A stretch of 38,815 nt of DNA, taken from positions 1 to 38,815 of IMG/VR virus record IMGVR_UViG_3300037047_000294; one strand, written 5' to 3'. Both the position numbers and the translations under genes were made by a program. The DNA is from a virus (taxonomy: Duplodnaviria > Caudoviricetes). Below, piece by piece: positions 1 through 38,815 of the stretch; the first letter of the stretch is position 1, and each line of letters opens with the position of its first letter. Below the pieces are notes generated by a model. It did not search any database. It had not been told where the DNA came from and saw only the letters and a program-made list of their open reading frames with translations.

Positions 1-2097
1 ATGCAGACAAAATTTACGATAAAAGAAATAGCTGATATATTAGGTTTTATGAAAAGAAGAATCATAAATCGTAAGCAGCGCGAGTCCTGGCAGCCGTGCG
101 GCGAGCGCGTCGAGAAGGGACAGAAGACGCCTGAGTACAGCTTGTTTTCAATCAGCCAGGACCTGCGCGAGAAGTTATTAGCGAAACTTTCGGTTGCCGG
201 CGCCGAAGCGTACACCGGGAAGCCAGTTCAGCCGGCGGTTAAAACTCACTCCACCCTTAAAGGCGTTGCGGCCGCGAGCAAGCCTCCGGCCGTGGCGCCC
301 CAAAAACTTGAATTAGTTAAGGCCGATCCAACCGCCGATCTCATTAAAACAGATGCCGCGCTGCCGGCGCTGACCGCCGTAAAATACAAAAATATAGTGG
401 AAGCGCCTGAACAGGCTAAAAGAATCGCGCTGGCTAAATACGAACTTGTAAAACTGCTGCTTGGCTACCGCGAGGCGCATCCGCTGGTTAAAAAAGGCGA
501 TTGCGACGCTAAATTTCTCGCCGCTTATAACTCCGCGGCGGCCTACACAATGATATACGGAATAATCGGTAAGGTGTCTATGCAAACGATATATGGATGG
601 ATGAGAAAACTCAAAGAAAATAAAAACGATTACTCAGCGCTTGTTCCCGGCTGGTATAATCCGGCCGGCCAGCCAAAAATACCCGAAGAAATACTTAAAA
701 TAATAGAACCGCTTGTTTTAAATCCTAACAAAATGAATATCGGAACGGCTTTTCGCCTTACTAAATACGAATGTAAGTCGCGCGGCATCGAGCTAAGCGT
801 ATCAGAAGCCACCGTGCGCCGCTATTTCGATTGGTTCCAGAAATGGAATTATGATACCTGGATACTGGCGCGCGAAGGCGAAAAAGCCCTCAAAGATAAA
901 GTCGCGACATTTATAACGCGAGATCCCGCGCTGCTCGATGTCGGCGAATGCCTCGTAGCGGACGGCCACCGGCTTTCATTCGAGGTAATTAATCCTTTCA
1001 CCGGCAAACCCTGCCGCGCTATGCTGGTCGCATATATCGACTGGAAAAGCTACGCGCTCTGCGGCTACGAAATTATGCTCGAAGAAAACACGCAGTGCAT
1101 AGCTTCGGCGCTCCGTAACTCGATAATTCATCTTGGCAAAGTGCCAAAGGTGGCTTATCAGGATAATGGAAAGGCTTTCAGGTCAAAGTTTTTCAATAAA
1201 ACAACGGATTTCCGCGAATGCGGATTTACAGGCTTATTCGAAAAGCTCGGCATTAAGCCGGTATATGCAGAACCTTATAACGCCAGGGCTAAAATAATCG
1301 AAAGATGGTTTTTGGAATTTCAGGAAACATTTGAACGGCTGCTGCCGAGTTTTACAGGCGCTAATGTCAACGATAAACCGGCATGGCGTATGCGTAACGA
1401 GAAGTTTCATAAAGCTAACAGAATAGACTTTACCCCCACAATCGAACAGGCGATCTCATACATAGAAAAATGGCGTGCGTTTCATTACGCGCAGCCGTGC
1501 CCGCACGCGGAAGGGCGTACCATAGGCGAAGTTTATGCTGCCGGCCGGGGCCCCAGAGTGAATGCCGCCATGCTTGACGATCTTATGATGGTTCAAAAGA
1601 CGGCGACTATATACCGCAACGGAATAAGGTTCCTCGGCGAGTATTACTACGATGAAGTCCTATACGGTTATAAGGGCGAAGCTATAATTAAATACAGCCT
1701 TTTTGACCTGTCACATATCAAAGTATATCTTACCGACGGCCGCTTTTTATGCCTGGCTAAGCGGAATGAAAAAATACATCCGCTCGCGGCGATTAGCGGC
1801 ACGGTGCAGGATGTTGAAACGCTCAAAGAGTCAATAAAGCGTCAAAAACGGCAGTTAAAAGATACACGCAAGCACGCGGCGGCCACGGTTGAAACGTTCC
1901 GCAAAGCTGGCTCTGATATTGAATGGAGCAAGCAGATCGAGGTCAAAGAAAAACGTGTGATCGCGGTAGCCGAAACCGCATATACCGAAGAAATAGCGCT
2001 GCCGCCGGAAAAGCCGGAAGAACCGCCATTGTTCACTTCATACAGCGAAAAGGAAGAATGGGAATACGAGCAGCGCATGAAAAGAAAAGCCGGTTAA
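1..2097 (+). CDS. Mu-type DDE transposase (MuA-like)
   Basis: N-terminal HTH; catalytic motifs LVADGH, YQDNGKAF and AKIIERWF; C-terminal GIRFLGEYY segment typical of Mu transposases. Confidence 0.95.
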   Translation: MQTKFTIKEIADILGFMKRRIINRKQRESWQPCGERVEKGQKTPEYSLFSISQDLREKLLAKLSVAGAEAYTGKPVQPAVKTHSTLKGVAAASKPPAVAPQKLELVKADPTADLIKTDAALPALTAVKYKNIVEAPEQAKRIALAKYELVKLLLGYREAHPLVKKGDCDAKFLAAYNSAAAYTMIYGIIGKVSMQTIYGWMRKLKENKNDYSALVPGWYNPAGQPKIPEEILKIIEPLVLNPNKMNIGTAFRLTKYECKSRGIELSVSEATVRRYFDWFQKWNYDTWILAREGEKALKDKVATFITRDPALLDVGECLVADGHRLSFEVINPFTGKPCRAMLVAYIDWKSYALCGYEIMLEENTQCIASALRNSIIHLGKVPKVAYQDNGKAFRSKFFNKTTDFRECGFTGLFEKLGIKPVYAEPYNARAKIIERWFLEFQETFERLLPSFTGANVNDKPAWRMRNEKFHKANRIDFTPTIEQAISYIEKWRAFHYAQPCPHAEGRTIGEVYAAGRGPRVNAAMLDDLMMVQKTATIYRNGIRFLGEYYYDEVLYGYKGEAIIKYSLFDLSHIKVYLTDGRFLCLAKRNEKIHPLAAISGTVQDVETLKESIKRQKRQLKDTRKHAAATVETFRKAGSDIEWSKQIEVKEKRVIAVAETAYTEEIALPPEKPEEPPLFTSYSEKEEWEYEQRMKRKAG

Positions 2098-2262
2098 TAA
2101 AGCGCATACAGCGTTTTCAATAAGAAAAATTAGATAATAATGAAAACAAATAACGACCCTTTGTGATGATTGACAATTAAATATGCGGAAAAAAATTTAA
2201 AAGCCATTTATTTAATAAATAAACAGGCCTTAAACGGCCTTTAATATAAAGGAGTGGAGTAC

Positions 2263-3150
2263 ATGTTAAAACAGGCTTTAAAAGAAGTTATGGAAGACCG
2301 GGGGTTTTCGCTTGGAAAGCTCAGCACTGCGCTGGCTATTTCGACATCGGCGTTGAGTCAGTGGTTAAATGACAGTTACGGCGGCAATGTAGAAAAAATT
2401 GAAACGAAGGTCAAAGGTTTTTTAGAGCATGAGCGCGAGAAATTAAGCGTGAAAAAAAGAAATTTTAAGTTTTGCATGACAACGACATCAAAAAGGATCT
2501 TCGAGATTGCCAGGCTGTGCCATATCAAGTGCAAACCGGGCGTTGCATACGGCAATTCGGGCATAGGGAAAACGACGGCCGCGAAAGAATACGTGCGCAA
2601 ATACCCTGCCACAATCCTTATTGAAGGCGATCAGACATGCTCGCTTAAAACGATATTGAGCACGCTGAACCGCAAACTCGGCTTTAGCGGCATAGGTTCG
2701 ACAAATTCGCTTTTTATGGAGTGCGTCGAAAAATTGAAAGATTCGGACCGGCTCATAATAATAGACGAAGCGGAATATTTAACGCCGCGAGTTTTAGACC
2801 AACTACGCCGGATATATGATCAGGCAAACATCGGCATTCTTTTTATCGGGATGCCGAGGCTTATACATAATATTCGCAAGCTGCGCGGCCCTTACGAACA
2901 AATTTTCAACCGCTCTATAGGTTTCGTCGCACAGCTCGATATTCCGAAATTATCCGATTTTGAGGCGCTGCTTGAAATGGTAGGCGAATCTAAAGAACTG
3001 GCTAAACAATATTACGATTCCAGCCAGGCTAATACGAGAATATTTGAAACGCTGTATGACCGATGCTATGATATGGCCGTAATTAACGATAGAACTATCG
3101 ACGGCGCACTAATAAAGAGCGTGGCGAATAAAATGATGTTAATGCAGTAA
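2263..3150 (+). CDS. MuB-like AAA+ transposition ATPase
   Basis: N-terminal HTH, Walker A GNSGIGKT, Walker B IIIDEAE; follows the transposase; ATG 2263 after a GGAG SD. Confidence 0.93.
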   Translation: MLKQALKEVMEDRGFSLGKLSTALAISTSALSQWLNDSYGGNVEKIETKVKGFLEHEREKLSVKKRNFKFCMTTTSKRIFEIARLCHIKCKPGVAYGNSGIGKTTAAKEYVRKYPATILIEGDQTCSLKTILSTLNRKLGFSGIGSTNSLFMECVEKLKDSDRLIIIDEAEYLTPRVLDQLRRIYDQANIGILFIGMPRLIHNIRKLRGPYEQIFNRSIGFVAQLDIPKLSDFEALLEMVGESKELAKQYYDSSQANTRIFETLYDRCYDMAVINDRTIDGALIKSVANKMMLMQ

Positions 3151-3191
3151 TAATCAATTAAACCGAAAGTAAAAACAATTAATAAGGAGCG

Positions 3192-3767
3192 ATGCAAATT
3201 ATGCAAAATACAGAACTGAAACTAAAAGCGAATATAAAAACGATAGCGGAAAAATCGGGGTTAAAATATAACACGGTTTTTAAAATATTACAGAAAAACA
3301 AGGTTGAACCGGCGCATTTCATGAAAGGGAAAAACAATAAAAAAGTAGGGCTTTATTATATTGACACGCTGCCTGCAAAAATACTTGAAGCGATAGAGGC
3401 TAATAAAGAGAATCTGGCGCGCGCCGGCGGAAATGATGAAAAGTATGAAACGGCGGAAGACCTCACGGATAAAACAGATAATCTTTTTGAAGTTACAAGC
3501 AATGATGCGGCGTATGAAGAGGGAAAATCCCGTCTGAGGACAATCGCCAGCGACGAAAATAACGAAGATAATATTTTCGACGCGGGCGATCCTGGCGCCG
3601 GTTTAGATCCTAACGGACAGGATATTGCAATATCTGCGGCTGATGAATATTTGCCTAATCCGTGCGTTAAATATATAACCGCCGATCTCATAGCATGGTT
3701 AGTGCAGCTCTACGGTGAAGAAACGGCAAAAGTGATATTGGAAAACGATTACGGCCTCGGTATTTAA
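3192..3767 (+). CDS. hypothetical protein, possible N-terminal HTH, acidic C-half
   Basis: AAGGAG SD; IKTIAEKSGLKYNTVFKIL resembles an HTH. Confidence 0.6.
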   Translation: MQIMQNTELKLKANIKTIAEKSGLKYNTVFKILQKNKVEPAHFMKGKNNKKVGLYYIDTLPAKILEAIEANKENLARAGGNDEKYETAEDLTDKTDNLFEVTSNDAAYEEGKSRLRTIASDENNEDNIFDAGDPGAGLDPNGQDIAISAADEYLPNPCVKYITADLIAWLVQLYGEETAKVILENDYGLGI

Positions 3768-3808
3768 AAAAATTAACAACGGGTAAATATTGAAATGAGG
3801 TGGTTAGG

Positions 3809-4279
3809 ATGATCGACAAAATAAAAGCTGACAAGCAGCAAATAAAAATGATTCATATTTTAAAATCGAAACTCGCCCTGAATGACGAAGAATACCGCGA
3901 GCATGTCGCGCAGTGCAATCAGCGCGGCATCCGGTCGAGTAAGGACATGACGCGCAGCGAAGCGCAAAACCTTTTATGGCGGTTGACTTCCATAGCGAAT
4001 GGTAAGGGCATCCGCTGGACGAACTGGCAGGGCGGCCGCAAAAAATACGACGATTTCGGCGGCCGCGACGAGCGCGCGACGCCTCTTCAGATGAGGAAAA
4101 TCGAGGCTATGTGGAAGGACGTTTCGTATATGACAACCGACGAGGCCCGTGAAACGGCATTCCGCAAGTTTATGGAAAAGCGGTTTCATGTGTCGGATAT
4201 ACGCTTCGTCACACAGGCAATGGTACATAAGATAATAAAAACGCTCGAAGCGATGAAAAGCTATAAGGAGGCGGCTTAA
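3809..4279 (+). CDS. gemA: GemA/Mu gp16-like (DUF1018) protein
   Basis: IKMIHILKSKLALNDEEYR, SSKDMT, QMRKIEAMW, IIKTLEAM motifs; early-operon position. Confidence 0.85.
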   Translation: MIDKIKADKQQIKMIHILKSKLALNDEEYREHVAQCNQRGIRSSKDMTRSEAQNLLWRLTSIANGKGIRWTNWQGGRKKYDDFGGRDERATPLQMRKIEAMWKDVSYMTTDEARETAFRKFMEKRFHVSDIRFVTQAMVHKIIKTLEAMKSYKEAA

Positions 4280-4522
4280 TTGGCTTTTAAAATAAATGAA
4301 GTGGTAACGCTTAAAGCAGTTAACGCCGATCGCGAAGCCTGTTATTTAACGGTGCGCGATTCCGCGGTTCGGTCTCAGACGCATCGAATAAAATTAACGC
4401 GGTTTCTTATGAATCAGGTAGCGAAGTTGAAAATAGGCCAGCGAATAAGGCTTGAAGGCGAATACGAAATCAATGCAGCCGAGATTAAGTATGAAATAAA
4501 TAGCGTAAAAAGCGAGGAGTGA
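4280..4522 (+). CDS. hypothetical protein (possibly OB-fold-like)
   Basis: AGGAGG SD before TTG; LKIGQRIRLEGEY resembles an OB-fold strand. Confidence 0.55.
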   Translation: MAFKINEVVTLKAVNADREACYLTVRDSAVRSQTHRIKLTRFLMNQVAKLKIGQRIRLEGEYEINAAEIKYEINSVKSEE

Positions 4523-4528
4523 GAATTT

Positions 4529-4759
4529 ATGATATTGACGGTATCTTTAAAGCACGAAGAAAAAGAAACAATTAAAGCGATGAACCAGAGCATTATCGGC
4601 GCGGAAAAATGGGTCGCCACGAATCCGGTCTTATCCGACGAAGTAAAGGGCTTTTACAAAATGATGCGTAACATCGTCGGCCAGATCGCGCGGCAGGTCG
4701 AACATTACGACCAGACAAACCGCCAGATAAGAGAAAGTATAAGAATAAAGGCAGCGTGA
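4529..4759 (+). CDS. hypothetical protein
   Basis: GAGGAG SD, tight operon packing. Confidence 0.6.
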   Translation: MILTVSLKHEEKETIKAMNQSIIGAEKWVATNPVLSDEVKGFYKMMRNIVGQIARQVEHYDQTNRQIRESIRIKAA

Positions 4760-4798
4760 AACAATAGGAAGCGCAAATAATATTAATGGAGGTTAATA

Positions 4799-5041
4799 AT
4801 GAATGAAAAAAAGGAAATAATGAACAGAAGCGACTATTTAAAGGTTATGTGTGATTATCAAACAATTCATGATCCTGAAGCCGAAACCACCCACGCGAAT
4901 AAAGCCTATATAGAAATTCAGGCATATTCACATAATGGCGAACATTATTTGATGGTGCCGAAAACTAAAGAAAACGTTGAATTTGCGCTTTATGTAGAGC
5001 GTTATAGAAATAAATTGCTTTTAAATAAAATCAAGGAGTAA
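4799..5041 (+). CDS. hypothetical protein
   Basis: GGAGG SD, operon context. Confidence 0.6.
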   Translation: MNEKKEIMNRSDYLKVMCDYQTIHDPEAETTHANKAYIEIQAYSHNGEHYLMVPKTKENVEFALYVERYRNKLLLNKIKE

Positions 5042-5043
5042 CG

Positions 5044-5208
5044 ATGAAAGCAGAAATTGAAATTAACGAAGACCAGTATGTGTTTTTAAACAGAGTCCTG
5101 CCGTTTGCGCCGGGTGTATATAATGAAGGCGAAGGAAGCCAGACGCACGAGCAGCTTGTCGAGTTGTCGCTCGACATTCTTAAACAGGTAATAAAAAACA
5201 GCCGTTAA
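5044..5208 (+). CDS. small hypothetical protein (54 aa, not in ORF track)
   Basis: AAGGAG SD; MKAEIEINEDQYVFLNRV...VIKNSR* fills the gap between neighbours. Confidence 0.6.
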   Translation: MKAEIEINEDQYVFLNRVLPFAPGVYNEGEGSQTHEQLVELSLDILKQVIKNSR

Positions 5209-5231
5209 GGTTTAAATCGGGAGGAAAAAGA

Positions 5232-5789
5232 ATGAAATCATTATCAGAAATCGAAGCCCAGACGAAGAAATTTGCGGAAGCTAATAATCAGTTGGCAAGC
5301 GTTATCGATGAAATGGAAACCGAGATCAACCGCATTAAAAAAGACTATTTAAAAAGGTTGCAGCCGCTCGCCGATGCGGTAAGCATTGAAAAAGCCCTTC
5401 TCAAAGTTATGATCGATGAAAGCCGCCTTATTTTCGTGAAGCCGAAAACATACGTTTTCCATGGCGTAAAAGTCGGTCTCCAGAACTCGAAAGGCACTAT
5501 CAAGGTTATTGACGAAACAAAAACCATCGAGCTCATCAAAAAAAATATGCCCGATATAGCGGAAAATATGGTAAAGACATCGGAATCGTTAATCAAAGAA
5601 TCGCTAAAGCTGTTATCTGTAAGCGAACTGGTGAAAATCAACTGCCATAAAACGAAGAGCATCGAGCAAGTGCTAATAAAATCCAATCGCGACGAGGTCG
5701 AAAAATTCATTGACGCAATGATAAAGGAAAATACCGAAAAATTAACCGAGCCGCTGGAAAACGACGAAAGCGAGCGTGAAGCGGCATAA
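5232..5789 (+). CDS. gam: Gam-like host-nuclease inhibitor
   Basis: N-terminal coiled coil then KPKTYVFHGVKVGLQ, Mu Gam-like architecture; early-operon position. Confidence 0.75.
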   Translation: MKSLSEIEAQTKKFAEANNQLASVIDEMETEINRIKKDYLKRLQPLADAVSIEKALLKVMIDESRLIFVKPKTYVFHGVKVGLQNSKGTIKVIDETKTIELIKKNMPDIAENMVKTSESLIKESLKLLSVSELVKINCHKTKSIEQVLIKSNRDEVEKFIDAMIKENTEKLTEPLENDESEREAA

Positions 5790-6037
5790 TGAAAACTAAG
5801 ATTATAACGGGCGGCGCCGGCGATGTCTTTTTATACGTCGATTTAAGGCCGCGAAAACATTTATGGGTGCAATTCGAAGCAAATGAGGTTATACAGATGC
5901 TCGATGAAGTAAAAAAATATCTTGATGAGTTATCTATTGAATATTGGGGTAAAGATGAATACGAGATAGCAGCGAAAATAGGGTATTCGGTGGAACTCAA
6001 AAAGAAAAACGAGGAAAAAAAGACCAATAAAAACTAA
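5789..6037 (+). CDS. hypothetical protein
   Basis: TAATG overlap with the upstream stop. Confidence 0.55.
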   Translation: MKTKIITGGAGDVFLYVDLRPRKHLWVQFEANEVIQMLDEVKKYLDELSIEYWGKDEYEIAAKIGYSVELKKKNEEKKTNKN

Positions 6038-6042
6038 AAATA

Positions 6043-6071
6043 TTGAAAATCATAAGATAATAGGTTATAAT
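6043..6071 (+). promoter_or_regulatory. sigma70-type promoter upstream of mor-like gene
   Basis: TTGAAA-N17-TATAAT. Confidence 0.7.
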
Positions 6072-6108
6072 TAAAGAAAGGCATAAATGCGAAAGGGCGG
6101 CGCACGTT

Positions 6109-6429
6109 ATGAATTGGATTAGAAAAATCGATAATTTAAAGGACATACTTGACGGTGATCCAAAAGATATCGCCGAATGCTGTGGAACCGAAGTTTTAAT
6201 TTCATTATGGGAAAATTTTCCGAAAATGAGCTTGTATATTTCAACCGGTTCGATAAAAAAAGCGCAGAAACAGTACGTCCGAAAATTCTTTAACGGCGTA
6301 AATGCCCGCGAGATCGCACGCGAACTTAACGTTTCGGAAAGATTTATTTATAAGGTCGCCGCCGGCGATGACTTCGAAGATGAAAACTCGACGCATACAA
6401 TGGATTTGTTCGGCGAAAAACGAGCATGA
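6109..6429 (+). CDS. mor: Mor/C family transcription activator
   Basis: IAECCG...LWENFPKMSLYI dimerisation region and FNGVNAREIARELNVSERFIYKV HTH. Confidence 0.85.
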   Translation: MNWIRKIDNLKDILDGDPKDIAECCGTEVLISLWENFPKMSLYISTGSIKKAQKQYVRKFFNGVNAREIARELNVSERFIYKVAAGDDFEDENSTHTMDLFGEKRA

Positions 6430-6449
6430 TCAAAAAAAGGAAATGGCGT

Positions 6450-6815
6450 ATGAACACACAAAAAATAGCATCAGAAAATAAAATTAGAAAGATCGAGCGA
6501 GAGCTACTCGCGGAACTCAAAAAAAAGGCAAAAAAATATATAAGTATGTCTACAATTTGTGGCGAGGTCGCACTATATGAAGCTGTGCTTGATCCAAACC
6601 AAAGTCGATACCACGGAAATTTTCCCGGCAGAATGCTCATAGCACTTAATAAAATTAAAATACTTAATTTGAGTTTTGACGAAGTATATGAAACCGTAAA
6701 AATCAATAAGGACGAATGGTATTCTTTTAATTGTTGTGAAAATTATGTTTTTTTGGTTGATGAACTGGCGGCAGAAAGGTTAATTGCAGTTTCAAATATA
6801 AAAGCCTTTCTTTAG
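6450..6815 (+). CDS. truncated paralogue of the 6993-7724 protein
   Basis: shares AELKKxAKKY, EVAxYEAV, LNLS and KINKDEWYSFNxCENY; ATG 6450 after AAGGA (6426 is an alternative start). Confidence 0.7.
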   Translation: MNTQKIASENKIRKIERELLAELKKKAKKYISMSTICGEVALYEAVLDPNQSRYHGNFPGRMLIALNKIKILNLSFDEVYETVKINKDEWYSFNCCENYVFLVDELAAERLIAVSNIKAFL

Positions 6816-6834
6816 TCTTAAAAAACAGAAAAAG

Positions 6835-6879
6835 AAAAAAACAAAAACCCCCTTGCCAACGCCGGCGAGGGGGTTTTTG
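6835..6879. terminator. bidirectional intrinsic terminator, copy 1 of a 45-bp direct repeat
   Basis: CAAAAACCCCCTTGCC-aacgcc-GGCGAGGGGGTTTTTG hairpin with A and T tracts. Confidence 0.9.
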
Positions 6880-6897
6880 TTTTGTTTAAATAACATA

Positions 6898-6925
6898 ATA
6901 AATGTAAATAAATGTAAATAAATGT
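6898..6925 (+). repeat. 10-bp tandem repeat ATAAATGTAA (about 2.8 copies) abutting the -35
   Basis: read directly. Confidence 0.8.
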
Positions 6926-6953
6926 TGACAAAGTATAAAAAAAATGTTATAAT
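6925..6953 (+). promoter_or_regulatory. consensus sigma70 promoter of the moron cassette
   Basis: TTGACA-N17-TATAAT with TGn extended -10. Confidence 0.9.
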
Positions 6954-6992
6954 CAAATTAAGAATAAGACAAAAAAACAATAAACAAAGGAG

Positions 6993-7724
6993 ATGGCGAA
7001 TATGAACGTAAAAGAAATGATCCAAAAATATAATATTAAATTGGCTTCCGACGGAGAACGTTTGTCGATACCGGCGACCGCCGAAGCGAAAAAAGCAATG
7101 CCTGAAATAGCGGCGGCTAAACCCGAAATTATTAAAGAAATTAAAAAAATAAAAGCAGAATTCGAAATTAGAAAAGCCGAAAGAGAAGCGGCTGAAGCTG
7201 TACGACTTGCAGAACTCAAAAAAACGGCAAAAAAATATTTATATTGGGCTCCCAATTGGTGCGAAGTAGCAATTTATGAAGCCGTGCCTGATCCTGATCA
7301 AAATAAATACAGCAAAGACTTTAATGGCAAAATGCTTGTGGCGCTTCCTGACGGAATTCAAAAACTTAATTTAAGCGTCGAAGAAGCGTATAAAATTGCA
7401 AAAATCAATAAAGACGAATGGTATTCGTTCAATGGTTGCGAAAATTATGCTTACCTGATTGACGAAAAGACAGCAACGGCCTTAACTCTTATTTCTAACG
7501 AAAAAACCAAAAATGAAAATGCCGCCTTCGAATCAGAAAAAATAGAAAAAGAAAAAAACAAAGCCGCAGTTTACGCGTCTGCAAAAGAAAGCGGAAAACC
7601 ACAAGTATTACAGATTTATACCGTCGAATGTGATGATCCGCGTGAGGAATGTTCTACCGACATAATAACAGTTTATGCAATGCCTGACGGAACAGAAAAA
7701 ACAGAAAGAAAACATACATGGTAA
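6993..7724 (+). CDS. hypothetical moron protein
   Basis: AAGGAG SD, own promoter; C-terminal ECDDPREECSTD...AMPDG...HTW motif. Confidence 0.8.
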   Translation: MANMNVKEMIQKYNIKLASDGERLSIPATAEAKKAMPEIAAAKPEIIKEIKKIKAEFEIRKAEREAAEAVRLAELKKTAKKYLYWAPNWCEVAIYEAVPDPDQNKYSKDFNGKMLVALPDGIQKLNLSVEEAYKIAKINKDEWYSFNGCENYAYLIDEKTATALTLISNEKTKNENAAFESEKIEKEKNKAAVYASAKESGKPQVLQIYTVECDDPREECSTDIITVYAMPDGTEKTERKHTW

Positions 7725-7736
7725 AAGGAGCTTTAA

Positions 7737-7931
7737 ATGCCAATTAAACAACCCGATAAAATAATAAAAATAGGAAAAATGACATTATATAGCGGCGAGT
7801 ATATCGCCGATAAACTGGGCGTGACCATGCATACGGTATGCGCCATGCTTCGGAAAGGAACCATAAAAGGCCACAAAATGGGCGGTAAATGGTTTGTATC
7901 GGAAAAAGCAATAAAAGAATATTTTAATTAA
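7737..7931 (+). CDS. small excisionase-type (HTH_17-like) DNA-binding protein
   Basis: YIADKLGVTMHTVCAMLRKGTIKGHKMGGKWFV. Confidence 0.8.
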   Translation: MPIKQPDKIIKIGKMTLYSGEYIADKLGVTMHTVCAMLRKGTIKGHKMGGKWFVSEKAIKEYFN

Positions 7932-7974
7932 AAAAACAAAAACCCCCTTGCCAACGCCGGCGAGGGGGTTTTTG
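7930..7974. terminator. bidirectional intrinsic terminator, copy 2 (identical to 6835-6879)
   Basis: same 45 bp; lies between convergent genes. Confidence 0.9.
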
Positions 7975-7983
7975 CTTTAAAAG

Positions 7984-8409
7984 TTAATAACCTGCCATGG
8001 CCTGGGTTTCTATTGTATCGGCCGCGATTGCGTGGATTGCTGTTACTTTTGTTTCGAAGGCGATCGTACCGCCAGCCGGAACCTTATAGCTTACCTCCAG
8101 TGTGGCCGGGGCGTCAAAATTAATGTATACGGGGCACGTGTCAGCCAAATTTGTAAAAGACCAGCGGCGGGCGCTCGAACTGAAGGTTAATACGGATTCC
8201 GTGTCGGGCGCGAGAGTGGCTTTTTTAAACTCAGTGGTCGCGCAGCCGGATACGGTTTTAAGCGCATCGGTGTCGTCATCGAGAGCGATGTTTAATACCT
8301 GATCAGTCGTTTTAAACGATGACGCCGTTGCCGGCGCGAACTGGAATGTAAACATGCACGCTACGATAAGAATAAGCGCGATTAACGAGGGGATTAACGT
8401 TTTCAACAT
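7984..8409 (-). CDS. exported beta-rich hypothetical protein
   Basis: AGGAGG SD; signal-peptide-like N-terminus ending APATA; last gene of the packaging block. Confidence 0.7.
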   Translation of the reverse strand: MLKTLIPSLIALILIVACMFTFQFAPATASSFKTTDQVLNIALDDDTDALKTVSGCATTEFKKATLAPDTESVLTFSSSARRWSFTNLADTCPVYINFDAPATLEVSYKVPAGGTIAFETKVTAIHAIAADTIETQAMAGY

Positions 8410-8460
8410 AAATTCACCTCCTTCATATTAAAATGCGTTTAAGTGCGTTTTAAACGCCGT

Positions 8461-9066
8461 TTATTTAGTGCTTAAATAATCGATGAAATTGTTAAGCCGA
8501 GGCGAAAGGTAATAAGCTGTAAAACGCCTCATTATGCCACCCATATCGCTGTCGGTAAATTTTAAAAATGGCCTGGCCTTTATTTCGACTTTATATGCTC
8601 CTATGGCCGATTTCATTCCATAGCTCGCTTTTGTATTGTTTTTAGCGAACAAAGTTTTGCCTTTGCGTTTGCCGCTTTTATATTTTTTAAAGTGAAGAAT
8701 ATTTGTGCGCGCCGGAATGTTTATAGTGCCGCCGTGCTGATGTATAGGTGCATAATCTAAATTACTGCCGACAACGGCCTGCGTCGCGTCCGATTTTTCG
8801 GTTATCGTTCTTCTTAAATCGCCTCTATATTCAAGTATTTTTAAATCGCCCTTTTTTTTCTTTTTAGCTTTATATTTAGCATAAGCCGTATTTAATGCTT
8901 TCCAGCCAGGCCGGCCCTGCTGTTCGAAGTTTTCTTCAACGGCATTGTGCATGTCGGCGGCTACCTGCCGCATTAACGGCCTCAAATTTTGGCCGCGATC
9001 AACCATTAATGTCATTAATTTTTGGATTTTTTCAAGATATTTCATATTGATTTCTATAGGCTGCAT
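8461..9066 (-). CDS. Mu gpG-like virion morphogenesis protein
   Basis: NFEQQGRP.WK.L, VVGSNLDYAPIHQHGG, IKARPFL. Confidence 0.9.
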   Translation of the reverse strand: MQPIEINMKYLEKIQKLMTLMVDRGQNLRPLMRQVAADMHNAVEENFEQQGRPGWKALNTAYAKYKAKKKKKGDLKILEYRGDLRRTITEKSDATQAVVGSNLDYAPIHQHGGTINIPARTNILHFKKYKSGKRKGKTLFAKNNTKASYGMKSAIGAYKVEIKARPFLKFTDSDMGGIMRRFTAYYLSPRLNNFIDYLSTK

Positions 9067-9068
9067 AA

Positions 9069-9593
9069 TTACCTCGTAACTTCGTTTAGAACATTAAAGT
9101 TATAGTTCAACAGCACATATTTTTTCCAGTTATCAAATATGCCCGCCGCACATTCTGAATGGCTTTTATAAGGACCGAAAAGGCCCCAGTTGCCGATGTG
9201 ATAATATTCGCCCGTCATCATGTCCAGGCAGATGCAGACGGCGTGCCCTTCTTGTTTTCCGTCTTCTTTATCGTGATAAACTATTAAAATATTCGAATCG
9301 AGATCATGCCTTAACATCCTGCAAACATACAGGCAGAATAAAGCCCAATCGTCACAGTCGCCGGCCTTGCGCCAGGCGAAATATTCCGGGTGCATGGCGA
9401 AATCGATCTTGCCGTCGTATTTATAAGTGAAATTCCTCTGGCAGTAGTCGTTAAATATCGATAAAAACTGAAAACGGTTGATAGATTTAAGCTCCGGGTT
9501 GGTAAAAATTTTAGTTATATCAACGATGTTCCCGATTAATTTATTGCCGAAATACTGTATATTTCGAACCCACTTTTTAAATAAATATTGCAT
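9069..9593 (-). CDS. transglutaminase-like cysteine-protease fold protein
   Basis: GDCDDWA and GHAVC motifs; ATG 9593 with GGAGG SD. Confidence 0.7.
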   Translation of the reverse strand: MQYLFKKWVRNIQYFGNKLIGNIVDITKIFTNPELKSINRFQFLSIFNDYCQRNFTYKYDGKIDFAMHPEYFAWRKAGDCDDWALFCLYVCRMLRHDLDSNILIVYHDKEDGKQEGHAVCICLDMMTGEYYHIGNWGLFGPYKSHSECAAGIFDNWKKYVLLNYNFNVLNEVTR

Positions 9594-9602
9594 GACGCCT
9601 CC

Positions 9603-9631
9603 TTGACTTTGTTTGATTTTTGCGCTATAAT
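9603..9631 (+). promoter_or_regulatory. sigma70 promoter antisense to the packaging operon
   Basis: TTGACT-N17-TATAAT; predicted start about 9637-9638. Confidence 0.75.
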
Positions 9632-9636
9632 TTAAT

Positions 9637-9743
9637 AAAGGTTCCGGCCGACGCGGTGAATCTCCCGGCCGTGCTTCCATCGGTGTGAACTGGTGTTAGA
9701 GAGCTATTGGAGGGCGTGTGGGAGTCCTCCCCGGAACCTTTTT
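9637..9743 (+). ncRNA. candidate structured ncRNA (four-way junction with loop-loop pseudoknot)
   Basis: 11-bp closing stem, three hairpins (one with a GNRA loop), G-U pairs that work only on the + strand, upstream promoter, U-run at the 3' end. Confidence 0.7.
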
Positions 9744-10944
9744 ATAATTCATCTTTTATTATGATTACTCCCGGTTGTCTTTTTTTTCGCTCTATATCGG
9801 CCATGCTCGAATATCTGTATGACACCACAAATAAACTCTCTCTACTTTTTGTTGTTTTCAGAACAATGTATAATATTTGTCCTTCTCGTTTGGCAAAAAT
9901 TCTTTTTAATTCGTGATCTTGTATTATGGTGTCAGCATTTTCTATAATATTCTGTATATTTTGAAAATTCGAAAAACGAATATCTTTGTGTGATTTTAGT
10001 TTTTCCGTCAAAGTATTTTCAGATAAATAAATGGTCTGCGATTTAGTTTTTAAATCTCTTTTTGCGTTTTCGCCCAAAATGGCTACTGGAAAGTCGTTTT
10101 TGATTTTTCCTTCAAAAAACATTTTAAATGGTGCGCCATTAATTAACTCTTGCACGCACGCTTTCGCCTCTGCATATTCATATTTATCAAAATTAGGCAT
10201 ATAACCGGCCTCGCCGGGGTTGTAATTCCAGCCCGCGTCCGGCGCCATTCGAACGCCTGTTTTCGGATCGATGTAACGGGTGATCTCGGCCGGCCGGCCG
10301 CCGGCGCTTTGTGTAATAGTTTCAAAATCGGCCGCTTTAGTGGTTTCCGGCGTAATGTTCATGCCGCCGAGCTGTTCGGCGCGCAGCGCGCGTATTCGGC
10401 AGCGGCAGTTAAAGCCGTTCGGCGGATAATGCGTTTTCCAGAAAGCGTCGTCATACCTGAAAACTTTTCCATTAAGCGCGGCATGTGCCGGCCGCGTCAG
10501 GCCGTCCATTACGGCGAGATATTGCCAGTATGGCCGGTCGTCGGCGTTCTCGATCATTTCGCGGTAGCGTCCGGCCATATACGCGCTCTGTGTGTTGGTC
10601 TGGTATATAGTTTTCAAGCGATGCGGCGTTATAAAGGTTTCTTTTCCTTCTTCGTTTACAACACGCCCCCAGAAGCCCTTTTTTATTAATTGCGGCTGCA
10701 AGTTTTTTTGAAATTCCTTGAATGTGAGGCCGTTTTCAATGGAGTTTAAAACTTCATCGCGCACGGTTTTTAAAACATCGAGCTTTAAAACGCGCGACAT
10801 GGTAAACGCTTTCGCGTTCGCTTCCTGCCATAACGAATGCCAGTCTGAAGAAATAGCGAGTCCTTTTGAGCCGAAATACTCGATTACTTTCTCCGGCGGC
10901 AGATTGCACGCGTATGCCAGGTCTATATTTTTTAAATCGGCCAT
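9742..10944 (-). CDS. MuF/gp30 minor head protein with C-terminal PBECR-like nuclease domain
   Basis: RLKTIYQTN, RPYWQY, HYPPNGFNCRC core; C-terminal SH...IIENAD...YIVLK...LFVVSYR. Confidence 0.9.
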   Translation of the reverse strand: MADLKNIDLAYACNLPPEKVIEYFGSKGLAISSDWHSLWQEANAKAFTMSRVLKLDVLKTVRDEVLNSIENGLTFKEFQKNLQPQLIKKGFWGRVVNEEGKETFITPHRLKTIYQTNTQSAYMAGRYREMIENADDRPYWQYLAVMDGLTRPAHAALNGKVFRYDDAFWKTHYPPNGFNCRCRIRALRAEQLGGMNITPETTKAADFETITQSAGGRPAEITRYIDPKTGVRMAPDAGWNYNPGEAGYMPNFDKYEYAEAKACVQELINGAPFKMFFEGKIKNDFPVAILGENAKRDLKTKSQTIYLSENTLTEKLKSHKDIRFSNFQNIQNIIENADTIIQDHELKRIFAKREGQILYIVLKTTKSRESLFVVSYRYSSMADIERKKRQPGVIIIKDEL

Positions 10945-10945
10945 A

Positions 10946-12511
10946 TTATTTTCCTTCGTTCTGAACGCTCGCCCGGCCCATCAGGTCTGAAACGAATATC
11001 ATTTTCGCCAGTGATTGCTGTATCTGGTCAATATCCATATCCGGGTATAGCGCGGCTAACTTATCCTGAACATCATTGTAATCGGCCCCGGCGCGTACCA
11101 TATCAAATATGGGCGTCATAACGCCGTCCATTTGCTTTTGAAGCGCACCCGGCGTCAGTGAGTCGCTTAAATTGTCTATTTTCTGCTGGTCTATAAACCG
11201 CGGCTTTTTTTCACTTTCGGCAAACTGCTTTGCCAGTTCCGACTTTAGCTCGCCGGCTAAAATTCCGCCGGCATTATTATCGACGCCTTTAATATCTCGT
11301 TCATAAGCCGCAGGGTCAACAATTTCAAAATCTTCCTCTTCAAAGCCATAATTTTTAATATAATACTGTTTGCTGAATTTAACGCCGGTTTCGCTTAATA
11401 TTTTATCGCGTTCCGCGAGCTTTATATCGACGTCTTCTTCGGTCCACAAAGAAAAAACCGGCTCGATGCCGTCGTTGAAATTCAGTTCGCAGGTCCAGCT
11501 TATTAACTGCTTAAAAGTATTTTCAACGAGCCGTTTATCGGTGTTAAGAAAGTCGCCACGTATATCCGCGTGTACTTTGCCGAGCGCCTGTGAGCCTACC
11601 TTTCCCTGTTCGGTAGTTAAAGTCTGGCCGAGAATAGCTTTCGATATTTCAGTATTGCAGGCTTGAATAAGCTCGTTGTAGATTTGTGAATTGGCGCTTT
11701 TGCTATCTGCGTTTAAAAATTCAACGCTCGTGTCGTCGGGCGTTACTAATATAGCGTCCTGCACGGCATTTTCAAGACTGTTTTCTAATTTGTTAATATC
11801 GGTAGTATCGGTTCCGCGCGGTACTTTTGCCCAGATGGTAGGCATGCCGTATTTTTCAGCAAAAACTACCCAGAATTTCAAGCCGCCTTTTTTGAAGGAT
11901 GCCGGCCATAAAACAGACGACATAATACGGCGGCCGAAAGGATTATTATATGTCGCGTCGTGTTTTGGAACGAGGAATTTTTTATCAGGCACAGCTTCGC
12001 CGTCATATTTTTGCCTGGACTTAAACAGAAGCGAATTATCCGCTTCTTTAAAGGTAAACCATTCCGGCGGTTTTGCTATAATGTTGTATGGAATAATGTA
12101 TTTGCCCTGTTTTTTCCATATAATTTCAAGCGGCTGAAAGCCGTAGTAAGGCGTATTAAGTATTTCGGATATAACCGTGTATATGTCAGTATCATTGAAT
12201 ATTTCTTCGATTAATCCAGCCTGCTTCGTTTTTTTCTTTTCTTTGCGGTCGATTGACCATTCCATTGATAAAACGCCATTTTTACGCGACTGCACGCAAG
12301 CTGATATATGCGGATCGTACATAAGCTCGCGATAAACCTCTATGTCATTGCCCTGTTTTCTCAGTATCGGGTCAGGATCGGGCAGGTAATGCAAAAAGGC
12401 GGTAAAATTATAGGAATTTTGCCGGGTGGCGATTTCGTCGGAAAGCATTCTTTTATTAACGTTTCCGTTAAAATCAACGAAATTGTGTTTATCGATCCAA
12501 AATTTGCTCAT
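10946..12511 (-). CDS. portal protein (Mu gp29/DUF935-like)
   Basis: FAEKYGMP, ISKAILGQTLTT, GSQALGKVH. Confidence 0.93.
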   Translation of the reverse strand: MSKFWIDKHNFVDFNGNVNKRMLSDEIATRQNSYNFTAFLHYLPDPDPILRKQGNDIEVYRELMYDPHISACVQSRKNGVLSMEWSIDRKEKKKTKQAGLIEEIFNDTDIYTVISEILNTPYYGFQPLEIIWKKQGKYIIPYNIIAKPPEWFTFKEADNSLLFKSRQKYDGEAVPDKKFLVPKHDATYNNPFGRRIMSSVLWPASFKKGGLKFWVVFAEKYGMPTIWAKVPRGTDTTDINKLENSLENAVQDAILVTPDDTSVEFLNADSKSANSQIYNELIQACNTEISKAILGQTLTTEQGKVGSQALGKVHADIRGDFLNTDKRLVENTFKQLISWTCELNFNDGIEPVFSLWTEEDVDIKLAERDKILSETGVKFSKQYYIKNYGFEEEDFEIVDPAAYERDIKGVDNNAGGILAGELKSELAKQFAESEKKPRFIDQQKIDNLSDSLTPGALQKQMDGVMTPIFDMVRAGADYNDVQDKLAALYPDMDIDQIQQSLAKMIFVSDLMGRASVQNEGK

Positions 12512-12523
12512 AATTATCTCCCG

Positions 12524-13891
12524 TTAATATTTTTCTGTATCTATACGCATTTTGCGGCGTTTTCGCGAATGAATAAACGTCATTTCGCTTGCCGTGGCGG
12601 CCGCGCGTACCGCGAGCGCTCCGGACCAGAAACGGTCGGCGTGCCCTAATTTATCGGATGCGTCGGCATCGAAGCGTACTCTATTGTCGGCCAGATTAAT
12701 TTTTCTGATAGAGTGAAAATCGTCGCGCACTTTATCATCACGAGGTAAAAATAATGTGCGGTCTTCCATTTTTATTCTAAGGTTCGTAGCCATTTCTTCT
12801 TTGCATCTGTTAGTGAACGTTACCGCTTCTACGCGCGATTTTCCGAAGTCAAACTCGGCGTCTTCGGCTAAATTCATGCCTATTCCCGTCGCATCGATGC
12901 AAGCTCTTCTGAAATTAGGATGTCTTAAATATTCGTATAAAATTTCTTTTTGCGTCTTGAATCGAGCTTTTTCAATTACATGATAGATTCTGGTATAGAG
13001 CCCGAGCCCAAGACGTTCAACCCCCCATATCACGCTTAAATGCCGGCGGCGGGCGATGTCCATTCCGATATGTAAATCGCCTTTAATCTCGCTTAAATCG
13101 TCGAGCAGTATATTGTCAATCGAGCAATTTTCAATCATTTCATAGCTTAAAAACGCAGTCGCTTCGTCTATGGCGCAGCATCCGTATTCTTGCAGCCAGG
13201 CCATTTCGTCGCCGCAGTCTTCGCGCTCGCGTGCCAGCCATTCGTCGCGCTCGGCTTTCGTCGTCGGGCGGCCGTATATTTTATCGACAAGCCCTTCATC
13301 AACCGCGGTTTGAATCGGCGTAGTATGGAGATTCCAGCGCAAACTTTCTTTTTTGATGCGTTCGATAAATTTATAAAATAGCGTCGATTGGCCGTTATGC
13401 GTAGAAAGGATGCGCAGCGGATAACCCCAGGTGATACAGGGCTTCGCGGCTTTCCACAGCAGGTCTTGATTGTCGTGATGAGCGAATTCGTCAAGGACTA
13501 CTTTTCCGCCCTTTGACCTGAAGCGTTTCGGATTCGACGACATGGCGGTTATTTTCGTGCCGTTAGCGAATTCGATAACATAGGTTTTAATATCTTTTTC
13601 GGGGTCTTTTAAAACGACTTCCTCGATGTCGCGGGCGGCCACGTCGAAGAGTTTAGTCCATTTTCTGCAATATTCGATGTATTCGCGGGCGGCCGAGTCG
13701 TCAGCCGATGAGAACCAAACGGCGGGCACTTTGCGTTTTACGCAATCGCGGACATCCTCGTAGCTCTGGACATAAGTCGCGCCTATGCGCCGCGACTTTT
13801 CCCAGATTTTTATCTTGCCGTCGTCGGCAAGCCATCTTGTTTGATATGGCAGAAAATATTTTTTATCATTCAAGGCCGAATTCCTTTTCAA
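12524..13891 (-). CDS. terminase large subunit (Mu gp28-like)
   Basis: FLPYQ, EKSRRIGAT, VVLDEFAHH, GMDIAR, IDATGIG, GHADRFW. Confidence 0.95.
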   Translation of the reverse strand: MKRNSALNDKKYFLPYQTRWLADDGKIKIWEKSRRIGATYVQSYEDVRDCVKRKVPAVWFSSADDSAAREYIEYCRKWTKLFDVAARDIEEVVLKDPEKDIKTYVIEFANGTKITAMSSNPKRFRSKGGKVVLDEFAHHDNQDLLWKAAKPCITWGYPLRILSTHNGQSTLFYKFIERIKKESLRWNLHTTPIQTAVDEGLVDKIYGRPTTKAERDEWLAREREDCGDEMAWLQEYGCCAIDEATAFLSYEMIENCSIDNILLDDLSEIKGDLHIGMDIARRRHLSVIWGVERLGLGLYTRIYHVIEKARFKTQKEILYEYLRHPNFRRACIDATGIGMNLAEDAEFDFGKSRVEAVTFTNRCKEEMATNLRIKMEDRTLFLPRDDKVRDDFHSIRKINLADNRVRFDADASDKLGHADRFWSGALAVRAAATASEMTFIHSRKRRKMRIDTEKY

Positions 13892-14282
13892 TCTTTTTAA
13901 TAGTCTCGGGGCTTATTACTTTCGGCTTGTTTTCGTTTGCCGCTTCACCTATGTTTTTAGTGTCTTCGTAGTCTTTGGCTTTTTTAGATTTATCAACAAG
14001 TTTGATGATTCTATCGAGCAGGTCGAGATTTGTTGCGCCGCCGGCTTCGCGCTGGTCCTTTAAATCTTTGATGAGCAGCCTGGTCAATACGTAAATATCC
14101 TCGTCGAGCTTTGTTTCCTGCTGCATACGCTGAAGGCGTTTCGCTTCCCAATTACCCTCTTTTTTCCAGTTGAAAAGGGTTTTTTCGGAAAGATTAAGCT
14201 GCTCGGCTATATCGGCCACGCTTTTAAAGCCGCTGACATACATTTTTTCGGCGGTTTCCAGATACGCTTCTTTTTTAGCCAT
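13866..14282 (-). CDS. probable terminase small subunit (HTH, DUF1804-like)
   Basis: IAEQLNLSEKTLFNWKKEGNW HTH; directly upstream of terL. Confidence 0.8.
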   Translation of the reverse strand: MAKKEAYLETAEKMYVSGFKSVADIAEQLNLSEKTLFNWKKEGNWEAKRLQRMQQETKLDEDIYVLTRLLIKDLKDQREAGGATNLDLLDRIIKLVDKSKKAKDYEDTKNIGEAANENKPKVISPETIKKIEKEFGLE

Positions 14283-14520
14283 TTATATCGCGCTCCAGTT
14301 GTTTTTTCTTGTTGGTGAGCCTTTTGATTTCGCTCTGGGTTTGCTTGATTTTATCGGCTTTGACGGCTGCCGTTTCAGCGTCGATGACGAGCAGGTCGTC
14401 TTCGTAAGGATTGTATAAGCCGCGCACTTCGCGCATATCTGCTACCATGTCTAAACTTAATTCGTTTATTTTATGTTTAGTTTCAGCCAGAAGCCCTTTC
14501 AGAGCAAGAACTTCATTCAT
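14275..14520 (-). CDS. coiled-coil hypothetical protein
   Basis: overlaps both neighbours in the operon. Confidence 0.7.
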   Translation of the reverse strand: MNEVLALKGLLAETKHKINELSLDMVADMREVRGLYNPYEDDLLVIDAETAAVKADKIKQTQSEIKRLTNKKKQLERDING

Positions 14521-14878
14521 TATTATCGCCGCCTTTATGTTTCATTTTTTGATTTTTAACGTTCATTAACGGGCAAAATTGGTTTGTTTCGATTTTTTCA
14601 ACCAGTTGTGTAAGTCGATGACTGTATAAATCCATTTTTTCAAGCAAATTTTTTATAAAATTTTGATTTTGAAGGTCTCTTGCTTTTAATTCGTCGAAAT
14701 GCAATTTATTGCTTTCATAGTACCTTTCAAATAACTTGTTTTCTCTTTCCATTATAGCCGTGTCGTTTTTTTCATCCTTTTTAATATAGAAATTAAAGAA
14801 GACGTATAAAACAATGGCGAGTACCACTACCGCGCTTCCTGTTTGTATTATCGATAAATAAAATTTTACTTCTTCCAT
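14513..14878 (-). CDS. single-TM plus coiled-coil protein (holin-like or Mu gp25-like)
   Basis: hydrophobic SAVVVLAIVLYVFF; start 14878 or 14899. Confidence 0.6.
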   Translation of the reverse strand: MEEVKFYLSIIQTGSAVVVLAIVLYVFFNFYIKKDEKNDTAIMERENKLFERYYESNKLHFDELKARDLQNQNFIKNLLEKMDLYSHRLTQLVEKIETNQFCPLMNVKNQKMKHKGGDNNE

Positions 14879-14920
14879 GGCTCTTTCCTTTCGTTTCATA
14901 AAAATCTAATATTTAAATCC

Positions 14921-15060
14921 ATTATATTTCAAGCGCGCGAAAAAAGTTAGTGAACGGGTTCGCTAATTTTTATAAGCCTTTTAGTGAACGGGTTCCGAAA
15001 AACTGATTTTAAAAGTAGTGAACGGGTTCAGTAATAACAACGGTTTTCTTTTGTTATCAT
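14921..15060. promoter_or_regulatory. divergent late promoters with three TAGTGAACGGGTTC sites
   Basis: repeats at 14948, 14982 and 15016; -10 boxes at 14921-14926 (-) and 15055-15060 (+). Confidence 0.75.
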
Positions 15061-15092
15061 GGGTTTATAAAAACATGAAAACGGGGTGTTTG

Positions 15093-16082
15093 ATGAAACG
15101 GTTCAACAAAGTAGCTGTATTTAAAGTAGGAACTCACACCGATAAAAACGGCCTTGAAAAAGACTGGACACCTGAAGAATTAAAAGAAGCCGCCGGCAAG
15201 TATAATCCGGAAACGGACGAAGTGCCAGTTGTAATCGGTCATCCGGCGTTAAATGCTCCGGCTTATGGCTGGGTCAAGAAACTCGAAAGCGACGGCACAC
15301 ATCTTTTTGCGGATCTGGAATTAACGGATGAATTTGCCGGATTAGTCGAGCAGGGCTATTTTAAAAAGCGGTCGATTTCAATCAACGACGATCTTACGGT
15401 AAATCACATAGGTTTTCTGGGCGCGAAAAAACCTGCCGTTAAGGGTTTGAAAGATATCCAGTTCAGCGAAAACAAATCATCGCGGGTAATAGAATTTATG
15501 CAAAATTTATCAGGAGGTAACGAAATGGAACTTAACGAAATGGAAAAGAAACTTCGTGAACAGGAACGCGAAAATCTGGCGAAGGATAAAACGCTGGTTG
15601 AAAAAGACAGGGCGATCAGCGAATTTTCCGAGAAAAACAAAACAGTCGAAGCCGAGAACAAAGCGCTGAAAGAAAAACTTCAGAAAATCGAGCGCGAAAA
15701 AAAACGCGCGGAGTTCAGCGCGTTCTGTAAAGACGTTGAAAGCCTTACAGGCGATCAATGCGCCGCGGCCATAGATTTTATGGAAATACTCGACGAACGC
15801 GGCACATATAAATTCGCTGAAGGCGGAGAAAAATCGGCAGTTGAAAAGTTTCAGGAATTTTTAAAACGGCTGCCGAAAGCCGCCGAGTTCAGCGAAGTGG
15901 CTACCAGAGAGGCTGCTCATTCCGCCGCCGGCAATACTTCGGGCGCAAAAAAGAAACAGGAATTTTCGGCGCCGGCCGGAACGAATGTCGATGCGGCTGC
16001 ACTGGCTCACTTTAAAAGAGCTAAAGAATATGCGGCTAAAAACAACGTAAATTTTGAACTTGCCGTAATGGAAACGATTTAA
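15093..16082 (+). CDS. prohead protease/scaffold (Mu gp32 I/Z-like)
   Basis: PVVIGHP..APAYGWV, FKKRSIS, HIGFLGA..PAVKGL; coiled-coil C-half. Confidence 0.9.
   Translation: MKRFNKVAVFKVGTHTDKNGLEKDWTPEELKEAAGKYNPETDEVPVVIGHPALNAPAYGWVKKLESDGTHLFADLELTDEFAGLVEQGYFKKRSISINDDLTVNHIGFLGAKKPAVKGLKDIQFSENKSSRVIEFMQNLSGGNEMELNEMEKKLREQERENLAKDKTLVEKDRAISEFSEKNKTVEAENKALKEKLQKIEREKKRAEFSAFCKDVESLTGDQCAAAIDFMEILDERGTYKFAEGGEKSAVEKFQEFLKRLPKAAEFSEVATREAAHSAAGNTSGAKKKQEFSAPAGTNVDAAALAHFKRAKEYAAKNNVNFELAVMETI
15525..16082 (+). CDS. nested in-frame scaffold protein (Z-like)
   Basis: AGGAGG at 15512-15517 before in-frame ATG 15525, at the start of the coiled coil. Confidence 0.7.
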   Translation: MELNEMEKKLREQERENLAKDKTLVEKDRAISEFSEKNKTVEAENKALKEKLQKIEREKKRAEFSAFCKDVESLTGDQCAAAIDFMEILDERGTYKFAEGGEKSAVEKFQEFLKRLPKAAEFSEVATREAAHSAAGNTSGAKKKQEFSAPAGTNVDAAALAHFKRAKEYAAKNNVNFELAVMETI

Positions 16083-16149
16083 TTTAAACGGTTTTTAAAC
16101 GGGTGATTATATAAGCAAAAAGATATTTTAAAATAACCAGGAGGTAATT

Positions 16150-17082
16150 ATGGACAGGTTAAAAAATCTAAGAATGGTAGATCCGATTTTGACGGATATA
16201 GCGATAGGGTTTTCGAATTCGGAATTCATAGCCGAAAGATTTTGCCCGATCGTGCCGGTCAATAAAGAAGAATCGGAAATACCGGTATTCGACAAAACCG
16301 CGTTTTTGATTTATAGAACCGAACGCGCTCCGCGCGGCGCTACCAATCTGATGAAGCCCAGCGAATTAAGCAAAATACCGTTGATAACGGGCGAACACGA
16401 CCTGGCTTATCCTATCGATTATCGCGAAGACAAAGAATCGATGTATCCGCTTAAAATGCTCGGCACGAGAACGGTAGTAAACGGCATCCAGTTAAGACGC
16501 GAAAAAATGGCGGCCGATCTTCTGCAGGACCTCGCGACATATCCGGCGGGCCATAAGGTAACATTATCGGCCGACAATAAATGGACCAATAAAACGAAGT
16601 CGGACCCGATCGAGCAGATAAAAGCGGCTAAAAGCCAGATAAGAAAAGCAATAGGCAAATATCCTAACCGCCTCGGTCTCGGCGTTACCGCTTTCGAAGC
16701 GTTGCAGGATCACCCGGCGATCATCGAAAGGATTAAATATTCGAAAGAAGCCATAGTAACGGTCGAAGACCTGAAAAGAATTCTCGGTTTCGATGAAATC
16801 GTAATCGGACTCGGCATCTACGCGGACAAGCCTAACGGCCAGTTCTTCGACCTGTGGGAAGATAACGCCATAATGGCATACGTTCCGACAAAATCGACCG
16901 GCGAATTAAGAATACCCGAAGAGCCTTCCTTCGGTTATACGCCGCGCAGAAAAGGAAATCCGTATGTTGACTCATATTTCACCGAAGGCGGAAAAGTCGA
17001 AAACGTAAGAAATACAGATAACTTCGGCGTAGCTGTCGTGTGGCCCAGCGCGGGATACATAATCAAAGATACCTGCGCATAA
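16150..17082 (+). CDS. major capsid protein
   Basis: VDPILTDIAIGF, SDPIEQI, PSFGYT, AGYIIKD; size and position after the protease. Confidence 0.88.
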   Translation: MDRLKNLRMVDPILTDIAIGFSNSEFIAERFCPIVPVNKEESEIPVFDKTAFLIYRTERAPRGATNLMKPSELSKIPLITGEHDLAYPIDYREDKESMYPLKMLGTRTVVNGIQLRREKMAADLLQDLATYPAGHKVTLSADNKWTNKTKSDPIEQIKAAKSQIRKAIGKYPNRLGLGVTAFEALQDHPAIIERIKYSKEAIVTVEDLKRILGFDEIVIGLGIYADKPNGQFFDLWEDNAIMAYVPTKSTGELRIPEEPSFGYTPRRKGNPYVDSYFTEGGKVENVRNTDNFGVAVVWPSAGYIIKDTCA

Positions 17083-17142
17083 GAAAAAGAAAAGTCCAAA
17101 ACATGAATAGTACATTAACGAAATGACGGGAGGAAAGACTAC

Positions 17143-17553
17143 ATGGAACTAACTCAACATACTATACAGCAAATAACGATTAAAGCCGCTGCCGAAACGG
17201 TAAGAAGCCGTTTTATAGGCTTTGATGGCAATCATTGCGCGGCCGGCAAAAAGGCCGTCGGCGTCTCAGAATTCGACGGATATACCAACAAAAATATGCC
17301 CGTGCATACTTACGGCGTTGTAATAGTGGAAGCTGGCGCCGCCATTTTAGAAGCCGGTACGCCGGTAACAAGCGATGCAAACGGAAAGGCCGTGGCCGCT
17401 TCCGAACTCGCGCTTGCCGACGGCGCCGTTGGAGTAACTGCCGATGCGGCGGCTCCTACATTAACCGGGTCGATAACGCCGGAAGCGATTAACGGTTATG
17501 CCGTGACAACCGCGGCGGCAGCCGGTGAATTTATCCTGGTAAAATTGGTTTAA
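17143..17553 (+). CDS. capsid cement/decoration protein (DUF2190-like)
   Basis: VVIVEAGAAI..G.PVTSDANGKAV, AAAAGEFILV. Confidence 0.8.
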   Translation: MELTQHTIQQITIKAAAETVRSRFIGFDGNHCAAGKKAVGVSEFDGYTNKNMPVHTYGVVIVEAGAAILEAGTPVTSDANGKAVAASELALADGAVGVTADAAAPTLTGSITPEAINGYAVTTAAAAGEFILVKLV

Positions 17554-17580
17554 TAAAAATGAGAAAGGCGGAATAGCGTT

Positions 17581-18009
17581 ATGTATTGCACCATTACCGA
17601 CATTTTGAAATATCATTCCGAGGCGTCGTTAATCCAATTAAGCGACGACACCGACGCTCAGGCTGAAATAAACGAAACCGTCGTTAATGGCGCAATATCA
17701 GACGCCGCCGAGTTTATAGACGGCTTTTTACGCAGCCGGTATGCGCTGCCTTTCGTTACCGTGCCAAAATTGCTCGTTAAATTAGCCGTCGATGTGAGCA
17801 TTTATTATCTGCACCAGCGCCGGGTCGCTGAAATGCCTAAAACTATCGATGACGCTTATAAAAATGCGGTCAAGGCGCTCGAACAAATTCAGAAAGGATT
17901 GCTGCAAATTGGCGCGGAGGCAACATCCGGCCGTACACCGGGCGAATTCCGGGTTAATAAAACCGCTCAAGATAGGATTTTCCCAAAAGACATCTTAAAA
18001 CTTTATTAG
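17581..18009 (+). CDS. head-tail adaptor (Mu gp36/DUF1320-like)
   Basis: MYCT..DI, IDGFLRSRYALP, YKNAVKALEQIQKG. Confidence 0.9.
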   Translation: MYCTITDILKYHSEASLIQLSDDTDAQAEINETVVNGAISDAAEFIDGFLRSRYALPFVTVPKLLVKLAVDVSIYYLHQRRVAEMPKTIDDAYKNAVKALEQIQKGLLQIGAEATSGRTPGEFRVNKTAQDRIFPKDILKLY

Positions 18010-18151
18010 AGCGTTTTTAACGAGTTCGGGGTGTTCAGACACAAAGATAGAATCGGCCGCGCGTTTTGAACGCGTTTAAACGGCGAATCTTTCATTTTCA
18101 AAACACGGTCAGACCGTAAAAAGTAAAATACTAATATCGGGGGTAAAAATT

Positions 18152-18829
18152 ATGCCTAAATTCCACGACCTTTTTGTTAAGGAATTCATGATCAATAAAT
18201 ATGGCCTTTTGAACGCAGCGGGCATTCAGAAATATCTTGTAGCGATAGACTCATGGCTTAAAGACAGAATATGTATTACCGGCGTTATACCGGAATGGCT
18301 TCTCAAAAAGGCAGCCGAATTCAAAGACGAGGCGGCGAAGGCGATATTTACGGGCAAAAAAAACGTGCCATTTAGCGAATTTATCGACGCGCTCTGCCGC
18401 GAGTACGACATCGAACCGATCTGGATTCTCTCGCTGATCCAGAAAGAACAGTCCGCATTATTCAAGGCTGCGGCGCCGGCAAAATTTATCCAGGACAAAA
18501 TCGTCGGGTATGGAAATACCGAGAATAAAAGCGTACCGGATAAATATGTCGGATTCGAAACCGAGCTTTTCGCGGCGATTCGCCAGTGGCGCAAATACGA
18601 CGGTTTTCTCGAAGTGAAAAAATATCAAACCCATAATATAAGGTTATACGACTCAAATGACATGCTGGCTCGCTTTAATTATGAAAGATATATCGTGGCT
18701 TCTAACGAGTCAGAAGCGAAAGCATTTTTGTATAACCCGCGCATCGAGGGCATCGCAAATCATGCGGCAATCTGGAAGCGCGTATTCGATAAATGCGTGG
18801 AACTTGGATTAGTCACATCAAAATCTTAA
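18152..18829 (+). CDS. putative lysozyme-fold endolysin
   Basis: YDIEPIWILSLIQKEQS (SLT-like catalytic Glu helix), GYG, Y.GF; no other endolysin candidate seen in the window. Confidence 0.55.
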   Translation: MPKFHDLFVKEFMINKYGLLNAAGIQKYLVAIDSWLKDRICITGVIPEWLLKKAAEFKDEAAKAIFTGKKNVPFSEFIDALCREYDIEPIWILSLIQKEQSALFKAAAPAKFIQDKIVGYGNTENKSVPDKYVGFETELFAAIRQWRKYDGFLEVKKYQTHNIRLYDSNDMLARFNYERYIVASNESEAKAFLYNPRIEGIANHAAIWKRVFDKCVELGLVTSKS

Positions 18830-18922
18830 TCAAAAAATAGTGTCGGGGGCTTAAATTAAAAAATAAGGGGTCAGCCAAAGCCCTGAAGGCACTTTAAATT
18901 TAGAAATCTGGCCCCTCTATAT

Positions 18923-18999
18923 GGGTGCGTCGTCTAACCAGAAGGACGCCGGGTCCGCCTAACCGCCCGGAAATGGGGGTGCAATTCCTCTCGCATCCG
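18923..18999 (+). tRNA. tRNA-like element with abnormal 12-nt anticodon loop
   Basis: acceptor GGGTGCG/CGCATCC, D-arm GTC..GAC, stem CCGGG/CCCGG, T-arm GGGGG-TGCAATT-CCTCT; no encoded CCA. Confidence 0.65.
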
Positions 19000-19032
19000 A
19001 TAACCCCAAAATTAAACAATAAGGAGTGTTTT

Positions 19033-19620
19033 ATGAATAACTTCAAAAAGGGCTTTATCAAAAAAATTATCATGGCGATCATTGTTCTGGCGGTATTTAC
19101 GGCTTTTGCGGCCGTCACGGTTTATGCCGGCTCGGGCGTCAACCTGGAAATATCAAAAGGCATGACGGTAAGCGAGATGCTTCAGATAGTGTTCACTGCG
19201 CTTTTTATGGCGCTGATGGGATGGCTTGAACCGAAGATCAGGAAATATTTTAACCGCGCTGACGAAGAGGCGGAAAAACGAATCAAATTAATTGAAAACG
19301 AGCGTATATCGATGAGATTGCAGGACGCGCGCGCCGGTTTGCGAAAGTCGGCCGAGGCTGCTTTTTCTGAATTTATGGCCAGCCTTGATGCCGAACGCAA
19401 AAAAGACGGAAAGCTATCGCAGAGCGATATTATGCAGGTTGGAAAAAACGCCGTGGAAAGTTTTATAAAAGCGGAATCGAACAGTACGAGCGATCTAATG
19501 AAGGGCCTCGGCATGGACTTATACGAATGCGCCGAGCAGGAGGTCAAAGAAATAGCGTCCCGCATCTGGGCCAGGTTTCGTCCGGCGAATCCGGGAGAAG
19601 TACATCCTGCCGCTAATTGA
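19033..19620 (+). CDS. membrane protein, holin-like candidate
   Basis: AAGGAG SD; signal/TM segment plus a second TM; follows the endolysin candidate. Confidence 0.6.
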   Translation: MNNFKKGFIKKIIMAIIVLAVFTAFAAVTVYAGSGVNLEISKGMTVSEMLQIVFTALFMALMGWLEPKIRKYFNRADEEAEKRIKLIENERISMRLQDARAGLRKSAEAAFSEFMASLDAERKKDGKLSQSDIMQVGKNAVESFIKAESNSTSDLMKGLGMDLYECAEQEVKEIASRIWARFRPANPGEVHPAAN

Positions 19621-19633
19621 GCAGCAAGTCGTT

Positions 19634-19849
19634 TTGAATGATCGCGGCGACATCAAGGATACGTCGAATATCATTTTGAGACGAACGGCGAACACGACGC
19701 TCAGGGGCGGCCGATTTTACAGGCCTAATAACGCCGACGTTTATGCCGGGTTGAAACTCACAATAGGCAATGCCGGCCGGCCGACGACTCTGTATCCGGT
19801 AGATACAACGAGGCTCAACAGAACGATTACATACGATTTTAAATATTGA
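19634..19849 (+). CDS. hypothetical protein
   Basis: ORF fills the gap; weak SD. Confidence 0.35.
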   Translation: MNDRGDIKDTSNIILRRTANTTLRGGRFYRPNNADVYAGLKLTIGNAGRPTTLYPVDTTRLNRTITYDFKY

Positions 19850-19859
19850 CGGAGGAATT

Positions 19860-20012
19860 ATGGAACCGGATAAATTAAAAGAAGAATGCAAACACAAAAA
19901 TATGACATTGCTTAACCGGGAAGCCCGCCGGAAACCCAGTCTTAAAAAAATTAACGTGTCACATTACTGCCCGGACTGCAAAAAATATTTTAAAAGGGTG
20001 AAAAAGATATGA
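19860..20012 (+). CDS. small Zn-ribbon-like protein (50 aa, not in ORF track)
   Basis: GGAGG SD; CKH...CPDC; ATGA overlap with the next gene. Confidence 0.65.
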   Translation: MEPDKLKEECKHKNMTLLNREARRKPSLKKINVSHYCPDCKKYFKRVKKI

Positions 20013-20428
20013 AGACGATTGACATTGAAAACGCGATTATCGCCCGTTTAAAAAGCTTGCTTACCGGCCTGCACATTCAGGGGTTCGCTCAAAACGCCGA
20101 TGAATTCGCGGTAAAGCATCCCGCCGGCGCGGCGCTTGTGATGTATGGCGGCTCGAGTTTTACGACACCGTCGTCGCTGGCGGCGATCAACCAGGATCGC
20201 AAGATGGCATTCGACATCATTTTGCTCTTTAAAAATTTGCGTACCCAGGACGGCGGCCACACCGGCGCGTATGACTATCTGGACGATGTCAGAAAGGCGC
20301 TGACAGGCTATCGTATTGCCGGATGTTCTAAAATGTATCCGACACGCGATGATTTTATTGACGAAGAAAGCGGCGTCTGGCGTTACGGAATGACATTCGA
20401 ACTGTTGGCGGATAACGTAGAACAATAA
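20009..20428 (+). CDS. tail terminator (Mu gp37-like)
   Basis: IENAIIARLK, HPAGAALVMYGGS, GAYDYLDDVRKALTG. Confidence 0.85.
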   Translation: MKTIDIENAIIARLKSLLTGLHIQGFAQNADEFAVKHPAGAALVMYGGSSFTTPSSLAAINQDRKMAFDIILLFKNLRTQDGGHTGAYDYLDDVRKALTGYRIAGCSKMYPTRDDFIDEESGVWRYGMTFELLADNVEQ

Positions 20429-20455
20429 AAATAAAAGTTAAGAGGGGGAAAAATA

Positions 20456-21787
20456 ATGTCACAGGCTAAAGGATATATGGGGCGGACCACGCTTTTTTTC
20501 GAGCCGACCTATAAAGGCACTCCGAGTCCTAAAAACGGAATAATTATCCCGTTCAATAAGAACACGATCCAGTTAAAACAGGGCATTATCAAAACGAACA
20601 CAATACTCAACAGGCGCGATCCGGCGAGGCCGGGCCTTGGCCGCAAGAATGTTGACGGCACACTCGAGGTGCCTTCGTGCTATCGCACAATGGGATATAT
20701 TCTTAAAGCGATGCTCGGCGCTCCAATGAGTACCGGCGGAATCACTGCCGGATTTGTTACCGGCGGCACCGGCGTTACGACTACTATAGGCACATGGAAC
20801 GCTATAACGGACGGTTCGTTTTCCGTTACCATTAACGGCGTTGCGCGTGATATCACCGGAATTGACTTAAGCCTGGCTGCCGACATGGACGCAGTCGCGG
20901 CCGCAATTCAGGTGAAAGTAAGGGCGGCAACGACTGGCGGCTTTACGCTCGCAACCGTCGCCTGGCAGGTTGGTACGACGAATTTCAAGATCACATCCGG
21001 CACGCTCGGCGTTGCTTCGTCTGTTTCAGCTTTATCGGCTGCCGCGACGGGCACGGATATTTCCGGCGCCAGCTTGATGAAATGCCATGCCGCAGTCGCG
21101 GTGCTTACCGCCGGAACCGGCAGATATACGCACGTTTTTAAAGTTACCAATACCGAGCAGCCGTCGTTGAAAGTCGAAAAAGGCTTCACGGACATCGGCA
21201 AATATTATCTCGCCGACGGCATAAAAATATCCAAACTCAACACCGCTTACGGCATCGGCGATAGCGAACATATACACACAATCGAAATTCTCGGCTCAAC
21301 GGAAGTTGAAAGCGACAGCGAATATGACTCCGCGGCGACAACTCTCGTGCTATCGCGCATGAACGATTATGAAGCATCGATTAAAGAAGGCGGTTCAACG
21401 GTGGCAAATATTTCTAATTTTGAATTTGCTATTGAACTCGGACTCGATCCCGAACAATTTGGCATTGGCGGCGGCAATTCGCGCACATCGCTCCCCGAAG
21501 GCCAGGTGGCATTATCCGGCAAACTCGTCGCGTTCTTTACCGACACGGTTATTCTTGCCAAAGCTATGGCCGGAACAAAAAGTTCGATAGAAATTAAATC
21601 GGAAAACACTGACGGCGATTCGCTTACCTATAATTTAGCGGAAATAATGTATTCCGTCACGACGCCCGCCATCGAGGGACCGACAGGAGTAAAAATATCC
21701 CCGGATTTCAGCGCCTTCTACGAAAACGCCGCCGGCAATTCATCGTTAATAGCCACGCTCGTTAACGATGTTCCCAGCTACGCATAA
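20456..21787 (+). CDS. tail tube protein with an inserted domain
   Basis: G..NVDG.LEVP, YTHVF, PSLKVEKGF, TPAIEGPTGV; no sheath gene seen. Confidence 0.8.
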   Translation: MSQAKGYMGRTTLFFEPTYKGTPSPKNGIIIPFNKNTIQLKQGIIKTNTILNRRDPARPGLGRKNVDGTLEVPSCYRTMGYILKAMLGAPMSTGGITAGFVTGGTGVTTTIGTWNAITDGSFSVTINGVARDITGIDLSLAADMDAVAAAIQVKVRAATTGGFTLATVAWQVGTTNFKITSGTLGVASSVSALSAAATGTDISGASLMKCHAAVAVLTAGTGRYTHVFKVTNTEQPSLKVEKGFTDIGKYYLADGIKISKLNTAYGIGDSEHIHTIEILGSTEVESDSEYDSAATTLVLSRMNDYEASIKEGGSTVANISNFEFAIELGLDPEQFGIGGGNSRTSLPEGQVALSGKLVAFFTDTVILAKAMAGTKSSIEIKSENTDGDSLTYNLAEIMYSVTTPAIEGPTGVKISPDFSAFYENAAGNSSLIATLVNDVPSYA

Positions 21788-21833
21788 ACACGGTTTAAAG
21801 CATAATTAAAATCAATTCAGGAGATGATTATAA

Positions 21834-22196
21834 ATGGAAAATACCACGGAAACTATGGAACTTTTAAAAACCGCTGAAATATCAAAAACCGAAATAATTG
21901 AATCCGAAACCGGCGCGCCGGAAAAAACCGAAATAAAATCATATCATCCGATAGCGGTCAGACCGATGACGCGCCCGCAGATAAAGGCGTTCCGCGCAAC
22001 CGGACTCGATTATGCCGTTCACCCTGAAAACGCCGATAATCAGTCTAAATTAGTCGATATGGTCGACTGGATAATAGACAACATATACGGCGATCTCGCG
22101 GAACAGACCGATAAACTCGAACATTACCAGTTAAGCGATCTCGCAGTGGATACGTGTAAACGGGCTTATCGCGGCCCCGAATCCATAAAAAACTAA
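21834..22196 (+). CDS. tail assembly chaperone (G-like)
   Basis: between tube and tape measure; ends in the slippery heptamer A AAA AAC. Confidence 0.8.
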   Translation: MENTTETMELLKTAEISKTEIIESETGAPEKTEIKSYHPIAVRPMTRPQIKAFRATGLDYAVHPENADNQSKLVDMVDWIIDNIYGDLAEQTDKLEHYQLSDLAVDTCKRAYRGPESIKN

Positions 22197-22552
22197 TCGA
22201 GGTCTGGGAGAAGTTAAACGACAAAAGCATAATCGAATTTTGCGCCGCCTGTCGAAAAACCTTCTCCCGGACACCAGAAAAACTTCTTTGCAATACTAAA
22301 AAAGGCTGTACTTATCAACCGCCGCCGCTTCTGCCCGAAAATTTCGAAGCCTGGGAACTCTGGAATGCCTGTGCCACTCAATGGCGTGTCAGCGCATTCG
22401 CCCCCGTCGGCCTGGATTACGGAATCGTTTTTAAAATGGCCGATTTCCTTGAAATTACTCTCGATAACGACATGATGCAAAAAATAAAAGCGCTCGAATA
22501 CGCCTATCTGAAAAATTCTATGCCGAAAGAAGGTGCGAATAATGCCGGATAA
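22193..22552 (+). CDS. -1 frameshift extension of the tail chaperone (GT-like, DUF1799-like)
   Basis: open -1 frame LIEVWEK...LLPENFEAWELWNACATQWR...GLDY...IKALE with no start of its own. Confidence 0.8.
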   Translation, partial: LIEVWEKLNDKSIIEFCAACRKTFSRTPEKLLCNTKKGCTYQPPPLLPENFEAWELWNACATQWRVSAFAPVGLDYGIVFKMADFLEITLDNDMMQKIKALEYAYLKNSMPKEGANNAG

Positions 22553-25500
22553 TAAAGTTGAAATTGTAATAAAAGCGGTTGACGATGCTTCATCATCACT
22601 CAAAAAAGTAGCGTCTAATTTAAAAGAAGTCGGAGTTTCTTCATTAAAAGGAATGTCCGATTCGGCAACGGCTGTTAAACAGTTTCAGACGGCTTTCGAT
22701 GATTTAAAAAAATCAATCGGTAAAATGTCTTCTGGAGGCTTTGAAAATAAGTTTAAGGATTTAAATTCAGAACTTTTAAAAACTAAAAATACGCTTACGT
22801 CTTTAGCTAAAGGCGCAAATATCGATATTTCAAAAATAATGCCTTCGTTCAACGAATATTCGCGTCTGATGCTCGAACCGGCGCGGCAAGCCATGAAAGA
22901 AGCTAATGAAGACTTAATTAATCAAACAACGGTTACAAACGCTAAAATTTTAGGCGATAAAAAAGCTCGGGCCGAAGCTGAATATAAAATTGTAGTTACC
23001 GCTCTTGCAAGAGAGCGTGATGCTAAAATAAAAGCTCTTGCACTTGATGGTAACGACCTGCGTACAACGATTAAAGTTAACGATTGGTATAAATCTCAGA
23101 TGGCGTTAGCGGAAAAAAATAAACAAGATACAATAATTTCTTCTGCGTCTATAAGCAATATAAAAAAAGCCGAAGGGGCTTTTACAAGTTTAAAAAATAG
23201 TGTTAAAACTGCTGGCTCACAATTAAAAAGTTTTGCTATAACATTTTCCGCGCAAATGGCGGCCATGGTATCCACTCAATTAATATCGAGCGCTTTTCGC
23301 AATGTTATTGATCAGATTAAAGATACATTTATCAATTTCAACGATGAAATGACCCGCAATAAAATTTCTATGGAAACAATGTTTGGGGGTTCGTCAGAAG
23401 CTGCCACAGCCTTTTTGAATGACCTTGACAAGTTTAATGAAAAAACTCCGTTTGAATTTCCGGAAATAGCAGATTTATCAAAACAGCTATTAAATGCTGG
23501 CTGGGCGGCAAAAGAAGTAATACCTGATATGCGCGCGCTTGGTGATGCCGTTGCCGCAAGTGGTCGCGGGGCATATGCTCTTGATCACATTGTATTAGCT
23601 TTAACGCAAATAAAGAGGCTCGGGCGGCTTGAATATCAGGACTTAAAACAACTTAGTCAGTTTATACCTGCCACTCAAATACTCGCGGACGAACTTAAAC
23701 TTAAAGGGAATCAAATTTCGAGAATCAGTGAGTTGAAAATCAGTTCAGAAAAAGCCATCGATGCACTCATGCAGGGTATTGAAAAAAGATATGGCGGCTT
23801 GACGGAACGGCTTAATAACACACTGGCAGTGCAATTCAGTACATTAAAAGATAATTTTAGAATCATTGTATCCGAGATTAGCCAGCCATTTTATAACCAG
23901 CTTGTTGAAATGCTTAAAGGAGTAAATTCCTGGGCAAGCGAAATAAAATCTACAATTAAAGATAAGGGTATTAAAGAGGCTTTTGAAGAATTAATACCTT
24001 CTGAATTTAAAGCGCGAATCGAAGAAACTTATAACTCGATTTATGATTTGGGTGAAAGCCTTGCTGATATGGCCCTTGAATTAACCGGGGCCGAAACCGC
24101 CAGCGATGCTTTTTTAGTTGCAATTGATTTAGCCACTGCAGGAATTCGTACTGCGACAGATGTTGCTAAGATATATTATGATGTTATTGCTGGATTGGCG
24201 ACAAAATTAGGTGAATTTTATGCGATTGCCGAAAACGGCGGAATCCAGGCGATTGATGTTTCAAGCGATGCGTCTTGGATTGCCTGGGCTGCTGGCTGGG
24301 ATAAAGCCGCAAAAACAAATTCAAAACATGTTGCTGAACTTAAAGAAAAAATGAAAAATAGCAGTAACCTTTGGTTTGAATTTAAGGATAAATCAGGCAA
24401 TAAGGTTATTCAAAACGATAAAACGCTTTCAAATAATTATGCTACTCCAACAACCGACATAAAATTTCCTGACATATCTGAGACCAACATAAAATTTCCT
24501 GGAATTCAGGTTGATTTATCATTCACACGAGACAATTTGAAAAAAGGAGTTGAAGGATTAAAGAATCTGTATAATGACGCTTCTAAAGAAATTTATCGTG
24601 TGGTAAAACCGTCAATTAACCATTTTCAAGTTTTATTATCAAGTTATTCTGAGCCAACCAAACCTAAAAAAGGTGAAAAAAACTCTGATAAATATTCAAT
24701 GTTTTCTGGAAGCAGCATACCGCCAGGCGATTCAGGTGGCGGCCGCTCGGAAGATAAGATATTCAAACTTACAAATCATATTCAAGACGCCTTTAACGAC
24801 CTTAACCAGAAGATCGTGGCTGAGACCGGATCGTCGTATCAGCTCGGTATGTCGAAAATCAACGATGAAATCGATAAGATGCAGCGTGAATTAGTGGCGA
24901 AAGGTAAAATGAAAGGCCTGGACACATCGGCGCTGGAAGCGAAGATCGGCGAATACCAGAATATAATGAGCGAGCCCATCAAGCGCGCATGGCGCGATGC
25001 GTGGACCGGTATGAGAAACGACACGAATCTGGCCATGGCTAAAATGCGCGACGACAAAAAGGCGCAGGCTGAAGCTGAATTCCAGATCGCGATCGCCGGC
25101 ATCGAAAAAGAAAAACAAGCACGGCTCAAAGCGCTCGGAACTGGCGACCCGGTTACGGATATGCAGGCTGAAATCGCAGCTCGAAATGAAGCAAATTTAA
25201 AAATGGCCGAAGCTCGAAAAAAGGCTGACGAAGATATTCGCCAGGCCGAGATTGAAAAATATAACATGCGTATCGAATATAACCAGCTCGAACTTGATTT
25301 AAACCTTAAAACGCAGGAAGAAATTGACCGGTTAAATAGAAAAGAACTTGAAAACAAGAAGAAATATTTACAGGAACAGCTTGGTGACGAAAAAAAATCT
25401 TTTACGGAAAGATTAGAGCTGAGAAGACAGCTTGCCGAAACAGAGAAAAACATACAAAATACGCCGCTTAGCGGTCTGGAAGGTTTTATGTCGGGGTTGA

Positions 25501-26096
25501 AACAAACTTCCGATTCTTTCGGCACCTGGGCGCGCAACATGCAGGAAGTCGGAAGGCAGACCGCGGCATCTATGCAGGCCGCGTTTCAGGAGTTCTTTTT
25601 TGACGCAATGACGGGCCAATTGAAGGACCTCGGCGATTATATCAAAAGCTTTTTGCAGGGTATAGCCAGGGCGATTTCAAGCGCTCTCGCAAACGCATTT
25701 TCTCAGAAAATTATATCGAGTTTGCTTGGCGGCGGCAAAAGTGAAAGCAGTTCTGGCGGCGGTTGGTTAAGTGCAATTACAAGTCTTTTCGGTTTCAGGG
25801 CCGAGGGCGGCCCCGTTTATGCCGGGTCGCCTTATATCGTAGGCGAGCGCGGGCCTGAGGTTTTTATGCCGCGCCAGAGCGGAATGATAATACCGAACCA
25901 TGCGTTGACGGGCGGCGGCCAGGGAGCGGCCCCGATCGTAAACGTATATAACAACACCGTAGCGGAAAAAACAGAAGTGCGCCAGGAAACAAAATGGGAC
26001 GGCAAACAATGGGTAGTCAATGTCGTTTTGGAAGCTATCGCTAATAATACAGGCAATATGCGCGATATGCTTGCCTCGAAAGGTGGGGCTTATTAA
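22542..26096 (+). CDS. tape measure protein
   Basis: IVIKAVDDAS start, KTPFEF...LGDAVAA, C-terminal RAEGGPV..G..YIVGERGPEVF. Confidence 0.93.
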   Translation: MPDNKVEIVIKAVDDASSSLKKVASNLKEVGVSSLKGMSDSATAVKQFQTAFDDLKKSIGKMSSGGFENKFKDLNSELLKTKNTLTSLAKGANIDISKIMPSFNEYSRLMLEPARQAMKEANEDLINQTTVTNAKILGDKKARAEAEYKIVVTALARERDAKIKALALDGNDLRTTIKVNDWYKSQMALAEKNKQDTIISSASISNIKKAEGAFTSLKNSVKTAGSQLKSFAITFSAQMAAMVSTQLISSAFRNVIDQIKDTFINFNDEMTRNKISMETMFGGSSEAATAFLNDLDKFNEKTPFEFPEIADLSKQLLNAGWAAKEVIPDMRALGDAVAASGRGAYALDHIVLALTQIKRLGRLEYQDLKQLSQFIPATQILADELKLKGNQISRISELKISSEKAIDALMQGIEKRYGGLTERLNNTLAVQFSTLKDNFRIIVSEISQPFYNQLVEMLKGVNSWASEIKSTIKDKGIKEAFEELIPSEFKARIEETYNSIYDLGESLADMALELTGAETASDAFLVAIDLATAGIRTATDVAKIYYDVIAGLATKLGEFYAIAENGGIQAIDVSSDASWIAWAAGWDKAAKTNSKHVAELKEKMKNSSNLWFEFKDKSGNKVIQNDKTLSNNYATPTTDIKFPDISETNIKFPGIQVDLSFTRDNLKKGVEGLKNLYNDASKEIYRVVKPSINHFQVLLSSYSEPTKPKKGEKNSDKYSMFSGSSIPPGDSGGGRSEDKIFKLTNHIQDAFNDLNQKIVAETGSSYQLGMSKINDEIDKMQRELVAKGKMKGLDTSALEAKIGEYQNIMSEPIKRAWRDAWTGMRNDTNLAMAKMRDDKKAQAEAEFQIAIAGIEKEKQARLKALGTGDPVTDMQAEIAARNEANLKMAEARKKADEDIRQAEIEKYNMRIEYNQLELDLNLKTQEEIDRLNRKELENKKKYLQEQLGDEKKSFTERLELRRQLAETEKNIQNTPLSGLEGFMSGLKQTSDSFGTWARNMQEVGRQTAASMQAAFQEFFFDAMTGQLKDLGDYIKSFLQGIARAISSALANAFSQKIISSLLGGGKSESSSGGGWLSAITSLFGFRAEGGPVYAGSPYIVGERGPEVFMPRQSGMIIPNHALTGGGQGAAPIVNVYNNTVAEKTEVRQETKWDGKQWVVNVVLEAIANNTGNMRDMLASKGGAY

Positions 26097-26446
26097 TGGG
26101 AACATCGATTAACTGGCCGGCTATAACGAATCCCGTCTATCCGCTCGATGAGGGCAGCGAAGACGGCGTAATAAGATCGCAATTCGAAAACGGAGTCGAG
26201 CAAACACGGCTCCGTTTTACCCGTCAGAGAAAAGACTATACTCTTAAATGGACGCGTATGAGCGCCGCTGATAAAGCAACTTTCGACACTTTTTTCGATA
26301 CGACGACGGCCGCGGGATCTCTATCGTTTAACTGGACGCATCCCATAACATCGGTAACAAAAGAATATAGGTTTGTGCGCCCGCCGAAAAGAACGGCGAT
26401 CGATTACGGCTGGTACGCCGTAGAATGTAATATCCGTGAGGTATAA
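26096..26446 (+). CDS. distal tail protein (lambda gpM-like)
   Basis: VIRSQFENG.EQTR.RFT, SFNWTHP; position. Confidence 0.75.
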   Translation: MGTSINWPAITNPVYPLDEGSEDGVIRSQFENGVEQTRLRFTRQRKDYTLKWTRMSAADKATFDTFFDTTTAAGSLSFNWTHPITSVTKEYRFVRPPKRTAIDYGWYAVECNIREV

Positions 26447-26451
26447 CAATA

Positions 26452-27075
26452 ATGCTTAATATATCGGCAGCGGCAAAAATTGAAAAGAACAAACTGGCGG
26501 CTGATGGCGCATGGCTCGTGCTTCTCGAAATCACGATTCCAATTCTTAATGAAACTTTAAGGCTTGTAAGAAATTCTGATGATATAAGCTGGCGCGGCTA
26601 TACCTGGATTGCGTTCCCTTTTATTCCGGATGAGATAGGCGAAGACAGTAAAGGCGAATTGCAGACACTCGCCGTGAAAGTTTCGAATGTCACCCGGACG
26701 GTGCAATATTATCTCGAACAGGGCGAAGGCGGCATCGGCGCGGAAGTGAAATTATACGTAGTCCATTCAAAACATCTCGAACTTACAAATGCCGAGTTTG
26801 AAGAAACTTTTGAGATTACAAGCACATCCGCCGATGCGCAGTGGGTTACTTTTTCATTGGGGCCCGGCTATCCTCTAATGGCGCGCCGGCCGGAGCGCAG
26901 AATATTGAAAAATTTTTGCCCGTTTGAATATGGCGGCGCGGAATGCGCTGTCGGCGCGGCTGTAAAATTAGAGTATCCTTCATGCAATAAAAGTCTCGTC
27001 GCCTGCCGCGAGCGTGGAAATTCAGTTCGCTATGGCGGCGAGCCGTCCATACCGGCCGGCGGCACCTTCATTTAA
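26452..27075 (+). CDS. tail tip protein (lambda gpL-like)
   Basis: C-terminal Cys set CPFEY...EC...CNKS...C and RYGG.P. Confidence 0.8.
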   Translation: MLNISAAAKIEKNKLAADGAWLVLLEITIPILNETLRLVRNSDDISWRGYTWIAFPFIPDEIGEDSKGELQTLAVKVSNVTRTVQYYLEQGEGGIGAEVKLYVVHSKHLELTNAEFEETFEITSTSADAQWVTFSLGPGYPLMARRPERRILKNFCPFEYGGAECAVGAAVKLEYPSCNKSLVACRERGNSVRYGGEPSIPAGGTFI

Positions 27076-27097
27076 TATTGAAAAAGCGAGGGTTTTT

Positions 27098-27496
27098 ATG
27101 TTGCTTCACGATTTAATCGGCGTGCCGTTTGTTGACGGCGGCCGCGATAGAAAAACCGGCTACGATTGCTGGGGGCTTTCCTGTGAAGTATTTCGCCGTT
27201 ACGGCATCGAGCTGCCGGATTTTAAGGTTGGATGTATGGAGGCGAGCCGTATAGATGCAACCATAGGCCGAAATCGCCGGTTCTGGCGGAAGTGCGACCC
27301 GATTGACCCGCCGGCGCCGTCGCTCGTGGTAATTCGTTTTAACAGCCCTTTATGTTGCAATCACACAGGAGTTTATATAGGCGGCCGCCGTTTTATCCAT
27401 GCGCGCACAAAAATCGGCGTAAATATCGATAGAATTGATTCTGCGGCCTGGCGCAAAATGATAGAAGGTTTTTATGTTCCAATTTTCGAGGATTAA
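27098..27496 (+). CDS. NlpC/P60 tail assembly protein (gpK-like)
   Basis: G.PF.DGGRD..GYDCWGL, HTGVYIG..RFIHA. Confidence 0.88.
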   Translation: MLLHDLIGVPFVDGGRDRKTGYDCWGLSCEVFRRYGIELPDFKVGCMEASRIDATIGRNRRFWRKCDPIDPPAPSLVVIRFNSPLCCNHTGVYIGGRRFIHARTKIGVNIDRIDSAAWRKMIEGFYVPIFED

Positions 27497-27518
27497 GCAC
27501 TAAGGATTAAGGAATACA

Positions 27519-30500
27519 ATGAATGAAATAACAGTGGTCGAAATTAAAAACCCTTTTGATCACAATGACAGGACTATCAGAAAAATTGAATATAATCCCG
27601 AAAAAATGCTTGCCGCATACGTTCAGGAAGCCGCCGGCGAAAACGAAAAAGAAGTCGTGGTAAGCGTTAACGGTCATGTAGTGGAACGCGCTTTATGGCC
27701 GGAAACCGCTCTGGTAAAAGGGTCTTATATGTCGCTTTGCCCGGCTATTAGAGGCGGCGAGGGCGGCGGAAAAAACACGCTGGCGCTGATTGCGGGCATT
27801 GCATTATCGGTAGTATCTATGGGCGTCGGCTCGATGCTTTCCGGCGGCACTTTCATGGGATTAAACGCGGTTGCTATGGGTTCGTGGAGTTTCGCCGGTT
27901 ATCTGGCGGCGCTGGCCGTTATGTATGTGGGCGGCATGATAATATCGAAGATGACGCCGAAACCGCAGCTCGATATAGCCACGACATCGCCGACATATTC
28001 CTGGAATCCGTCAACGCCGCTTACCGGTCAGGGCCATTCGCTCGGTATTATTTACGGCACGGTTCGGCCTACGCTTACAATCCTTGCGCAGCATGTCACC
28101 ACCGACGGCGAAAAACAATACTTGAATATATTGCTTTGCGCCGGCGAAGGGCCGATCGACAGCATCACCAATATCAAAATTAATGACAACCCTATCGAAA
28201 ATTACGGCATAATTCCTGATATCCGCCTTGGCGCAAATAATCAGACGGTAATCGATAATTTTAACGATACATACGCCGATCAGCCGCTTTCTTATGAACT
28301 TGAACTTGCCGGCGCCTGGATAAAACATCAAACCGACGGCAATGCGGCGGAAGGCCTTGAAATTGAATTTAGTTTTCCGTCGGGGCTTTATCATGTCAAC
28401 GACGACGGCGCGCTTGCCGCGGCGAGCGTAACGCTGGAAGCGCAATATCGAAAAGTAATCGAGGGGCAGGGCGACGAAGATAATTGGATTAATTTCTTCG
28501 CTGGCGGCAAGAAAATTAATTCAATGACGCAAAATGGTCAGCCGTATAATGGAGCTGGCGCAATATATAACGTTAGCGCTACCGCCGCCGCAATCGTCGA
28601 AACGTGGACTATTACGTGTATCGAACAGGCCAATGGCGGCTTTCCGGTTATTACTTACGGCAAGAAATTTTCTGTAACCGGCTCGGTCAGCGGCGCGAAA
28701 GCAAATGCGGTGGCGGGCCAGCGTTATTCGAATGGATTAATCGTTTTCGATATTAATACCTATTACACTTGTGGTGTAGGATTTAGCTTTCAAATCGAAA
28801 TCGCCGAGTATAATTCGGTTATGATCGGCGCCGCAAGTTCTTCTATGGTCAGGCGCACTTATCGCGTCGATCATTTTACGGAACCTGATCAATATGAAAT
28901 TAGAACGCGCTGCACGGCGAAATCGGGCATTACGGCGCGCGATACGACCCGCGTTTATTGGTCGCAGCTTTCGGCGATAATGTATGACGATTTTGTCCGG
29001 CCTGGAAAAGTTTTAATTGGCATTCGGGCGCTTGCCACGGGGCAGCTTTCGGGTTCGATACCTAATATCACCTGCGTCGCGACGCGCTCCACTGTGTATG
29101 TGCATAATCCGGTAACTAATACATATCAAGCGAAGCCCGCGAATAATCCGGCGTGGGCGTCCTATGACCTCATACACCGCGCGAAATTGATTTATAATTT
29201 TGAAACTCAGATGGACGATATTATCGTTTTCGGCGCGCCGAAAGAAAAAATGATCTATCAAGATTTTGTCGATTGGGCGGATTTTTGCACTCTAAAAGGG
29301 TTGCAGGTAAATTATTTTTTGGATAAAGCGGACGATCTATGGACGGCGCTGCGCGAGATTGAAAACTGCGGCCGTGGAAAAGTGATTTTGAAGGGTACCA
29401 GGTACAGCGCGATATGCGACAAGCCGGGAACGCCGGTTATGATGTTTACTGTTGGTAATATCATCAAAGACACCTTTAAAGAAGAATTTTTGCCCATGAA
29501 AGACCGGGCGAACGCAATTGAAATCACCTTTAATAATGCCGCTAAAAATTATGAACGCGATATATTAACCGTCTATAGCGACGATTGGGAATCTTCTGAC
29601 CGTATAAAGCATCCGACGCAAATATCGTTGAACGGTATAATAAGCCATGAACAGGCATTTAAAGAAGCGCGTTACCGCCTGCGCATTAACAAATATTGGA
29701 AGCGCAGCGTATCTTTCGAAGCGGATGTTGACGCGATCTCCTGCCAGGTCGGCGACGTTATTCTCGTACAGCACGATGTGCCGCAGTGGGGATTCGGCGG
29801 CCGTATTATGACGGTGGTCAACAGTACGACGCTTAAACTCGATGCGACGGTTACGCTTGAAGCGAATGAAACGTATTCGATTTATGTTCGTCATGGCGAA
29901 ACCGACGTCATTATGGAAAAAACTATAGCGGCCGCGGCCCAGGAGCGCGTTACCGATACAATAACGGTCACGACGGCTTTCTCGCCTCTGCCGCTACAGC
30001 ATGATGTTTACTCGCTCGGTAAATTAAATCTGGCGGCAAAACCTTTCAGGGTGATCAACATCGGCCGCGCCGGCGACCAGACGCGCCGCATAAATGCGCT
30101 CGAATATGTCGAGGCGGTTTATGACGAAAGCGGCACAGCGCCTGTAATCAATTATAGCGCGCTCACTCCCTATGCTGACGTATCCAACATGAAACTCGGT
30201 CAGGAAACCTACGCACAGCGCGACGGCAGTATTATATCGGTGATGTACGTCTCGTGGAGCGTTCCGCGCGGCCGGCGCATGACGGAATATCATGTTTTTT
30301 ATAGCCGCGATAATGGCGCGAATTGGGCGAAATGGGGAATTACGGAGCAGTCGTCCATAACTATATCCGGCGTGAAACCTCTTGAAACGTATGTCGTGAA
30401 AATATGTACGGTGAATGAAATAGGCATATTGTCGCCAGGCGTGATCTCGCAGCCGTGTTATATCACGGGTAAAAACCTGCCGCCGGATGATGTTACGAGC

Positions 30501-32963
30501 CTCACGGCGACGCAGGACCCGAACAATAAAACGCTCATCACGCTGGCATGGCCGACGGTTGGCAATATCGACCTGAAAGGCTATCTGATAAAAGAAAGTG
30601 ATGTAAATATATCAAACTATTTAACCGAAACAAAATTTACTTTTACGGCATCAGCTACGCGCACATATAATTTCAAGGTTTTTGCGGTTGACACCTCGAA
30701 CAATCTTTCCGTAACGCCGGCGACCGCGAGCGTCAATGTGACGGTCGAGCCGTCGAATGTGAGCGGCTTCACTGCCGTGGCTGACCCTTACGACCGGACA
30801 AAAGTTTTGCTTTCATGGAGCGCGCTTGCAGAAGTTGACCTGGCATTTTACGAAGTGCGTCGCGGCGATTCATGGCTGGAAAGTTCAATCATACAGCACA
30901 CGAAGGCTACATCGTTCGTCTATACGCTGCCTGTAGGCGGTCATCACAGGTTCTGGATCAAGGCTGTAACGCTTGCTGGTTATTATTCGATTACGGCGGC
31001 GGGCGCTGACGGGCAATATAATTTTGAAAGCGCGGCGCCGGCGAATGCGACTATAACTCAAGACCAGAATGATCGTACGCGTCTCGGCGTGTCCTGGTCG
31101 CTTGTTGCAGATCCTGATGTGAGCGGTTATGAAGTGCGCCTCGGTTATGACTGGACGACGGGCGCGCTTATTGGCATCGTAAAAGAGGCAAGTATCACGC
31201 ATGTAATATCGGCCAGCGGCACTTATAATTTTATGATTCGCGCAAAAAACGTCGCCGGGTATTATTCGGCGATAGTAAATGTCAGCGGCGCTTTTTCGGT
31301 TGAGGTTTCGAACGTGAACGGCTTCATCGGCACTCGCGCGGCTAATGATAAAAGTAAAATACGGCTCACGTGGAATGCCGTTCCGGAGCGCGATGTCGAT
31401 CACTATGAAATCCGCGAAGGCGATACATGGGACACTGGCACGCTAATTTTCGGCAATGTAGCCGGCACGTTTTATGACGCAACGACTACAGTTGAAAAAA
31501 CATATAAATACTGGATTAAGGCAGTTTCAAAAGCCGGAAAACAGAGCGCCAGTCCTACGCTTTTTCAAATTCTCATTTCAATGAATCCGACGGCGCCGGC
31601 GAACTTTACGGTAACAACTGACCCGACGGATAGAACAAAGGCCGTTTTATCGTGGACAAAAAGCCCTGACCTGGACGTCATCGAGTATGAGGCGCGAAAC
31701 GGCATCGACTGGGACAGCGGCACGTTGCTTATCAAAACTAAAGAAACGCGGTTTACCTGGACTATTCCGGGCTCTGAGAGATACGCGATAAGATTGAAGG
31801 CGCGAAATGCTTCCGGATTCGAAAGCGACGAAGTGCTTGTATTTTTCGACTCTTATATCGAGCCGTCAAACGTAATCGGATTTCAGGCGCTGCAAAATGG
31901 CGAAAATGTTCTGCTGCTCTGGAATAAAATCGAAGATGTTGACGTTACGGGCTTTGAAGTCCGCGAAGGCCTCGGATGGGAAACTGCTTCGCTACTCGCT
32001 ACCGGTATTACCGGAACTGCGTTTCAGTTTCTGGCCGACCGCGAAGCGACGCGCACGTTCTTGATCAAGGCCGTTAACAGGGCGGGAAAAGTGTCACAAT
32101 ACGCCGCCATTGCAGAAGTGACAATAACGAATTTACCGCCGCGAAATGTTATTGTCGCTTATGACGAAATTGAGATGCGTGATGGAACGAAAAACGGAAC
32201 TGTTTTTGCGCCGTCGCAGTTCAAATTTTCTACTTTTGGCGGGAAGTTCAGCGATCATACGACGACAAAGTATTCCGAAGTCGGCGGCGAGAATGTTTTA
32301 ATACTTGGCGCGCTCCCGGCGATTTTTCAAAATATGCCTGGTTCGTTTGACGATTATCCGACTACAACGTTTCAAGACGATGTGCCGCTGACATTTCAAA
32401 CTCTGCCCGGCTCATTCAGCGATTATCCGACTACAGCTTTTGACGCGCGCGGGCCGTTTATTTCGACGGGCGAATATATTACAACGGTCAAAGACATAGG
32501 AAAAATACTGAACTGCAATATATCAGCGTTATTTACATCGAGTATGGCAAGAACGAGCGGCACGACCGCCAGCCTGTTTTATCGCACCAGCGCGAATAAT
32601 GTAACGTGGACGGATTGGAAACCGTATCTGGCGACGCAGACGATTTTTCGATATGTACAATTCAAGGCGGTTTTAACGACCGCAAATGCTACGAGGACAC
32701 CGGAAGTCAATCAATTCACAATTTACGTTGACGTTCCGGACATAATACGCAACGGTTCGTATAATGTAGCGCCGGGCGGGTCAACTATTGACTATAATGC
32801 TGATTATTATGCAATTCCTTCGGTAGTTCCGACAGCGACGACGCTTGGACATCGCGCGATGCTTGACGGCACGCCTGGACTAACCAATTTTACAGTTAAG
32901 GTTTATAACGCAAATAATAATGATGTCGGCGGTCCTATACTCTGGATTGCCCGAGGATATTAA
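27519..32963 (+). CDS. central tail fibre/tip attachment protein (gpI+gpJ-like) with FN3-like repeats
   Basis: ubiquitin-like N-terminus ending IRGG, GEGPI, NPAW, QVGDVI; repeated L.W...D...YEVR.G..W units. Confidence 0.9.
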   Translation: MNEITVVEIKNPFDHNDRTIRKIEYNPEKMLAAYVQEAAGENEKEVVVSVNGHVVERALWPETALVKGSYMSLCPAIRGGEGGGKNTLALIAGIALSVVSMGVGSMLSGGTFMGLNAVAMGSWSFAGYLAALAVMYVGGMIISKMTPKPQLDIATTSPTYSWNPSTPLTGQGHSLGIIYGTVRPTLTILAQHVTTDGEKQYLNILLCAGEGPIDSITNIKINDNPIENYGIIPDIRLGANNQTVIDNFNDTYADQPLSYELELAGAWIKHQTDGNAAEGLEIEFSFPSGLYHVNDDGALAAASVTLEAQYRKVIEGQGDEDNWINFFAGGKKINSMTQNGQPYNGAGAIYNVSATAAAIVETWTITCIEQANGGFPVITYGKKFSVTGSVSGAKANAVAGQRYSNGLIVFDINTYYTCGVGFSFQIEIAEYNSVMIGAASSSMVRRTYRVDHFTEPDQYEIRTRCTAKSGITARDTTRVYWSQLSAIMYDDFVRPGKVLIGIRALATGQLSGSIPNITCVATRSTVYVHNPVTNTYQAKPANNPAWASYDLIHRAKLIYNFETQMDDIIVFGAPKEKMIYQDFVDWADFCTLKGLQVNYFLDKADDLWTALREIENCGRGKVILKGTRYSAICDKPGTPVMMFTVGNIIKDTFKEEFLPMKDRANAIEITFNNAAKNYERDILTVYSDDWESSDRIKHPTQISLNGIISHEQAFKEARYRLRINKYWKRSVSFEADVDAISCQVGDVILVQHDVPQWGFGGRIMTVVNSTTLKLDATVTLEANETYSIYVRHGETDVIMEKTIAAAAQERVTDTITVTTAFSPLPLQHDVYSLGKLNLAAKPFRVINIGRAGDQTRRINALEYVEAVYDESGTAPVINYSALTPYADVSNMKLGQETYAQRDGSIISVMYVSWSVPRGRRMTEYHVFYSRDNGANWAKWGITEQSSITISGVKPLETYVVKICTVNEIGILSPGVISQPCYITGKNLPPDDVTSLTATQDPNNKTLITLAWPTVGNIDLKGYLIKESDVNISNYLTETKFTFTASATRTYNFKVFAVDTSNNLSVTPATASVNVTVEPSNVSGFTAVADPYDRTKVLLSWSALAEVDLAFYEVRRGDSWLESSIIQHTKATSFVYTLPVGGHHRFWIKAVTLAGYYSITAAGADGQYNFESAAPANATITQDQNDRTRLGVSWSLVADPDVSGYEVRLGYDWTTGALIGIVKEASITHVISASGTYNFMIRAKNVAGYYSAIVNVSGAFSVEVSNVNGFIGTRAANDKSKIRLTWNAVPERDVDHYEIREGDTWDTGTLIFGNVAGTFYDATTTVEKTYKYWIKAVSKAGKQSASPTLFQILISMNPTAPANFTVTTDPTDRTKAVLSWTKSPDLDVIEYEARNGIDWDSGTLLIKTKETRFTWTIPGSERYAIRLKARNASGFESDEVLVFFDSYIEPSNVIGFQALQNGENVLLLWNKIEDVDVTGFEVREGLGWETASLLATGITGTAFQFLADREATRTFLIKAVNRAGKVSQYAAIAEVTITNLPPRNVIVAYDEIEMRDGTKNGTVFAPSQFKFSTFGGKFSDHTTTKYSEVGGENVLILGALPAIFQNMPGSFDDYPTTTFQDDVPLTFQTLPGSFSDYPTTAFDARGPFISTGEYITTVKDIGKILNCNISALFTSSMARTSGTTASLFYRTSANNVTWTDWKPYLATQTIFRYVQFKAVLTTANATRTPEVNQFTIYVDVPDIIRNGSYNVAPGGSTIDYNADYYAIPSVVPTATTLGHRAMLDGTPGLTNFTVKVYNANNNDVGGPILWIARGY

Positions 32964-32977
32964 AAGGGAGGTTTTAT

Positions 32978-33880
32978 ATGGGTTATGACAGCGCAAGACC
33001 TGCCGACGATGATTATATTTCAGTCGGACCGGGAGTAATACGTGAAAATCAAGAAGCCCTGAAAACGGGCGGAATTGTGAATGCCGGCACTTTAAATGGC
33101 AAAAGTGCCGGAAATTCAAGTGGCCAAATACCAATATCAAACGGTGAGCTCTGCGTTAATTTGAACGCAGACAAATTTGACGGCAAAGACGCCGGGGAAT
33201 TTGCCGGGGCGGGGCACAGCCACAATGTAGCCACCACAAACGATGACGGCTTTATGTCGAACACCGATAAGCAGAAATTAAATGGAATAGCGGCCGGCGC
33301 GGAGGTTAATCAGAACGCGTTTTCCGCTATAGCGGTAAGACTCGGAGGTATATTTTATCATTTATTTGCATCTTCTAAAACTGATACGTGGCAATTGCTC
33401 GATGGCGCGAACATAACATTGACGCCCGATACGGTTAATAAAACCGTTACCATTGGGGTTAGCGGCACGGTGCAGAATGCGGCCAATGCAGGTTTTGCAA
33501 ATAACGCCTATGAATGTTATTACTTACACTTGCCCGGTGGCGCTTATTATGGCCCATCAAGTTTCGCGCTGGCAGGGCATACTACACATACTGGCGAGGC
33601 ATTAAGTTTAAATTCGCCAGGATATAAAAAGTTTGCGGACGGTTTAATAATTCAATGGGAAGGGTTTACATTAAACGCAGGAAGCAGCGCAAGTAAGGCC
33701 TGGCCTTTAGCATTTCCAAACCAATGTTTCAGTGTTGCGATTGCCCCGCGTGAAAATGGCGGCTCGAATATAAATGTTTCAGTTGTCGAAGCAATGGGTC
33801 TGCCTGCTCGAATTGGCATAACACTTAAAAATAGCGGTGCAGATAACGCTTTCGCATATATTATAGCTATTGGATATTAA
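32978..33880 (+). CDS. side tail fibre with gp53-like C-terminal domain
   Basis: NLNADKFDG, GFMS..DK.KL.GIA.GAEVNQNAF, GYKKFADGLIIQW...WPLAFPN...IAIGY. Confidence 0.85.
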   Translation: MGYDSARPADDDYISVGPGVIRENQEALKTGGIVNAGTLNGKSAGNSSGQIPISNGELCVNLNADKFDGKDAGEFAGAGHSHNVATTNDDGFMSNTDKQKLNGIAAGAEVNQNAFSAIAVRLGGIFYHLFASSKTDTWQLLDGANITLTPDTVNKTVTIGVSGTVQNAANAGFANNAYECYYLHLPGGAYYGPSSFALAGHTTHTGEALSLNSPGYKKFADGLIIQWEGFTLNAGSSASKAWPLAFPNQCFSVAIAPRENGGSNINVSVVEAMGLPARIGITLKNSGADNAFAYIIAIGY

Positions 33881-33890
33881 GAGGTGAAAA

Positions 33891-34286
33891 ATGCAATACT
33901 ACGCACATTATGATGATAAAACAGGGAAAATAATCGGCTTTTATGCCGATGGAATTCATGGTGAAAACATACCGGACCCTAAAATATCGATAAGTGAAGC
34001 CGAATGGCGAGACGCTGTGGCTAATCAGGACAAACGCAAAGTAAGCCGTGAAACGCTTAAAATTGTCGAAACGCTACCGCCAATGCCGTCGCGTGAAGAA
34101 TGCCTGTCAGGCATCCGCTATCGCAGAAATCAACTTCTATCCGAAACCGACTGGACGCAGTTGGCCGATATCGCCATGACCGACCAGCAGAAGGCGGACT
34201 GGCGTAATTACCGGCAGGCGCTGCGTGATTTTCCGGCCGGCTGCAATCCTTATAGTCCGGAATGGCCGGAGAGACCGACGGTTTAA
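33891..34286 (+). CDS. tail fibre assembly chaperone
   Basis: GFY..GIHG..IP, R.RRNQLLSETDWTQL.D, W..YRQALRD.P, WP..P. Confidence 0.88.
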   Translation: MQYYAHYDDKTGKIIGFYADGIHGENIPDPKISISEAEWRDAVANQDKRKVSRETLKIVETLPPMPSREECLSGIRYRRNQLLSETDWTQLADIAMTDQQKADWRNYRQALRDFPAGCNPYSPEWPERPTV

Positions 34287-34336
34287 ATTTAATTATGGTT
34301 TATGCGGCATTTAAATGTGTTTTAAAAGGAGATAAA

Positions 34337-34735
34337 ATGTTAAAAGCAACAAATAATAAAGGGCATTTTGCTTTTTCAGCCAAAGAAACTATCGTTATTG
34401 TAAGCATAATATATTCAATGATTTTTGCTGTCATTTTCAGCGTTAGCGGCGTTATAGCCATAATACTGAAAACATTATTCTTTAAACAGCACTCGCTAAC
34501 AAAAATGGTATGGATCATAGCCATCATCATAACGCTTTCTTTGGTGGCTTATGGCTATATAAGTCAATGGTATTGGCAGCATTACGGCTTTTATTATAGC
34601 TATCGTGACAATCCATATATAACTAAGTATGATCCTCAATACGAACTAAAAGAGAATGGTGAAATATATCATTGTGGCAAACCTTTCATCGTCAAAGGCA
34701 AATACTACGGCTGGGAAAGTGTTAAAAGTAAATAA
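34337..34735 (+). CDS. two-TM membrane protein (moron)
   Basis: AGGAG SD; two hydrophobic helices; AT-rich. Confidence 0.7.
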   Translation: MLKATNNKGHFAFSAKETIVIVSIIYSMIFAVIFSVSGVIAIILKTLFFKQHSLTKMVWIIAIIITLSLVAYGYISQWYWQHYGFYYSYRDNPYITKYDPQYELKENGEIYHCGKPFIVKGKYYGWESVKSK

Positions 34736-34750
34736 AGGAGCATGAAATCT

Positions 34751-34900
34751 ATGAATAATAAAGGCCATTATAGATTAAATTTTTCAAATTTTTCGACGTG
34801 GGAATTAATAAAACTTATCACGTCTTTGATAGTCGTGGTGCCATTATTGTTAGTCGAAAAAGCCACTGAAATTTTAAAAAACAAAATGAAAAGGAGGTAA
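34751..34900 (+). CDS. small membrane protein (49 aa, not in ORF track)
   Basis: AGGAG SD; MNNKGHYRLNFSNFSTWELIKLITSLIVVVPLLLV... Confidence 0.6.
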   Translation: MNNKGHYRLNFSNFSTWELIKLITSLIVVVPLLLVEKATEILKNKMKRR

Positions 34901-34904
34901 TACT

Positions 34905-36446
34905 TTGAAAAGACAAGTCATTCAATCGATTTTAATTTTAATTCTTATTTTATGCCCCGTGTTGTCTCATGCCGCTTTCGACGGAACCCGGCCGGCCGAT
35001 TCAGAATTACTTAAGGACGCCCCGGCGCTTATCCGGGCGAATTTCAACGCGCTAAAGGACATGATTGACCAGATATATACCAATTACGGTACCACGGCGT
35101 CAATCGAATTAAAAGCGGACAAATCCTATGTTGACGACAATTTCGCGACGACCGGCCAGGTAGCCTTGAAAGCTAACGCCGCCGAAGTTTATACAAAAGC
35201 AGAAATTGACGCGGATCGGGCCACTACAGCGAGCGTTGCTCTTAAACTGGACGCAAGCGCAATAACCAATTATTATAATAAAACCGAGGCTAATGCGCTT
35301 CTTAACGATAAAGCGGACACAGGTGAGGTCGCGCTAAAAGCAAATGCCGCCGATGTCTATGATAAAACAACGGCAGACCTGCTTCTTGATAATAAAGCCG
35401 ACACGGCCGCGGTGGCTTTAAAGCTCGATGCTTCGGCGATTTCGAATTATTACACTAAACCCGAAGCCGATGAAAATTTCGCAACAACCGAAAGCGTCGC
35501 GCTAAAGGCGAATAGTGCCGAGGTCTATACCACGGAGCAGGTCAACTTAATGCTGGACGACAAGGCCGATACGGCTTCCGTCGCGCTGAAAATAGGCAGA
35601 AGCGACACTTTTACGGCCACGTTGAGCGGCACGGTTCCGTTTCCCGGCGGAACTCCATCGGGCGCAACGGTACTTTGTGATGATGGAATTTGGCGCGGCG
35701 TCGTAAGTGTAGGCGGCGGCGTAACGAATGCCGTCGATCTTAATGTTGACGCGAGCACTTTCAGCCACATAATAAATTCAGCCGCCACAAATGCACAGGC
35801 AGCATTGGCACAAATCGAAGCGAACGCGGCGACGACCGCTGAAGTGGCGGCGAAGGCCAATAGCGCGGATGTTTATACAAAAGAAGAGGCAGATTCAACA
35901 AATGAAGCGTATATCAACAGCAAGGGTTACGCAACCAAAAATGAAATGAATACAGCAATAGGTGTAGCCACTGCCGAAATAAATATCGGTAGTTATTCAG
36001 ACACGGCCGCCATGAATGCAGCGATAGCGGCCGCAACGGCTGAATGTCAGGCTAAAACATGGACACCGCTTACAATGGCCAACGGGGCCTATACCGGTGA
36101 AGTGGCAATTCTTGATATGGCTGCTTCGTGTTCTGTATATGAGGTTTTATATGGAACCTCCAGCGGCATGAATAAGGCTAAAGCCGACGTTTATACAACA
36201 CTTCCGGTTATTGGTATGTGCGTTGAAACCGGCACTGGTAACCGTAAAGTTTTGTTAAGGGGATTCATTCGAAATACTTCATGGAGTTTTACAAAGGGCG
36301 CACGAATATATTGCAGCACGGCAACCGCAGGCGCGATTACGGCAGTAGCACCGAGTGCGGCCGGTTCATTGATACAAATTATAGGTATAGCAACGGCGGC
36401 AGATACTATTTATTTTAATCCCGATTCAACCTGTGTTGAGAATTAA
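34905..36446 (+). CDS. fibre-like repeat protein with Sec-type signal peptide
   Basis: AGGAGG SD plus TTG; signal peptide; fibre N-terminal motif; VALKAN/VALKLD repeats; cement-like C-terminal domain. Confidence 0.8.
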   Translation: MKRQVIQSILILILILCPVLSHAAFDGTRPADSELLKDAPALIRANFNALKDMIDQIYTNYGTTASIELKADKSYVDDNFATTGQVALKANAAEVYTKAEIDADRATTASVALKLDASAITNYYNKTEANALLNDKADTGEVALKANAADVYDKTTADLLLDNKADTAAVALKLDASAISNYYTKPEADENFATTESVALKANSAEVYTTEQVNLMLDDKADTASVALKIGRSDTFTATLSGTVPFPGGTPSGATVLCDDGIWRGVVSVGGGVTNAVDLNVDASTFSHIINSAATNAQAALAQIEANAATTAEVAAKANSADVYTKEEADSTNEAYINSKGYATKNEMNTAIGVATAEINIGSYSDTAAMNAAIAAATAECQAKTWTPLTMANGAYTGEVAILDMAASCSVYEVLYGTSSGMNKAKADVYTTLPVIGMCVETGTGNRKVLLRGFIRNTSWSFTKGARIYCSTATAGAITAVAPSAAGSLIQIIGIATAADTIYFNPDSTCVEN

Positions 36447-36519
36447 ATGAGAATATTATATCGTATAATTAATTTAATAAATGGCAAGCAATAGAAAGCA
36501 AGAAAAGAGGTGATAGTTC

Positions 36520-37380
36520 ATGAAAACTAATGGAATTACAAATCCGCCGCGAATAAATAATTCTGTGGCGAGTAAGGTGAATAATGTTGCGATAAGTAGC
36601 ATAGGCGTGTGGAGCGCTGGTGGGGATTTAGCTGTATTACGCGCACATTGCGGCGGTGCGGGCTCTCAAACAGCGGGTCTTGCTTTCAATGGAGATACAG
36701 GCAGTGGTGCAACTAAAGTAACAGAACACTACAATGGTTCATCATGGAGTGCAGGTGGGGACGCAATAACTTCTCGTTCTAATGGTGGTTCGTGCGGCAC
36801 ACAAAGTGCCGCCCTGTCCATAGGTGGGTACAGCGCAAATACAGAGGAATACGACGGCACATCGTGGAGTGCAGGCGGCAACATAGGCGTGTCAAGAAGC
36901 AATCTTGCAGGTTGCGGTAGCTTGACGGCAGGATTGAATTTCGGCGGTTATGCCAATGACCGAGTTAAAACAACGGAAGAATACGACGGTACATCGTGGA
37001 GTGCGAGTGGTGATTTAGGCACGGCAAGGAATGGCATAGCAGGCATAGGTACTCAGACCGCAGGGCTATGCAGTGGCGGGTATGGCGGAGCTAATGTTAT
37101 AGAGGAATATGACGGAAGTTCATGGAGTAGTGCCAACAGCTCAACTGCCGGAGGTGGTAGCATCGGAGGTTGTGGACTACAAACAGCCGGTTTACTTTTT
37201 GGTGGGGACGGGTCAAACAAAAAAACGGAACAATACGACGGAACTAACTGGGTCACTGGGGGAGATTTAGCAACCGGAAGATATGGCATAGGCGGAGCGG
37301 GTTCGCAATCGGCAGGTTTGGCTTTTGGCGGAAATGACGGCACATATAGATTGGTTAATACAGAAGAATACACAAAATAA
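36520..37380 (+). CDS. six-repeat Kelch-like beta-propeller protein
   Basis: six WS..G.L...R....G.G.QTAGL.FGG....TEEYDG-type repeats. Confidence 0.85.
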   Translation: MKTNGITNPPRINNSVASKVNNVAISSIGVWSAGGDLAVLRAHCGGAGSQTAGLAFNGDTGSGATKVTEHYNGSSWSAGGDAITSRSNGGSCGTQSAALSIGGYSANTEEYDGTSWSAGGNIGVSRSNLAGCGSLTAGLNFGGYANDRVKTTEEYDGTSWSASGDLGTARNGIAGIGTQTAGLCSGGYGGANVIEEYDGSSWSSANSSTAGGGSIGGCGLQTAGLLFGGDGSNKKTEQYDGTNWVTGGDLATGRYGIGGAGSQSAGLAFGGNDGTYRLVNTEEYTK

Positions 37381-37396
37381 ACAGGAGTAACATAAA

Positions 37397-38119
37397 ATGA
37401 ACAATATCAACCTATTTGAAACTCAATCGCTTAATATAGTTAAATCAGCGCATATCTTAACAAAAGATGACCTCAATACAATATACTCGTTGTCAAAAGA
37501 ATTATCAAATACATTCCAGACGGCGCAAGTATTCCGCACTCAAACAGAGGCAGAAATAAGCGTTCTCAATGATATAAAATTTCCGACACCCGACTCAAAA
37601 TATTGGCAGTCAATCAGAGAACAGAATGTCCACTTTGGCGAGCTGGTAAGGCTGTCATTTAATTATCGTCGTAACAATGTCGAGATAGCTAAACTCGAAG
37701 GCATAATCAAAAAAGCGCAGGGCTATGACAGAGATTTATTGCAAATCGATTTAGAGGAAAAGCTGTTCAACAGAATAGAGATGGAGCGCGTGGCTAAAGA
37801 GCGCATACGCGAAATCAAAATGTGGTCGGATATAATGGCGAAGCTGAAACCTGAAATGAAGTTCAGCCTTACCGATGTAAACGAGCACCAGCTTATATCA
37901 TACACGCAACGTTTTATATCGACAACACTCGCAACAGAGGCTTGCACCAATAAAGATTTAGACAGCTATCGTAATCTTATGGCGCAGTTTGATAAAGCGG
38001 TTAAGGTATGCCGCGAGCGTGGTGTCATGGATAAAGTCCTCATGCCTTATCTTGAAAGCGAACGCGCTAAAGAGATGTTCGGCGAGGAAATGATTGAATT
38101 AAAGTTGTTGGAAGCGTAA
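37397..38119 (+). CDS. coiled-coil hypothetical phage protein
   Basis: AGGAG SD; FRT.TE..SVLND..FPTPDSKYWQ..REQ motif. Confidence 0.8.
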   Translation: MNNINLFETQSLNIVKSAHILTKDDLNTIYSLSKELSNTFQTAQVFRTQTEAEISVLNDIKFPTPDSKYWQSIREQNVHFGELVRLSFNYRRNNVEIAKLEGIIKKAQGYDRDLLQIDLEEKLFNRIEMERVAKERIREIKMWSDIMAKLKPEMKFSLTDVNEHQLISYTQRFISTTLATEACTNKDLDSYRNLMAQFDKAVKVCRERGVMDKVLMPYLESERAKEMFGEEMIELKLLEA

Positions 38120-38363
38120 TAAAAAAAACAATTAATAAACAGATATAATAAAAATAAAGAGCTTTTAAATAGTTTTTAAGGGCTCTTTATTTTTATTATA
38201 ATATATGATATTATGGTTGTGAAATGATTCAATCATTTCTTTCAGAGGTTTAAGAAAAATTTCTAAACTAATGCAAGTTTTTTTAAAATCGTGTGACGGG
38301 TTATATTTATATTTATGTTTTTCTTGATTATATTGTTTCAAATTTATAGAAAAATGTAATTTA

Positions 38364-38503
38364 TGCGGGTGCCAAATAATTTTTTTCGGGGCCGCGTTCG
38401 AAAATCCCTCCGGGATTTTCGCCGCTTGCTCTCGCCGCCTCTCGCCCTCCGTGGCTCCGGCGGCTCCGGGACGCCCCTTCAAAAATTTTTGGCACCCACA
38501 ACA
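38364..38503. repeat. candidate prophage right end with inverted transposase-site-like repeats
   Basis: TGCGGGTGCCAAATAATTTTTTTCGGGG (38364-38391) versus the reverse complement of 38474-38500; terminal ACA. Confidence 0.6.
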
Positions 38504-38557
38504 CACCTTAATCAATATTAATCGTGACAAATCGTAATAATTATCGTAATAATTATC

Positions 38558-38586
38558 TTGAAAAATAAATCTATTTTCTGTATAAT
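38558..38586 (+). promoter_or_regulatory. sigma70 promoter of the downstream host gene
   Basis: TTGAAA-N17-TATAAT, preceded by ATCGTAATAATT x2. Confidence 0.75.
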
Positions 38587-38638
38587 GTAAACCTGAATTA
38601 ATTAATAAAGACGGATAGCATTATAACGAAGGACCAGT

Positions 38639-38815
38639 ATGAAGATTTCAGATAATAACATATCAATCTTCGGCTTTAGCAACGAAAAAGGCGGTGCGCA
38701 TACCTCCCGGACGATGATGCTGGACGAATTGCGGGCATTGTTATCTTATGTCGCTGCCCCCGAGGCTTCTAAACTGGACTATGTTAAAGCCATAGTGGAG
38801 GACAACTGCCTTGGA
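38639..38815 (+). CDS. 5' part of a BrxA-like gene (BREX locus lead gene), truncated by window
   Basis: AAGGA SD; FGF...GGAHTSRTMMLDELRALL...DY..AIVEDNCLG, recalled from BREX-locus first genes. Confidence 0.6.
   Translation, partial: MKISDNNISIFGFSNEKGGAHTSRTMMLDELRALLSYVAAPEASKLDYVKAIVEDNCLG

Follow-up and report, generated by a model that had tools for sequence, protein, structure and literature searches.

A kissing-loop RNA family that faces PBECR-like nuclease domains of Mu-like phages and may act as their antitoxin

A structured RNA gene converges on muF in a Mu-like provirus

The DNA analyzed here (the window; all 38,815 nucleotides of IMG/VR record IMGVR_UViG_3300037047_000294) is a Mu-like provirus with transposase, terminase, portal, MuF, G-like, capsid and tail genes. 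Between the portal and G-like genes, the minus strand encodes a 400-residue MuF (gpF-like) minor head protein (9742-10944; PF04233, Phage_Mu_F, E 1.2e-29), and its residues ~276-400 (9745-10119, minus strand) make up a C-terminal PBECR3-like BECR-fold domain containing K315, H319, K363, S375 and R377. Phage_Mu_F and PBECR3 were the only Pfam families found on MuF. The original prediction had called for an HMM check of this tail against PBECR families, and PBECR3 (PF18812) did match at E 1.7e-5, but with 25 bits the match falls under the curated cut-off of 30; PBECR3 scores ranged from 25 to 28 bits. H319 and S375 fit the His plus Ser/Thr layout described for five of the six PBECR families (Iyer 2017, PMC5512222), and among 52 family members the His and two Lys columns are at least 90% conserved.

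An AlphaFold model of residues 276-400 (pLDDT 92.8) places a helix before a four- to five-stranded sheet, the order of the BECR fold. Foldseek returned BrnT (E 0.014), RelE and CdiA-CT as the best rows for the window domain, with no fold match at E 0.001, and the modeled domain of a relative gave middling scores throughout (BrnT Z 7.1, CdiA-CT Z 5.8, colicin D Z 5.7). On these models the domain's fold neighbors are RNase toxins, and an RNase role for it is predicted. BECR toxins cut tRNA, rRNA or mRNA (Iyer 2017, PMC5512222), and the RNase activity of PBECR domains is a prediction in that paper too.

Facing the end of muF, a plus-strand sigma-70-type promoter, TTGACT-17-TATAAT (9603-9631; -35 at 9603-08, -10 at 9626-31), matches the consensus at 11 of 12 positions, as originally predicted, and its predicted start at ~9637 coincides with the start of a closing helix. 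It is the top of eight sites in 8800-11600, where shuffles yield 6.2 sites at a score of at least 9/12. Three close viral contigs (L001-L003) keep both promoter and RNA with altered helices, and an exact search of viral contigs with a 22-mer from the window gave zero matches. The predicted transcript is a structured non-coding RNA of ~105 nt plus a U run (9637-9743, plus strand), assigned to a new family by its fold and a covariance model. Positions 9637-9741 fold at -45.7 kcal/mol (z -2.72), a value that none of 200 shuffles reached, compared with -38.1 kcal/mol (z -2.41) for the minus strand.

This fold bore out the proposed closing helix P1 (9637-47/9731-41) as well as P2 (9653-57/9668-72, loop GAAUCUCCCG) and the P3 hairpin (9678-84/9689-95), the last of variable length across the family (P3 region 22-54 nt in 94 sequences). 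For P4, which abuts P1 directly, family covariation supports five pairs (9709-13/9726-30) and not the seven of 9709-15/9724-30, leaving G9724 and U9725 in the P4 loop; some relatives hold an extra hairpin in this loop. The proposed contact between the P2 and P4 loops likewise had the right register and was one pair short, since covariation gives a kissing helix of five Watson-Crick pairs, CUCCC/GGGAG (9662-66/9720-24). As described originally, the RNA ends in a U run overlapping the MuF stop codon (9742-44); within the window, P1 followed by this U run forms the end, with no separate terminator hairpin after P1. Rfam 15, including its DUF3800 motifs, had no match to the window RNA at E up to 10 nor, with a limit of E 1, to the body of the RNA at 12 loci, so the RNA is uncatalogued there.

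The next gene after muF encodes a 174-residue, transglutaminase-like accessory protein (9069-9593, minus strand; PF01841, E 0.005, below cut-off) that we place outside the module. Among 274 loci this gene occurs only in the window's own record and its three closest contigs, where it sits between muF and the G-like gene. It was considered as an immunity factor and ruled out, being enzyme-like and missing from the loci of the RNA family. The claim that no immunity-like ORF follows MuF was supported, and the small ORF (<150 aa) directly after the toxin gene by which MuF polymorphic toxins are recognized is absent from the window. A longer reading of the 9069-9593 ORF from 9680 and a plus-strand ORF at 9707-9916 were both set aside, the length of the RNA varying freely across the family (97-155 nt). 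The ribosome-binding site of the 9069-9593 gene overlaps the -35 box of the RNA promoter on the opposite strand.

The RNA belongs to a covarying, multi-phylum family

Pattern scans of DNA alone, blind to protein, collected 26, 29 and 43 viral loci and 116 genome loci; many matches of the first pattern were due to chance. With a covariance model built from 39 sequences, 99 matches were then obtained from 100 loci, and 56 from 81 sources. After leaving out six low-scoring chance matches, the window and two truncated matches, 146 RNA copies were counted, a few of which are one element from two collections. The genome loci span Alpha- and Gammaproteobacteria, Desulfovibrionaceae, Nitrospirota, Nitrospinota, Gemmatimonadota, Fibrobacterota, Myxococcota and Hydrogenedentota, as labeled.

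Covariation beside homologous domains had been named as a check on the structure, and it was found in P1, P3, P4 and the kissing helix. Across 98 distinct genome sequences, all nine P1 pairs, six P4 pairs and four P3 pairs of the model changed on both sides, with 87.9% of P1 cells and 98% of P4 paired. Slid controls lowered pairing from 92% to 38-47%, a comparison that applies to nested helices fitted to the model. P2 is nearly invariant (96.4% paired in alignment A5), so it offers weak covariation evidence, and its conservation is partly imposed because the scan patterns fixed its letters. The kissing helix, in contrast, was not part of the covariance model, and its three variable pairs were free in the 43-locus viral and 116-locus genome patterns. 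It is 98.5% paired in alignment A5 and 96.3% in A6, with three pairs changed on both sides, and all five pairs are Watson-Crick in 135 of 156 distinct RNAs. Among the 88 RNAs whose 5' kissing strand is not CUCCC, 73 still form five of five pairs and only two keep GGGAG. Counted as sequence types, 15 of 28 were fully paired (shuffle mean 1.7, maximum 9), and the same kissing variants reappear on separate branches of the protein tree. Together, the tertiary covariation and the invariant loop letters favor a shape-based mode of recognition.

Promoter-like scores of at least 8/12 lie upstream of 41/146 RNAs, compared with 1/146 on the opposite strand, and a terminator-like hairpin follows 37 of 84 RNAs paired with a domain gene. 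Both features favor the plus-strand orientation of the RNA that was originally proposed. From these alignments we conclude that the RNA is a real, conserved, uncatalogued family that spans many phyla and contains a strongly covarying tertiary contact.

The original prediction also likened the RNA to the elbow of tRNA. The topology is alike, with a closing helix, three arms, a last arm abutting the closing helix and contact between the first and last loops. The likeness stops there: the RNA has no fixed anticodon arm, its loop contact is a 5-bp Watson-Crick helix, a T-loop motif and a CCA after P1 each occur in 3/94 RNAs, ARAGORN called 0 tRNAs, and RF00005 did not match the RNA. Six loci (L002, L003, L035, L225, L235, L255) form a subtype with a two-pair P2, a different P3 junction and the same kissing core. 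CRISPR repeat matches occur a few hundred bases from RNA copies at L218:510-595 and L184:61-90, and at L218 the upstream flank of the RNA promoter contains two type I-F-like repeats.

The RNA is coupled to the PBECR-like domain

In 84 of the 146 copies, the RNA lies tail-to-tail with a PBECR-like ORF, either fused to MuF or standing alone. A profile of 52 domains found such genes in only 7/351, 14/401 and 7/400 sampled genomes. In the window and all 84 paired loci the RNA is downstream of the domain gene on the opposite strand, and the profile matches listed all lie downstream of the RNA on its opposite strand, with gene stops -44 to +68 from the model end. Comparison of loci thus shows coupling of the RNA to the domain, as the original idea of a virion-delivered RNase with an RNA had it; the system is broader than a virion effector, as stand-alone pairs and orphan RNAs exist. 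Because 21 distinct loci carry the RNA beside a stand-alone domain, its partner is the nuclease domain and not MuF. These stand-alone domains all have the His, and the compact versions consist of a 130-160 aa protein and ~100 nt of RNA. In the protein tree they lie apart from most MuF-fused domains, with weak support at the root. The loci (L066, L077, L083/L104, L095, L101, L107, L112, L114, L116, L118, L120, L125, L128, L134, L147, L148, L150, L160, L169, L173, L182) are mostly from Alphaproteobacteria and mostly lack a Pfam match, making them candidate compact toxin-antitoxin modules.

The linkage was also approached from the protein, using the 52-domain profile with the two seed genomes' own loci left out. 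Out of 21 strong matches (E <=1e-10), 11 carry the RNA at E < 1e-6 by covariance model, a count biased to the linked clade because the profile was built from RNA-adjacent proteins. Six more (L225, L228, L234, L235, L238, L243) have an antisense promoter and a closing helix that ends within ~30 nt of the stop, three (L242, L251, L255) have related folds identified by eye only, and one (L236) has an apparent insertion directly after the gene. The promoter-plus-helix descriptor is loose, firing on 246/1560 shuffles and missing 6 of the 11 model-confirmed RNAs, and is used as supporting evidence only. A generic helix-plus-kiss descriptor was too noisy for counting: it overlooked RNAs that the model confirms and frequently fired on shuffles. 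Among the weak profile matches examined, only a frameshifted solo gene (L244) has the RNA; the covariance model did not find it at weak matches that lack the His or are internal to polyvalent proteins (L245, L250, L257, L232, L246, L258).

Some tails without the His nevertheless retain the RNA (Mannheimia 3927AP2, SuMu, L051, L091, L113). Arg or Asp occupies the conserved His position in L263, L269, L051, L091 and L113, possibly marking the Arg-type PBECR family of Iyer 2017 (PMC5512222). Co-divergence of protein and RNA is weak (Mantel rho 0.25, a value obtainable from linkage alone), and one kissing sequence spans very different proteins, unlike strict cognate pairs. A strict cognate model is disfavored by the weak co-divergence and by the RNAs kept next to His-less tails.

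More distant MuF tails are also accompanied by smaller or divergent antisense RNAs (~67-105 nt), located immediately after the muF stop; these have a closing helix and loops that appear complementary to each other. They occur at L234, L238, L243, L251, L242 and L228 and in the phages POA1180 (L264), RS1 (L272), B3 (L270), RcapMu (L271) and Dulem 31 (L265), and are probably further RNA subfamilies.

Cultured Mu-like phages lose the RNA where the MuF tail degenerates

No cultured phage was found by tblastn with the window's domain, and a relative's domain as query returned eight cultured-phage records; 14 phages in total were hand-picked from search results. Mu, MP22, MuM16-1, Klebsiella ST405 and BcepMu have degenerate or absent tails, gaps of -11 to 9 nt to the next gene and no RNA; Mu's own PBECR domain is called inactive by Iyer 2017 (PMC5512222). 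Mannheimia 3927AP2 and SuMu have intact tails and the RNA (E 4e-7 and 0.003). Dulem 31, B3, RS1 and RcapMu have an antisense promoter and closing helix with no significant model match, and in POA1180 the closing helix beside the antisense promoter was seen by eye only. B23, whose recognizable tail lacks the His and the strand Ser, has no RNA, and Mushu, with a short MuF and a 129-nt gap, has no model match. Within this set, genome comparison shows that the RNA is lost where the MuF tail degenerates.

Comparison with known toxin and RNA systems

Type III toxin-antitoxin systems (ToxIN, CptIN, TenpIN) pair an endoribonuclease with a pseudoknotted non-coding RNA in phages and chromosomes (PMC12283969; PMC8860590). 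By analogy, the pair described here would join a predicted endoribonuclease to a pseudoknotted RNA, and the mechanism that we propose is theirs. In type III systems, however, the RNA lies upstream in the toxin's operon as tandem repeats with a terminator between (PMC12283969), whereas here it follows the domain gene on the other strand and has a promoter to itself. It is also a single four-helix unit beside the domain except at one duplicated locus (L194), the other multi-copy loci being orphans. By Pfam and fold rows the toxin is a BECR-fold protein, often fused to a head protein, and does not belong to the ToxN, CptN or TenpN families. The pseudoknot is a covarying loop-loop kissing type, in contrast to the H-type described for type III antitoxins, and orphan RNAs exist here, a further difference. 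Because position, repeats and toxin family all differ, we did not file the module under ToxIN, CptIN or TenpIN.

The prophage toxin AbiF is neutralized in cis and trans by direct binding of the RNA RCd22, but that pair comprises an Abi_2/AbiD/F protein linked to Cas13 ancestors and an abiF-motif RNA, unrelated to the protein family and RNA here (10.1101/2025.04.15.648962). MuF polymorphic toxins resemble the window's protein in that a predicted RNase domain forms the C-terminus of MuF within a phage head module (PMC5576092, PMC5512222). A small putative immunity ORF follows 89.4% of 191 MuF toxin genes (Jamet 2017, PMC5576092), whereas a structured RNA gene takes its place here; the available text of Jamet 2017 and of Iyer 2017 (PMC5512222) mentions no such RNA. 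Like the DUF3800-I to XI, drum and skipping-rope RNAs (Weinberg 2017, PMC5737381), which often have 3' terminators, occur also on the opposite strand and are of unknown function, this is a multi-phylum RNA tied to one protein domain; the protein family differs, and no Rfam model matches the RNA.

Within open-licence PMC papers and bioRxiv, we found no publication that describes an RNA next to a PBECR or MuF gene. The accessible portion of 10.64898/2026.09.22.753630 has no mention of MuF or BECR, and the motif is absent from six supplementary files of PMC10690425, of which three others may list the RNA as an anonymous candidate.

The RNA as a candidate antitoxin

We consider it reasonably probable that the predicted BECR-fold RNase domain and the convergent kissing-loop RNA form a two-gene module in which the RNA binds the domain and so acts as its antitoxin, perhaps mimicking the shape of tRNA as a decoy. 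Several observations lead to this reading: RNAs from protein-blind scans face PBECR-like ORFs in 84 of 146 cases even though such ORFs are rare in sampled genomes; the RNA occupies the site where most MuF toxin genes (89.4%) have a small putative immunity ORF; tail-degenerate cultured phages lack the RNA that intact-tail Mannheimia 3927AP2 and SuMu carry; 11 of 21 protein-first matches carry it and six more have an antisense promoter and closing helix; the RNA accompanies stand-alone domains as well as MuF-fused ones; its tertiary contact covaries and its loops have invariant letters; and the fold neighbors BrnT, CdiA-CT and colicin D are RNase toxins. We infer that the RNA is expressed, that the domain is an active RNase, packaged when fused to MuF, and that RNA binding neutralizes it. 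The RNA would be transcribed from its own host-type promoter, independent of the late operon, and so would already be present in a lysogen. P1 and P4 may stack, and the P2-P4 kiss would hold the RNA in a compact shape roughly like that of tRNA, in which it likely engages the nuclease either as an inhibitor or as a decoy for its substrate. Both the producer cell and its sibling lysogens would then be protected while MuF is made and packaged, and the virion-delivered domain would cleave RNA in recipients that do not have the antitoxin RNA. Pairs of a stand-alone domain and an RNA would be toxin-antitoxin modules.

The data coupling RNA to domain would serve equally well if the RNA were a partner and not an inhibitor, that is a cofactor, activator or cargo, forming an RNP with MuF-PBECR, perhaps in the virion. 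We regard this as unlikely, though as the strongest of the alternatives. It would accommodate the RNAs retained beside His-less, Arg-type tails, RNA binding has been suggested for inactive PBECR domains (Iyer 2017, PMC5512222), and DUF3800-I, drum and skipping-rope are precedents for protein-linked structured RNAs of unknown function (PMC5737381). On the other hand, there is no variable single-stranded, guide-like segment, as P3 varies but is base-paired; a cofactor role is difficult to reconcile with orphan RNAs that have no protein; and an active RNase would be left without a visible immunity partner.

Orphan RNAs and a possible wider role of the family

The remaining 62 of 146 copies are orphans with no adjacent domain, some in tandem. 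They lie near housekeeping, small terminase and defense-type genes (SIR2, ADP-ribosylglycohydrolase, Fic, RT, PIN), and no domain family member was found elsewhere in nine of ten orphan-bearing genomes tested, which may be incomplete. Good promoters precede 9/61 orphans compared with 32/85 paired RNAs, and terminators follow 5/62 compared with 37/84, so some orphans may be decaying. Simple remnants that keep a stub of the toxin gene were considered and rejected as a general explanation, because C-terminal profile stubs beside 5/61 orphans (P < 0.01; controls 3/61 and 1/61) account for few of them. These traits are compatible with captured immunity, with gradual decay once the prophage has gone, or with a function apart from the domain.

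Since 62 of 146 copies have no adjacent domain and nine of the ten genomes tested no family member elsewhere, the RNA could serve an independent purpose, as a ribozyme or a decoy against host tRNA-cutting defenses that merely hitchhikes with PBECR genes. Orphans make up 42% of copies, several near defense-type genes, and a multistem junction with a pseudoknot across many phyla would suit such an RNA. We nonetheless judge an independent RNA improbable, because it would not account for the fixed tail-to-tail spacing with fused and solo domains, the loss of the RNA when the tail degenerates, or the similarly arranged divergent RNAs next to tails that are more distant. Less probable still is a cis-antisense, type I-like regulator whose duplex destabilizes the 3' end of the muF message or uncouples downstream genes: the layout is convergent and the window's late transcript must pass through the RNA gene, but at most loci the RNA overlaps the coding region by no more than a few bases, if at all, the covarying pseudoknot and invariant loop letters would be needless for antisense, and orphans have no cis target.

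Under the antitoxin reading, the orphans would represent immunity genes that were either captured or left behind. A wider proposal, which we hold tentatively and rate below the antitoxin reading itself, is that the family constitutes a class of RNA immunity factors against virion-delivered phage RNases, with a tRNA-shaped decoy replacing the immunity protein, lysogens protecting their kin, and bacteria capturing single or tandem orphan copies against Mu-like phages. If the antitoxin reading is true, the family would be an RNA-antitoxin family whose toxin fold (BECR), RNA fold and gene layout are unlike known ones and, within the literature searched, the first RNA to provide immunity against a polymorphic toxin or one carried by virions. 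It may also explain the missing immunity ORF after many extended MuF genes, and would bear on the targets of PBECR domains, two questions that the 2017 papers did not settle (PMC5576092, PMC5512222). Function aside, the result is a new RNA family of many phyla with a strongly covarying tertiary contact.

Several orphan loci have further features. Two different orphan RNAs stand side by side at L122:623-1071, L183:1482-1787, L162:1031-1587 and L145:1482-1732, some with different kissing sequences, resembling small immunity arrays. At L106, L131 and L145 (~1482-1592), the same orphan RNA directly follows the gene of a TonB-dependent receptor, which Pfam identifies at L106 and L145. The genomes are Bombella and a relative within the Acetobacteraceae, and this placement suggests that the host has retained the RNA. 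At L190:134-212, an orphan RNA runs straight into a tRNA gene on the same strand.
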